From the NCBI GenBank assembly GCA_951406725.2, contig OX597833.1, positions 65,162,001 to 65,226,000 of the forward strand: a stretch of 64,000 nt of DNA, in the 5' to 3' direction. The position numbers were made by a program, and so were the translations under genes. This DNA comes from Octopus vulgaris. Its lineage: Eukaryota. Shown piece after piece: positions 1 to 64,000 of the stretch; the stretch's first letter is position 1, and each line of letters starts with the position of its first letter. The notes under the pieces are model-generated. The model did not search any database. It saw only the letters and a list, made by a program, of their open reading frames with translations, and had not been told where the DNA came from.

Positions 1-123
1 TAAGGGAGTTTGATTCCGCTTCCCTCTTCTGCACCTCATGACTGGCTGTCGGTTCATCCGCTATTATGGAGAGCAGGACGTCTAACTCACAAACATACTG
101 GAACTAACCTAAAGTTGAGTATA

Positions 124-191
<68 letters not shown>

Positions 192-198
<7 letters not shown>

Positions 199-589
199 GA
201 GTGTATTTTACCTTGTTAACAATTAACACGGATAAATGAATGAATAGTTACCAGGGCAGCAAAAATCTCACAAGTAAAGATGTTGTAACTCCTTGTTTAT
301 AAAGGTTGACACTTCGTGTTTACGTTGAATATTTGAATAATAGGAATAAAAAGTGGAGTTAACGCAGGTTTAAACAAGTATTTTTACTTTCTACATATGT
401 TTCAAAAATTCCACTGATACTTATTCAAAAGAATAAAAGGTATAAACAATGCAATCTTCTCTTCGGGAAAGTGAAAAAACGAAACTTGTCAATACGACAT
501 TTTAGCTGCTTAAAATAAAGCATATTACTCTACCACTGGTATTTGAGTACTCTTTTTTCCACCTTGTTTCACATTTATGTGTTTACTCC

Positions 590-591
<2 letters not shown>
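192..591. mobile_element. Penelope-like terminal-repeat fragments between (TA)n tracts
   Basis: Unique-sequence island bounded by long (TA)n, containing the hammerhead motif at 386-472. Region 230-385 resembles 20060-20215 (gttaccagggcagcaaa vs gatacctgggtagcaaa; tggagttaacg vs tggagttgaacg). Confidence 0.5.
386..472 (-). ncRNA. Type I minimal hammerhead ribozyme motif (Penelope-type) with long stem II and CCGAAGA core variant
   Basis: Minus strand actttc-CCGAAGA-[long imperfect hairpin]-GAAA-catatg (palindrome)-TA-gaaagt. Stem I actttc/gaaagt is perfect. Confidence 0.65.
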
Positions 592-643
<52 letters not shown>

Positions 644-660
644 TATATGTATATTCATGC

Positions 661-692
<32 letters not shown>

Positions 693-786
693 CTATACAT
701 ATGTATATATGCACATATCTTCAATAGGTATTTACCAGCTCATGCCCATGTAATTTGTATATTATCATGAATTATTCCTCAACTCA

Positions 787-824
<38 letters not shown>

Positions 825-1265
825 GCACACATATATATATATACATATATATGTATATATAAATATGTATATATATGTGTGCGTATGTATGTGTGTGTGC
901 CCCCTTTCCATTCTATGTTGCTATCGATTTCGCCATGGATTTCTCTCTCAGTTCTCTAATAATGGCTGTATTTTGTCTCCCGCTTGCCTATTAATACAAT
1001 TCTCAAAAGACGTGTCTATACATTTAATTGTTAGAATCTATTATTTAGATGCGTCACTAGGACGAAATCTGTGTAAATGTATCCATTCGCAATTTATAAA
1101 ATAACGACTTAATGTTGTTTTGAATAGATGTTCCTATAAAATTGGGAAGAAACACACACGTATACATACATACATATATGTATGTATATATATACCTGTA
1201 GACCTGTGTTTAAATAAATAAATAAATAGAAATTAATAGAAATCAATTCAGAATGTGTAAGGATG

Positions 1266-1342
<77 letters not shown>

Positions 1343-1729
1343 TGTATATGTATGTATATCTTTTCATATGAATATGCGTACAAGTATACATATATTTACG
1401 AATACCCACTTTTGTTTATATAAGTATGCGTGTATGTCTACGTATATATGTATATGTGTGAGGGCGCAGGAGTGTATATTCACACGTATACATCTGAGCA
1501 TATGTAAACACATACATTGACGAAACCATTATTTCACACATGCCTCTTGAGTGATTCGATTCCATTGAGAATTCAAACATTCTTACAGCAACTTCGAATA
1601 ATGAGAAAATATCTTTGTAAATATCTTATATTATTCACAGACTTATCTCGAGTAGGAATGGTTATGAATATAAACGAGTGCGTGTCAGTTTTTGTTTCTT
1701 CGTTGTTTTATTCTTTCTTTTTTTCTTTT

Positions 1730-1768
<39 letters not shown>

Positions 1769-2429
1769 TATGTATTTTCCCCCGGTTTCTTTTCCTTTCT
1801 TCCAATTCTTCCCTACATGTGAAATTCACTTGATATGGAAGCATTTAGAGTCTTTAATAGAATTCAACTCAAAACAAAATCTTGACGCTGTTAACTCACT
1901 CATGGCCCCGCGTCAATATTATTTGGCATCAACAAGAAAACACGAAAATACCGAAACACAAAAATTAGAGCCGAAAAAAACAAAAAGAAAAACAAAAACG
2001 TAGAATACCGCAAACAAAACGTAAATACAATTTACTTTCTTCTGCAGGCACTCTCTAATTAATACTTTAAGTCTGTCTTAAGATGCCGTCCAATGTAAAG
2101 AGTTCTTATTCTCTCTGCTGACAGTACACACCTAAGCACCTACCCCAACATCTATCGAAATATTTAACTGATACGTCGTTCCTCCCCACACCGAACCGAC
2201 TTTTTTTCTAGAGGGAAAATAAATATTACTTTAACAGTATCAGAACACATCCTTCTAAAATAAAAATAACTTCAGTAAAAACAAAAAACAGAAATTGATA
2301 TTACAAAAAAAAATAAAAAATAATGATAATTCCAATAATATTAATAAAAGAAAACACTACAAATTATTGATATTTTTGCTCGTCTTACGGCTATCACTAT
2401 TAGTAATATTCTTAATAATTGTTGAACAA

Positions 2430-2806
2430 AGAAGAAGAAGAAGAAGAAGAAGAAGAAGAAGAAGAAGAAGAAGAAGAAGAAGAAGAAGAAGAAGAAGAAG
2501 AAGAAGAAGAAGAAGAAGAAGAAGGAGAAGATGAAGAAGAAGATGAAGAAGAAGATGAAGAAGATGATGAAGAAGAGAACAAGCAAAATTTATAATGGCG
2601 ATAATAATAATAATAACAATAAGAAGACGAAGAAGAAGATGATGAAGAAGAAGAAGAAGAAGAAGAAGAAGAAGAAGAAGAAGAAGAACGGGAAGATGAA
2701 GGTGATGATGAGGATGATGATGAAGTAGAAGAAGAGGAAGTAGAAGAAGAGGAAGAAGAAGAAGAATGCAAAATTTATAATTATGATAATAATGATAATA
2801 GTAACA

Positions 2807-2879
<73 letters not shown>

Positions 2880-2960
2880 CAACAACAACAAAAACAACAA
2901 CAGCGATGATGATGATGATGGTGGTGATGTTGATGATGATGATGATGATGACGCTGATGA
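2430..2960. repeat. Compound trinucleotide microsatellite (GAA)n/(GAT)n/(AAT)n/(AAC)n
   Basis: Directly visible. Confidence 0.97.
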
Positions 2961-3884
2961 TAATGTTTGAGTTACGGTTTTTAGTTTCCATTTGTGTCAG
3001 GAGATTAGCTGGTAGCAGTATTGACTTTTAGAGAAATGACATTTTTGCCCGGAAATTAAATAAAAACATAGTATTTTTTAAAAAAATATTTTTCTTTCCT
3101 TCTTTATGTATGTTTTATTTGTTTTTTACTGCCAAGAAACACAGGGCAGACATATATGCCCACTGTTGTACATATGAACATAACACATGTATACATAATT
3201 CATATATTTAATGTGTGTATGTAGGTGTGTGTTCGTATGCATGTATTTATGTATATATGTGTATCTATACACTCACACACACAGCTGTAAAACATTGCTC
3301 ACTGTAGGAATAAAAGGATGAGCGACATATACACATATAGAAACAAGCATTAAGGTGTATATTGTCATTCTCGTACATTCTCGTATTTTTTTTTCAGCCG
3401 TTTATTGTGGACCATTGTTGAAACTTGTAATAAAATCTGTGGAACAACTATTTTGAGAAGTTTAATATTTCGAGCAGGAACTCTTTGTCGGAGAGAAATG
3501 AATCATCAACTTGTCAATCACCTTCTCTTCTTACAAATCTCCTTCCTTCCACTCTTGCTCTTTCCTTGCCTCATTCCCTGTCTTTATCTCTCTGCACCCT
3601 CTTTTTCTACTTTACGTTTCCTTCTGTTAGATCCATTCACAAGACTTAAGTCGGCCTGAGGCCAAGTAGAAGACGCCTGCCTATGGTTATCGTTCCACGC
3701 TGTGATATAGAATCTGGAACCGTGTCGTTGGAAACGAAACCTCTTACCACACGGCCAATACTGCGTAGACCGGTATAAGTTTATTCATTCAGATATTTGC
3801 CACGAAACGATTGTTGCGTTGAGGAAAAACGTTTGTAGGAAAAACGTAGGAAAAACGTTTGTAGAAGAACTCTAGGAAATGGAG

Positions 3885-4204
3885 TGAGGGCGCGTGGCTT
3901 AGTGGTTAGGGCATTCGGCTCATGATCGTAAGGTTGTGACTTCGATTCCCGGCGATGCGTTGTGTCCTTGAGCAAGACACTTTATTTCACGTTGCTCCAG
4001 TCCACTCAGCTGGCAAAAATGAGTTGTACTTGTATTTCAAAGGGTCAGCCTTGTCACTCTCTGTGTCACGCTGATTATCCCCGAGAACTACGTTAAGGGT
4101 ACACGTGTCTGTGGAATGCTCAGCCATTTGCACGTTAATTTCACGAGCAAGCTGTTCCGTTGATCGTATCAGCTGGGACCCTCGTCGTCGTAACCGGCGG
4201 AGTC
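3885..4204 (+). mobile_element. tRNA-headed SINE, head C + tail 1
   Basis: gggcgcgtggcttagtggttagggc..ttcgattccc head; ttgagcaagacactttatttcacgttgctccagt body; tail shared with 9690-9872. Confidence 0.88.
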
Positions 4205-4647
4205 TTTTTTTTAGGAAATGGAATGGCAACTAGCAAGATTGTCACGATTGGTTTTCGCCTGTAATATTATCGATGTATTAAACTACAAACGCCGAGGAAT
4301 ATTTGAAGAATCATATGCATAAAATTACAATAAAATTTTTTTTTTTTTTTTTTAAAGCTACAGAAACGAAGCCTGTAAGCATGAGTGTGGGAGATGAAGA
4401 GAGATCTGCTTACTACACAGTAATGGGAACTGATTAGAAATATGGAAAGGAAATAAAAAAAAAGTAAAATGAAACAACAACAAAAAAACTGCAGTCAATT
4501 TCCTGGAAATTATTTGAATTTAATAATATCTCATCTGAGAATCGACTTGTTTTCCTCATAATATGATTACTTTGTTCATTTTACACCAATAGATTAAATA
4601 TGCGCCACAGCTAACGCTGTTGTTGATTTTGATGCCTAATATTTATG

Positions 4648-4726
<79 letters not shown>

Positions 4727-4764
4727 CTATATATATACACATATATATATACATATATATATGT

Positions 4765-5215
4765 ATTTCTCCTCTCACGTGACCGCTGGCCAACCAGCCT
4801 TTCAGCTTCTGGCCGGCGCCGTGAGACCATCGTTGTCTTCGTCTGCCGAAAAAGGCATTTTTTTCCAAAATACGCCAGTTAAACTAAGTTGTACTGTCTA
4901 TTAGTCGTAAGACACCCGCTGTTTTTGTCCTGTAATTACTATTATTGTTTTTTTGTATTTTATATTCGTCTGGCATCGTCCGGTTTTCTGTCCCTGTTTC
5001 GTATATATTCGATCCTTTTTGCAAGAAATCGAATGCTCGTAGCTTAGTTTTTCCTTGGGGCTGGTCGGATCGGAGCGATCTCAAGATTAATCGGCCGAAA
5101 TTGCTAGGATGATCCGGTTCTTGACTGAAGATTGAAGGCTTCGAATGTCCCGTCCGTGTTTTTTGTATCGTCTTCTAAATGTTTTACGTTCTTGTCCCAG
5201 TTTGTATTTTTCTAC
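4765..5215 (+). mobile_element. Non-coding repeat in (TA)n, homologous to 23110-23560; Penelope-like terminal repeat suspected
   Basis: Shared blocks cacgtgacc, ttagtc..aagacaccc, aatc..tgctc, ggggctgg, ccgaaattgc, cccgtcc, ttgtatcgtct, ctaaatgtttt in the same order in both copies. Both are flanked by (TA)n. Confidence 0.7.
5059..5144 (+). ncRNA. Candidate non-circularly permuted hammerhead-like ribozyme, copy 1
   Basis: TC site 5079-5080, GAAA 5097-5100, CTGAAGA 5125-5131. Helices tcaaga/tcttga, agcgat/attgct, ggctggt/atcggcc. Confidence 0.5.
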
Positions 5216-5237
5216 ATATATATATATATATATATAT

Positions 5238-5298
<61 letters not shown>

Positions 5299-5299
5299 G

Positions 5300-5352
<53 letters not shown>

Positions 5353-6027
5353 TATATACATATATATATATTATATGCGTGTGTGTGTATGTTAATATAT
5401 AATATTCACGAGCAATTTTTATTCTTTTGCGCGCGTTTCATTAAAAGTAAACGTATGTCCTTTGTGTATGGAATCTTTATCAGTAGCCAATTTTACCGCC
5501 AAAATGTTTGACCCGTTAACGCTTGCGCATCAGCAGACTTTGCCGCATATTTTTGTCTTATTTTCAGGTTTCCTAAGCCATCACGTGTTATTTATTATAC
5601 ATATATATATATATTTCTTGTAGGCGTCTTCTGTTTGTTTATTTTGGCAATGTGATGCGATATCGATGACATAATGGAAAATGTTGTTGAGGAGCTTATA
5701 CATCATGGATGGAGCTGCTCCTTTTAGTAAATGCATGGGGAGCCTACGCGAGATTCTTGGTCCAGTATGGCTAATATAAAAGCTGGAGTCATCAAGTTTT
5801 AAACCGTCACTTCTATAATTGCGTTTCTAGAAAATACGTGTTACTTGGTGTTTTCTGTTGAATTTAGCAATTAGATATTCAGCGAATGTTATACGGAATA
5901 CACGCAACTGAAGGATTTTATATAAAACATTTCGAGAATTTCTGCTATTTGCACGATAGTTTGTAGACATTTTTCTTCCGTTAGTTGTGAAAATACTCTT
6001 ATACTTCAATAAATTATTACCAAAATA

Positions 6028-6499
<472 letters not shown>

Positions 6500-7146
6500 A
6501 TACATTTCTGATATCTTTAGCTTGATTGTCGAATTCTAAATCCGCTTAAAAGTTGTGGTTATTTCAACCAAAGAAAGAAAATATCTGACCCCCTTTCTTA
6601 TTCGGTCCCAATTAACCGATTATATTTGTCGTGATATTTTAATCATACACATTTTCATTAGGATATTGGATTTCATTTGATAATTTCATCAAATTCCACT
6701 GTAGTTTAGTGTTTATTGCTTGAGCTTACCTTCACTTATGCCTATATAGATATTCGTGTACCTATTCGAGATTTGTTTTGATCTGATTTTAGTGATTTCT
6801 CTTTCGTATACGATCACTTGAGCCTACATTAGTGATCGAAAGCACACGCATTGATATTCTCTATATGCTTTTAACTAACGCTGATTGGTGTGAGTAGATA
6901 CGTATTTGGTGTGCAACTGTAACTCTATTTAAAGTTATTCTCGTTGAATATTTAATTTATTTGTAGTTGATGGGAAACTGTTTATTGATTAAAGCCAAAA
7001 TGTTCATGGAGAAATTCGTCCTTACATTCAACGAGAAAGTGTCTAATAAACCGGCTAATATATATATATATACTTTATTGAAAAGCAGCAGAAAATTCAA
7101 CAAAACCTGTTACTGTGGATTCAGTATAGCATATATATATATATAT

Positions 7147-7420
7147 GAAAGCGCATGGCTCAGTGGTTAGAGCGTCGATCGTAATGTTGTGAGATCGATT
7201 CCTGAACCGGGCTGCGTGTTGTGTTCTTGAGCAAGACGCTATCTTTTGACGTCGCTCCAGTTCACTCATGTGTAGAAATAAGTTGCGACGTGACAGGTAC
7301 CGAGCTGTATCGGCCCCTTTGCCTTTCCCCCTGGATAACATCGGTGGCGTGGAGAGGAGCCGCTGGTATGCATGGACGACTGCTAATCTTCCATAAAAAC
7401 AACCCTGGTTTGTGCGTTCG
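7147..7420 (+). mobile_element. SINE head C + tail 3, diverged
   Basis: gcgcatggctcagtggttagagcg head and ttgagcaagac..gctccagttcactca body, then a different 3' part. Confidence 0.75.
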
Positions 7421-7484
7421 CCGGTGAGGCGACTTTCCTCCCAGACTTGTTCACCCGGAGGGGAACCTCATAGATACACCGATG

Positions 7485-7520
<36 letters not shown>

Positions 7521-7523
<3 letters not shown>

Positions 7524-7707
7524 AATTAAGGACTGAACACGAAAAGTGGACAGTCAACATGCTAGATATAGACGTCAAATCGTCATTCTCCACAAAAGAT
7601 TATGTTCTCATTTGATCTGAGAACATAATCTTTTGTGGAGAATGACGATTTGACGTCTATATCTAGCATGTTGACTGTCCACTTTTCGTGTTCAGTCCTT
7701 AATTGGT
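7521..7707. repeat. Perfect inverted repeat, 90-bp arms with 7-nt spacer
   Basis: 7521-7610 is the exact reverse complement of 7618-7707; spacer tttgatc. The island lies between (TA)n tracts. Confidence 0.95.
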
Positions 7708-7791
7708 ATATATAAATATTTTGATCTTCGGATTCTTTTTTAATATGCTAGACCACTGGTCTTAATTGATAAATATCAATTTCTACCCTTA

Positions 7792-7868
<77 letters not shown>

Positions 7869-8258
7869 GCACACGTAGTCAACTACGGCTTACACGGTGT
7901 TATTTTTTAAACATAACAGTATTTGCAGCATTACAAATGCTTTCATTGAATTTTTTCTGGAAGCTATTTGTGAATACAATAAGCGTATATAAATGTATAT
8001 GAATTTCTTTCATGAGATTTTTGGGATGTTTTCTAGTACACACGTAGTTAAAGTTAGGATGAGGTTTTCAAAATTAACAAGTGTTAATTGCGTAAATGAC
8101 GTTATTTCAAAGTAACTAAAGCATTACTATTGACCTATACAGGTATTACCAACACATAGATCAAAATATATTGTAGTTATATACTTTAGGTCTTAACGAC
8201 CCTTAGTTGAAACATGTTTCGTGATCAGCATAAGGTTATATATTTTAGTTAATCTATA

Positions 8259-8407
8259 GGGACAGGAGTGGTAAGAAGCTTGCTTACCAACCATTGGTTT
8301 TGGGTTCAGTCCCACTGCGTGGCACTTTGGGTGTCTTCTACTATGGCCTTGGGCCGACCAAAGCCTTCTGAGTGGATTGGTAGACGAAAACTGAAAGAAG
8401 CCCGTCG

Positions 8408-8483
<76 letters not shown>

Positions 8484-8709
8484 TGTGTGTCTGTGTTTGT
8501 GTGTCTGTGTTTGTCCCCCTGCCCAACATCGTTAGACAACCGATGCTGGCATTTTTATGCCCCCGTAACTTAGCAGTTCGGCGAAAAGAGACCGATAGAT
8601 GTAAGTACTAGGCTTACAAAGATTAAGTCCTGGGGTCGATTTGCTCGACTAAAGGCGGTGCTCCAGCATGGCCGCAGTCAAATGACTGAAACAAGTAAAA
8701 GAGTAAAAG
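8259..8709 (+). mobile_element. SINE family A
   Basis: Colinear with 6028-6499, with a small deletion in the head. Confidence 0.88.
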
Positions 8710-9493
8710 CGTAAGGGAGAAAAATTCTCACAAAGGCCGCCCACCTTTATATTTCCATATGCTCCATGCTCCTGTCAAATACACAAAAGTTTCTAACTGT
8801 TTTACGCGGACAGAATATTTGTCATAAACCAGAGATTTTCCACCATGCACCATAATCCCGATCACATTATCTTTCTATAGTATAAGTATTTGAACATTTT
8901 AAGCCATTAATGAGAAGGATACACTTCAACGATGTTGATTTGCAGCAATTTGGCGTCAATTACCTTATTAATATTCTGAAACCAACTGATGGTTATGTAA
9001 ATATTATTCCATTATGGAAGGTTAGTTACTTTCTAAATGACGTTATGAATGCTCTTTAAAATTTTCTTGGGAATTAATCCTATTTTAGATTTAGCAGTAT
9101 TAGTTAATTAATCGGCGTTAATAGATCCAGGGTTTGCTTAACGACCCTTAGTTGAAATATATGTTTCGTGTTTGACTTCAGGTTATAATATAATATAATT
9201 CGTGGGTGTCTTGTTATACCCCACACTTCTTTTCATAAAGATATGGCTTGCCTTATTATTAAGTTAGTGGCTTGTCAGAATTATTTGCAGAGAACTTCCC
9301 GTTATTTAGGAGCGATGTTTAAAAAACAGGGAAGCCAATTTTTCTTCCATTCGTTCGATGTCGATCAAGCTAAATACAACTCAAGGCCAGTAAGTAAACG
9401 GACGCAAGGGAGCTTCACATTTTCTATGTATGTACATATATATCTCTGTATATAAATATATATGTATGTGTATGTACGTGTATACGGAGTGGT

Positions 9494-9880
9494 GGAGGCG
9501 CAATGGCCCAGTGGTTAGGGCAGCAGACTCTCGGTCGTAGGATCGCGGTTTCGATTCCCAGACCGGGCGTTGTGAGTGTTTATTGAGCGAAAACACCTAA
9601 GAGCTCCACGAGGCTCCGGCAGGGGATGGTGGCGATCGCTACTGTACTCTTTCACCACAACTTTCTCTCACTCTTACTTCCTATTTCTGTTGTACCTGTA
9701 TTTCAAAGGGCCGGCCTTGTCACTCTCTCTGTCATGCTGAATATCACCGAGAACTACGTTATGGGTACACGTGTCTGTGGAGTGCTCAGCCACTAACACG
9801 TTAATTTCACGAGCAGGCTGTTCCGTTGATTCGGATCAACCGGAACCCTCGTCGTCGTAACCGACGGAGTGCTTCCATCC
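9494..9880 (+). mobile_element. tRNA-headed SINE, head B + tail 1, with 13-bp TSD
   Basis: ggaggcgcaatggcccagtggttagggc head. Direct repeat atacggagtggtg at 9482-9494 and 9881-9893. Confidence 0.9.
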
Positions 9881-10500
9881 ATACGGAGTGGTGTTCATTA
9901 AAGATTTTCCTGACCCACTTCCGTTTAGTGCAGGAAACGAAACTTGTATACGTATAATTGTACATATCTCTATATGGCACATTGTAAATTGCAGCTTTCT
10001 TCTATTATTCGTTTGTCCTTTACAGCTGCTGAAGTGGACTAAGGCGTTATAATGGAGGCAGTTGAATGCAGATCAGGGATCAGGTTCTTATACTTTAAAT
10101 TAGAAGAAAGAAGTTAATGGCAACCATGCACCATCATAGAACGTGGTCAAACACTGATATCACCAGTTCAAATGTGGTTGGACATTGGTGGAACCTGCTT
10201 CTATTCCTGGATGACGACATTCCGCCATTGATGACGACCCCATCCATAAATTAGAAGTCACCAGTTTAGAGGATCACCGCATAACTCTTCCGCAACTAGC
10301 ACAAGAAGTGAAGGTAAGTGAAGGGTCTGTGGAAGAAAATTATTCACGACCATTTTGCATATGCGGAAGTTGATTGTACGATTGATTCCTTGGATGCTCA
10401 CACCATTTTAGAAGCAGAAACCAGTCAATTGCTCACAAGTACAATTGGCACTGTGCCAAGAAAACGAGGAGGACATCATCGGCAGACTTATCACTTCGGT
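9881..10500 (+). pseudogene. Mariner transposon fossil (left end and N-terminal transposase)
   Basis: TIR-like tacggagtggtgttcattaaag. Degenerate peptides QFKCG, RITLPQLAQEVKVSEGSV, IIHDH..IPWMLT (WVPHxL-like), GRLIT. Truncated by the SINE at 10511. Confidence 0.75.
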
Positions 10501-10510
10501 AGACATCACT

Positions 10511-10924
10511 ATACTCTTTTACTCTCTCTTTTACTTGTTTCAGTCATTTGACTGCGGCCATGCTGGAGCACCGCCTTTAGTCGAGCAAATCGACCCCGGG
10601 ACTTATTCTTTGTAAGCCTAGTACTTATTCTATCGGTCTGTTTTTGCCGAACCGCTAGGTGACGGGGACGTAAACACACCAGCATCGGTTGTCAAGCAAT
10701 GCTAGAGGGACAAACACAAACACATAAACATATACATACACATACATATATATACATATATACGACAGGCTTCTTTCAGTTTCCATCTACCAAATCCACT
10801 CACAAGGCATTGGTCGGCCCGGAGCTATAGCAGAAGACACTCGTCCAAGATGCCATGCAGTGGGACTGAACCCGGAACCATGTGGTTGGTAGGTAAGCTA
10901 CTTACCACACAGCCACTCCTGCGC
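10511..10924 (-). mobile_element. SINE family A
   Basis: Full-length reverse-complement copy. Confidence 0.9.
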
Positions 10925-10929
10925 TATGA

Positions 10930-11400
10930 ATTCAGAATCCTTTGCTGGCGCAGAAGGGCAGCTGGTATCTGGTCGATTCTTTCTAATCATCCTCTGAACT
11001 TTCTGTTTAGATACACCTTGATCTATTCCGCCGCCAATGATCATTTTCTATTTGTCCGTTGACCCTGTAAAAATGTTGGTATCCCTGTGGTATTTTTGCC
11101 TCTTCTACAACTTCAGTTTATAAAGAAGTTGCATTTGCAAAATGAAATGTCAAAAGAATGTGTTTGAAACGATGGTACATGTTTTCTGTTTTTCACAGAT
11201 TTTAGTAATGCTTGGCAGTTTAGATTAAAGTTTAAGACTTTCGGTTTAACTGAATCAATCATAACACAAGGGATGGATACCTTTTGCCGAAGAAGAGTTA
11301 TCTTTTCTGCTACAATCTTCATAATTTGTTCCATTAAAGGACCTTCTTTAACTACATTTCTTTTCTTTTTCTCATTCAAATAAAACACATTTTAGCACGC
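10930..11400 (-). pseudogene. Degenerate DNA-transposase N-terminal fragment (Sola2-like, tentative)
   Basis: Minus-strand peptides KVSIPCV, FDISFCKC, FLQGQRTNRK / MIIGGGID across frameshifts. They resemble an FDIxxCKC..FLxDQRxxRKMxIG pattern recalled from invertebrate transposases. Confidence 0.4.
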
Positions 11401-11973
11401 CCTTATAAGTTGGGAAAACTCGCTCGCTAAGATCCCATGGACTACTAAATACTAGGCATTCAATATCATGGCACGTTATTGACTTACAAATCATCTCTAA
11501 ATATAAACAACACTAAATTTAATACGATCATGAATTTTGATACCATGGCCTGAAGTTAAAGGACAAAGCAGTAAACTTCCCACACGTACGACGTACGCCC
11601 ACACACAAGGACCGCGTTGCAGCGGCACTGGAGAGTATGTCACACTCCCGTTCTTTTTATATCCAATGCGGGACCTCAAGATATTAAGTAATTGTATTGA
11701 GGCTTAGTATACAACCATGCGAAGATAACATATTAACGGTTCTACATGCTGCTACGTGGAAATATGTACTCGGTACAACTTATAATCCGTGAAATACAAT
11801 ATTCGACCAAAGATAGCAAATTTTGAAACATTTCAACTGTGTTGCGGAGCCTAAAAGTAATATTTAACCGCAGAGTTCTTTATACACCGTTTTTACAACC
11901 TAAATTTGCAACAAAATTTCGATTCCAAGATGCCAATTTCCAATGTTGCATTTCTCGCTCCACCCTAATATAA

Positions 11974-12030
<57 letters not shown>

Positions 12031-12033
12031 CAT

Positions 12034-12081
<48 letters not shown>

Positions 12082-12239
12082 GCCGGAATGATATGAGCAT
12101 AAAATATAATGATGTGTTATGCTATACTAGCATCACGCCAGGAAACTTCTCTACGTGTGCATATACGTTGCATGTGATTTTTACCATATATGAGGAATCA
12201 TCATATATATACACATTCACACATAAATACACATGCACG

Positions 12240-12420
12240 CAAACACACACACATACATACACACATACACACATACATACATACATACATACATACATAC
12301 ATACATACATACGTACGTACATACATACATACATACGTACATACATACATACATACATACATACATACATACATACATACATACATACATACATACATAC
12401 ATACATACATACATACATGT
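12240..12420. repeat. (TACA)n microsatellite
   Basis: Directly visible. Confidence 0.97.
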
Positions 12421-13356
12421 ATACATGTATGTATTTTTGTATGTATGTAATTATGGATTTCTGTTAAGAAGCTTTTACGCGTTTTCTCGCACTTCGACTT
12501 AAAATATTGGAACATTTTTTTTTCCTTTTCATAGGATTATATTGACAAGAATATTAATTCCGTCTCTAGAAGACGAGCACACTCAATCTCAATCGCCCAG
12601 GACAACATGCTTAGCTATATTTCTTCAGGTATTGCGCTATGAGTTCAAATCTCGGGGAAGCTTACGATAAAATATGTACCACTTGAGCTGTGGGTTGGAT
12701 GAAAATCGCCCTGACCTTTCCCCTGGAAATTTCGAGCCGTGTACCAATAATAGTAATATCGCTTTGAAATTTTGGAACAAGACCAATAATGTGAGGAAGA
12801 GTCAAGTCTTTTGCGTCGACCTCCAGCGTCCAAAAGTCATGTATGTACATGTACCATAGTTTCTAGCGTATGTCTCACGTTTTCTGTTTCCTAAATGGGC
12901 AAAAATGGGTCTTACTTATTTAATATAGGATGCTGGGGATATTTTCGGACTGTTTTCCTTTCTTTATTTCTTTTGTAACCAATTGCTCAACTGATTCCCC
13001 ATATTTTCATGTGTATTTATTGTATCCCTATAGGGAATTGCGTGGATTAAGTAGTAGTTTTCGGGGTTGCGGGTCTATGGGCAGCGCGGTTCATAGTCCG
13101 GAAATTACGGTAGACGAATGTGTCATTTTTCTGTGTTAATTATCCTACATTTTATTGGGGACCACGAATCGTCGATAAAAATTTAAGGGGAATGGTACGT
13201 AAATTTTTTTGGAAAAGTTTGAGAACCACTGTCTTATGCTCTAACATTTTTCACTCATTGAACAACGGCCATCCTGGAGCACCGACTTGATAATCTAAAT
13301 GAGGGGGATCAATATTATAAAAGCGGAATGACTTTATCTATATACTCGTCTACTGG

Positions 13357-13750
13357 GGCGAGCTGGCAGAAACGTTAGCACGCCGGGCGAAATGCTTAGC
13401 GGTATTTCTTCTGTCGTTACGTTCTGAGTTCAAATTCCGCCGAGGTCGACTTTGCCTTTCATCCATTCGGGGTCGATTAAATAAGTACCAGTTACGCACT
13501 GGGTCGATGTAATCGACTTAATACCTATGTCTGTCCTTGTTTGTCCGCTCTGTGTTTAGCCCCCTTATGGGTAGTAACGAAATAGGTATTTCTTCTGTCT
13601 TTATGTTCTGAGTTCAAATTCCGCCGAGGTCGATTTTGCCTTTTGTCATTTCGGGGTCGATAAATTAACTACCAGCTCCGTATTGGTGTAGATTTTATCG
13701 ACTGGTACGCTCCCCGAAAATTTTGGGCCCTGTGCCTAGAGTAGAAAAAC
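13357..13750 (+). mobile_element. SINE family D with Tx1-like tail and duplicated body module
   Basis: ggcgagctggcagaaacgttagcacgccgggcg head. Module gttctgagttcaaattccgccgaggtcga occurs twice, separated by the tail tgtgtttagcccccttatgggtagtaacgaaata. Confidence 0.88.
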
Positions 13751-13926
13751 ATTTATATACTTGTATTTGGGTTCACAAAAGCATAGTTTCTTGTGATTGA
13801 TTCCGAAAATTGTTTTAAACGTCGTTCAGTTTTATTCCAGTAAAACTTATGATGAACAGTAAAATCCAGCCATGGAACACACAATTCTTCTCGCAGACAC
13901 ATTGTGTGTGTGTATATAGAAACACG

Positions 13927-14215
13927 TGGAAGCGCAATGGCCCAGGGGTTAGAGCAGAGGACTCGCGGTCGTAGGATCGTGGTTCCGATTCCCAGATCGG
14001 GCGTTGAGTGTTTATTGAGCGAAAACACCTAAAAGCTCCACGAGGATCCGGCAGGGAGTGATAGCGATCCCTGCTGTACTCTTTCACCACAAATTTCTCT
14101 CAGTCTTTCTTCTGTTGGCCTACTCGCTTAGCCAGCGGGGCGGCGTCATTCGAAGGATAAAAACAATGCGAACGCATTGTGACCAGCGCTACGTAGCAAC
14201 ATCTAATGGTCTGTG
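13927..14215 (+). mobile_element. SINE head B + tail 2
   Basis: Head matches 9494-9670; 3' part matches 54040-54150. Confidence 0.85.
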
Positions 14216-14602
14216 TTCCAGCTCTTAGCTCTTGTTGGCAATACTGTCGTTGTTTCCCCTTGATTGAATTATGGAGATATTGTTACAGAGCGACTTTGTT
14301 GCCGCATTTGTTGCTGCGTTCAGTTTGGCCACTATCTGGCTTCTTTACACTCCCGTCTTCTTGCTTCTGTTTACAAAAATCCAATTTAGCACACAGATTA
14401 CTGATGCTGTTGTTATTTTCGCTTAACCTCAGTTCAATTGTTATCTAGTACAGAATTATGGTTGGTATTCCAGCATGTTCGCTTCGATATTTCTTCAGGA
14501 CACCCTCCACACACACGTACACACACATACACATACAAAACACATATTTATATATACAGATACATGTATATGTATATATATATATATATGTATATGTATA
14601 TA

Positions 14603-14683
<81 letters not shown>

Positions 14684-15159
14684 GTATATGTTTATGTATG
14701 TATATGTATATGTATAAAGTGCCTTTCATTTTTCATAGTTTGCATGGCGTGTTTGGTGTTGAGCAGCTATAGATAACATTTTGACTGTTTCTATTGAATA
14801 AATTATGTTATCTCTTCATATTAAGCAGGTTTTTCAAAAATTCGTTTCTACATTAGCGCAGAAATCTGGTTTGAACACAAAGAGGTTTTGAGCTTTTTCT
14901 GTCCCAAAAATTGAACATAGGAAGCAAGTTGTTGTTGTTACTGTTGCTGCTGCCGTTGCTAGTGTTGCTGTTGTTTTCATTTAGCTCTATTTTAACCCTA
15001 ATCTAATGAAATTATTAGCTTTATTCCAACGTTAATCACCATATTTTTCCTCCTCCACATACGATACATATATGTGTGCGCGTGTGTGTGTGTATGTGTG
15101 TGTATGTGTGTGTGTATGTTTATGTATGTATGTATGTATGTATGTGTGTATATATATCT

Positions 15160-15510
15160 CGGTCGCGGCCACATGGTTCCGGGTTCAAATCCACTGCATA
15201 GCTCATTGGGAAGGGGTCTTCTATGATAACTGCGGGCTGACCAAAGCTTTGAGTGGATTTGGTAGACGGAAACTAAAATAACACACTATGCGTGCGTGGG
15301 GGGCTGGGAGGAGTGTGTGTGTGTGAGCGGACGTGTGTGTGTCTATCAATGCGTGGGTGTCTTTGTCTCTGCGTTTGTCCCCCACCAACGCTTGGCAATC
15401 CGAATTGGCTTGCGTCACCGTAACATAGCGTTTGGGCACGGAGAACGATAGAATAGGTGGTACCAGGCTTAAACAAAAGATGAATTACTACTGGGGGCTT
15501 CAACATAGCC
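15160..15510 (+). mobile_element. SINE family A, degenerate
   Basis: ccacatggttccgggttcaaatccactgc, gagtggatttggtagacggaaact, gatagaataggt. Confidence 0.75.
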
Positions 15511-16661
15511 GCAAGATGTGCAAGTGTGTGATTGTGTGCATGATTGTATATAGAGAGCGACGATATTCGTTATGCTCTTCATATATATTTAGGAATAGAA
15601 ATAATGATCGCATGTTCCTGAGTGGAACAGCTCCCCATTAGCATTACTGGTATCGATTAAACTATTAAAAGAATTCTGGACTTGTTCCTAAATTCTTTTT
15701 CAAATCAGATTTACAAAGACAATCAGCTGCCATTTCTAGCAAGCCGAAATATGACCCTGTCGAGTACGCAACCCAGTTCATAATTCAGTTTATGTGAATA
15801 CATCTATACCCATCAACATATTGTTCCTTTTATTAAATCGGCAGCTTTTATGATGTGAGAGCAGATTGCTGAATATTTCCTACATGTCATATTACCACAA
15901 AACCACTTCACGTTTTATCGCCCTTACAAGATTTCAATCTCCCTTATCTAATAATATTTTTCAAGTACTCAACTTATTTTATTACACAATTGTTTGCCAT
16001 AACAGATTTTAGTTTCAATTTATATTTTATAAATTTCAACATCCACATAAACTCTTAAATTTTTTCAAACCAAAATTCCATAAACACGACACGGAATATA
16101 TTTTTAAAGCTATTTTTTTTATAGTATTCGTATTTCTATAATATTCCTATCGTAATTCTATTTTTTGCAACAAAAACCTGAATTACAATTTATCAACGTT
16201 ATTGCAATTATTTATTTTATTTTCATAAATTTCATTGCATTCGGATCTGTCATGTAATCCCTTAATTTCATTTTGATTTTTATCACGAAACAGCAAATAA
16301 TTTTTAGTTTAACAAAAACGAATCATCGTTGATATCATCATCTTTTTTATTTGATATTCTCACGCTGAAAACACTATCATACCCTTCGCTTGGAAGAAAA
16401 ACAACGACAACAAAAAGGACTAAAGTATACGTGTGTCCCGTTTTATCACGGATTCACTTATCACTGTTCTGGGATAACACGTTATGTTCAATTGTAAACA
16501 ACGTTGCGAATTATCATAGATTAGTGTTAAAACAGATCGGCGATCAGTCGACCATCTACAATGATCATCCACCATACTCAGGACATTTTGCATCTGGGAA
16601 CGAAACCTATTTTCCCATAAGTTCTATTAATCACTTATGATTCGGTGTTTGTTTGGTGAAG

Positions 16662-16737
16662 TGAAATGGAACCATACACCTGGAATTGAACCACACACCT
16701 GGAATGGAACCATACACCTGGAATGGAACCATACACC
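16662..16737. repeat. Minisatellite, 4 x 19 bp (tggaatggaaccatacacc)
   Basis: Four adjacent near-identical units. Confidence 0.9.
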
Positions 16738-17019
16738 CCTGATAAACCAGGATGGATATACAAAATTTAAATCCCCACCCCTATTGTGGTTGTTTTTGTT
16801 GCTGTTGATGCTGTAGAGGTTGTTTACCGCCAAAAAGTCCCTAATTAAACTCATATGCATTTCATCTTTCCAACCGTACCCGTTTTATATTATCTTATCC
16901 TCTAAGATTCAGGTGACCAATTAAACATTACCTAATGCGTTGTTCTTAATTGCTGGTAATGTGCCAAAATTTGAAACTAGTAATAATAATAAGGCCAGTA
17001 ATTTCAGGCCAGAAGCAGG

Positions 17020-17365
17020 AGGATTATATCGACCCCAGTGCGTAACGGGTACTTATTTAATCGAGGCCGAAGGGATGAAAGGCAAAGTCGACCTCGGCGG
17101 AATTTGAACTCAGAACGCAACGGCAGACGAAATACCTATTTCTTTACTACCCACAAGGGGCTAAACACAGAGGGGACAAACAAGGACAGACAAACGGATT
17201 AAGTCGATTACATCGACCCCAGTGCGTAACTGGTACTTAATTTATCGTCCCTGAAAGGATGAAAGGCAAAGTCGACCTCGGTGGAATTTGAACTCAGAAC
17301 GTAACGGCAGACGAAATACCGCTAAGCATTTCGCCCGGTGTGCTAACGTTTCTGCCAGCTCGCCT
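17020..17365 (-). mobile_element. SINE family D (duplicated body)
   Basis: Reverse-complement copy of 13357-13700. Confidence 0.88.
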
Positions 17366-18015
17366 TCTTAGCCAGCTACATATTGCTACTAAGAATAGTA
17401 ATAAAGTACATCATCTCAGCAAATTTCAGTATAACGATTATCAATTTAATATTCTATCATTATTCATTCAATCCAAATCTATTGTTGTGTGTGCGTGCTT
17501 GTATGCTTATGTAATATATGTGTTTGTGTGTATGTGTGTGTATGTATGTATGTGTGTCTGAGTGTGTGCGTGAATGTGTGTGTGTTCGTTAGATCGCGGT
17601 AACACGCAAAGCAACCTTTTTCGTGGATCAACAGAACAGACAGAAACACACCTGAAGAAAAAGAAAAAAAAATTAACAAGGAATTAATAATAATAAATAT
17701 CCTTCTCGTTCCGTTGCGTTCGCCGTGCCCACCACATCGTGCCATTCTTCAGTTCTTCGTCGTCAGGATTTCCTGCGGCTACGAAAAATAATTTAGAAGA
17801 CGTAACAATGAATGAAATGTGTATTTTCCGGTAATGTGCTGTATGGATCGTTAATTGTTTAACGTGAGATAATATATTAATTATGTCACATTCCATATCA
17901 GGTGAAATTGCAATCAACTCCAGGAATCTTGACCTCGTTATAATTGATGTTAACCTGAAATCTGCAATTAATTCTGAAACTCTATACCGATTAAAGCAAA
18001 ATTCCATCAAAGGAG

Positions 18016-18062
<47 letters not shown>

Positions 18063-18176
18063 TACATATATATATGTCTATATATGCGATATATATACTA
18101 TACATAGGTCTTTATACGTTTGTGTCTGTGTATACACTCGCATATTTGCATTAGATAGATAGAGAGATATATTTAC

Positions 18177-18208
<32 letters not shown>

Positions 18209-18326
18209 TTTGTGATATATGCATATACCTACGTGTATACATTTCTACAGCAATATATTTCTGCGTGTGCTTTAACGTATATGTGCACATATATATTTGT
18301 GTGTGCATATGTGAATGTTTTTCTAA

Positions 18327-18385
<59 letters not shown>

Positions 18386-18423
18386 TTTATGTGTGTGTGT
18401 GTATGTATATATATATATATATA

Positions 18424-18488
<65 letters not shown>

Positions 18489-19942
18489 GTGTATATATAT
18501 TTAAGAGGTGTGAGAAAAGAATACATGTGCGTATAACACATAATCAAACATTTTGTGAAGATATTTAGACGTACGTTTTGTTACGGTATCGTATCATATA
18601 ACGGTGAGTTGTTAATATATTCCATCGGAGTATTAATTACTTAGGCATTACATCTCTAATTAATCAAATACCTCATACCTCAAATTACGTATGTAATTGA
18701 TATCAATGCATGTAACTTAACTTGAAACACGATGTGACACGAAAAGAGTTTTTAAAATTTATTTACTTATATGTTTTGGTAAGTGGTTTCTACATATTTT
18801 GGCTGGAATTTATGTGCGTTTGCCCCACCGTATTGGCTTCTGGGGTGTTTGTTGATTGATAATGTTATGAATATGTTCGCTGGCACCGGCGTTAATTTAG
18901 ATGGATTGGCTGAGATTGAGGGCCGGTTTTCCATTAATATTTTATAGAATCAAAAAGCCAAGTGAAGTGGAAAGTGAGCTAACAGGATGTGAATTATGTT
19001 GCTGTACGCCTGTATTTTTGAAATTTCAAATATCTTATGCACAGAAAATATGCATGGAAGTGAAACCCGACAGGCGGGATTCACTAGATTCTCGCTGCAC
19101 CATTTTTTTTTTGTTTTACGCAGCTGTGTCAGACATACATGGTCTTCGAGAAACTAAACGCATGTTAACGATCTGCTCGCAGAAAGATGAATGTGACGAC
19201 ACGCTGACGATTCAGTGACGTCATTCAGTGAAGACCAATAACACCTGGTGGCTCTAGATGTATGAGATTAGTAGAGGGCTATCAGCCGACTCATTACTAC
19301 AAAATTGTAGCTTCAATTCCTAGATCACGTCTTTCACCAAGAGATAGATTGATAATTAGATGTTACTCCATTCTGTTCAATGAATGCCAACCGGATGCCT
19401 ATATTTCTCTCTTATCCCTTCTATCGCTACCTATTTCTCTCTCTCTCTCATAATACACAAACTTTTTTATCTACGTGTTGCATCATTGATGTACCATTGG
19501 GTTCCAGAGTGAAAGACAAAAGGCTTTCCATGGCTGATTCCAATATTTCGATGACCCTCAATCCCAAAACAATCCAAGTATCAATGTCACTTTTTTACTA
19601 AATCACACCTATCACCTGGCTGTATAACAACATGTAGAGGATGGGTGCAACTGAAGTTTCATAGATACCAACGTACCTTCTTTTTAATCTGTAGCAGCAA
19701 ATATCTACAGATCCAAACTGCTGCTATGGCCAGCCAAAGTTATGAAATATATAGATGCTTAAGAACCAATATGAGAGGTCTGATATCATATACTTCTGTG
19801 AGGTAAGACATCATCAGTTTAAAAGCAACTAATTAGTCCCGCCTAATACTTACACACATACATACATACAGACATACATACATACATAGATACAGACATA
19901 CATACATACATACATACATACATACAAACATACAAACATACA

Positions 19943-20025
<83 letters not shown>

Positions 20026-20174
20026 GAGTAGTTGAATGAATTATCTTATTATGGATAATTCGGTTAACCGATACCTGGGTAGCAAATTCACGTCAGAAAA
20101 ACACGGTTGAAGCTACATGCCTAGGGCAGAGATCACGTGCTATCGTGTGGAAATTTGTGTGGTTTTTTAAATAC

Positions 20175-20260
20175 AAATAAATGAAAGAATGGAGTTGAAC
20201 GACGATTTAACAAAATTCCTTTTGTTAATTCGTCGTTCAACTCCATTCTTTCATTTATTT
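20175..20260. repeat. Inverted repeat, 41-bp arms with 4-nt spacer, ending a Penelope-like fragment
   Basis: aaataaatgaaagaatggagttgaacgacgatttaacaaaa / ttttgttaattcgtcgttcaactccattctttcatttattt, one mismatch. Confidence 0.9.
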
Positions 20261-20321
20261 ATATATATATATACGTGTGTGTGTGTGTATATATATATAT
20301 ATGCGTATACATAATATATTA

Positions 20322-20604
20322 TTTTATTCTGTTACTTGTTTCAGTCATTTGACTGACGCCATGCTGGAGCACTGCCTTTAGTCGAACTCGTCGAGCCCAC
20401 GACTTATTCTTTTGGAAGCCTAGTACTTATTCTATTGCTATTTTTTCGCCGAACCGCTAATTGACGGAGACGTAAACACACGAACAAGTGATGGTGGGAA
20501 GACAAACACACACACACATGTATATATATGTGTGTCTGTGTGTGTGCAAATATATATATATATATATATACAGATTTGGCAGACGGAAACCAAACGAAGC
20601 CCGT

Positions 20605-20661
<57 letters not shown>

Positions 20662-20826
20662 CGAGAGCCGTTTCCCAATTTCGCTCTGCCTAATCCACTA
20701 GCAAGGTTTTGGTAGTCCCGAGGCTATATTAGGAGACACTATCCCAAGTTGCTACACAGTGGGACTAAACCCAGAACTACGTAATTGGGAAGCAAATTTC
20801 TTACCACAGAGCCACTCCTGCGCCTA
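20322..20826 (-). mobile_element. SINE family A, diverged, with internal inverted fragment
   Basis: Reverse-complement head (gccactcctgcgcc) and tail (acttgtttcagtcatttgactg). A plus-strand SINE piece sits at 20572-20607. Confidence 0.85.
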
Positions 20827-21552
20827 TTTAATACTTTACTAACAATACATCTAAAGTTATCCCTCATCCACATATATATATAAACTCTAAACCACTTAAA
20901 TACTTTCCCACAATAGAAATCGTTATTCCGAAACAACCAAAGTGGTCACAATGTCACTCAATACACTCTACGACCAATAGAAACCATCGAATACTGGGAC
21001 TGTATGATGGAACAATAGATACACTTCAACTTGAGACAATAACTGGATGGCCGTGGCTTCCATGATTTCGATTAGAGATCAGTTTGGCCATCGCTGGACT
21101 TGTGGTCAACAACAACAGCGGCAAAGTCTACTGTAAGCCACCTAGTGGTTATAACTACGATGTTCTCTTAAATAGGAATCACGATTCAGTTAATATGGTT
21201 TTTATCAATAATCGCCCGAGTGGATTAGTTACGGTGAAAGGAAGCTACTTATTAATTTAATTAGTTAATTAATTTGGTACTTCATTAAATATACGTCCAT
21301 TGATAAGCTTGTAGCACATCCGGTTGCTGTGTGCAGCTGTTCCTGACATACTGAAAAGGCAAGCCACACAGACACAAGCGCACACGCTTACACGTATGTA
21401 AGTGTATGTGTATATATGTATGTACATACATACATATATATGCATATGTTTATATACATATATATGTATATGAATGTATATATATATAAATATATATATA
21501 TGAATGTGTGTATATATATGTATATAAATGTAATAAGTAAAAGAAGAGAGTA

Positions 21553-21627
<75 letters not shown>

Positions 21628-21766
21628 ATTAGCAAACAATTTAGATTCAAATGAATATGGTACTTAATTTAGATGCACCAGAATTTTGTTATGGTATTAC
21701 CCATAAAGATATGCGGGATGATAATAATCAAAGATAAGCAACAAAAGCAACATATATATATATATG

Positions 21767-21814
<48 letters not shown>

Positions 21815-21843
21815 ATCCAAACATGAAAACACAACAACGCGAG

Positions 21844-21870
21844 GACGTTTCGAGCGGAGCTCTTCGTCAG
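21844..21870 (-). ncRNA. Partial minimal hammerhead motif (stem I partner missing)
   Basis: Minus strand CTGACGA-a-gagc-tcc-gctc-GAAA-cg-TC, in a short insert between (TA)n tracts. Confidence 0.5.
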
Positions 21871-21988
21871 CAATATAAGAAAAGGAAAAATCCAAAGAAG
21901 GGAAGATGGAGGAAAAAAATCGCCATATATATATATACTGTTTTATACATTTATAGAGAGTATTAACAATATTATAGCATATGATGAT

Positions 21989-22835
21989 TTAATATATGTT
22001 TTTGCAGTCATTTTCGTACGTTTGTCATTCCGTTTGATAATTGGCTCAAGGAGTTTCTCATTCATTTTCATTTTTCGATCATTCAGTGTTGCCCTTCGGT
22101 CAAAGCATTTAGCATGTACATCATTCAAATCAAAATGCCCGTCGAGAGCATTCAAATTTGTCGGAATGCGGGGAAGTGTCTTTTCGCGCATTCAAATTCG
22201 CACGTGAGCATACGAGTTCGGAATAAGTTTATTCAACGTAGCTCTAATTTTACATGTTTGTTGTACTCACATTCTAAGAAATGAATGTTAAAAATTACAA
22301 ATTTAAATGACATGATTTGTCATATAAAATTTTATTATGTGGTTATAGCTGCAAGGAAGAAGTAACATGGTTGTTTTGTCCATGAAAGTGTTTTTCATTG
22401 CAGCATTCGGTCGGTACCATTTGCATTTTGTTTCCCATTCTCTTACACCAACTTGTTAAAGACATGGGCAGGATGGAGTGCTTAAAACATAAACACTGGA
22501 TGAAAGCGCATGATTATGATAACAATGATCACGAGATAAAGCCAAAATAGCTATTGTGCTAATTTGATTGCTCGAAGTGTTAAATAAATTGCTCCGAAAC
22601 GAATTTGAATGCTCGAAAAGACAATTCCTCGTCTTCCGATTAATTTCAATGCTCTCAACGGGAAATATAATTTGAATGATTCAAATGCTAAATTCTTTGA
22701 CGGAAGTGCGAAATTGAATGATCGAAAAACGAATTTGAACGAGAAACTTCATGTCGCTAATATTTGTTCGCGTGTTTGAATGACCCGATTATTGAATGAC
22801 AAACGTACGAAAGTGTCTGCAAAAACCTATGTTAA
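21989..22835. mobile_element. MITE / foldback element with about 220-240 bp imperfect terminal inverted repeats
   Basis: 21991-22210 is the imperfect reverse complement of 22590-22833 (gtttttgcag.ca.tttcgtacgtttgtcattc). TTAA at 21989-21992 and 22832-22835. Confidence 0.8.
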
Positions 22836-23040
22836 GTATTATCGGGAAATTTGCCCAAATCTAAGATCGCTAACCACTACACATTCTTTATTTTGTCTCC
22901 CTGTTTCTTTCTGTGTTCCTTTCTGTGGAGGAGCGTAGGCTCGAAACATTTATGACTTTTTCACTTCCCGAGCGTTAAACTAATATATCTGTTTGTTGTC
23001 TACACCACCTGTCTTCTTTTCTCTTTTTGTGAATTCTCCC

Positions 23041-23109
<69 letters not shown>

Positions 23110-23114
<5 letters not shown>

Positions 23115-23690
23115 CACAAAAATAGGAGAAGAACGCAAAATATCCTGACAGGTGATACAAAAAAGGGACAACAAAACATTTAGACAGACGATACAAAGAA
23201 AATAAGGACGGGTCATTCGGAGATTTCGTTCCTCAGTAGAGTTTCAGATTATCTTTGCAATTTCGGTTGGTTATACTCAAGATTGCTCCAGTCTGGCCAG
23301 CCCCGCCCCAAAAAAAACTAACTTAGGAGCACTAGATTCCTTGGATGAAAGCAGCGATTGTATATGAAAACAAGGATGAACAAAGAACAGAGAAATGGTA
23401 CACAAATACAAGTAAAAGGACATTAACCACGGGTGTCTTTAGACTAAGGACGAATTAAATTAAGCTAGCGTGTGCTGAAGTAAAGCCTTAAGGCGGGGAC
23501 AGGTGATTTCGTAGGCAGAAGGAAGAATATAGATGTTGCACGGATGGTCACGTGGGGAGAGAAGAGAAGAGGCAGAGGGATAGAAGAATTAAGGAGGAGT
23601 GAGAAAAACTGAGAGGGACTGAGTGAAGTAAAAGAGGAGAGAAGATGAGCATGAAGAGAAGGCCAGGAAATATGAGAGAGGGGGAATGAA
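23110..23690 (-). mobile_element. Second diverged copy of the 4765-5215 repeat family
   Basis: Reverse complement is colinear with 4775-5200; bounded by (TA)n on both sides. Confidence 0.7.
23218..23302 (-). ncRNA. Candidate non-circularly permuted hammerhead-like ribozyme, copy 2
   Basis: Minus strand ggctgg..gcaaTC-ttgagt-ataa-ccaacc-GAAA-ttgc..actcta-CTGAGGA. Same order as copy 1 with compensatory changes and two single mismatches. Confidence 0.45.
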
Positions 23691-23768
23691 AGAACGAAGT
23701 GTATATATATATATACATATACACGAAAGAACGAAGAGTATATATATATATACACGAAAGAACAAAGA

Positions 23769-23816
<48 letters not shown>

Positions 23817-24733
23817 TGTAACAGAACATGGCTTCAAATTTTGCCACAGGGCCAGGCGGTTTTGAGGAGAAGGGAAGTGGATTTCTTTTACCCTATTACT
23901 TAACTGACACTTATTTTATCGACTTCGATTGGGTTAAATGCAAAGTCGACCTCGACAGAATTTGAACTAGCGATGTAAAAATGGACAAAATACTGCTAAC
24001 CACTTTGCCTTACGTTCTATCTGCCCACCCCCTCGCCGACAAATATGCTTAAAACTTATATAGTATACTCCAAATACAGAACATTCAGCCTCTTTTGTAT
24101 AGCTGTATCTTTCAGTGAGAAACCCTAGGGTGCTGGAGGCCATCTTCAACTTCGTCCAACTTTATCTAAATGTTTTGATATAATATAAAACCTAAAACAA
24201 TATTAAAAGAAAAACTGTATTAAATTAGACAATAAAATGCAATATTAAAAACACAAAACAACATACCACAATCTAAAATAATTAAACGCAACACCAAGAT
24301 ATAATAATATAATGCGAATACCAAATACTTCGTTATACAATGACAGAATAGAACTAAAATATAATTTAGTACATTATAATATCATATGAAGTATTATATT
24401 CTCGATCTATACACGAATATCTTCGATTACCTTCTGAGGTCAGTTTCATCTTACTCTCACCAATAATACGATTTTCGGTAACGGATGAAATGGCAGCATA
24501 TCGTATTTACACTAAAAGATAGCTTGCACGTGATTAATCAATGGAAATCAATAGGAATTGGAAGATTAGGAAGATGTCTCAGACAGTTGAAGTTCAAACA
24601 GGTCAAACGAAGGAAACCAATATGAATCATAATGCTTTTCTCTAGCTGGAAGTGATCCACGTTGTAGGACGGGAGATAGAAAACTTGCTGGTAAGACATT
24701 ACGATGCGGTTTCGATCCATTTCTGAAGCTACA

Positions 24734-25125
24734 TACAAGATGCGATGGGTAAATTGTCGCCATGTTATATTTTTGATTTCACGCATGCGCATTGCTTGTG
24801 TTTGGTTCTCTTGACTACACAGTATAGTAGGGTCAGTTAGGCACAGTCTGTGCGAAAAACAGCACTGTGACGCAATTCATTCTGCTAGAAATTACTAAAC
24901 AACATACTGTACGGCTTAGCATTCGCACCGGAAGCCACAATACGGAAATTTCAGAGTGTTTGGGTGTCAATCTGAAGAGAGTGCAGAGGATTCGGACAGA
25001 GCTGGATGAGTTTAATGGTGGTTGCAAAAATCCGGTAGCTGGGAAAAATCAGTCTGATCGTTATGATAAAAGAACTCCTGAATTTGTTGGTGAGATCCAG
25101 GCCATGATTGACAACAACCCGTTCA
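24734..25125 (+). pseudogene. Tc1/mariner-superfamily transposon fossil (N-terminal HTH)
   Basis: TA-CAAGATGCG left end. ORF 24867-25139 with HTH-like SHNTEISECLGVNLKRVQRIR and KRTPEFVGEIQAMIDNNP. Confidence 0.65.
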
Positions 25126-25159
25126 ACCCCACTGCGTGACAATCTATTCTACATTGCCT

Positions 25160-25361
25160 TACTCTCTTTTACTCTTTTACTTGTTTCAGTCATTCGACTG
25201 CGGCCATGCTGGAGCACCGCCTTTTAGTCAAGCAAATCGACCCCGGGACTTATTCTTTGTAAGCCCAGTACTTATTCTATCGGTTTCTTTTGCCGAGTCG
25301 CTAAGTGACGGGGACATAAACACAACAGCATCGGTTTTCAAGCAATGCTAGGGGGACAAAC

Positions 25362-25392
<31 letters not shown>

Positions 25393-25562
25393 CATATATA
25401 CGACAGGCTTCTTTCAGTTTCCGTCCCCCAAATCCACTCACAAGGCATTGGTCGGCCCGGGGCTATAGCAGAAGACACTTGCCCAAGATGCCACGCAGTG
25501 GGACTGAACCCGGAACCATGTGGTTGGTTAGCAAGCTACTTACCACACAGCCACTCCTGCCT
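25160..25562 (-). mobile_element. SINE family A
   Basis: Full-length reverse-complement copy. Confidence 0.9.
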
Positions 25563-25823
25563 TGGGCATAAATACATAGAATTATATTAAATTAAAATAG
25601 ATGGACACATTAGTATAATTTTACCTAAAACTTCCAAGAAGGTAAGGAGATAAACAAAGAACATGCTGTCTTCACTTCAGCTTAGAAGCTTCTACGGTAT
25701 CAGGAAGTAGGACTTGTTAGAGAACTAGCTTGTCACTGTTTTTGGGGGTCAGTTTAAATTTATAGTCTTGTTTATCAAATCTTTGTATATCAAAAATCTA
25801 AGACCAAGGAACTTATATATATA

Positions 25824-26127
25824 CTAGCAGTATCGCCCGGCGTTGCTCGGGTTTGTAAGGGAAATAACTATATAAGCATTTTTAGAGAGTTACTTCCCTT
25901 ATAAAAATCGAGCAAAAATGGATTAAAAATGCGGAAAATGATGGTAAATTTTTTTTAAATCGCAGACTAATCGTAGACGCACGCTAATACTCAGAAGGGC
26001 TCAATATGAATCACGACTATAAGATACCCGCTTTTGGTTAAACTACACCGCAAAATGTGGGAGTAGTTAGGAATCTAAATCGAAGGGGACAGACACGCAC
26101 ACAACTACAGTTTTATATATAAAGAGA
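25824..26127 (-). mobile_element. Non-autonomous Helitron (about 304 bp)
   Basis: Minus strand begins A|TCtctttatatataaaa and ends with hairpin cccgagcaacgccggg then CTAG|T. AT target, no TSD. Confidence 0.88.
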
Positions 26128-26530
26128 TATATATATATATGAAATTATATATAAATTTATAATGTGCACGCATAGGAGTACACACATGCTAATTTAATAA
26201 TTTCCACTACGTGTTGTTCATGCACGGCTGGGTGGTTAAGAATTACGGTTTACCAATATTTGATTTTAGGTTTGAACCCTCAGCGAAACGAGGAAAGCCG
26301 GTGTGCAGGTAGGAGTGTAGTTGGAATTTTTGCAATTCATAAATATGTTAGCAATGTAAATATTAGAAAAAAAGGAACTTGCTTTACAAAACATAAAAAT
26401 CGTTTTTACATTAACTATTTTGAGAGAAAATCGATAAATAATATTCAGCATACAATATTCCGAAACACAACCACCTTCTTTAATGAGCTAAAACATCTTT
26501 AATCCTTCCACAGAGGAATGAAATACAGTA

Positions 26531-26695
26531 GGCGCAGGAGTGGCTGTGTGGTAAGTAGCTTGCTAACCAGCCACATGGTTCCGGGTTCAGTCCCACTGCG
26601 TGGCACCTTGGGCAAGTGTCTTCTGCTATAGCCCCGGGCCGACCAATGCCTTGTGATTGAATTTGGTAGACGGAAACTGAAAGAAGCCTGTCGTA

Positions 26696-26748
<53 letters not shown>

Positions 26749-26992
26749 ATGTATGCGTGTGTGTGTGTGTGGTGTGCTTGTATGTCTGTGTTTGTGTCCC
26801 TAGCATTGCTTGACAACCGATGCTGCTGTGTTTACGTCCCCGTCACCCAGCGGTTCGGCAAAAGAGACCGATAGAATAAGTACTAGGCTTACAAAGAATA
26901 AGTCCCGGGGTCGATTTGCTCGATTAAAGGCGGTGCTCCAGCATGGCCGCAGTCAAATGACTGAAACAAGTAAAAGAGTAAAAGAAAGAGAG
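26531..26992 (+). mobile_element. SINE family A
   Basis: Full-length copy. Confidence 0.9.
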
Positions 26993-27441
26993 TACGAAAT
27001 TGAAACAGACTGGTTACAGCATTATAAACGTGTATTTGTGCTGTTTTATCTTTCGTTTTGTTTAACACTATAACCAATTTTCCCTTGTCTGTCCCCAACG
27101 GGGCCCACTCTGGTATAGCAGCTTGCTTTCAGAAAGTACCTCAGCATAACAAGTGCTGTGTCATAGCGTTGTAAGTGGAATTTAGTCGACTAGAATTAAC
27201 TGGGAGCGCATAGTAAGGACCGATGCTGTTGATGGGGGGTAAGTTTGATACACCAACAGCTTTACCTTGGATGTTTCCGTCCTTGTTCCACCACCGCTAA
27301 TTGACAGAATGGTAAATAAAACATCGCCGGTCGCCAAGCAATGAAATGATAAAATGTGAGCGCACACACACGCGTGTAAATATGTATATACTGACGTGCG
27401 AGTGGGGAGGGATATGTGTGTGTATGTATGTGTGTAGATAT

Positions 27442-27667
27442 ATTTCTTTACTATCCACAAAGGGCTAAAACAGAGGGGACAAACAAGGACAGACAAAGAG
27501 ATTAAGTCGATTACATCGACCCCGGTGCGTAACTGCTACTTAATTTATCGACCCTGAAAGGATAAAAGGCAAAGTCGACTTCGGCGGAATTTGAACTCAG
27601 AACGTACCGGCAGACGAAATACGGCTACGCATTTCGCCTGGCGTGCTAACGTTTCTGCCAGCTCGCC
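27442..27667 (-). mobile_element. SINE family D (single body + Tx1-like tail)
   Basis: Reverse complement of head, one body module and tail ending gtaaagaaata. Confidence 0.88.
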
Positions 27668-27699
27668 AGAGAGATTGATTGTTTCAGAGACATACAAAT

Positions 27700-27915
<216 letters not shown>

Positions 27916-28797
27916 GGTGTGGACAATCGCGACGAGGGTCTGCAGTTTTCCTCTAGTAAAGTCACTGACAAAGCATTGTTATCACCGAAAACATTCGTCA
28001 AAGATACAACACAGCGAAAGTGAACTTGAAATGTCGTGTTAGCGAAGCGAAATCCTTACCCAAGCAGCCATCTTTGCGAGTCTATAAATATGCTTCATTC
28101 ATTTAAGATCGATAGGAAAAAAAGAACCAAGACGTTGATCACCAACGTTCCATGTAAGACAGGGCAATCGATAGTAATGGACATTTGTGTATAGTTCGAT
28201 ACGAAAACAAGCTGCAGCGCTCATGGTTCGGTTAAGGAGCTGCCACATTGATGGCAGGAAGCGAGGGTATTATCTTAAGTCCGGAAACTTAACAGAAATA
28301 TTTGAGATGGAATACAGCCCGCTAAAGACACTCTAGCGCCACTTGGTTGATAGTATTAATTCAGACTTTAACTTAATCCATACAAATACTCTTATAAAGC
28401 CGTAGTCAATACCTGCAATTTCATGCTGCTTTCAATTCCTTGATAGAAAGATTAAAGGTATTTTAGTTCATTAAAAGAACGTCTCAGAATATCGTATCAG
28501 CTTTACAATTTACCGATTTCCGTTCAAATAAAATTTAATAGAAATTCGATTTTAGCACGTTATGGGAGTCGTTTCACGTTTACTATTTATATTGTTCAGG
28601 TATCATTCAATAACGAAAAATGTCAACACCATTTCCCGCTCCCTTCTATTCATATCTATCTGTCTATTCACCTAGGTTGATACCCAATCATCCATAGATC
28701 TATATTTATATATATGATAACGAACATACATACATATACACATAAATGTACATTATGTGGGTCTGCCTGCAAAATATTTGTGTGTGTCTCTCTCTCA

Positions 28798-28880
<83 letters not shown>

Positions 28881-29169
28881 TACTCAATATAGTTCACATG
28901 TTTGGGTAAACAGCCTTGGAGCGAACGAAATGTAGATCTTCGTGACAAAATGATACGAGTCTGTGTTTCAACTATCTTAAAAACAAGCTAAGGGCTGCAG
29001 GGTAAAAGAGGAACGCGGCTACAAATACACCGCCTACACTGATACGTATTCCTCGTAAATGCTACATTAGTGGGCTTCTTTGCAAATCGTAGGCGGGACA
29101 CAAATGTAACCTTCGGCATAATCATTATGACTGACGAAGAAAGTATAAATGTAATTATATATATATATA

Positions 29170-29583
29170 GGCGCAGGAGTGGCTGTGTGGTAAGTAGCTT
29201 GTTTACCAACCACATGCTTCTGGGTTCAGTCCCACTGCGTGGCAACTTGGGCAAGTGCCTTCTACTATAGCCTCGGGCCGACCAAAGCCTTGTGAGTGGA
29301 TTTGGTAGACGGAAACTGAAAGAAGTCCGTCGTATATATGTATATATATATGTATGCGTGTGTGTGTGTTTGTGTGTCTGTGTTTGTCCCCCTAGCATTG
29401 CTTGACAACCGATGCTGGTGTGGTTATATCCCCGTTACTTAGCGGTTCGGCAAAAGCGACCGATAGAATAAGTACTGGGCTTACAAAAGAATAAGTCCCG
29501 GGGTCGAGTTGCTCGACTAAAGGCGGTGCTCCAGCATGGCCGCAGTCAAATGACTGAAACAAGTAAAAGAGAGAATAAAGAGT
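29170..29583 (+). mobile_element. SINE family A
   Basis: Full-length copy followed by (GATA)n. Confidence 0.9.
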
Positions 29584-29585
29584 AT

Positions 29586-29664
<79 letters not shown>

Positions 29665-29881
29665 CACGTTATGAGAATTAATGGTGTCGTTGAGACCCAA
29701 AGGTGTCAGGTAATGCTGAATAAGTGCTATGGATAGACCATAGCTATGTTCCAGGTTCGGTGATTATGCGAATAAGGGGTCCAATGTGGGTCATGTATCA
29801 GCGTGTGTATATAATTTTTTTTTTCCATAATCAGATAACAAACCAAGGCTGTGTAGATTTTAGAACATTTATAGAAAGAAG

Positions 29882-29929
29882 GTCTTACACCTGTTTCCAG
29901 GATATTTATTATATCTCTTCATCGGAGAC
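29882..29929 (-). ncRNA. Type I minimal hammerhead ribozyme motif (Penelope-type), CCGATGA core variant
   Basis: Minus strand gtct-CCGATGA-agagatat-aataa-atatcctg-GAAA-caggtg-TA-agac. Stem I gtct/agac; stem III is one change from the palindrome cagctg. Confidence 0.65.
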
Positions 29930-30314
29930 GGTGTGAGAAGATGGTTGAGCAATAGTTTATTTAGATGAGATATTAAATAGAGAGTGAGGTGGAGGAATCA
30001 AAATAGATTTGAAATCTGTAGGGATATTGTATTTGTAGAGCCATTATTTAGGCAGAACGGTATACATATAAGATTCCAATACCTCATGAGTAAAATCCCA
30101 AAGTATATATACACACACAGTAGAATATATATCTAAGAGATTACAAGGAATTCGAGAGAAACCAACTTGTCTTTCTTGCATTTTTGTCTTTCACAGGAGC
30201 TACAACAAAACCTGTGATAAATGATAATAATAATAATAATGATAATAATAATGATAAAAATAATGATAAAAATAATAATAATAATAACAATAATAATAAT
30301 AATAATAATAATAA

Positions 30315-30870
30315 ATGCCCTGATGCAGTACCAGGCAGTGGCTCTCATGGCTTCTGATCTTAACTGATTGGAAGTGTTATCATGTACATTGTTTTGTCTT
30401 GGTATAAAAGATGGGCTACAGCAAATATTCTGCTCAATACCACAGATTTGCTTGTCAGTTGTTTGACCTTAACCAGTTGAGCATGTCCCTTAGTGGCTGA
30501 CGATATGTGCATCTCTGATCACGAGCAGAAGTAGTGGGGGAGCATCATAGCCATGTGTTGAGAGGGATGCTTTGGGGTTTGAATAGTTCACCTCTGGAAA
30601 CATGGGTGGTTCTTTCAACATCCTTAAACAACCCTTATTCGGGGACCGTTTGAGCGGGATGGGCTACTCAACCTGAAGAAAATTCAAACTGGGCCCCACC
30701 TGCAAGGTCATGTGCTGTTTATCTTGATATGAGATCACCATGTCGCGCACATATGGTTGTGATGCATGTGCCTGGTGTACCTTTATCAGACGGGTAGTCA
30801 TGATGGGTATATTGGGCTTCGTATATTTTACCCCAGTGTCACTTTGATGGCATGAACTGCTCTCTCACTC
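30315..30870. mobile_element. Non-coding insert splitting an (AAT)n array; probable LINE 3' UTR fragment
   Basis: About 555 bp of higher-GC complex sequence with (AAT)n directly on both sides and no ORF. Confidence 0.55.
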
Positions 30871-30901
<31 letters not shown>

Positions 30902-30902
<1 letters not shown>

Positions 30903-31308
30903 GGAGTGGCTGTGTGGTAAGTAGGTTGCTTACCAACCACATGGTCCCGGGTTCAGTCCCACTGCGTGGCACTTTGGGCAAGTGTCTCCCACTATAGCCT
31001 CGGGCTGACTAGAGCCTTGTGAGTGGATTTGGGAGACGGAAACTGAAAGAAGCCCATCGTATATATGTATCATTATATGTGTGTGTGTGTGTGTGTTTTT
31101 GTGTGTCTATGTTTGCCCCTCCAACAGCGCTTGACAACCAACGCCGGTGTATTTCCGTCCCCGTAACACTAGCGGTTCGGCAAAAGAGCCCGATATAATG
31201 AGTACTAGTCTTACAAGTAATAAGTCTTGGGGTCGATTTGCTCGACTAAAGGCGGTGCTCCAGCATGGCCGCAGTCACATGACTGAAACAAGTAAAGGAT
31301 AAAAGAGT
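30902..31308 (+). mobile_element. SINE family A
   Basis: Near full-length copy. Confidence 0.88.
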
Positions 31309-31327
31309 AATAATAAAAATAATAACC

Positions 31328-31545
31328 AGAAGCAGAAGAAGAAGAAGAAGAAGAAGAAGAAGAAGAAGAAGAAGAAGAAGAAGAAGAAGAAGAAGAAGAA
31401 GGAGAAGGAGAAGAAGAAGAAGAAAAAGAAGGAGAAGGAGAAGGAGAAGAAGAAGAAGAAAAAGAAGGAGAAGGAGAAGGAGAAGAAGAAGAAGAAGAAG
31501 AAGAAGAAGAAGAAGAAGAACAACAACAACAACAACAACATCAGC
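31328..31545. repeat. (GAA)n/(GGAGAA)n/(CAA)n microsatellite
   Basis: Directly visible. Confidence 0.97.
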
Positions 31546-31983
31546 AAGGACATCAAGAACAAGTCCAATAACCAGAACAAGAGTACCAACAACAACACTG
31601 TACGTAATCTGACGCATCTTTGGGCTTAAGCCGCTTATCTCTAAACGAAATGAAAACTCGCAAAAACAAATGAATTGATTGATTGAAATTAGGCTTATGA
31701 TAGAATTCGCCATTTTAAAGACATTTTTGTTGGTTTTGGATTTCTAAGATGAAGATGGACCATTAATAAAATAATACCATTTCCGTTTAAATCGAAAAAT
31801 TCTGCAACACAGGATTATCTTTTAGTGCGCTTCTTAAAAAAACAAAACATTTGAGTTTTACATGTCAATATATTCTTAGGGACAAACGAAACAGTTTATT
31901 GTTGAGACAAAACAAAAAGATACAAGGAAAGACGCCATTCCTATAATCTTTCAGCATTAATGCATACATACATACACGCATAC

Positions 31984-32056
<73 letters not shown>

Positions 32057-32315
32057 TATATAAACAAATGTATATATACATATATATTTGTATTTGTGGA
32101 CATTTTTGAGGATGCAAACAAACAGAATATTAAGAGATTATTTAAGTACGAATTTATTATTTTATTGTAAGTGCCTTCGAAGTTTCAACGGGAATGTGTT
32201 TAGCTTATTCAAACACTACTTGTATATATGCTACAGACACAGGCATGCTTCCACTATCAATATATTTCTTACATACATGCATATATACATGAATACATAT
32301 ATATACATATACATA

Positions 32316-32490
32316 GGTGCAGGAGTGGCTGTGTGGTAAGTAGCTTGCTAACCAGCCACATGGTTCCGGGTTCAGTCCCACTGCGTGGCATCTTGGGCAA
32401 GTGTCTTCTACTATAGCCTCGAGTCGACCAAAGCCTTGTGAGTGGATTTGTTAGATGGAAACTCAAAGAAGCCTGTCGTATATATGTATG

Positions 32491-32542
<52 letters not shown>

Positions 32543-32776
32543 TGTATGTATGTATGTATGTGTGTGTATATGTTTGTGTGTCTGTGTTTGTCCCTCTAAC
32601 ATTACTTGACAACTGATGCTGGTGTGTTTACGTTCCCGTCACTTAACGGTTCGGCAAAAGAACCGATAAAATAAGTACTGGGCTTACAAAGAATAAGTCC
32701 CAGGGTCGATTAGCTCGACTAAAGGCGGTGCTCCAGCATGGCCGCAGTCAAATGACTGAAACAGATAAAAGAGAGT
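32316..32776 (+). mobile_element. SINE family A
   Basis: Full-length copy with internal (TATG)n. Confidence 0.9.
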
Positions 32777-32842
32777 ATTATAAAGAGAGTACATGAATAC
32801 ATATATACAATACATATACATGACTACATATATATAATATAT

Positions 32843-33441
32843 GAACTCAGGTAACACCTCTTAATTTTCGAGCACCTTCTGGAATATTGGAGCGGTTCTA
32901 ACCAGTGTTGTTTTCTGCAAGTGCTCCAACCTTATTGCAGCCCCTATTAGTTCTACGTATTTCTCCAGATTTTTGCTCAATGTTCCCAGGGCTCCGACAA
33001 TTATTGGTACTACTGCTACCTTTTTCATCGACCGTAACTGCTTAACTTCCCAAGCTAACCTGTCATATCTCTCGACTTTTCTTTCTTCCTTATCTCATAC
33101 CTTGCTGTCAGCTGAGCATGCTACATCTATAATCCAGCATGGTTTGTTTTGTTTCTCAATTAAGACTATGTCCTTCTTACTATTTTCTATCTCATGATCG
33201 TACTAGATCATAAAATCCCATAGGATCTTTGCATTTCTATTTTCGACGATGCCTTCGGGTTTGTGGTCTTATCAAATTTTTTGCTGTGTCAAGTCCTTAC
33301 TTGTTGGAAAGTCTCCAATGGTCAAGCCTGGCTATATTGTAGTTGCGTCTCTTATATTCCTTCTGAGCTAGTAGCGTACATTGGCCAGTAATATGCCATA
33401 AGGTTTCACCATTTTATCCACAAATTCTGCATTTATCACTT
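32843..33441 (-). pseudogene. R4/Dong-type non-LTR retrotransposon 3' fragment (CCHC + restriction-like endonuclease)
   Basis: Minus strand CRICG..ETLWHITGQC, KILWDF, KKDIVLIEK..CWIIDVAC, KVERYDRL, VVPIIVGALG with in-frame stops. The 5' break abuts an (ATT)n run at 33442-33460. Confidence 0.85.
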
Positions 33442-33458
33442 ATCATTATTATTATTAT

Positions 33459-33601
<143 letters not shown>

Positions 33602-34239
33602 ATATTGTTGTTTTACTTTTTGTCGTTATTTTTGTCGTTGTTGTTGTTATTATTATTAGTCGCTACAAAAATTCTATGAAAATGAAATTGCAAAATACAA
33701 AATTACATCACGAAGACTGTTAGAAAAAATTTATTTAAAATGCATCAAATCAAAACAAAAAAGCAATAAATAATTTTTAAAAAAATATATACATCCTGCG
33801 ACGATCTTTCTACAATATAGGAAGAAAAATAAAGCTAGTGCAGCAAAAATATGAACTTTGGGAAATATTGAATTATATGAGGCGAATTGTTAATAAGTTC
33901 TCTTTTTAAAATATTTTTTCCCTAAGATTTTCTATTTACTGTTATTTTTTGCACGATTATACTTTTTGAAAAGTGATTTTAACTTGCTTTCTTTGTTTTC
34001 TCTTTGTTTTTTTGTTGTTGTTTTTTTCATGTATGTACTGACTAAATTTGGTAATGAACTTTCGTGTGAATTTTTCCTTACTGAATGAAATGTGGCGAAT
34101 TTTCTCTGCGAATAAAAAACAGAAAGGTTTTTAAAAAAATGTTTGGTGATGTATTTTCTCTGCGGTTAGAGAGCATGATGATGAATTTCGAGACGATGTT
34201 GCTGTTGTACTGAGTATGGGTTCGGCAAAGATGTGTGAA

Positions 34240-34620
34240 CTTGTGCTGAATTTATCTTGCGAACTAATTACCAGGCGCAGGAATTAACAAAAGATCAAAT
34301 TCCTTGGTGCTAAAATTACCAAACAATAATATTCCTGACTATGAAATTACCAACCGGTAAAGATACTGCGTGATGCAATTTCTAGATGGTAAATTTAACA
34401 GGTGTTATTGTTACCCAGCGATGAAATTACCAGACGATAAATTTACTAAGTGATAATTTTACCAGGCGATTATGAAGTGAAATTACCTTACAAGGATACT
34501 ACCAGGCGATGAAATTCCCTGCTGTAAAATTTAGCAGGCATTGAAATCGCTTCATGATTAAATTACCCAGCAGATAAACTTAAAGGTGGTGAACTTATCT
34601 CTAAGTTAATACCCGAGGTG
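34240..34620. repeat. Highly degenerate array with about 15-bp period (consensus near gcgatgaaattacca)
   Basis: Recurrent aaattacc / aatttac cores at about 15-nt spacing, clearest at 34418-34470. Confidence 0.6.
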
Positions 34621-36448
34621 GATTTACTAGACACTGCATCTTAATCTACGTTATTGAATATAATCCGCTTAACAGCTATCAGCTTATTTAATGCGGCGAG
34701 ATGAGATATGAGAGAATATTAGCTGCTATATCTAGCTAGTCGAACTAACTCTCAGAGACTTCGTTGTAACAGATGGCAGCACTTTATTGATATTCACAGT
34801 ACTGACGTTTTTCGTAGACTATGGACGCAATCATTATTATTTACAATCTGCAATTTTCAGAAGTATTAACCCTTTAACTACGCAATAAAATTTCGAAGTT
34901 ATTCCAGAAATGATATTAAATATCCACCAAAATATAGATTTGGTATTTTCTGCAAGTTACATTGCTTCAGGAGACCATATATATATATAACAAATATCAT
35001 TTCTAATATAACATCCCTTAACAAAAGATAAACGTGTATATAAACTGATTTCTGCAGTAAAGGATAATGAAATTTTAAGTGGATTTTAGTGTTTGTCGCA
35101 GCAAAAGGATTAAACATTCATATTGCGGATACAAAAGGCAGTCTATGGCTTTGGTTTTCTAAGACAGGTGAGAAGAACGCCTATCTATTGATCAATCCGG
35201 TGTTGTGGTAGATAACCCTTTCCTTATGGACTGTGTAGTGCTAACGAAACTAGAACAAGATGGCTGCGAAACGAACTTCTTAAGCACAAGCGATATTTCT
35301 ACGCCTGACAAAACTACATTATAATACTAAGTCACATTACTCACATTCTGTACAAAGGACGCTTAATTAAATAAGGCAACAATTTTCTCTCCCATGCATG
35401 GAAGGGCGAATTCTTTTTTTTTGTTGTTTTTATTGTTGTTGGTGGTGGCAGTTGTTCTGGTATTGCTGGTGTGGTGGCGGTGGTAGTTGTAGTGGTACTG
35501 CTGTAGGTGGTATTGATGGTGGTGGTAATGCTTGTAATGGTGGTAACAATTGTTGTGGTAGTAATAATCGTCGCTATGGTGGTGGTTGTGATTGTGGTGG
35601 TGAGTGCTTTTCTTCTAATTCTGAACACAAACATTTTTCAAACAAATGTATTCCAGGCATGTCACTCCTTTCCAACTTCTTGGGGAAGGAATGGCACAGT
35701 AGCTACGACTGCCTTATCACATGGGTATATCTTGTCTCTTTTTTTAAAGACCATAACGTGTCTATTTCTAGACAGTTGAGAGCCAACACGTGGCCATCAC
35801 ACCACCAGTGCGCTACTTCGAGCGACATGAAAGCAGCTTTTATTATTCAATCTTATTTCAGCCTAACACAATGAGATAGCCTATGTTTAAAGGTTTTCCA
35901 ATCAATACCAACTTCTTTTTCTCAATGTAGATGAGACTGTATTATGTAATTTTTTTCACTTTGTTAAGACTGTGGTGTGTGATTGAAGAAAGCGACAAAT
36001 AGAGAGAGATCTTACGTTGTCCTTTCTAGCAGTGTCATCGACCGCATACAGATCTCGTCTTCTACTGTGACCCTACCGATATATCAATTTTTTGGTGCTC
36101 AATGACCCTAATTTATCCTTGGTTGTAAAGTTCTCTCCCGAAGACATTTCAGCTACATATATATTTTTCGGATTGGAGGTGAGTCAAGTACGCTATCTTT
36201 ATATCTTAATAAGATACAGGGCGTTCTTTGACTAGTATTTCCTTACTTGCTATTTCTACAAGTTCGATGGACCACATAGGTGACAGTACTCCAGCATCGC
36301 CGCAGCAATATATCTGAAACAATCAAAAGAATGAAAAAAAAATAATTAAAAAAAGGAAATCGAGCGAATCTTCATTTACTAGTTCACTTCGCCGTGAATT
36401 GGCTTGCTCGGCCCTTTTTGCTTTTTTGCAGACGCCCTTATTGTAATT

Positions 36449-36658
36449 ACTCTTTTACTCTTTTACTTGTTTCAGTCATTTGACTGCGGCCATGCTAGAG
36501 CAGCGCCTTTAGTCGAGCAAATCGACCCCGGGACTCATTCTTTGTAAGCCCAGTACTTATTCTATCGGTCTCTTTTGCCGAACCGCTAAGTGACGGGGAC
36601 GTAAACACACCAGCATCGGTTGTCAAGCAATGCTAGGGTGACAAAGACAGACACACAA

Positions 36659-36697
<39 letters not shown>

Positions 36698-36863
36698 TAC
36701 GACAGGCTTCTTTCAGTTTCCGTCTACCAAATCCACTCACAAGGCATTGGTCGGCCCGGGGCTATAGCAGAAGACACTTGCCGAAGGTGCCACGCAGTGG
36801 GACTGAACCCGGAACCATGTGGTTGATTAGCAAGCTACTTACCACACAGCCACTCCTGCGCCT
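36449..36863 (-). mobile_element. SINE family A
   Basis: Full-length reverse-complement copy. Confidence 0.9.
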
Positions 36864-37763
36864 GTTTACATAAACGAAATATATTGAGGGTAATCTTTTT
36901 TTAAGAGCATAGTTTAAAGTAGATCTCTGCGTCAATAAAATGGCAGTACACTGTAGAAAGAAACGAAACGATATATTATATTCATGCGCTGGTGTATAAA
37001 TTTACATCAGTTAACTAGGAAAAGAAAGCCGGGAGTGCTTTATGGAGACACTATATTATCTTAGACAAGTCATGCAACGTTTCATTGCATATATATATAT
37101 ATATTCCGCAATATGTGTTACTGTTCAGAATATATTTGATAGAACAGAAGCGCATTCAATCGGTAACGACACGTCACGTTATTTCTCATATATGACGTCT
37201 TGTAAGTTTGTAGCTGGATGTCCATTGGTGGGGGTGGATTTTATTGAAATTCAGAGAGTGGAGCAAATGCGACCTATCGGTGTGATTGTTCGAAATTAAT
37301 TTAAGAGATACCCCAAAACGTGGTGAATATTTGCTCAAATGCAGAAATGAAACATTTGTGTAAATCCCAAAAACTTGTCATGTCGACTTTTTCCTCCTTA
37401 GTTTTTCTCTTTCACGCTTATTCCACTGAATACGCATATGCACATATCTATATACCTACCTACCTGCATACATACATATGCATACATACATAAATAAATA
37501 AATATATTTATATATATGACAAAAGATGATCCACGTTTAAACAAGATGCTCCAGGTTTTTTTAATATTATTGAATCTTGTCAGCACTGAATTTTTTAAAC
37601 ATGTTTTTTTCTACTTTGAAAGTGTTTACGTTTTACCATTGATAAACAAAAAAATATTGTCGAAACTAGTTTGATATGTAAATATATTTATTTAAAAACA
37701 TCTACAAGTTCTTAAAATTCAATTGCATTTTCAACAACAAATTTTCCTCTCTCTCTCTCTCTT

Positions 37764-37856
<93 letters not shown>

Positions 37857-38082
37857 TTACTATTACGCAAAAGTGTCGTCAGTACAAAATGTTGTTTTAT
37901 CAGAAAACGAAAGGATAATTTTACCATTCCATAGGTAAAACGTTGTATTAAACTTTCACAATCTTTGATATCTTGCCATCTGAAGCAGTTGGAGATACGA
38001 TAGTTTGCAAATAAAAATTAAATATTGAAAAAACAAACACATTTGGACATATTAAAATTTAATATGATAGCAGCGATATATA

Positions 38083-38345
38083 TAAAACTTTAGATAAAAC
38101 TTAGATATGTTTCGACCAAAGATTGGTCCAGGCCATGTCTAACTTAATAGCACCACCTGATAGGATTATCTAAATCCTGCTTAAGTCAAGTTTGGTTTAT
38201 GGTCCATTCAAGTAGTGAGTTTTTGTTGGGTGAGTTATATCCAATTATGGGTGGCTTATCTGGTATTCTTTGAAGGAATCTATCCAGACTCCGTTTAAAG
38301 TTGATGGGATCCTTTTCGTCTTTGATCTCTTTCGGGACAATGTTA
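38083..38345 (-). mobile_element. CR1-type LINE 3' end
   Basis: C-terminal peptide FKRSLDRFLQRIPDKPPIIGY..NSLLEW, short 3' UTR with hairpin gaccaa-tct-ttggtc and repeated tctaa(a)gttttat tail. Confidence 0.75.
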
Positions 38346-39171
38346 TGATCATTATTGGGATATGAATCTGGAGGAAGCAGTTGCAAGAAATTCTCCAAAA
38401 CATGTCAGAGAACTGTTCGCAGATCTTCCCATTCAGAGTTAGTTGCTTAAAAGATATATACTAGCGTAAAAGGCGCCGTAGGACGGCTTTTAAACTTGTG
38501 TGTATATATGTGTGTGTATGTAAGTTTATTAGATTGTTCAATACATTTAAGATAAGTATAGTTGTAAAATAAATTTAAGATTCTGCATTTAAACTTGGTG
38601 ATACAAAACTGACGTAGGTCAAATGAGTGAATTTTTCTGTCTCTGATCACAAGAATAGTTAGATGTGAGTAATTTCAGCATTTGTTGACGACACATCGGA
38701 GATTAGTTACATATAGCGCGCCACAGAGGGAATAGTCCCGTTTATTTATAGCTTAAACACACGAGGACTGAACTAAATTGGTTTGTCTAATTTGCATAAC
38801 AGCGCATGCGTTGGAAATGTAAATTAATTAATTAATCGAAGAACTATAGAAGAACACGCAGCTTCTTATGAATAAATATACAGCCGCCGAACAATATTTA
38901 CATAATGGCACGAGATTGACAACCGGGAATTAATTGTTGCGCTAACACTACATGACTGCGAATAAATATGTGTTATTATAACATATGTTATGCGCCCAAA
39001 ACACACTCCTACATACACGCACGGATACATTCACATATATATGTATATGTGTGTGTGTGTTTGTGTGTGTATATGTGTCTACGTATGTATATATCTATGT
39101 ATGTATGTGTTGGAATTTCTTGGGAAATATAGCCGTGAAGAAATGCGTTACTGTTTTCGAAGATATTTTGC

Positions 39172-39214
<43 letters not shown>

Positions 39215-39620
39215 GACGGAAGGAGAAGTCTGATGGCAAACTTGATTAAAGCCATTCTTACATCTTCTTTGCATGTTTGCCGCGTCCTCTCGCGGAATAA
39301 AATTAATTATATCACATCACATCACAGCAGTGCAACAGTAGCAGAAGACTTCGTTGTCAAGTGAACTCGGTTCCCCATGATTTATCTCTTATTAATTTTC
39401 ACTCACGATGCTGGATGTAGTAAAGGGCATCTCATCGGGATTGAAACACAAGGAATAATTAATGACGGTTTGCCCTGTGAGAGAAGAAAAAGTTCTTGTC
39501 TCGGCTCTTTTTCACCCTGTTCACTAGAGAGATCTCCATAATCACAGACATCGGACAATGACTGGTAACTTCTCGCTAATGCTTGTTAAAGGAAAGCAAT
39601 AGGTGGATCGTAGCGATACC

Positions 39621-39627
39621 AGTAGTG

Positions 39628-39711
<84 letters not shown>

Positions 39712-39776
39712 TTAACAGCAGCAGTGGTTGTAGTAGTTATGGTGTGGTGGTGGTGGTAGTGGTGGTGGTAGTGGTG

Positions 39777-39855
<79 letters not shown>

Positions 39856-39946
39856 CAGTAGTAGTAGTAGTAGTAGCATTAGCAGCAGCAGTGGTTGTAG
39901 TAGTTATGGTATTGTGGTGGTGCTGGTGGTGGTGGTGGTGGTAGTT

Positions 39947-39980
<34 letters not shown>

Positions 39981-40054
39981 ATTTCTAAAGACTCTGCCAG
40001 TTCAAAGCCAATAATAACGTTAATAGTGGTTTCAAACTTCGGTGGTGGTGATGG

Positions 40055-40125
<71 letters not shown>

Positions 40126-40140
40126 GTGGTGAAGATGACG
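39621..40140. repeat. (AGT)n/(GGT)n/(GAT)n compound microsatellite
   Basis: Directly visible. Confidence 0.97.
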
Positions 40141-40458
40141 ACGTCGATGATCACGATGCTGATGAGTTTGAGAAGAAAGATATCTAAATGTACTTAGATA
40201 TATACCAGAAAAGGGCCACGTGTCCTTCCCGAACAACAGGCTCATATGAACGGATTCTTTGGTGTAAATATTCCTCTCCGGTACGTGACGCTTCTCCCTC
40301 GTTTCTACCAAACACAACTCATCGACCGGTCCGGGAATTGAAACCGCACGCTTAAGAACATGTGTGTAATACCCAAACCAACAATTCGCGCTCCTCCACA
40401 CAGACACACACACAAATACATGTGCATATGTGTGTATCTGTATATAGACATATGTGAG

Positions 40459-40498
<40 letters not shown>

Positions 40499-41547
40499 AG
40501 TGTGTGTCTGTGTCTGTGAATCTGAGTTTAAGTTTATATATATAAATACTTACATACATATTCTCATACATACATAGTAATTCACACATTCACACCTACA
40601 TACTCACATACACACACACACACGCACGCACGCACACTACTATTAACCATAATGGAATTAATAACCAATAGCAGAATGTCTATTTAGAATCTGACGTAAG
40701 AACATTAGAAATAAGATAAGGTGTACAAAGCAATATGGCGATAGCAAGTGAGTAGCGAATGTAAAGTAATATTGCTGATATAACAGTCGAACCAAATATG
40801 TTATGATAAATTTTTTTCTCTGTTCTGCATAAATATATACAATGTACAGAAAAGCAATTATCCAGCTTTATATACTACAGACAAATATTATAGCTTACTA
40901 TACTTTATTTCAAAAGCATAATTCTTCTGTTTTTATGCCTCCTAAGAAATCTTATTAGCTTGGCACATCTCAGCAAATATATTTGCTTCTAACACGAATG
41001 GTTATAGAACCGATGTAAAAATTCCCAGAGATAGATCTTGCTAAATACTCATTCGCGCGTTTCCTGCTGTCTTGCATAATATAGTGACTCTGGAGATGAA
41101 TAAATAATTTTTACCTGGAGTGGTTGTGTGGTAAGAAGCTTGCTTCCCAACCACCATGGTTCTAGGTTCAGTTCCACTGCGAGGCTTATTTGGAAACTAT
41201 ATTTTGCTATAGCTTCGCATACAGAAAATTGCACTACTGGGCACCGCACACATCCTACGTAATACAATTTCAATACAGTAACTATAAGAGCATCACAACA
41301 AACCACAGCACATGCCCAAGGCACACAGAAGTCACGTTATAAAAATAAAACTACTGAATAATAATAATAATAATAATCGCTGTGAAAACAACATCCATCC
41401 ATGAATTTATTTATTTTTAAATACATATTTTATCTGTGAATTTGCGTGTGTAATCTGGGAATGCATACAATGAGCTTCTCTGCCCTTGGTGTATGGAAAA
41501 CACTCGGCGAGAAACGGAAGAAAATTTGAAGAAAGAAGGAAAAAAAC

Positions 41548-41605
<58 letters not shown>

Positions 41606-42366
41606 TAATAATAATTTCTACTGGAATCACAAGGCATCAAATTTGGGGGAAGTCGATTATATCGACCCCAGTGTGTGTATGTGTGTTTGTTTGTGTCTCT
41701 TTGTGTCTGTGTTTGTCCCTTACTGCCGCTTGACAACCGGTGTTGGTTAGTCAGCGTCCCCATAACATAGCGGTTCGGCCAAAGTGACTGACTAAAATAC
41801 GTGTCACACTTTAAGTACTGGGATTGATACATTCGGCTAAAAAAATGTTGAAGTCAGTGTTCAGACAGATCGGGAATTTGAGGTTAAGCGACAAGTTATC
41901 GTCGTGGAATATGGTTTCGAAACTGAAGAGGTATGCACAGAAAATGAAGAAGTATAGCGATGATCATAAAAACTGAAGTGTCATTTAAAACTTGTAATTC
42001 AAGGTAGGCGCACAGAACATCTAGAATCCACAGACGAAAGAATCTTCTTGTTCTTGTTACAGATTCAAACGCAAATATCTGACCGCTGTTGTTTATCCCC
42101 ATCGGAGATCAACTCCGCCTCGTAGACGACATGTGTTTATGACACACGGAATTCAAAGTTGTTACGACACTTTGGGGCATTGCTGTTTCTATGATTCGTC
42201 ATTCAAAGCTTTCCCACCGGACCTACGAAGCTAAGAATTGCTCGAAATCTTGTTCGGAAGAATGAACAAACAAATTATTTGCCGAACATGGTGATGTCTG
42301 CCAAGGCGATGTGAATTTAAACAATAGCGTATTTATTGATCTTTAATGTTTTCAGGCTGATGTAAG

Positions 42367-42585
42367 GGTGAGAGCTGGCGGAAATGTTAGCACGCTGGGG
42401 AAGATGCCAACTGGTGTTTCGTCCGGTTTTATGTACTGAGTCCAAATTCTGCCGAGGTCAACTTTGCCTTTCATTCTCATGGGGGTCGGTAAAATACTTA
42501 AAAGTTAATTTGATACAAGGATCGATGTAATCAACTTAGCTTCTCCCTCAAAATTGCTGGCCTTGTACTAAAATTTGAAAGCAAT
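42367..42585 (+). mobile_element. SINE family D, degenerate
   Basis: ggtgagagctggcggaaatgttagcacgctggg..aaattctgccgaggtcaactttgcctttcat. Confidence 0.7.
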
Positions 42586-42936
42586 ACGTTCTGGCAGATT
42601 CCAACGTGAATATGTGATCGCTGTTGTTTTCCATCATCGGAGAGCCACTCCATGGATGTAAGGCAAAGATGACCTCGGCAGAATTTGGACTCAGTACGTA
42701 AAACTGGACAAAAGCCACGCATATGTAATAATGCTACGGTTAATTGTCGATGAACATAATAGTAATATATTAGTACTGCAGAATCATTTTAACCGAGATG
42801 CTTCCGGTATACAATACCACCATTACAATATATTGGTTACAAATTTTGGCACAAAGCCAGCAGTCCTGAGTAAGGGGATGCGTTCTGTCCTTATTTGTCC
42901 TCTCTATGTTTAGCCCCTTGTGGGCAGTAACGAATA

Positions 42937-42985
<49 letters not shown>

Positions 42986-43046
42986 ATTATTATTAATATT
43001 ATTATTATTATTATTATTATTATCATTATTATCATTATTATTATTA

Positions 43047-43727
43047 AAATAACTCTAGAAGATGTGAAAAGAGCGAAGGAATTGTTAAGAAAGGATGGCA
43101 ATGGTATCTTCCTCAATACTCCACAAGAGGTGATTGAAAGCACCAACAAGCAAACAATAATTTACAAAGTTTTCGACAGAAAACTAAAAAGAATAACAAA
43201 TGCCACACCCCAACAGTTGGAGATAGCTCTAAAGCCCATTTGGGCCCAAAAGAGCTACGTAACCAAGGGGAAGCGTTTTGGAACCGTGGAGGTTCGCTTC
43301 CCAACAGAGGAGCTGGCAAGGGCGAACGCCATTTCGCCCTTGCAAACTGAGAATTTGTTACTAATTCCAACCCACCTCGGGCGAAGAGTTACAAAAATAA
43401 AAATCGACCTCGTCCCCCCTGAATTAAATATGTCATGGCTGGTGGCAGCTGTCCTCTATGATATAGAGGACACTACCACCATTCTAGATGTCAGGAGAGT
43501 GAGGGCGAAAAACTGGTTGGGGATGGGAGTGCTGCTTCTTGCGCAAATTCAGCAAGAGAATATAAGTAAAGTCCCTGATTTCGTAAGTTTGCCGGACGGC
43601 ACTAGGCTAAACGTTGCTGTGGAGGGGCGAAAGCCAAAATGCTTTCTCTGCAGCAGCGAAAGCCACTTAAAGAGGGACTGTCCCATTCACAAAAAGAGGA
43701 TGGAGGCTTTCAGCAAGAGGCAGCAGC

Positions 43728-43758
<31 letters not shown>

Positions 43759-44569
43759 CAAGCAACAACAACAGAAACAAAAAAAACAGCAAGAAACACC
43801 AAAGGCTGCCACACCACCAACACCATCACCAACACCAGCACCAAGACGAGCAACACCACCTCCAACAACAACAACCACCACCAAACCAACACCGACAACC
43901 ACCACCAAACCAACACCGACACCAGTACCTCGAAGGTCGACAGCAGCGACATCAACAGTAACAGGAGCAGCGGCACCACCGATACCGGTGGAACCAGAAA
44001 CTTTTCGTCCTGCTACTGAAGCAGACCCCTCAACCATTCCTTTGCCGGATGAAGAGATCTCGGATTGTGCGAGCTCTGATTCCAACAAAGGAGAATGGAG
44101 TATAGTGCCTCCAAAGAAGAAAAGGAGGAAGAAACAAAAAGATTTACAGGGGAAGCACGAACAAATAGTGCTTCCCAACATCAACAACAACAACAACAAC
44201 AACAACACACACTCACAACAACAAACAACAACAACACTTTCGACACCACTACTGCCACTGCCACACACACAAACACACACAGACACAATTACATCAATAA
44301 ACACAAAGAACCAAAAACTAGTGGAGTACTTAAAAAACAAAACTAGTACAAATATAACCGATTTCATCATACCAACACAAAACACACCACCAGCACACAT
44401 TCTCACAATAAAAATAAATGCAAAATCATATGATGAAATCAAACAAATATTCCCTAACGATGTGGGATCGCTAGGGAAAAGTTTCTCGAAGAAACTTTAT
44501 AAAAACATTGTGGAAGCACCCGTGCAAAAGCACAAGGGAGCCACCCCCACCACCAACAACAGTAAGTAG
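43047..44569 (+). CDS. ORF1 nucleic-acid-binding (gag-like) protein, probably 5'-truncated
   Basis: Open frame with RRM-like region (GTVEVRFPTEELA), zinc knuckle CFLCSSESHLKRDC (CX2CX4HX4C), Q/T/P-rich linker and basic PPKKKRRKKQK. No ATG at the 5' junction; the track's poly-Ile N-terminus is read-through of flanking (ATT)n. Confidence 0.85.
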
Positions 44570-44608
44570 AGCTTTTTTTTCTCCTTTTTTTTTCCCCTAC
44601 TTTGAGAC

Positions 44609-47600
44609 ATGGCAAATCTTAGAATCGGTTGCTTGAATGTGAGAGGCCTCGGGTCACCTTGGAAACAGGGTCACCTGTTAAACGACCTGAGGTTTCATGA
44701 TGTGGATGTAGCAGCCATCAGTGAAACCAGACTCTCCGATCCGCAGGAACTCGCAGCCCTTTTCGGCGGATACGAGATATTTCTATCTCCGTGTCGGCCG
44801 GGAGCGGGCGGTGGTGGTACTGCGGTGTTGTTTCGGAAGGGCCTGGACCTGAAAATAAGGACAGTCTTCTTGGATCCGGAAGGTAAGTTGGTGGTCCTCG
44901 ACGTCGACGGTAGTGACGGCGGTGCTTTCAGACTGCTGGCTGCCTACGCTCCGACAGGAGCAGGGCAGTCGGATTATTTCAAACGTCTGGAAGTTTTCCT
45001 GGGAACGTCACGCACTCTAGTACTAGTTGGGGATTGGAACGCTGTCTTAGACGAACGTTTCGATCGGGTGGGCAGGGGAGCGTCTGTTAGGAGAGGGGGA
45101 GGGTGCAAGAGCCTCGCCAACCTACTCGGCCGCTTTCAGCTGTCCGACAGGTTTCGACTAGACAACCCGAATGTGCCAATGTGGACTTGGACAAACCGCA
45201 TCGGGTCGTCTAGATCGTACTTAGATAGAGTGTTTTGTAGGCCAGCGGATAAGGACAGCGTAGGGTGTCCACAATTCCACCTAGTCGAATATACGGACCA
45301 CAAATTAGTGATCTGTACGGTCGACTTAGATAGGCTACATAGACAGGGACCCGGCTACTGGAAGCTGAACGCGTCGTTAACGGCGTGCAAAGCTTACAGA
45401 GACCGGATTAGTTTACTAGTTAAGCGGGCGCTCACGGGGGCAATCATCAACAACAACTGGTGGTTTGCCCTCAAGAGAGCAATTAGAGTAGAGTCGATTA
45501 GGTATAGTAAGACTCTAGCTATTGAACGTAGGAAGAGAGAGCGGGATTTAGTTAAGAAACTAGACGAGGCTCTTGACACTGGCATCGCGACCGACGTGTT
45601 GGCGGCAAGGTTGGCCCTCGACCAACACTTCGACGCCAAACACGAAGGCTGCGTTGTCAGAGCTAAGGCACGTTCGCTAAGCGGGGAGGGGACTAGAGCC
45701 GCTCGATGGGCCCGCGTGGCGGAGGCGAAGCGAGGCAACAGAGCAACCATTCGGTCTTTGGTGGACCAGAACGGGCGCGAGGTTACCCAACCGAAGCAGA
45801 TGTGTACGGTGCTTCAGCGGCACTTTGCTCAACTGTTTGGGACGAGCGGTGGAACGGACACCAACGGTACAGACTTCGGTGTGTACCTGGACGGACTGCC
45901 GCAACTCTCGGACAGCGAGGCAGAGTGCTGCGAAGGACCGATATCTGCCTGGGAAGTACAGGAAGCGATGAAGAGTTGCACGAGAGGTAGATCGCCGGGT
46001 TTGGATGGTCTGCCCTACGAGCTTTACTTTTCAATGCCAGACTTGTTTGCGGACCTGTTGGCAAACGTCTACTGCAACTGGCAGCAAAACTGGAGAATTC
46101 CTGCTTTTGTCTGTCGAGGGGTGGTGGCTTTGCTAAAGAAGGACCCAAACAAGGGGGACGTTATAGGGAATTTCCGGCCCATCACTCTGCTCAATGCAGA
46201 GTTGAAGATTTTGGCCAAGGTGCTAGCCAAGAGATTGGCGCTTGTCGTGGACAAGCTGGTCGGCGGGACGCAGACATGCGCCGTGCCGACCAGGTCGATA
46301 CACGACAACCTCCATCTCATGCGCTACATCATAGAGAGGGTGGGTAACGACGCTGGCGCGGGTGGGGCTTTGATCAACTTGGATCAGAGTAAAGCCTTCG
46401 ATAGGGTCGACCATCAGTACCTGGCAGCTGTCCTCAAGGCAGCCGGCTTCGGTCCAGTCTTCCGCGGGTGGATCGCTGCTTTATACAGCAACATCTGCTC
46501 GGTGATACGGGTGAACGGTCACCTTTCGGAACCGTTCGACATCTCGCGTTCGGTCCGCCAAGGATGCCCTCTCTCCTCCCTCTTGTACATTTTGACTCTC
46601 GAGCCATTACTGCGCAAGTTGGAGGCTTTGAGGGGCATCCCGCGCGATCTAGGAGGCGGAAACAGCGTGTCTGCTTATGCCGACGACGTCACCGTGGTGG
46701 TGTCGAGCCACAGGCACATTAGCCTGATTGGCGAGACGCTAAACCAGTACGAAGCGGTGACAGGGGCAAAGATTAACGCGGAAAAGTCTGTGGGCTTGCA
46801 ACTGGGCACCTGGAGAGGCAAGCCCATGCCGTCCAACAGCGTCGTAGGGCGCTGGACAGACGGACCCGTTAAACTGCTCGGGGTCTGGTTCGGTCCGGAC
46901 CTCCAGGTGGATAAGAACTGGGAAGAGGTGACGAGCAGAGTGGCACGTCTCACCCAGAAATGGGCCGAGAGGAAGCTGTCCCTGAAAGGTCGAGCGGAGG
47001 TGGCGAATGCGTACATCGCATCCGTCATCTATTACCGCTTGACCGTCGTCCCTTGTCCCAACCGCTGGTTGGCCAAGCTGGTACGTCTGCTCTTCGACTT
47101 TTTGTGGAAGGGTCAGGTGCCACTGGTCAGGCGATCCATCTGCTGTCAACGACCGCTGAACGGAGGCCTTGGAATGCCGTGGTTGCTGTTGCGCAGACAT
47201 GCGCTCAGGCTGCGGCATCTCAAGCGCTTCCTAGACGGTGAACAGGTGTGGTCGTCTTTTGTCAGACGCGATTTTCCGCAGCTCGTCTCTTTGACGGAGC
47301 TGCAGACCTGGATCAAACGTAGACCGAGAAAGGGCGCTTGGCACCTCGAGTGCCGTCAAGCCCTCTCCGCCCTCCACCAGGCGGGCAATGCGGTCGGTTA
47401 CAGCTCCACTCTAGCGTTCTATAGAGGGTTAGTGGAGGAAAAATGCGACGACGTTCTCGGGGAAACTCTAGGCGTTGAAGACGACGAACTGAGCAGTCTG
47501 TTCGGGAGGACTTTCGGGCCGGGGCCGATGGATAATTTCCAGAGGTCTCTCGCCTGGCAGTGCTACCGAGGGGCTCTGCCTGTTCGAGATAAACTCTACC

Positions 47601-48043
47601 GGCACGGAAGTGCCGTCAGCCGGGCCTGCCCGAGGTGTTGCCAGGACGACGAAACCGTTCTGCACGCACTCGTCCAGTGCCCGAGTATTGCTGAAATATG
47701 GGTTTATGTCGAACAGCTACTGTCACGTGTAGGACGGATCCGACTATCGGCCGAATCCATAGTGAAGATTGCCCCGCCGACCTCCTTTAACAAGGAGGGC
47801 GAGGCCGTTTTCTTGTGCCTAGTGGCTGTGGCGAAAGAGGTCGTGTGGTGGACTCGTTTAAAAGGGCTAAAGACAGACACTTTCCTCTTTGGTCAAGGCC
47901 TCATCAACTTTTTCAAGTTTCACTTGAAAAGGAAGATGAGGTTAGAGAGGAAAGTGCTGTCCGATAGCAAGTTTTATGAAAGGTGGGTGAATTGTGCGAG
48001 ACTGGCCTGTATAAATGGACCAGTTCTCAGGTTTCGCCTGTGA
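44609..48043 (+). CDS. ORF2 polyprotein: apurinic-like endonuclease, reverse transcriptase, C-terminal CCHC finger (1144 aa, uninterrupted)
   Basis: APE motifs CLNVRGL, ISETRL, YAP, VGDWNAV, YLDRVF, TDHKLV. RT motifs WKLN, SPGLDGLP, FRPITLLN, LDQSKAFDRVDH, VRQGCPLS, YADD, LLGV. C-terminal CPRC-x8-H-x4-C. Confidence 0.96.
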   Translation: MANLRIGCLNVRGLGSPWKQGHLLNDLRFHDVDVAAISETRLSDPQELAALFGGYEIFLSPCRPGAGGGGTAVLFRKGLDLKIRTVFLDPEGKLVVLDVDGSDGGAFRLLAAYAPTGAGQSDYFKRLEVFLGTSRTLVLVGDWNAVLDERFDRVGRGASVRRGGGCKSLANLLGRFQLSDRFRLDNPNVPMWTWTNRIGSSRSYLDRVFCRPADKDSVGCPQFHLVEYTDHKLVICTVDLDRLHRQGPGYWKLNASLTACKAYRDRISLLVKRALTGAIINNNWWFALKRAIRVESIRYSKTLAIERRKRERDLVKKLDEALDTGIATDVLAARLALDQHFDAKHEGCVVRAKARSLSGEGTRAARWARVAEAKRGNRATIRSLVDQNGREVTQPKQMCTVLQRHFAQLFGTSGGTDTNGTDFGVYLDGLPQLSDSEAECCEGPISAWEVQEAMKSCTRGRSPGLDGLPYELYFSMPDLFADLLANVYCNWQQNWRIPAFVCRGVVALLKKDPNKGDVIGNFRPITLLNAELKILAKVLAKRLALVVDKLVGGTQTCAVPTRSIHDNLHLMRYIIERVGNDAGAGGALINLDQSKAFDRVDHQYLAAVLKAAGFGPVFRGWIAALYSNICSVIRVNGHLSEPFDISRSVRQGCPLSSLLYILTLEPLLRKLEALRGIPRDLGGGNSVSAYADDVTVVVSSHRHISLIGETLNQYEAVTGAKINAEKSVGLQLGTWRGKPMPSNSVVGRWTDGPVKLLGVWFGPDLQVDKNWEEVTSRVARLTQKWAERKLSLKGRAEVANAYIASVIYYRLTVVPCPNRWLAKLVRLLFDFLWKGQVPLVRRSICCQRPLNGGLGMPWLLLRRHALRLRHLKRFLDGEQVWSSFVRRDFPQLVSLTELQTWIKRRPRKGAWHLECRQALSALHQAGNAVGYSSTLAFYRGLVEEKCDDVLGETLGVEDDELSSLFGRTFGPGPMDNFQRSLAWQCYRGALPVRDKLYRHGSAVSRACPRCCQDDETVLHALVQCPSIAEIWVYVEQLLSRVGRIRLSAESIVKIAPPTSFNKEGEAVFLCLVAVAKEVVWWTRLKGLKTDTFLFGQGLINFFKFHLKRKMRLERKVLSDSKFYERWVNCARLACINGPVLRFRL

Positions 48044-48326
48044 TTTCAAAGAAAAAGGTAATGTAAAAGGAGAAGAAAGGGGACTCTCTACACCCCCTTT
48101 TTTTGACCAGGCTCCCGTTGGCTTTTGTAGGGTTTTTTCCACCGGGAACATTTCGAGACGTCTCCCCCTTTTGGGAGTTTTTCATTGTTTTAATAATCAT
48201 TGTTTTAAAGTTTTTTTTTACACGGATTTTTTAACAAACGGACAAAACCCTTTGTAACCTTTCGTCCTGTCCTGTCCCTTTATGTAATCATGCGTGTCAG
48301 CCCTTGTGGCCAATAAAAAAGAATTG

Positions 48327-48362
<36 letters not shown>

Positions 48363-48524
48363 ATTATTTTTATTATTATTATTATCCTTATTATTATTAT
48401 TATTATTATCATCATTATCATCATTATTATCATTATTATTATTATTATTATTATCATCATCATCATTATTATTATTATTACTATTATTATCATTATTATT
48501 ATTATTATTATTATCATTATTATA

Positions 48525-48604
<80 letters not shown>

Positions 48605-48625
48605 CATCATCATCACTATTATTAT
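48327..48625. repeat. (ATT)n/(ATC)n array, 3' flank of the Tx1-like element
   Basis: Directly visible; mirrors the array at about 42937-43046. Confidence 0.97.
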
Positions 48626-49222
48626 CTATGCCATATACAATACTACTGTGCCATTTACTTCTATCCATATAGACCTGTGAGCTTTATATAAGTTACGAGA
48701 TATTAATAATATCGCTATAATGGCTGCACATTCCTCGCTATTAATTCTTCCAATTATATCTTCTCTTTTAGGAAAAGCATTCAATTCTGACGCTGGAGAG
48801 ATATTCATAACTGCTCTTTTATATATATTAACGTTCGAATCATCTGCTTAAACGCATTAACATATGAAATGAAAATAAAAATTTAAAAAAAAAACGAAAG
48901 AAAGTTCATTACCGCTGAAGATGCAGACAGGCGGATGCTTACATCTTGTGCTGGTATACAATAAACCTTTTCATAAAATGATCTTGTTTAAGTTTAGACC
49001 TTCGATAAGATTTTTTATTTAAGAACTGTTTAGAGTTTTAGGTTCGAATTACTAGCTTTAAGATTAATACGTACTTCAAAATGAAAAAAATAAGTAGAAT
49101 TTTTTTTTTAATCTTTTAAGAATTAAGTTAAAAATATCGACAATATATTCATTAAAAATATGGTAATGAAGGCATAAGATTATATTTAATGTAAGCAGAC
49201 ACACACATAGACACCCACAAGC

Positions 49223-49323
<101 letters not shown>

Positions 49324-49360
49324 CAGGCAGACAGGCAGACAGGCAGATAGATAGATAGAT

Positions 49361-49783
49361 AAGTTTCTTTATTGGCCACACAAGGCTGCACACAGATGGG
49401 ACAAGTTACAAGGTAGATCTTTTCTTTTGGGGGAGAAAAAAATAGGTTTGCGTAGGTTTTCGATCAAAAGAGATCGTAAAAGGGAAAAAAGAAGAAAAAA
49501 AGAAAAAAGAAAAAAGGGAAAAGGACCAAAAGAAAAGAAAAATGAAAAAAGAAGAAAAAAGATGAAAAAAGGGGAAGAGGAAAAAACGATCAATAGGGAT
49601 CGTGTATCACAGTGTCATGATGTATGGTGTAAAGGGGAAAGCAAGTAAGGTTTATCCGTGGGAAGAAAAGCCTACGAAAAAAACCACGGTAACCTTGGTC
49701 AATATTGTTATATGTTACCACATTTGTTTGCAAATGGGTAACCCTCTGTTTTCAATTTCTGGGTTCATAGGATTATGCTCAAG
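49361..49783 (-). mobile_element. 5'-truncated 3' end of a second, related Tx1-like LINE inside a (GATA)n/(ATCT)n array
   Basis: Minus strand reads ttgaccaaggttaccgtggtttttttcgtaggcttttcttcccacgga (similar to 48103-48148) and ends cagccttgtgtggccaataaagaaa (similar to 48298-48323). (GATA)n lies on both sides. Confidence 0.75.
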
Positions 49784-49785
49784 AG

Positions 49786-49826
<41 letters not shown>

Positions 49827-49854
49827 TACAAAAGTCAGGTAGGAAACTCAAATC

Positions 49855-50210
49855 CTAAGTGGCGTCCTACAAGGAACTGTTCTGGGGTCATTTCTGTTCA
49901 TAATAGCCAACTTAGACATGCCCACGGTGATTCAGAGAGCCGCTACCACTAGCTATGTCGATGCTACAAAATTATCACAGACAATAAAAAACCTAGATGA
50001 CGTCACAGGCTTACAGCAGGACCTAAATTCGATATACAAGTGGGCCGAAGTAAACAACATGCAGTTTGAAGCGGTAAAATTTCAAGCACTGCACTATCAG
50101 CTCACGAATGCACTACAGCCTGCATATACTGGACCCGAAGCTACTGCAATACCAGTGTCACAGGCAGTGAAAGCTTTGGGGAACCGTATGTGCAATGATG
50201 CAGTAATTAG
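49855..50210 (+). pseudogene. CR1/L2-type reverse transcriptase fragment
   Basis: SGVLQGTVLGSFLF..SYVDATK (degenerate GVPQG / YADD)..LQQDLNSIYKWAEVNNMQF. Confidence 0.85.
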
Positions 50211-50511
50211 CAGTAATACTGCAAACATAGTAGTCTCTGGCCTTCGATTAGACCCACAATTGTACTTACGATCCAAAAGTAGACCAAGGGAAAACAAAAT
50301 TCACCTGTTCCCCCGCAAGAACTGGTCTAAGGGAATATTTATTTTTTGGAAATTTTCCGACTATAACGGATTCCTCCCTCCGAAGGTGAACAATTACATT
50401 GGTCTTCGACTTTAGAGTCTTGCGAGACGTTCACGGGACTAAGCTCCGTGTGGATGCGAAATCACTGGCCACTAAATAAACAGACATTGAATTAACTACT
50501 TGAGTGTGTGT

Positions 50512-51005
<494 letters not shown>

Positions 51006-51634
51006 ACGAGAATAAACTAATAAAATAATATATTTATATAGGTAGTTATGTAGAAATAATAGCGTATAATTTGTAAACGTAATTTATATGTACGACAGTG
51101 GGAGCGTCTAGAAGGCGAGTACGTACGAATGCGCTAATGTTCTGCGCCTTTGTATAAGTAAGTACACAGAATGAATATGAAATAAATAATTAAATTTTAT
51201 CCAAAACCATTCCATTTAACAGCTCCCATCTAGCAAATAACTTTTCATTTGTTTGAGTATCGTCTTATTATTTGACATCTCCATCAAAGATGGAAATAGC
51301 GATGAAATTAAAATGTCAGTATTATAGAACAAAGATAAATACTTGAGAACGTTCAAAACAAACAAGCGAAATAGAGAAGAAAGTTCTAATGTACGGAATT
51401 GAAAGAAAATGAAGAAAGATTTTTAATGTTTCGTTACGGCTTCGATTTAACTTGTGTATTATTAGAGTATTAAGGCTAAATATTTCTGTTTATTAACTGT
51501 GATATGTGTGTGTGAGAGAGTGTGTGTGTCTGTGAGTGTGTGGGAGGTGCGTACGTGCGTGTATGTGTTTATATACCTATATAAGTAAATACATATACAC
51601 ACAGACTAATACAAACACACACATATATATATTT

Positions 51635-51683
<49 letters not shown>

Positions 51684-51693
51684 AGATAGATAA

Positions 51694-51734
<41 letters not shown>

Positions 51735-51813
51735 GAGACTGACAAATACATACACATATATAGATATATACATGTATACATATATAAATATATATGCGTA
51801 TATATACAAATAC

Positions 51814-51877
<64 letters not shown>

Positions 51878-51894
51878 TATATACATATACATAC

Positions 51895-51950
<56 letters not shown>

Positions 51951-52617
51951 CGCTTGCATGCATATATGTATTGCGTAATTTTTGCTTGATTTTTGTATTT
52001 CGAAATGTATACAAATATAGATGTGTGTACACACGCATACACACACACACACCAATATACACAAACGCATAAATGCATACATATTGTATGTAGGTGTTGT
52101 TTTCTCTAAGTGGTGAATCACTTAAAAATGTAAATATCAAATTGTTATACAAGTACCATTGAACAACGATAAATACGTATACGTCTTGAAATTTGTTTTT
52201 TTGTTTTTTTGTTTTGCAACCTTATCAGTATCAATTTATCTCTTTGTAGATGATTTTGATTTTCAATAAGTAATTCGAAATAATAGAAGACGTTTTCCTT
52301 GAATATTCTGAATCTTGGAATTTAGAATGGCGTTCGTATTTCTAAAAGAAATAGAACAGTTTTGTAAAAGAGTGTTTGAGGTAATACGCCATCTTGTTCC
52401 CCTCCCCCAGTTTAACCACCTACTGACTTTAATGGAGTTCATTCGAGTACAAGTCTTCGGTTCCTAGTTTCGGTTTCATATCTGCCATCGTACTTTCAAC
52501 TAATGTCTGTCTTACAGCAAAGGGGTTCTGGGCCCTGTTAAGTGCATTTCCTTCTCTGCCAGTCATAAAAATATAGAAGGTTTTTGTTCTCAAATCCGTC
52601 CATCCATTTTCCCCCTC

Positions 52618-53316
52618 TCCACTATTCTTGTTAAGTCGTGGGAGTACAGTTATAAGCTACCTCCGAGTGTCAGCAACTGAGATTATGGATATGATCCAAC
52701 AACCTTGTTACTTACTTACTTGTACTCGTTCTCGTGGCGACATTCACCCTGGGCGGGTTGAGTCGCCTTCTTCTACCACCCTCGATGCATCTCGAACCAT
52801 GGCGGCCCACGCACGACGGTCCTGCGCCAGTTCACTGGAGATAGCGAGCCAGTCATGGTTCCATCGAAACCGTGGAACCGTGATGGAACTTTGTTCTTGG
52901 AACCCTAGCTCTTCTGCATATTACGCTTAGCTTGAAGAACAAACTTGCGATTCTTTCCTGCCACTATCTGTTCCTCGCCACTATCCTTGTTAGGCCGTGG
53001 GAGTACAGTTCTCAGGTACCTCCGAGTGTCAGCAACTGAGATTATGGATATGATCCTACAACCTTGTTACTTACTTGTACTCGTACTCGTGGCGACATTC
53101 ACCCTGGGAGGGTTGAGTCGGCTTCTTCTACCACCCTCGATGCATCTCGAACCATGGCAGGCCACGCACGACGGTCCTGCGCCAGTTCACTGGAGATAGA
53201 GAGCCAGTCACTGTTCCATCGGAACCGTGGAACCGTGATTGAACCTTGTTTTGGGAACCCTAGGTCTTCTGCATGTTATGCTTAGCTTGAAGAACAATTT
53301 TGCAATTCTTTCCTGC
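52618..53316. repeat. Tandem duplication (period about 355-359 bp), each unit containing a minus-strand RTE-like 3' fragment
   Basis: ctccgagtgtcagcaactgag at 52661 and 53020. Minus-strand peptide WNHDWLAISSELAQDRRAWAAMVRDA..STRPG-stop followed by a caagtaagta tail. Confidence 0.88.
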
Positions 53317-53656
53317 GATATTCTAATCGATTGATTGAACTACCGGAGCTATGATATCTCAATTACAGTGAAGGAACTGCAAGTCGTGGAGGGGATTGCT
53401 GATTGTCAAGCTATGCACCACATCCAGTAACGTCTCTCCAGAAATCCTTCGGATGAACACGATTTCAATGGTTTATATTCGCTATGTGCTTTCGGATATT
53501 ACATTACAGTCATGAGAATCCAAGAATATAAGCACAAGAACCGAATTGAAAATAACAAGTTGAGATATTTTGCCAAACAATTTTGTGTGTGAGTGTGTTT
53601 GTGAGTGAGTGTGTGTGAGTGTGTGTGTGAGTGTGTGTGTGTGTGTGAGTGTGTGT

Positions 53657-53708
<52 letters not shown>

Positions 53709-53863
53709 TGATCGAAAGCTGGGGCTGGTATATTACCGCAACTCAAGCATTCAATTAAGCTTCCTCTTTACCCTTGGATACACTGAACAATACTTGCAAT
53801 TCGTATCATAACCTCGCTGTTGCTAAACACTGGGTATAATACATATATATATATATGTATGTG

Positions 53864-54168
53864 TGGAGGCGCAATGGCCCAGTGGTTAGGGCAGCGGACT
53901 CGCGGTCGGAGGATCGCGGTTTCGATTCCCAGACCGGGCGTTGTGTGTGTTTATTGAGCGAAAATACCTAAAAGCTCCACGAGGCTCCGGCAGGGGGTGG
54001 TGATCCCTGCTGTACTCCTTCATCACTCTTTCTCCCACTCTTTTTTCTGTTGGCCTGCTCGCTTAGCCAGCGGGGTGGCGTCGTTCGAAGGCTAAAACGA
54101 TGCGAACGCATTGTGACCAGCGATGTGTAAGCAACATCCGATGGTCTGGTCAGTCACGTGATCACGTG
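53864..54168 (+). mobile_element. SINE head B + tail 2
   Basis: Same head; tail gcttagccagcggggtggcgtc..gcattgtgaccagcg..gtcacgtgatcacgtg. Confidence 0.88.
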
Positions 54169-54189
54169 GTATATGTATGTATATAAGAA

Positions 54190-54500
54190 CACTCTGTCGG
54201 TTACGACGACGAGGGTCCCCGCGGATTCGATCAACGGAACAGCCTGCTCGTGAAATTAACGTGCAAATGACTGAGCAATCCACAGACACGCGTACCACTA
54301 TCATAGTTCTCAGGGAGATTCAGCGTGACACAGAGTGTGACAAGGCCGTCTATTTGAAACACAGGTACTACACAGTTTTGCCAGCTGAGTGGATTGGAGC
54401 AACGTGAAATAAAGTGTCTTGCCCAAGGACACAACGCGTCGCCGGAATCAAACTCACGACCTTACAATCGTGAGCATGAATGCCCTAACCACTAAGCCAC
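54190..54500 (-). mobile_element. SINE head C + tail 1, tail-to-tail with the preceding SINE
   Basis: Reverse complement of 3893-4200. Followed by a family A 3' half at 54501-54637. Confidence 0.85.
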
Positions 54501-55090
54501 CAAGTTCGGCAGAAGAAACCGATTGAATAAGTAGTAGGCTTACAAAGAATAAATCCTGGGGTCGATTTGCTCGACTAAAGGCGGTACTCCAGAATGGCCG
54601 CGGTCAAATAATTGAAGCAAGTAACAGAGTAAAAGAGATTGTTTCAATAATGAACAAGATTTTCTCACGTGTGTTTTGTTGTTGTGAGAGTTTTCTCAAT
54701 GTCTTTACATTGTTCCATATTCCTCACGTCACACCTCTAAATATACTGAATTAACGACAAATGTGCCGCGTGGGATGGAGAGTCACTGAAGAGGTCACAG
54801 GATGTGTGAGGAGAGATTTGAGACAAAGGAAACTAAATTGAGAATAACGATAAAGCTGAATTGAACGAGTATAAACTGCGTGGGGTTATTTCGCACAAAC
54901 AATGGCCATCCGCAAATACAACGATGATGTCAACGATTTATCGAACATGTTTTTGTTGTATGCTTCTATAGCATATAACAATATGATTCTCTCTCTCTCT
55001 CTCTCTCTCCCAAATTCTTTCTCCCTCGCTCTGTCTCTCTCTCACTCACACACACTCACATATGTATATGGCCATTTTATAATATCTATA

Positions 55091-55145
<55 letters not shown>

Positions 55146-55194
55146 TGTGTGTGTGTATATGTGTATATATATGTATATATGTATATATGTGTAT

Positions 55195-55265
55195 AAACTT
55201 AGATAAACTTAGATATGTTTCGACCAAAGATTGGTCCAGGCCATGTCTAACTTAATAGCACCACC

Positions 55266-55269
<4 letters not shown>
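55195..55269 (-). mobile_element. Very short 3'-end copy of the same CR1-type LINE
   Basis: About 65 nt identical to 38098-38161 (acttagatatgtttcgaccaaagattggtccaggccatgtctaacttaatagcaccacctgat). Confidence 0.8.
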
Positions 55270-55309
<40 letters not shown>

Positions 55310-55423
55310 TTTCAATGCTGTAAATTGGAATATATATTGATCTCTAGATTATATATTCCGCAGAGAATAAAAGAATTACTAATATGAAAAACAAGTATTC
55401 GTGTGAACGGCAACGGAATACAG

Positions 55424-55484
<61 letters not shown>

Positions 55485-55573
55485 CAGACAGATAGATACA
55501 CAGACATGCAGATAGACATATAGACAGGATGGCAGGCAGAGAGATAGAGAGATAGATAGATACTTACATACGA

Positions 55574-55609
<36 letters not shown>

Positions 55610-56012
55610 TTAAGTGTGCCTGTGTGACTCTCTCTATATATATATTTACATACTAGTAAATGAATTTGTGTGCACATATGAATATGTATACATATATATG
55701 TGTGTGTGTGTGTGTGTATGTATGAGTGTGTGTGTGAATATATACTTATACATAAAATATACATACATATCTATATGTATATATGCATGCACGTATCTAT
55801 CAATTTATTCACCTACCTATATTTCACAGCCGATCGAAACAGTGCCTCCTTTAATAACAATTTTACGTGTTACCAAAACCATTTTCCATTTAACGAGGTT
55901 TGAGTCAAGAACGAATTTACACTTTCTGTTTCGACACTTCAATTAAAAGTCGGTGAAATAGATTAGTGCATCTCTAAAGAGAAATCATATACACCGGCGT
56001 ATATTTGTACAA

Positions 56013-56043
<31 letters not shown>

Positions 56044-56116
56044 TCTATGTATGTATGTATGTATGTATGTATGTATGTATGTATGTATGTATGTATGGAT
56101 GGATGGATGGATGGAT

Positions 56117-56303
56117 GCAAAGGTACATGAAGCTCAGTTACAGCTACAGTCGGCCATTACCAGTAAAGGTCTTAGTTGCCAATTTTGTACAAGACATTAT
56201 AGATCTTTAGCTGGGCTAAAAAGTCACATTCGATCACAGCACCAGTAACAGTTAAGCTTCGTGCAATGGCCATACTCGATAACGAGGGGGCAGCCATAAT
56301 ATT
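56117..56303 (+). mobile_element. RTE-type LINE 3' end inside (TATG)n
   Basis: Terminal C2H2-like peptide CQFCTRHYRSLAGLKSHIRSQH-stop, 3' hairpin ctcg-ataa-cgag, (TATG)n on both sides. Confidence 0.7.
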
Positions 56304-56437
56304 GTATGTATGTATGTATGTATGTATGTATGTATGTATGTATGTATGTATGTATGTATATATGTATGTATGTGTATACTTTACGCACACATACACAAAC
56401 ACATAACTATATGATATATTAAATTTATATACGCAAG

Positions 56438-57260
56438 AACTATCACTCCTCGCATGAGCGTGCTATTGTTTTTGATGTCTCAGAGGGTTTGGTCAATTAG
56501 CTCAGGAGCTCCACGATGTGACAGTGCACTCATCCCAAACAGTGATGCCCGTTTTTTTGGAAAACTGTTGCAATTGCAGAGTTTTGGGCAATGTTGCACA
56601 TTTGAGATTCTTTCTTCAATTCAAGGTTTAGAGGGAGCTTGAATATGTAATGAGCAGTTCTTCCCCCGTTGAGGAGGGTAGCTTCAATACCAGAAGATGC
56701 AACACTGGAAGAAGGTTAGATTTTATTTCCTCCCATTTAGGATTGCAGGTAAAAGTGACGAAAAGATCTGGTTTTCCATATGTCCTGACATATATCATAG
56801 CATCTTTTGTTCGTTCGTGCAGATATCGAGGACCACCTGTGAATGATGATGGGAGGATTATAAGTTATCCCATGTTTTGAATATTACCACTTATCCACCG
56901 ATCATTTTTGAGGTGAACACAATTTTTAACCTTGATTGTTACGAATGTAACATATCAACCAGTTATTGCTGGAACAGATCACGATAAGTGTGTAATTGAT
57001 TTGATTGTTATGGTTTTAACACCAGTTGGTAAGAATAGAAGTCCTTTGACTACACTTTTTTGGAATTGGCTCTTGTGTTGCTAGTTCAATCGGTGGAAAA
57101 GTGAAATGATAACCATCTGTTCCATTCCACAAAATAAGAGGACACTGGGGAGCATGATAAGGGGGATGAGTCTCTGAAACACGTTTAAGGTTGTTATCCC
57201 GAGCATGAATGAGAATATCGTGATTTTCATGGGGCTCACCTACCATATGGATGACTACCT
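56438..57260 (-). pseudogene. Internally deleted Helitron Rep-helicase fossil
   Basis: Minus-strand peptides DILIHARDNNLKRVSETHP..GTDGYH, ILPSSFTGGPRYLHERTKDAMIYVRTYGKPDLFVTFTCNPKW (Rep motif 1), then Pif1-like SGIEATLLNGGRTAHYIFKLPL and WDECT, with stops and frameshifts. Confidence 0.88.
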
Positions 57261-58372
57261 CTTTAGATTTGAGCTCATTAAAACGGCAGAAGTTGTCCTT
57301 TATTATAGTATACTATAGACGTAACGAAAACGGAAACACAGACACTCACAGACACATACACAATCGTAGGATTGATAATAATCAAAATAGCAAAAATTAC
57401 ACACGCGAATTTTAAGCAGTACGGAATGTAGTCAATATAGGTGCAGAGATTACTTCCTGTAGCATAGTTATTCCATTTCTTTTTTAAGGATTATTTCGAA
57501 AAGAAATATTCCAGCGTTGCAAAGTCACCAGTTTAGCAAAAATTAACAAAGTATATAAACTCAACGTTTATTTCGAACATGTACTAAATGTTATAAAATT
57601 CAGGATTTTATGTCACGGTGAAGGAATCCAAGCTCCAAGAAAATTCAGAAGGCGTAATTCAATTTTTCATAAAAAAATAATTTATTACTTTACAATTTGT
57701 AAACGATACTGGAGTCGACTTTACTCAAATCATTGAACTTAGAAGAAGCAGGACTGGCGCCAAGCACCGCGTTCTGATGCTTTGCTTTCCCAAAGGTTAG
57801 AAGCCGGTGCTTTCTTTATTGGCAAGAAATCTTGTAATAAACTCAATAATGGCATACATATATGTATGTGTGTCTGTCTTGTGCTTGTGTTTGTATATGA
57901 CCACCGCTTGACAAATGGTGTGGTTTGTTTACGATCCCCTAGCTTAACAGTTTGGCAACAAGGCACCAACAGGATAAGTCCCAGACATAAAACTTAGTAC
58001 AGAGGTCAATTTGGTGGACAGAAATCTTTAAAACAGCGGCCAAGCGTGGGCGCAGGCCAAAAACTAAAGCAACTACAATTTTCAGAATAACCGCGGAATT
58101 CCCACAGGTACTGTTATTTAATATACAAAGGTGTACATCTTCAGTTTGATTATATGTAACTTCATAGATTCAGACGAGAAAATATTCCAGACGAGCACAG
58201 ATCTCAGAAGGAAGAAGAAATTGAAATTACGAGAATTTTCCTTTAGCAATTTCTACTTTGCTTCATAGCGATTACGTTAGGTGAAACAGTTATTTAAGTT
58301 TTTATATAATTCACATATAAATATAGACATCTAGGTTTAAGCATTTGGTATCTGATATGTGCATAGACTCGT

Positions 58373-58438
<66 letters not shown>

Positions 58439-58576
58439 GATATATATATATATGTGTGTGTGTGTGTATGTTTATACGTATTTTCACACATACACGCATA
58501 TGTATATGCATATATGCTAATATATTTTATGTATCAATACCTACATGTATACATTTACAAACAAACCGAGATACAT

Positions 58577-58673
<97 letters not shown>

Positions 58674-58762
58674 TATATGTGTATATATATATATTTACAT
58701 GTATGCACACACATACACACATATATATATATACATATATATATATAAAACTTAAAAAACTT

Positions 58763-58852
<90 letters not shown>

Positions 58853-59073
58853 TATATGTAAGTATGTAGGTATATACCGACTTTATATTGCCAGAAATTA
58901 TAAGAAATTCGAGACATTTATTTAAATCTATACGAAATTTCCTCATTTACGCATATCTGCTACTTTTCAGAAACGAATTTTGTTTTCGGGTATGCAGAAA
59001 ACCATACACACACACACACACACACACACACATTCAGACATAGAGGTACACACAAGTATAATCACACACAGAT

Positions 59074-59131
<58 letters not shown>

Positions 59132-59327
59132 CAATATACATACGTATTCGCACTATTTGCCATTACCTTTATATAATGTAATATGGTGCCCCAAATGGCT
59201 AATAGAGACATCCAATATTCAGACAGCGATACGTGATTTAACAGTAAACTGAATAAATCTAACATAAAGTTTAATTTTTTTTCCAATCATTTTCGTTAAT
59301 GCTTGCAAGTGATATAACGGTTTCCTG

Positions 59328-59369
<42 letters not shown>

Positions 59370-59797
59370 GTGTGTCTATGCGTCATGATATATGTATGCA
59401 CACACACACACTCTCTCTCTCACACAAACAGACACTCACAAATAAAATAAATATATATATAGACTTACATAAATATACATACATGTCTATATACATGTAT
59501 GTGATACGGATATATATATATATATATATATATACATGAATATATAAATACATATATTTATATAAATATTTATATTTATCTACTCACACACACACATGTA
59601 TATACACATACATATAAATATATATGCATACCTATATATAAGTATATATACATATATATATATATATAAGCAAATATACATGCATATGTGTATTGATAGA
59701 TAGGTAGATAGAGATATGTATGTATATATAATTATATATGTATATATATATATATATATGTGTGTATATATACATACATATATACATATATATATAT

Positions 59798-59831
<34 letters not shown>

Positions 59832-60760
59832 ATGCATATATGTGTTTGTGTGCTAAAACTCAGGTACGCAATTCTATGAACACATTTACCTGAAGACACA
59901 CACATGACCATATATTTATAGTGACTGTGCATCATATTGCCATATATATTGTAACTATGCATAAACATTCGCATATAATTAATTGCAAGCATAAAACAGC
60001 CCCCGCCTCACACAAGCACTTTCTACACTTCCACATATATTTAAGCTGGGGTTTGTACATGTCTGTCCGTGTAGGCGTCTGTGTTTTTCCGTGTGTGTTT
60101 GTGTACATGTGTGTGAATTTTTTGTGTGTAAGTGTGTTATAGTCTGCTTCTCATCCTTAAGTCTCACATTCATCTATATTTATATCGCTAAATGTTAGTT
60201 TGCCACATATAAAAATGGTCGTCTGCCTATCTTGCAATCAGGAAACTCAAAATTGGGAAGCATACGTAACAGGCTAACGTAAATACATTTAGTGTTGTAC
60301 TGTAGATCCTGAACCATAGGAAGGAAGTCTCCTCTGAATTTACCATCACTAATATAATTACCTCTCAAACTTGCATCTGGTATTTTTTTTATTATAATTC
60401 TGTTATCTTACTTCCGAACCATTTTCCCCTCCTACTTTTATAATGCGTGTTTTCTTCTTAACTCCAGGATCATCTAATACCGTTTCCTTCTTTATGTCTG
60501 TCTACATTTATTTATTTATTTATTCCGGAATGCTGGACGATTCTAGAAATTCTACTCGCTTCGTGTTATGTCAGCAGGGATTGATATCCCATATTTGAAG
60601 CGAAATCATAAACGGCTTCGATATCACAACAATCGAAGTCCTGCAGTCGGCCAGAGCAAGAAAATTTGCTTGGTTTTACACACACACGCACACACTGATA
60701 GGTATGTATGTATAAATAGATAGATAAATAGATAGATATACGCACAGACAGACAGACAGC

Positions 60761-60851
<91 letters not shown>

Positions 60852-61006
60852 TTAAATAGATAGATACATGGATAGATAGATGGCGTGTGAGACAGATAAC
60901 TGATTACACGTGACTGAAAATGCATAAGTATATAGGTATTCAAGTATATGTATGTATGTACATATGTATGTACGTATGCATACATATTTTATATATGTAT
61001 ATATAC

Positions 61007-61038
<32 letters not shown>

Positions 61039-61730
61039 ATTGATATATATATATATATGTATATGAATGTATGTATGTACATATACATATATATATATAT
61101 ATACATATGTGAAAATTTACTGTTGAGAAAGGCCGCGTGACCGTCAATTATAAATAATTAAAAATACACATTAAGTAGAGGACATTACCAGCTTAGTGAA
61201 AAATTCGTAAACAAGAAGATTATGCAGAATCCTCAATATTGCTTTTTCCCCCCTCCTTCTTCATTGTCCTCTATCTTTCTTTTGCTTCTACTCTCTCTAC
61301 ACTCCCTTCGCTTCTCTCGTCCCGTCTCCTCTCTCTTGTACCCCTTCACCTTTGCTTGATCACACGCGACTACAAGCCATTTTCCCCCTCTGTCTGTCTT
61401 TTGGGGATGGGACGTCCAGCCAACTGGGCGTAATTTCTCTCGCCTCTCGAAATTTCTTTCATATTTTTTCTCTTTTGCTTATTTTTATCCTTTCAAAATT
61501 TTTAGCAGACGTTACCCACTACAATTCCTTATGGGATAACGGCCCTTAATATCTATCTTCGTCGATTGTCTTCTCTGTACGTCCACTCTGATGACGTTTG
61601 TTCTCTCGGAGCCCTAACTCTGATGAAGTTTTCCTGTCTTGTAAGTACTTATATGTACGTATATGCATAAATGTGTATAAATGCATATATGTAATATATA
61701 ATTGTATACATACACACATACATAGACATA

Positions 61731-61784
<54 letters not shown>

Positions 61785-64000
61785 TAGGAACGTTTATATA
61801 TATATATGTGTGTGTGTGTATAGCAGTACGTGGATACTCCTCACACATATATACATACACACATACATACATATACCGATCTCTATACGCACACGCATAC
61901 ACACATATATACACACACATGCACACATACACACATACATACACACGCATACATACACACATCTACATACACATACACTGAGAAAGCCTGAATAGAAGCT
62001 AAGATGGCTGATTACTCTCTTATGATGAATGACGATATGAAAGTTCGGTCAAATATACATCCGTTGGGAACTGGATGCTGCCATTTCCAAAGATCAGCTT
62101 TGTAATCATTGTATATTCCACTGAATGGTATATTGTCCGCTATTAATTATTATCGCTAGTAGTGGATGTGATGTGTGATACAATGCTAATTAAGACGACC
62201 AGTATTGGTTGTAGTAGGTCGGATTCTGGAGCTGCTGCGGCTGGTGGTGGTGGTGGTGGTGATGGTGGTGGTGTTTGATGATAACTGCCATCTTTATCAT
62301 CACGGCAACGGATAGCAACAAGCTTAACACTGAATATATACACACACAAGCCCACACACACATACGCACCCAGATACATAGACATGCATAAATAATTATA
62401 TTTATATACATATATAGGTGTGTGTGTATGTGTCATAGATATATAAGCATGTAAAAACATGTGTGTATATATATATATATATATATATTTATTTATTTAT
62501 TTATTTATACCGTATAAATTTTAAGCTTTACTTATACTGCTCATTGGAGGCGATCATGTGAGGATGCCTCTATAAGAGGTTTAGTTAAACAAATCAAACC
62601 CAGTGCTGTATTTTTCTTCTTTTTTTTTCTAGTCTGTTGTTCCATTGGTGATATATTTTGCTGAAGCAACAACACGGTTGAAACAGATGAGAATTACAAA
62701 CACACACATCTGACAGGGCTTCGCCTAGTTTCTATCTCCTAGATTCATTCACTAGTAACATATCTACCTTCAGAGCTTAAACAATTACACTGAGGAACGA
62801 CAAAGGAACTGATGGAAAATTCACACTCAACACGCGGACCTGCCCATCACTCATTAGATAACGTCCAAAAATCACTAGGATTTCCCTGTACATACGTACT
62901 TGCACATATGCATGCCTTCATACATACACACACACATATATATATGTGTGTGTATATATATAAAAGTATATACATATGTATGTATATACATAAATATTTA
63001 TATTTACATATATACATCCATATATATATAAATATATAAATATATATATTTATATATGAATGGGTGTGTGTATGCATGTAAGTATATAAATTCAGATATC
63101 TATAGAAGACAAGACAGTTATGTGTTTCATCAAAGTCGTTCCAGATGTGACCATCTCCTTTCTCTGTATTCAATTCTACAATCAATACCTAATGTATCTT
63201 AAAGTATTTTATTAAGACCCTGCCTTTTGTTCTTTGTTAAGAAGAAATACTTTGAGCAGCCAGTATAAGGAATTTGGCGAAAACTATGCGGTGCACTAGT
63301 TGTTCTTATTTGCTCACATCTCAAAATGCGAATGTTATCTTCATCTGGATGTCAATACATTATGGAATCGGCTATATGATAATGCGTGGCATTTTGGAAT
63401 TTATATGCAACACCCGCCCGTACATTTGCGGATCTATAACGGCAAGCCCAGATTCAACATCACTACTAATATCTGTGCTCGAGACTCTTGCATTTATTTT
63501 TCCTATATAACGCAGTATCTATCCCTTTGTAGGAATTTTTTAAAGCACTATCCCTCCTTAACTCCTAACATCAAGTTTGATTTTAAATACCAGATACATG
63601 CTACCATAAGTCCTTCTCTGGTGGATGGAGCATGCATTCTGTTACAAAGTCACCAGAGACTCTTTCACATACACCTCACGAAGCCATACTTCTAAGTCTT
63701 TTACGGTTTCATTTTTCGAGCAAAGAAGCACTCATGTTTGCGACGCATGTCTGCCGCATTTTTTTTTTTATCTGCGTTTGCTGAATACCTGTGATTTTCT
63801 TTATGGATTGCAACAGTAGTAAAAGACGTGTTGATATTTTGGTGTGTAACTTCGAAGTTGTCATCTGCATTAATGGTGATAGTAGTGTTAGTCATGAAGT
63901 TGTCGATGTCGCTGGTAATTATACAGATATTGGAAGCTGGCTGTGGCGGTGATGATACCGGAGTTGTTAATCTTCGTGGAATTTCTGCTAACATCATGAG

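Follow-up and report, generated by a model that had tools for sequence, protein, structure and literature searches.

A likely self-cleaving hammerhead motif with a predicted split core near the 3′ end of a (TA)n-targeting octopus repeat

The (TA)n-inserted repeat and its copies

The window, meaning the entire 64,000-nt stretch of Octopus vulgaris DNA under analysis (contig OX597833.1, positions 65,162,001 to 65,226,000), contains a 5′-truncated copy of a non-coding repeat at 4768..5215 on the plus strand. The copy stops at the fixed 3′ end of its family, is 90.9% identical over 450 nt to a tandem array unit, and is bounded by the (TA)n target repeat on its 5′ (4652..4766) and 3′ (5216..5376) flanks. 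tRNA-like SINE copies are located at 3885-4200 and 6028-6500, with a weak tRNA match at 3888-3950, and we take them to resemble the octopus OR/OK SINEs. The window also contains a near-perfect inverted repeat with ~38 bp per arm (7573-7655), a tandem duplication with a 355-bp period and 91% matches (52614-53316), and an apparently intact non-LTR retrotransposon on the plus strand (42914-48043) with a 551-aa frame followed by a 1145-aa frame that encodes APE endonuclease, RT and zf-RVT domains.

Genomic copies of the repeat have a common fixed 3′ end and variable 5′ ends. A 21-nt pattern from the 3′ part of the repeat has 6,323 matches in the genome, and the patterns for family D and family E/F have 815 and 768 matches, respectively; these are pattern counts and not full copy numbers. 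Tandem arrays are built from units of 832 nt (family A), 709 nt (B) and 843 nt (D) with one hammerhead each, and the longest sense-strand ATG ORF is 38 aa in A and 91 aa in B. Where arrays of one family occur at separate loci, their units meet at the same junction, which is not a plain (TA)n run; this indicates that the unit is continuous and that the insertion ends are internal to it. Internal insertion ends are likewise reported for a Penelope-like element (PLE) in vitro (PMC11167929).

A tblastn search with the Naiad GIY-YIG/RT ORF gave no match in the window or at the A, B, D and E loci, and no autonomous element with an A-type end was found among 65 Naiad-type or 8 intact-ORF loci. The search likewise yielded no autonomous partner for families B, D and E. 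A-like copies at L155 and L174 proved to be separate insertions. A young (TA)n-targeting PLE with an intact 784-aa ORF, RT with a C-terminal GIY-YIG, is present at L249-L256 (e.g. G000:C1:26209000-26216300) and is presumably of the Neptune type. The hammerhead at its 3′ end is a minimal type I with a palindromic stem III and a U3-A8 variant of the core. This element was rejected as a sequence-related partner of the repeat: it has its own hammerhead and no sequence match to the repeat. The (TA)n target is common to the two, and the element could act on the repeat in trans. At L041, L076 and L174, insertions of the element stand back to back in inverted orientation and are broken within the ribozyme, an arrangement described for PLEs, and another repeat at L147 has a canonical-order hammerhead-like core near position 7439 (+).

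Strand order and helices of the motif

The hammerhead core boxes CUGANGA, GAAA and NUH are present in the window copy, and all of the pieces that a first-pass annotation of this DNA had listed are found where it placed them. U16.1 is at 5079, C17 at 5080, GAAA at 5097-5100 and CUGAAGA at 5125-5131. Stems I to III abut the core, stem I pairing 5081-5086 with 5119-5124, and the G10.1-C11.1 and A15.1-U16.1 pairs are in place. Read 5′ to 3′ on the plus strand, the chain passes through the 5′ strand of stem IV (5006..5020), hairpin V (5021..5058), the 5′ strands of stem II (5059..5064) and helix X (5065..5071), the non-bulged strand of a probable kink-turn (5072..5074), the 5′ strand of stem III with U16.1 and C17 (5075..5080), and the 5′ strand of stem I (5081..5086). 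The predicted cut follows AUC, between 5080 and 5081. A short linker from stem I to stem II (5087..5090), as in type SGC where it is typically 3 nt (PMC10085705), leads into the 3′ strand of stem II with C11.1 at 5096 and GAAA (5091..5100), the 3′ strand of stem III (5101-5104), a bulge (5105-5107), the GA of the kink-turn (5108-5109, in a feature that extends to 5110), the 3′ strand of helix X (5111..5117), the 3′ strand of stem I with CUGAAGA (5119..5131), and the 3′ strand of stem IV directly after A9 (5132..5147).

The block order is S-G-C in the naming of Eckert 2023 (PMC10085705). The circular order C, G, S without pseudoknots that unites types I, II and III is not found here. The Eckert scheme treats CUGAnGA and its stem II strand as inseparable, which leaves six possible orders, and the upstream stem II partner of the octopus motif is outside all six. 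The core is predicted to be opened between A9 and G10.1, because the 5′ strand of stem II (G10.1 = 5059) is detached from CUGAAGA and located upstream of the cut site. After A9 the chain runs into stem IV, which closes with its partner at 5006-5020 (5006-5011 with 5142-5147; 5014-5018 with 5134-5138), and hairpin V stops immediately before G10.1. We consider it quite probable from the sequence that the window holds a slightly decayed copy of a likely self-cleaving, non-circular hammerhead, with two extra helices predicted to rejoin a core opened at A9/G10.1. The repeat that carries it near its 3′ end is non-coding, targets (TA)n and is likely a non-autonomous Penelope-type element.

Helix X has 7 bp, bridges stems I and II, and places its 3′ strand just before the 3′ strand of stem I. 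It is the counterpart of the I-II interaction helix of type SGC/CSG (PMC10085705), and by analogy with the three-dimensional role described there it would fill the stem I-II tertiary contact. Stem III passes into helix X through a 3-nt bulge and tandem GA pairs. In the consensus kink-turn, two helices are separated by a 3-nt bulge and then tandem G-A/A-G pairs, and the junction is a probable kink-turn. These features are present in A, A2, B, L155, C and E and absent in family D. Two of the bulge positions, 5105 and 5107, are variable, and the four key letters are kept in 29-30 of the 31 aligned rows (G5073 and G5108 in 30/31; A5074 and A5109 in 29/31).

The reading of stem IV with hairpin V was derived from coral and ostracod Naiad 3′ ends. 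The joined flanks were folded for 13 representatives. Young A, A2 and D copies gave z scores of -3.1 to -5.6 and one B copy gave -2.3; the flanks of the window copy (z 0.2), L058 and five family C copies did not fold better than shuffles. A shorter first version of stem IV (5053-5058 with 5132-5138) was dropped, its 30-nt flank duplex being not above shuffles in 7/7 cases, and was abandoned because the longer fold accounts for both strands. The window copy deviates from its family at 5006, 5021, 5031, 5065 and 5093 and keeps the core; G5021 and G5031 weaken its hairpin V. It is probably a dead insertion whose outer helices have decayed. AUC is a rare cleavage triplet in natural hammerheads, yet it cleaves well after transcription (PMC1636495).

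These assignments revise several details of the first-pass annotation. Its pairing of stem II with the upstream strand stands at 6 bp (5059-5064 with 5091-5096) instead of the length it gave, and T5065, which it had included in stem II, begins helix X (5065-5071 with 5111-5117). Its "mini-hairpin ggatgatcc" is better described as the GA of the kink-turn plus the 3′ strand of helix X, and the A5074-T5105 pair it had assigned to stem III is not conserved, being paired in 8/26 rows. The hammerhead itself holds within limits that widen to ~5006-5147 with stem IV and hairpin V. The motif is near the end of the repeat as proposed, with the predicted cut 135 nt and not ~100 nt from the fixed 3′ end (5215). 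Its statement that non-circular hammerhead permutations have been published is correct (PMC10085705).

The same strands also allow an ordinary type SGC hammerhead in which the upstream strand is incidental and stem II forms from 5137-5140, beyond a 5-nt insert. The S-G-C order and the short I-to-II linker fit this arrangement, and 5137-5140 can form 4 bp with 5093-5096 in A and, with a wobble, in D. The downstream pairing is nevertheless lost in E/F (768 matches) and in family C, positions 5132-5139 are variable (8 variant rows, up to ~25%), and the upstream strand keeps 5-6 bp in 9/9 representatives and covaries between A and C. These comparisons make an ordinary type SGC fold very improbable. 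The split motif would work like type SGC and is not a member of it, since there is no conserved stem II partner after A9.

Conservation, covariation and truncation points

Thirty-one full-length copies of A, A2, B and E/F were chosen by hand for alignment from the window, 100 position-ordered A/B matches and 30 E/F loci, with truncated and many near-identical copies omitted. G10.1, U16.1, A13, A14 and A15.1 are found in 31/31 rows and G12 in 29/31. Position 17 is C in 26 rows, A in four and U in one, and never G. N7 of CUGANGA varies among A, G and T with the fixed positions stable; the search patterns had pre-fixed this box in the 31 rows, and unselected support for its constancy comes from contigs of three organisms. 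In these contigs the fixed CUGA, GA, AAA, U16.1 and G10.1 have no variant at or above 1%, N7 and position 17 vary, the CpG at 5096-5097 varies by ~1-3%, and 5132-5139 carry the 8 variant rows noted above.

Across 46 pairs and 31 rows, 92.9% of cells are paired versus at most 49% when the strands are slid. Cells with a change on both sides number 56 compared to 22.1 ± 4.7 in shuffles. They fall in eight pairs, four of six in stem I, two of seven in helix X, where L155 adds more changes, and two of seven in the inner part of stem IV. This count of pairs is not above shuffles (244 of 500). No both-side change was found in stems II, III, V or outer IV in the 31-row alignment, and hairpin V has 94-98% of its cells paired. 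The rows are related, so there are few independent covariation events. A smaller alignment of 26 A/B rows has four pairs with both-side change. Comparison of family C with A/A2, in an alignment fitted to the structure, reveals both-side change in 6/6 pairs of stem I, 4/6 of stem II and 4/4 of stem III with identical core letters except at N7 and position 17; in family D, one stem III C-G is changed to U-A. The covariation proposed as a check on the fold is found for stem I, and also for the bridging helix X, among subfamilies and for stems I-III against family C, and not for stems II and III within the 31 copies.

Covariation across families bears directly on whether short boxes have simply co-occurred by chance and been spread by transposition. 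Such motifs are common, no hammerhead match at E ≤ 10 was returned by Rfam for window positions 3000-8000, and nested MFE folding of 5050-5160 was not better than shuffles (z 0.82); neither method can represent a pseudoknotted fold, and nested folding is uninformative for one. A descriptor of the exact topology, designed only after the motif had been seen, has a single match in the window (5059-5131) and 0 matches in 300 dinucleotide shuffles on both strands, and the same layout is recognized by eye in the Naiad 3′ ends read from other phyla. Chance co-occurrence is largely refuted already by the covariation and retains an almost negligible probability.

Truncated copies have their 5′ ends concentrated at the predicted cut. 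Of 100 copies taken in order of position, 30 end in the 45-nt interval that separates CUGAAGA from the cut, and seven in the next 45 nt; 10 ends are in the last 8 nt before the cut versus two in the 18 nt beyond it. Genome-wide, 474 TA-joined 5′ ends were counted from +6 to -24 of the cut using minus-strand matches, in which each locus is listed once. C17 is kept in only 90 of the 474, which places 384 ends in 7 nt versus 90 in 24 nt (~55 versus 4 per nt). In 100 copies the junction with (TA)n coincides with the cut, subject to a one-letter ambiguity, and an exact join at the cut is found in family C as well (L128). Microhomology could raise the TA-joined counts, since the sequence immediately 3′ of the cut is AT-rich. 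This distribution suggests that the pile-up reflects cleavage in vivo.

A conserved structured signal, for example for RT binding, that derives from a former hammerhead and no longer cuts could also occupy this position, with the step in 5′ ends produced by RT stalling or TA microhomology. Consistent with such a signal, 20 of the 100 copies have their ends within the helices, 1-37 nt upstream of CUGAAGA, AT-rich sequence flanks the cut, and cleavage is dispensable for PLE insertion in vitro (PMC11167929). Stalling, however, would favour the 3′ strands of helices, whereas ends are densest along the 5′ strand of stem I and break off at the predicted bond, an edge that stalling of the RT alone would not create. 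The core, moreover, varies only at N7 and position 17, and only to letters that functional hammerheads allow. A relic that has lost cleavage is unlikely. Type SGC hammerheads cleave at 0.007-0.19 per min (PMC10085705).

Contig depth was considered as expression evidence and rejected. Four presumed-RNA sets are deeper 3′ of the cut; the pattern is no evidence either way because depth in DNA contigs increases towards the same side and ends are not visible in contigs. In the presumed-RNA contigs of X13, a variant with N7 G and 5133 A is ~100-fold deeper over 5080-5143 than the stretch upstream of the cut, a depth taken from contigs, which cannot show level or ends.

An active motif would best fit a retrozyme-like cycle. 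Transcripts of tandem arrays would cut themselves at AUC^ to release unit-length RNAs (709-843 nt), some perhaps to be circularised. Nicking of (TA)n by a Penelope-type RT/GIY-YIG enzyme would set off copying at a point within the RNA that lies 135 nt downstream of the cut; internal priming of this kind was shown in vitro for an Anolis element (PMC11167929). On cut linear RNA the RT would run off at or just before the cut and leave short copies, and on uncut or circular RNA it would read through to give long copies and arrays.

Cleavage may depend on two units. The first-pass annotation had allowed a pseudoknotted or a dimer-acting RNA; no finding requires the dimer, and folding as a monomer is favoured as the fairly likely arrangement. 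The same ribozyme might instead be active only as a dimer or with an element protein, its core assembled from two units or molecules. Tandem arrays are common, dimers are the only form in which minimal PLE hammerheads cleave (PMC4209133), the hammerhead of the Anolis PLE depends on protein (PMC11167929), and a dimer would ease the tight geometry of helix X. Two points from PMC10085705 bear against the split hammerhead as such: according to that paper, CUGAnGA is separated from its stems by at most 1-2 nt in all known hammerhead alignments, and in the crystal structure stem III and the I-II helix have tips that are far apart, whereas the octopus motif ties both tips on both strands and family D does so without the bending kink-turn. 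Set against a dimer, each helix finds a 4-7 bp partner within one 145-nt stretch, stem III is not palindromic, and the published Naiad consensi marked "no pLTR" have one copy (PMC8557442). Dependence on a dimer or protein is possible and distinctly less probable than the monomeric fold.

Naiad elements and other hammerhead systems

Naiads are PLEs that target (TA)n and form tandem and inverted insertions (Craig et al. 2021, PMC8557442). The 3′ end of Naiad_Ovul and Naiad_Obim is matched by family C, which has 228 exact pattern matches in the genome and the same split strand order as the window motif. At 8/30 loci, Naiad-type RT remnants precede family C on the same strand by 0.8-1.5 kb, and the Naiad-type RT and EN matches that carry family C are decayed. 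The (TA)n target, the position of the 3′ motif and the occurrence of tandem and inverted insertions are common to Naiads and the window element. They differ in that a Naiad has a GIY-YIG and RT ORF with the GIY-YIG N-terminal, of which family C retains only remnants, and the window element is non-coding. The fold is shared between the window element and family C and the flanking sequence is not. The first-pass observation is confirmed as real. Its interpretation, a Penelope-type repeat inserted in (TA)n with a non-circularly permuted hammerhead near its 3′ end, draws support from the covariation, from the concentration of truncated copies at the predicted cut, and from the occurrence of this fold downstream of Naiad-type RT remnants.

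The published SGC/CSG hammerheads (HRIMA-1 and variants, PMC10085705) have in common with the octopus motif the cyclic order S-G-C, the short I-to-II linker, all core nucleotides, and a helix that joins the far ends of stems I and II, as helix X does here. Block C is intact in those ribozymes and broken in the octopus motif, where stem IV follows A9 and hairpin V precedes G10.1. In contrast to SGC/CSG, both strands of the octopus helix X connect to stem III, mostly via the probable kink-turn. The published examples come from metatranscriptomes, metagenomes and one bacterial candidate, and the present motif resides in animal genomic retroelements. Animal non-LTR retrozymes, proposed to derive from PLEs, are likewise non-coding units of <1 kb with one hammerhead each (bioRxiv 10.64898/2026.07.22.740005; PMC4209133). 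They carry type I hammerheads, whereas the octopus repeat carries the permuted form, which descriptors for canonical or minimal type I would miss. The Anolis Poseidon element is alike in that RT starts inside the RNA downstream of the cut and in its fixed ends in AT-rich targets (PMC11167929). Its hammerhead is canonical in order, in contrast to the permuted octopus motif, and protein-assisted; it is reported to need protein, to be dispensable for insertion in vitro, and to have no RNA-seq ends at the site.

Canonical hammerheads were reported absent from Naiads, with only "cores" and eight "half cores" (PMC8557442). The 3′ ends of 26 of the 54 Naiad consensi were read by eye (last 400-600 nt; names from file order). 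The split form was recognized in seven (Obim, Ovul, 4_Dst, Amil, Anas, 3_Chem and 2_Movir), which span octopus, coral, jellyfish, hydrozoan and ostracod and form IV and V in other letters, and weakly in two more (Bfor and Esco). An intact type CSG was read in Smim, 3_Nbra and Hpol, and a type SGC with a U3-A8 core in Sdum. Nothing could be parsed by eye in 13/26.

A literature search that reached few subscription journals returned no split-core hammerhead and no permuted hammerheads in Naiads or octopus. The balance leans modestly towards a broader reading: the motif would be a seventh natural hammerhead wiring, with its core opened at A9/G10.1 on a multi-helix junction and cleavage as a monomer in vivo, and together with the intact CSG and SGC forms it would be the unrecognised ribozyme of many Naiads across cnidarians, molluscs, arthropods and nematodes; in octopus, its retrozyme-like derivatives would number in the thousands. 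If so, the assumption that limits hammerheads to six strand orders would be broken, and non-circular permutations, so far known from environmental sequence and one bacterial candidate, would be present in thousands of copies in animal genomes. Naiads would then have been reported to lack hammerheads because of a descriptor blind spot, and the truncation step would be a genomic record of in vivo cleavage that bears on the role of the hammerhead in Penelope-like transposition.

A different conserved 3′ motif is common to Naiad-1_Chem, Naiad-2_Chem and Naiad_CGi; it does not parse as a hammerhead and is possibly another structured RNA.

Follow-up and report, generated by a model that had tools for sequence, protein, structure and literature searches.

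RNA made from one locus in the Octopus vulgaris genome would carry the parts of a hammerhead ribozyme in an unfamiliar order, which raises the question of how these parts could fold and whether the locus, or the family to which it belongs, encodes a ribozyme at all. The window that we analysed is a 64,000-nucleotide stretch of contig OX597833.1. An initial annotation had described, on its minus strand, a second and diverged copy of a permuted hammerhead. All segments named there are located at 23230-23302, and the equivalents in the first copy (copy 1) lie at 5059-5131 on the plus strand. The motif is found within the span 23218..23302 that had been assigned to it, but the full fold is wider, extending over ~23214-23360 with helices IV and V. 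This locus is very probably a decayed copy of a non-coding repeat of Penelope type, whose RNA is predicted to form a hammerhead in S-G-C order that is opened between A9 and G10.1, and intact members of which would cut at an AUC triplet.

The described differences from copy 1 are present: stem I carries two both-sided changes and one U.U mismatch, a G.U pair in stem III is replaced by A-U, and N7 is the sole difference in the CUGANGA core. Bare CUGANGA heptamers occur in the window at chance level (25 versus 21.2 expected). Rfam yielded no match within the 64-kb window, and five Naiad proteins gave no tblastn match to it. Elsewhere in the window, positions 42914-48040 (+) hold two long open frames of 551 and 1145 aa, the longer of which resembles, by eye, the endonuclease-RT frame of an apparently intact LINE.

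Table 1. Parts of the decayed copy and location of copy 1 (window coordinates).
Feature	Position	Strand	Basis
Decayed, 5'-truncated copy of non-coding repeat, subfamily 2, ending in (TA)n	23109..23702	-	blastn to subfamily-2 unit, 77% over 632 columns
Helix IV, 5' strand; two pairs broken here	23345..23360	-	
Hairpin V; three pairs broken here	23308..23344	-	
Stem II, 5' strand, displaced upstream of cleavage block; G10.1 is 23302	23297..23302	-	
Helix x 5' strand (23290-23296) and GA of kink-turn-like loop	23287..23296	-	
Block S: stem III 3' strand, AUC triplet, stem I 3' strand	23275..23286	-	
Predicted cut	between 23281 and 23280	-	analogy with hammerhead core; 5'-end pile-up
4-nt linker and block G: stem II 3' strand, GAAA (23261-23264), stem III 5' strand	23257..23274	-	
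3-nt bulge, GA of kink-turn-like loop and helix x 3' strand; two pairs broken	23244..23256	-	
Stem I 5' strand (U.U at position 2) and CUGAGGA core (23230-23236)	23230..23242	-	
Helix IV, 3' strand, directly after A9	23214..23229	-	
Copy 1, of young subfamily 1; undamaged core and stems I-III, motif at 5006-5147, cut predicted to follow 5080	4768..5228	+	

Hammerheads can be described by three blocks, S, G and C, as defined by Eckert et al. 2023 (PMC10085705), who assumed, in the accessible part of that paper, that CUGANGA and its flanking paired strands are inseparable, and who validated types SGC and CSG in vitro, where both forms cleave. Read 5' to 3', the octopus motif consists of the helix IV 5' strand, hairpin V, the stem II 5' strand, x', the stem III 3' strand with the UH site and the stem I 3' strand, a 4-nt linker, the stem II 3' strand with GAAA and the stem III 5' strand, x, the stem I 5' strand with CUGANGA, and the helix IV 3' strand. 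The blocks therefore stand in the order site-GAAA-CUGANGA (S-G-C), as in type-SGC hammerheads, and HRIMA-1 and its variants (PMC10085705) share with our motif the full core, an extra helix by which stems I and II are connected at their outer ends, and a short linker between these stems (1-5 nt here, typically 3 in type SGC). The two differ in block C. In the type-SGC forms shown there, block C is unbroken, with a stem II strand 0-2 nt after CUGANGA, whereas here the stem II 5' strand lies upstream and helix IV, with or without V, is inserted at A9/G10.1, an added helix replacing the backbone link. The strand after A9 has only 0-3 possible pairs with the stem II 3' strand in 16 of 16 correctly parsed cases, against 5-6 for the upstream strand, beginning from G10.1-C11.1, and 23214..23229 occupies the place where stem II would begin in any described hammerhead. 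In the predicted junction, A9 would run into helix IV, the partner strand of IV would stack on V, and V would run into G10.1. Hairpin V adjoins G10.1 directly in intact copies, and the present copy has a few extra bases at 23303-23307. In subfamily 4 (L424, L487), inspection reveals no hairpin V, so helix IV alone may suffice to join A9 and G10.1.

The core (CUGANGA, GAAA, UH and A15.1-U16.1) is present in all 17 representatives and is intact in this copy. Stems I, II and III flank it with covariation, and the copy has one break in stem I and one in stem II, the latter a G-to-A change at position 3 of the 3' strand. The canonical types I, II and III, with their cyclic order C-G-S and no pseudoknots among stems I-III, do not describe the motif, and a canonical or minimal type I reading was rejected on either strand, there being no stem II after the core. 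The letters assigned to a linker mini-hairpin make better sense as part of a longer helix, x, whose 3' strand they form by pairing with 23290-23296; x covaries (5/7 pairs), and the hairpin was replaced accordingly. The nested minimum free energy (MFE) structure of an intact young copy contains helices IV, V, x and III, with the strands of stems I and II remaining free. MFE z-scores (-1.8 for the intact copy, -0.25 for copy 1 and +1.7 for this copy) are uninformative because the fold is pseudoknotted.

In the kink-turn consensus, two stems enclose a 3-nt bulge and, after it, tandem G.A/A.G pairs. A similar pattern, at the level of sequence, lies between III and x in subfamilies 1-4; it is not evident in most of the metagenome motifs described below.

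We scored covariation in a MAFFT alignment of 25 copies (24 distinct) from four subfamilies, hand-chosen from fetched loci. Paired states fill 93.5% of 568 cells, which are not independent events because the copies are related, and both-sided changes affect 15 of the 24 pairs and occur in each of the four helices tested. When partners are slid, 17-41% of cells are paired and 1-4 pairs change on both sides, and the covariation score falls from 0.446 to 0.02-0.08. Between subfamilies 1 and 2 there are 29 differing columns, and the core contains none of these. Paired columns mutate as fast as unpaired ones inside subfamilies 1, 1b and 2 (Fisher p 0.28, 0.29 and 0.68), and CpG sites change faster.

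In the majority sequence of 42 subfamily-2 copies, stem II is restored and stem I pairs throughout, which is what the initial annotation had predicted of a consensus. Relative to this majority, the present copy has 17 private differences, by which nine pairs are broken, and it is not matched by a descriptor that detects copy 1. The changes once thought to have let a diverged copy keep its fold are fixed differences between subfamilies, and the proposed selection on RNA structure is supported for the lineage but not for the copy's own changes. These alignments indicate that selection on RNA structure acted on master lineages and that inserted copies decay neutrally. The present copy is likely to be inactive or weak as a ribozyme.

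The host repeat consists of non-coding, pyrimidine-rich units of 680-830 nt inserted in (TA)n, and its copies are found 5'-truncated, inverted and head-to-tail. The unit to which the two window copies belong measures ~750-830 nt. A tight pattern for the repeat has 7,602 exact matches in the genome versus one for a control, and pieces of the repeat occur in 3 of 20 arbitrarily chosen 10-kb stretches. Among the subfamily-1 copies, 75 of 98 terminate in a TA, CA or TAA run, and 17 of 98 have a short tail or read into the next unit. Such (TA)n ends with an optional tail are a signature of Penelope-like elements (PMC8557442 and PMC11167929, accessible portions), and the repeat combines them with the 5' truncation and the inverted and tandem copies of a non-autonomous Penelope-type element. 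Subfamilies 1 and 4 are young, with 98-99% identity, and in subfamily 4 all 40 scored matches are at least 98% identical. Its loci L487 and L424 (C27:25.60 Mb and C5:13.13 Mb) contain a ~680-nt unit in arrays. Near the unit start in L175:6042-6871 (-), a splice-donor-like GTAAGT is followed by a long pyrimidine tract, a sequence pattern that resembles the 5' intron of Penelope elements.

A Penelope-like parent with RT and GIY-YIG had been expected upstream. Walking upstream leads instead to a non-coding tandem unit without either, and the link to Penelope-like elements is made through Naiads. The features of a Naiad ORF (N-terminal GIY-YIG, CxC, DKA and C-terminal RT) are absent, since the repeat has no ORF. 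It nevertheless resembles Naiads, as presented in the accessible part of PMC8557442, in that it targets (TA)n, may carry a short tail and occurs in tandem and inverted copies, and Naiad consensus sequences bear the same fold at their 3' end. In the same text, Craig et al. 2021 describe Naiads as having no canonical hammerhead, and mark only "HHR_core" and "HHR_half_core".

To follow this link beyond the octopus, we used an RT alignment to search metagenomes, and fetched the best 80 of 443 relatives (240 kb). The full layout occurs 3' of the RT match on the sense strand in 14 of these 80 Naiad-like loci, and there are no matches on the antisense strand of the 240 kb or in 20 shuffles thereof. 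These 14 motifs lie 117-1806 nt after the RT match and differ in their stem letters (median identity 0.56, top pair 0.80). G10.1-C11.1 and A15.1-U16.1 are present in 17 of 17 motifs, but pairing in descriptor matches is selected by construction, and the independent parts are the controls and helices IV and V. The latter, which the descriptor does not demand, are found at the A9/G10.1 joint in 15 of 17 motifs, versus 39 of 272 mismatched partners. The endonuclease (EN) precedes RT in seven of the 14 matches, is not seen in six and is reversed by motif in one, and the DKA motif is present in 11.

The opened motif is absent from 66 of the 80 loci, including 28 of the 39 with at least 600 nt after the RT match, and 65 of the 80 carry neither the opened nor the CSG motif. 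An unbroken type-CSG hammerhead lies ~1.1 kb after a Naiad-like RT at L392:3473-3538 (+). It is the one CSG form among the 28 motif-less loci (within L332-L411, at least 600 nt); the others may hold different ribozymes. Rfam gave no match in the 20 metagenome loci scanned. Several further features of these loci were noted. In L346, L349, L378, L388, L391 and L409, Naiad-like frames run on past the RT motif for 524-578 aa rather than ~200, and L378 shows a GIY-like motif beyond its RT. L386, at 190-380 nt beyond the RT match, combines a pair of CUGANGA cores with strands like those of a hammerhead. Outside this set, L176:8790-8900 (-) holds a motif whose blocks follow the order seen here, with letters that are unrelated and a core that is followed by a competing pairing; it possibly represents a further family. 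L176 and L386 were excluded from all counts.

In the octopus genome itself, 3 of 30 Naiad RT loci (L417, L426 and L441), all broken remnants, have the motif on their own strand, ~1 to 1.2 kb downstream. Motifs from a published octopus Naiad also have exact matches in this genome, 400 in one search and one in another. Published Naiad consensus tails, in the accessible part of the PMC8557442 supplement, contain the opened layout by eye in ten cases: Bfor (with only two pairs in stem I), Amil, Aacu, Anas, Obim, Ovul and four unnamed excerpts. Six other tails, three of them named as nematode families, have the unbroken CSG form by eye. For one core heptamer this reading took in 56 of its 62 occurrences, and for each of the other three it took in 10; it is no census of the 54 families.

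Which element moves the repeat today is a separate question. The ribozyme may have been taken from a Naiad long ago, with the repeat now moved by intact Penelope-like families in which RT precedes the endonuclease; we regard this as a serious possibility, somewhat short of an even one, that concerns parentage only. Three such families with RT before GIY-YIG (L123-L132, L192-L200 and L443-L453) have intact frames of 781, 784 and ~1100 aa, and several lie in (TA)n, whereas Naiad matches are broken even though subfamilies 1 and 4 are young. A type-I-like hammerhead variant is visible by eye near the 3' end of the L443-L453 family, and none is evident in the other two. Against their role, blastn reveals no 3' end or tail in common with the repeat beyond pyrimidine-rich sequence. 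The parent searches of the genome used GIY-YIG (148 matches, 20 extended), the Naiad endonuclease (150 matches, 20 extended) and the Naiad RT (131 matches, 30 loci plus 20 extended); among the best-scored candidates they recovered intact RT-EN families whose 3' ends differ from that of the repeat, Naiads in broken form only, and no coding element with the repeat's 3' end. As only the best candidates were scored, a rare intact Naiad may have been missed. One match, L444, was rejected as a parent and is an older copy of the repeat. A homologous-protein search with the endonuclease piece found no match, and viral contigs contained no relative. Among the loci of the repeat family, Naiad proteins had one weak tblastn match (L254), away from the copy.

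If the RNA of intact members cleaves itself, the 5' ends of inserted copies might retain a trace. Copies were chosen by their 3' tail so as not to select on the ribozyme; for subfamily 1, the first 100 of 1,865 tail matches led to 90 fetched loci and 98 distinct copies. Of these, 38 start between -3 and +21 nt from the predicted cut, 8.2-fold over the rate elsewhere (p ~1e-17); three of the 38, at -3, are ambiguous with a TA run, and automated tracing extended L212 and L214, at the least, further upstream although by eye they stop near +5, which makes 38 a low count. In subfamily 2, 9 of 30 copies (sampled from 282 matches, with two rows representing one duplicated insertion) start at the site, a 5.1-fold excess (p 5e-4).

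It is improbable, in our judgment, that the RNA is instead a conserved fold that does not cut, either a relic or a protein-binding structure, and that the ends result from RT stalling, AT microhomology, a protein nuclease or internal transcription start. Such a fold would agree with the 45 of 83 copies that reach the site and run through it, from which it follows that cleavage is not needed for copying. It would also agree with the base composition, since the bin after the site is AT-rich (0.68) and (TA)n microhomology confounds the sharp edge taken by itself because the 25 nt directly upstream are GC-rich (AT 0.24). However, equally AT-rich bins upstream collect only 3/40, 0/34 and 0/34 ends, and few ends (7/90) fall at +22..+67, where RT first meets the structure with its pseudoknots. 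The pile-up stops, in two subfamilies, at the nucleotide predicted from the fold alone, and 17 sequences that differ in their stems retain every core nucleotide and a UH site. More doubtful still is a ribozyme formed across repeats, in which CUGANGA would borrow a stem II strand from the following unit, a circle or a dimer, as an SGC form with a very long insert, and the monomeric linear RNA would be silent: the family does occur in head-to-tail arrays (eight motifs at C6:85.54 Mb) and dimer-dependent hammerheads are known in Penelope elements (PMC4209133), but a single copy has all of its strands within 65-94 nt, self-closed by helix IV, and each of the 14 metagenome loci has one motif.

We favor cleavage within a single unit, and the pile-up of 5' ends is likely to be indirect evidence of self-cleavage by intact RNA. 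Several published observations bear on this reading. One extra nucleotide separating position 9 from 10.1 is common in Penelope hammerheads (PMC4209133), and the AUC site, according to the accessible part of PMC1636495, is rare among natural hammerheads, yet active. The Poseidon element inserts in vitro without its hammerhead (PMC11167929, accessible part).

Under the proposed mechanism, read-through transcripts of tandem units would first fold IV, V, x and III, after which the free strands of stems I and II would close two pseudoknots. Helix IV, with V stacked on it where present, would hold A9 beside G10.1 in place of the backbone link, and an ordinary core could form. The RNAs produced by cleavage would begin at the site. 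In trans, an RT/endonuclease of Penelope type would prime ~100 nt downstream at (TA)n and copy to the cut end, giving many short copies, whereas RNA that is uncut, or circular after re-ligation, would give longer copies and head-to-tail arrays.

The opened form is likely to be a circular permutation of the CSG/SGC cycle, because other Naiads carry the unbroken CSG form. In type CSG, represented by two metagenome sequences in the accessible part of PMC10085705, the cyclic block order is the same as in our motif, but the core is contiguous and the cycle is opened elsewhere. Type-SGC forms are there known from metatranscriptomes, with none in genomes of known organisms. The PK hammerhead (Zhan et al. 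2024, PMC11300833) is also a natural hammerhead with an extra helix and a pseudoknot; its pseudoknot arises from the helix II loop, the A9.G12 and G10.1-C11.1 pairs form a short stem, and the accessible text, unlike our model, describes no helix inserted at A9/G10.1. Animal non-LTR retrozymes likewise have non-coding tandem units with one hammerhead each, and are proposed to be non-autonomous Penelope derivatives (Li et al., bioRxiv 10.64898/2026.07.22.740005, accessible part). They are described there with the three classic hammerhead types, whereas our repeat has the opened type.

In the full-text literature, from which subscription journals are mostly absent, we found no description of a helix at A9/G10.1 or of a permuted hammerhead in Naiads, and the accessible portions of PMC13159263, PMC13725137, PMC10162972, PMC6154101, PMC3088659 and PMC12192606 contain neither. 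The conclusion that the motif wires a known class of ribozyme in a new way, the copy at this locus being dead, is well supported. With less assurance, we consider it reasonably probable that Naiads in several phyla of animals, together with the non-coding elements that travel with them, have a topology beyond the six permutations thought possible, in which the core is entered through A9-G10.1 by a helical junction; that this ribozyme is active in vivo and determines the 5' ends in about four of every ten young copies; and that it arose by circular permutation of the CSG ribozyme that other Naiads keep. A core that tolerates a helix at A9/G10.1 would offer a new insertion point for ribozyme switches, and the pile-up of 5' ends makes the role of hammerheads in Penelope elements directly testable.
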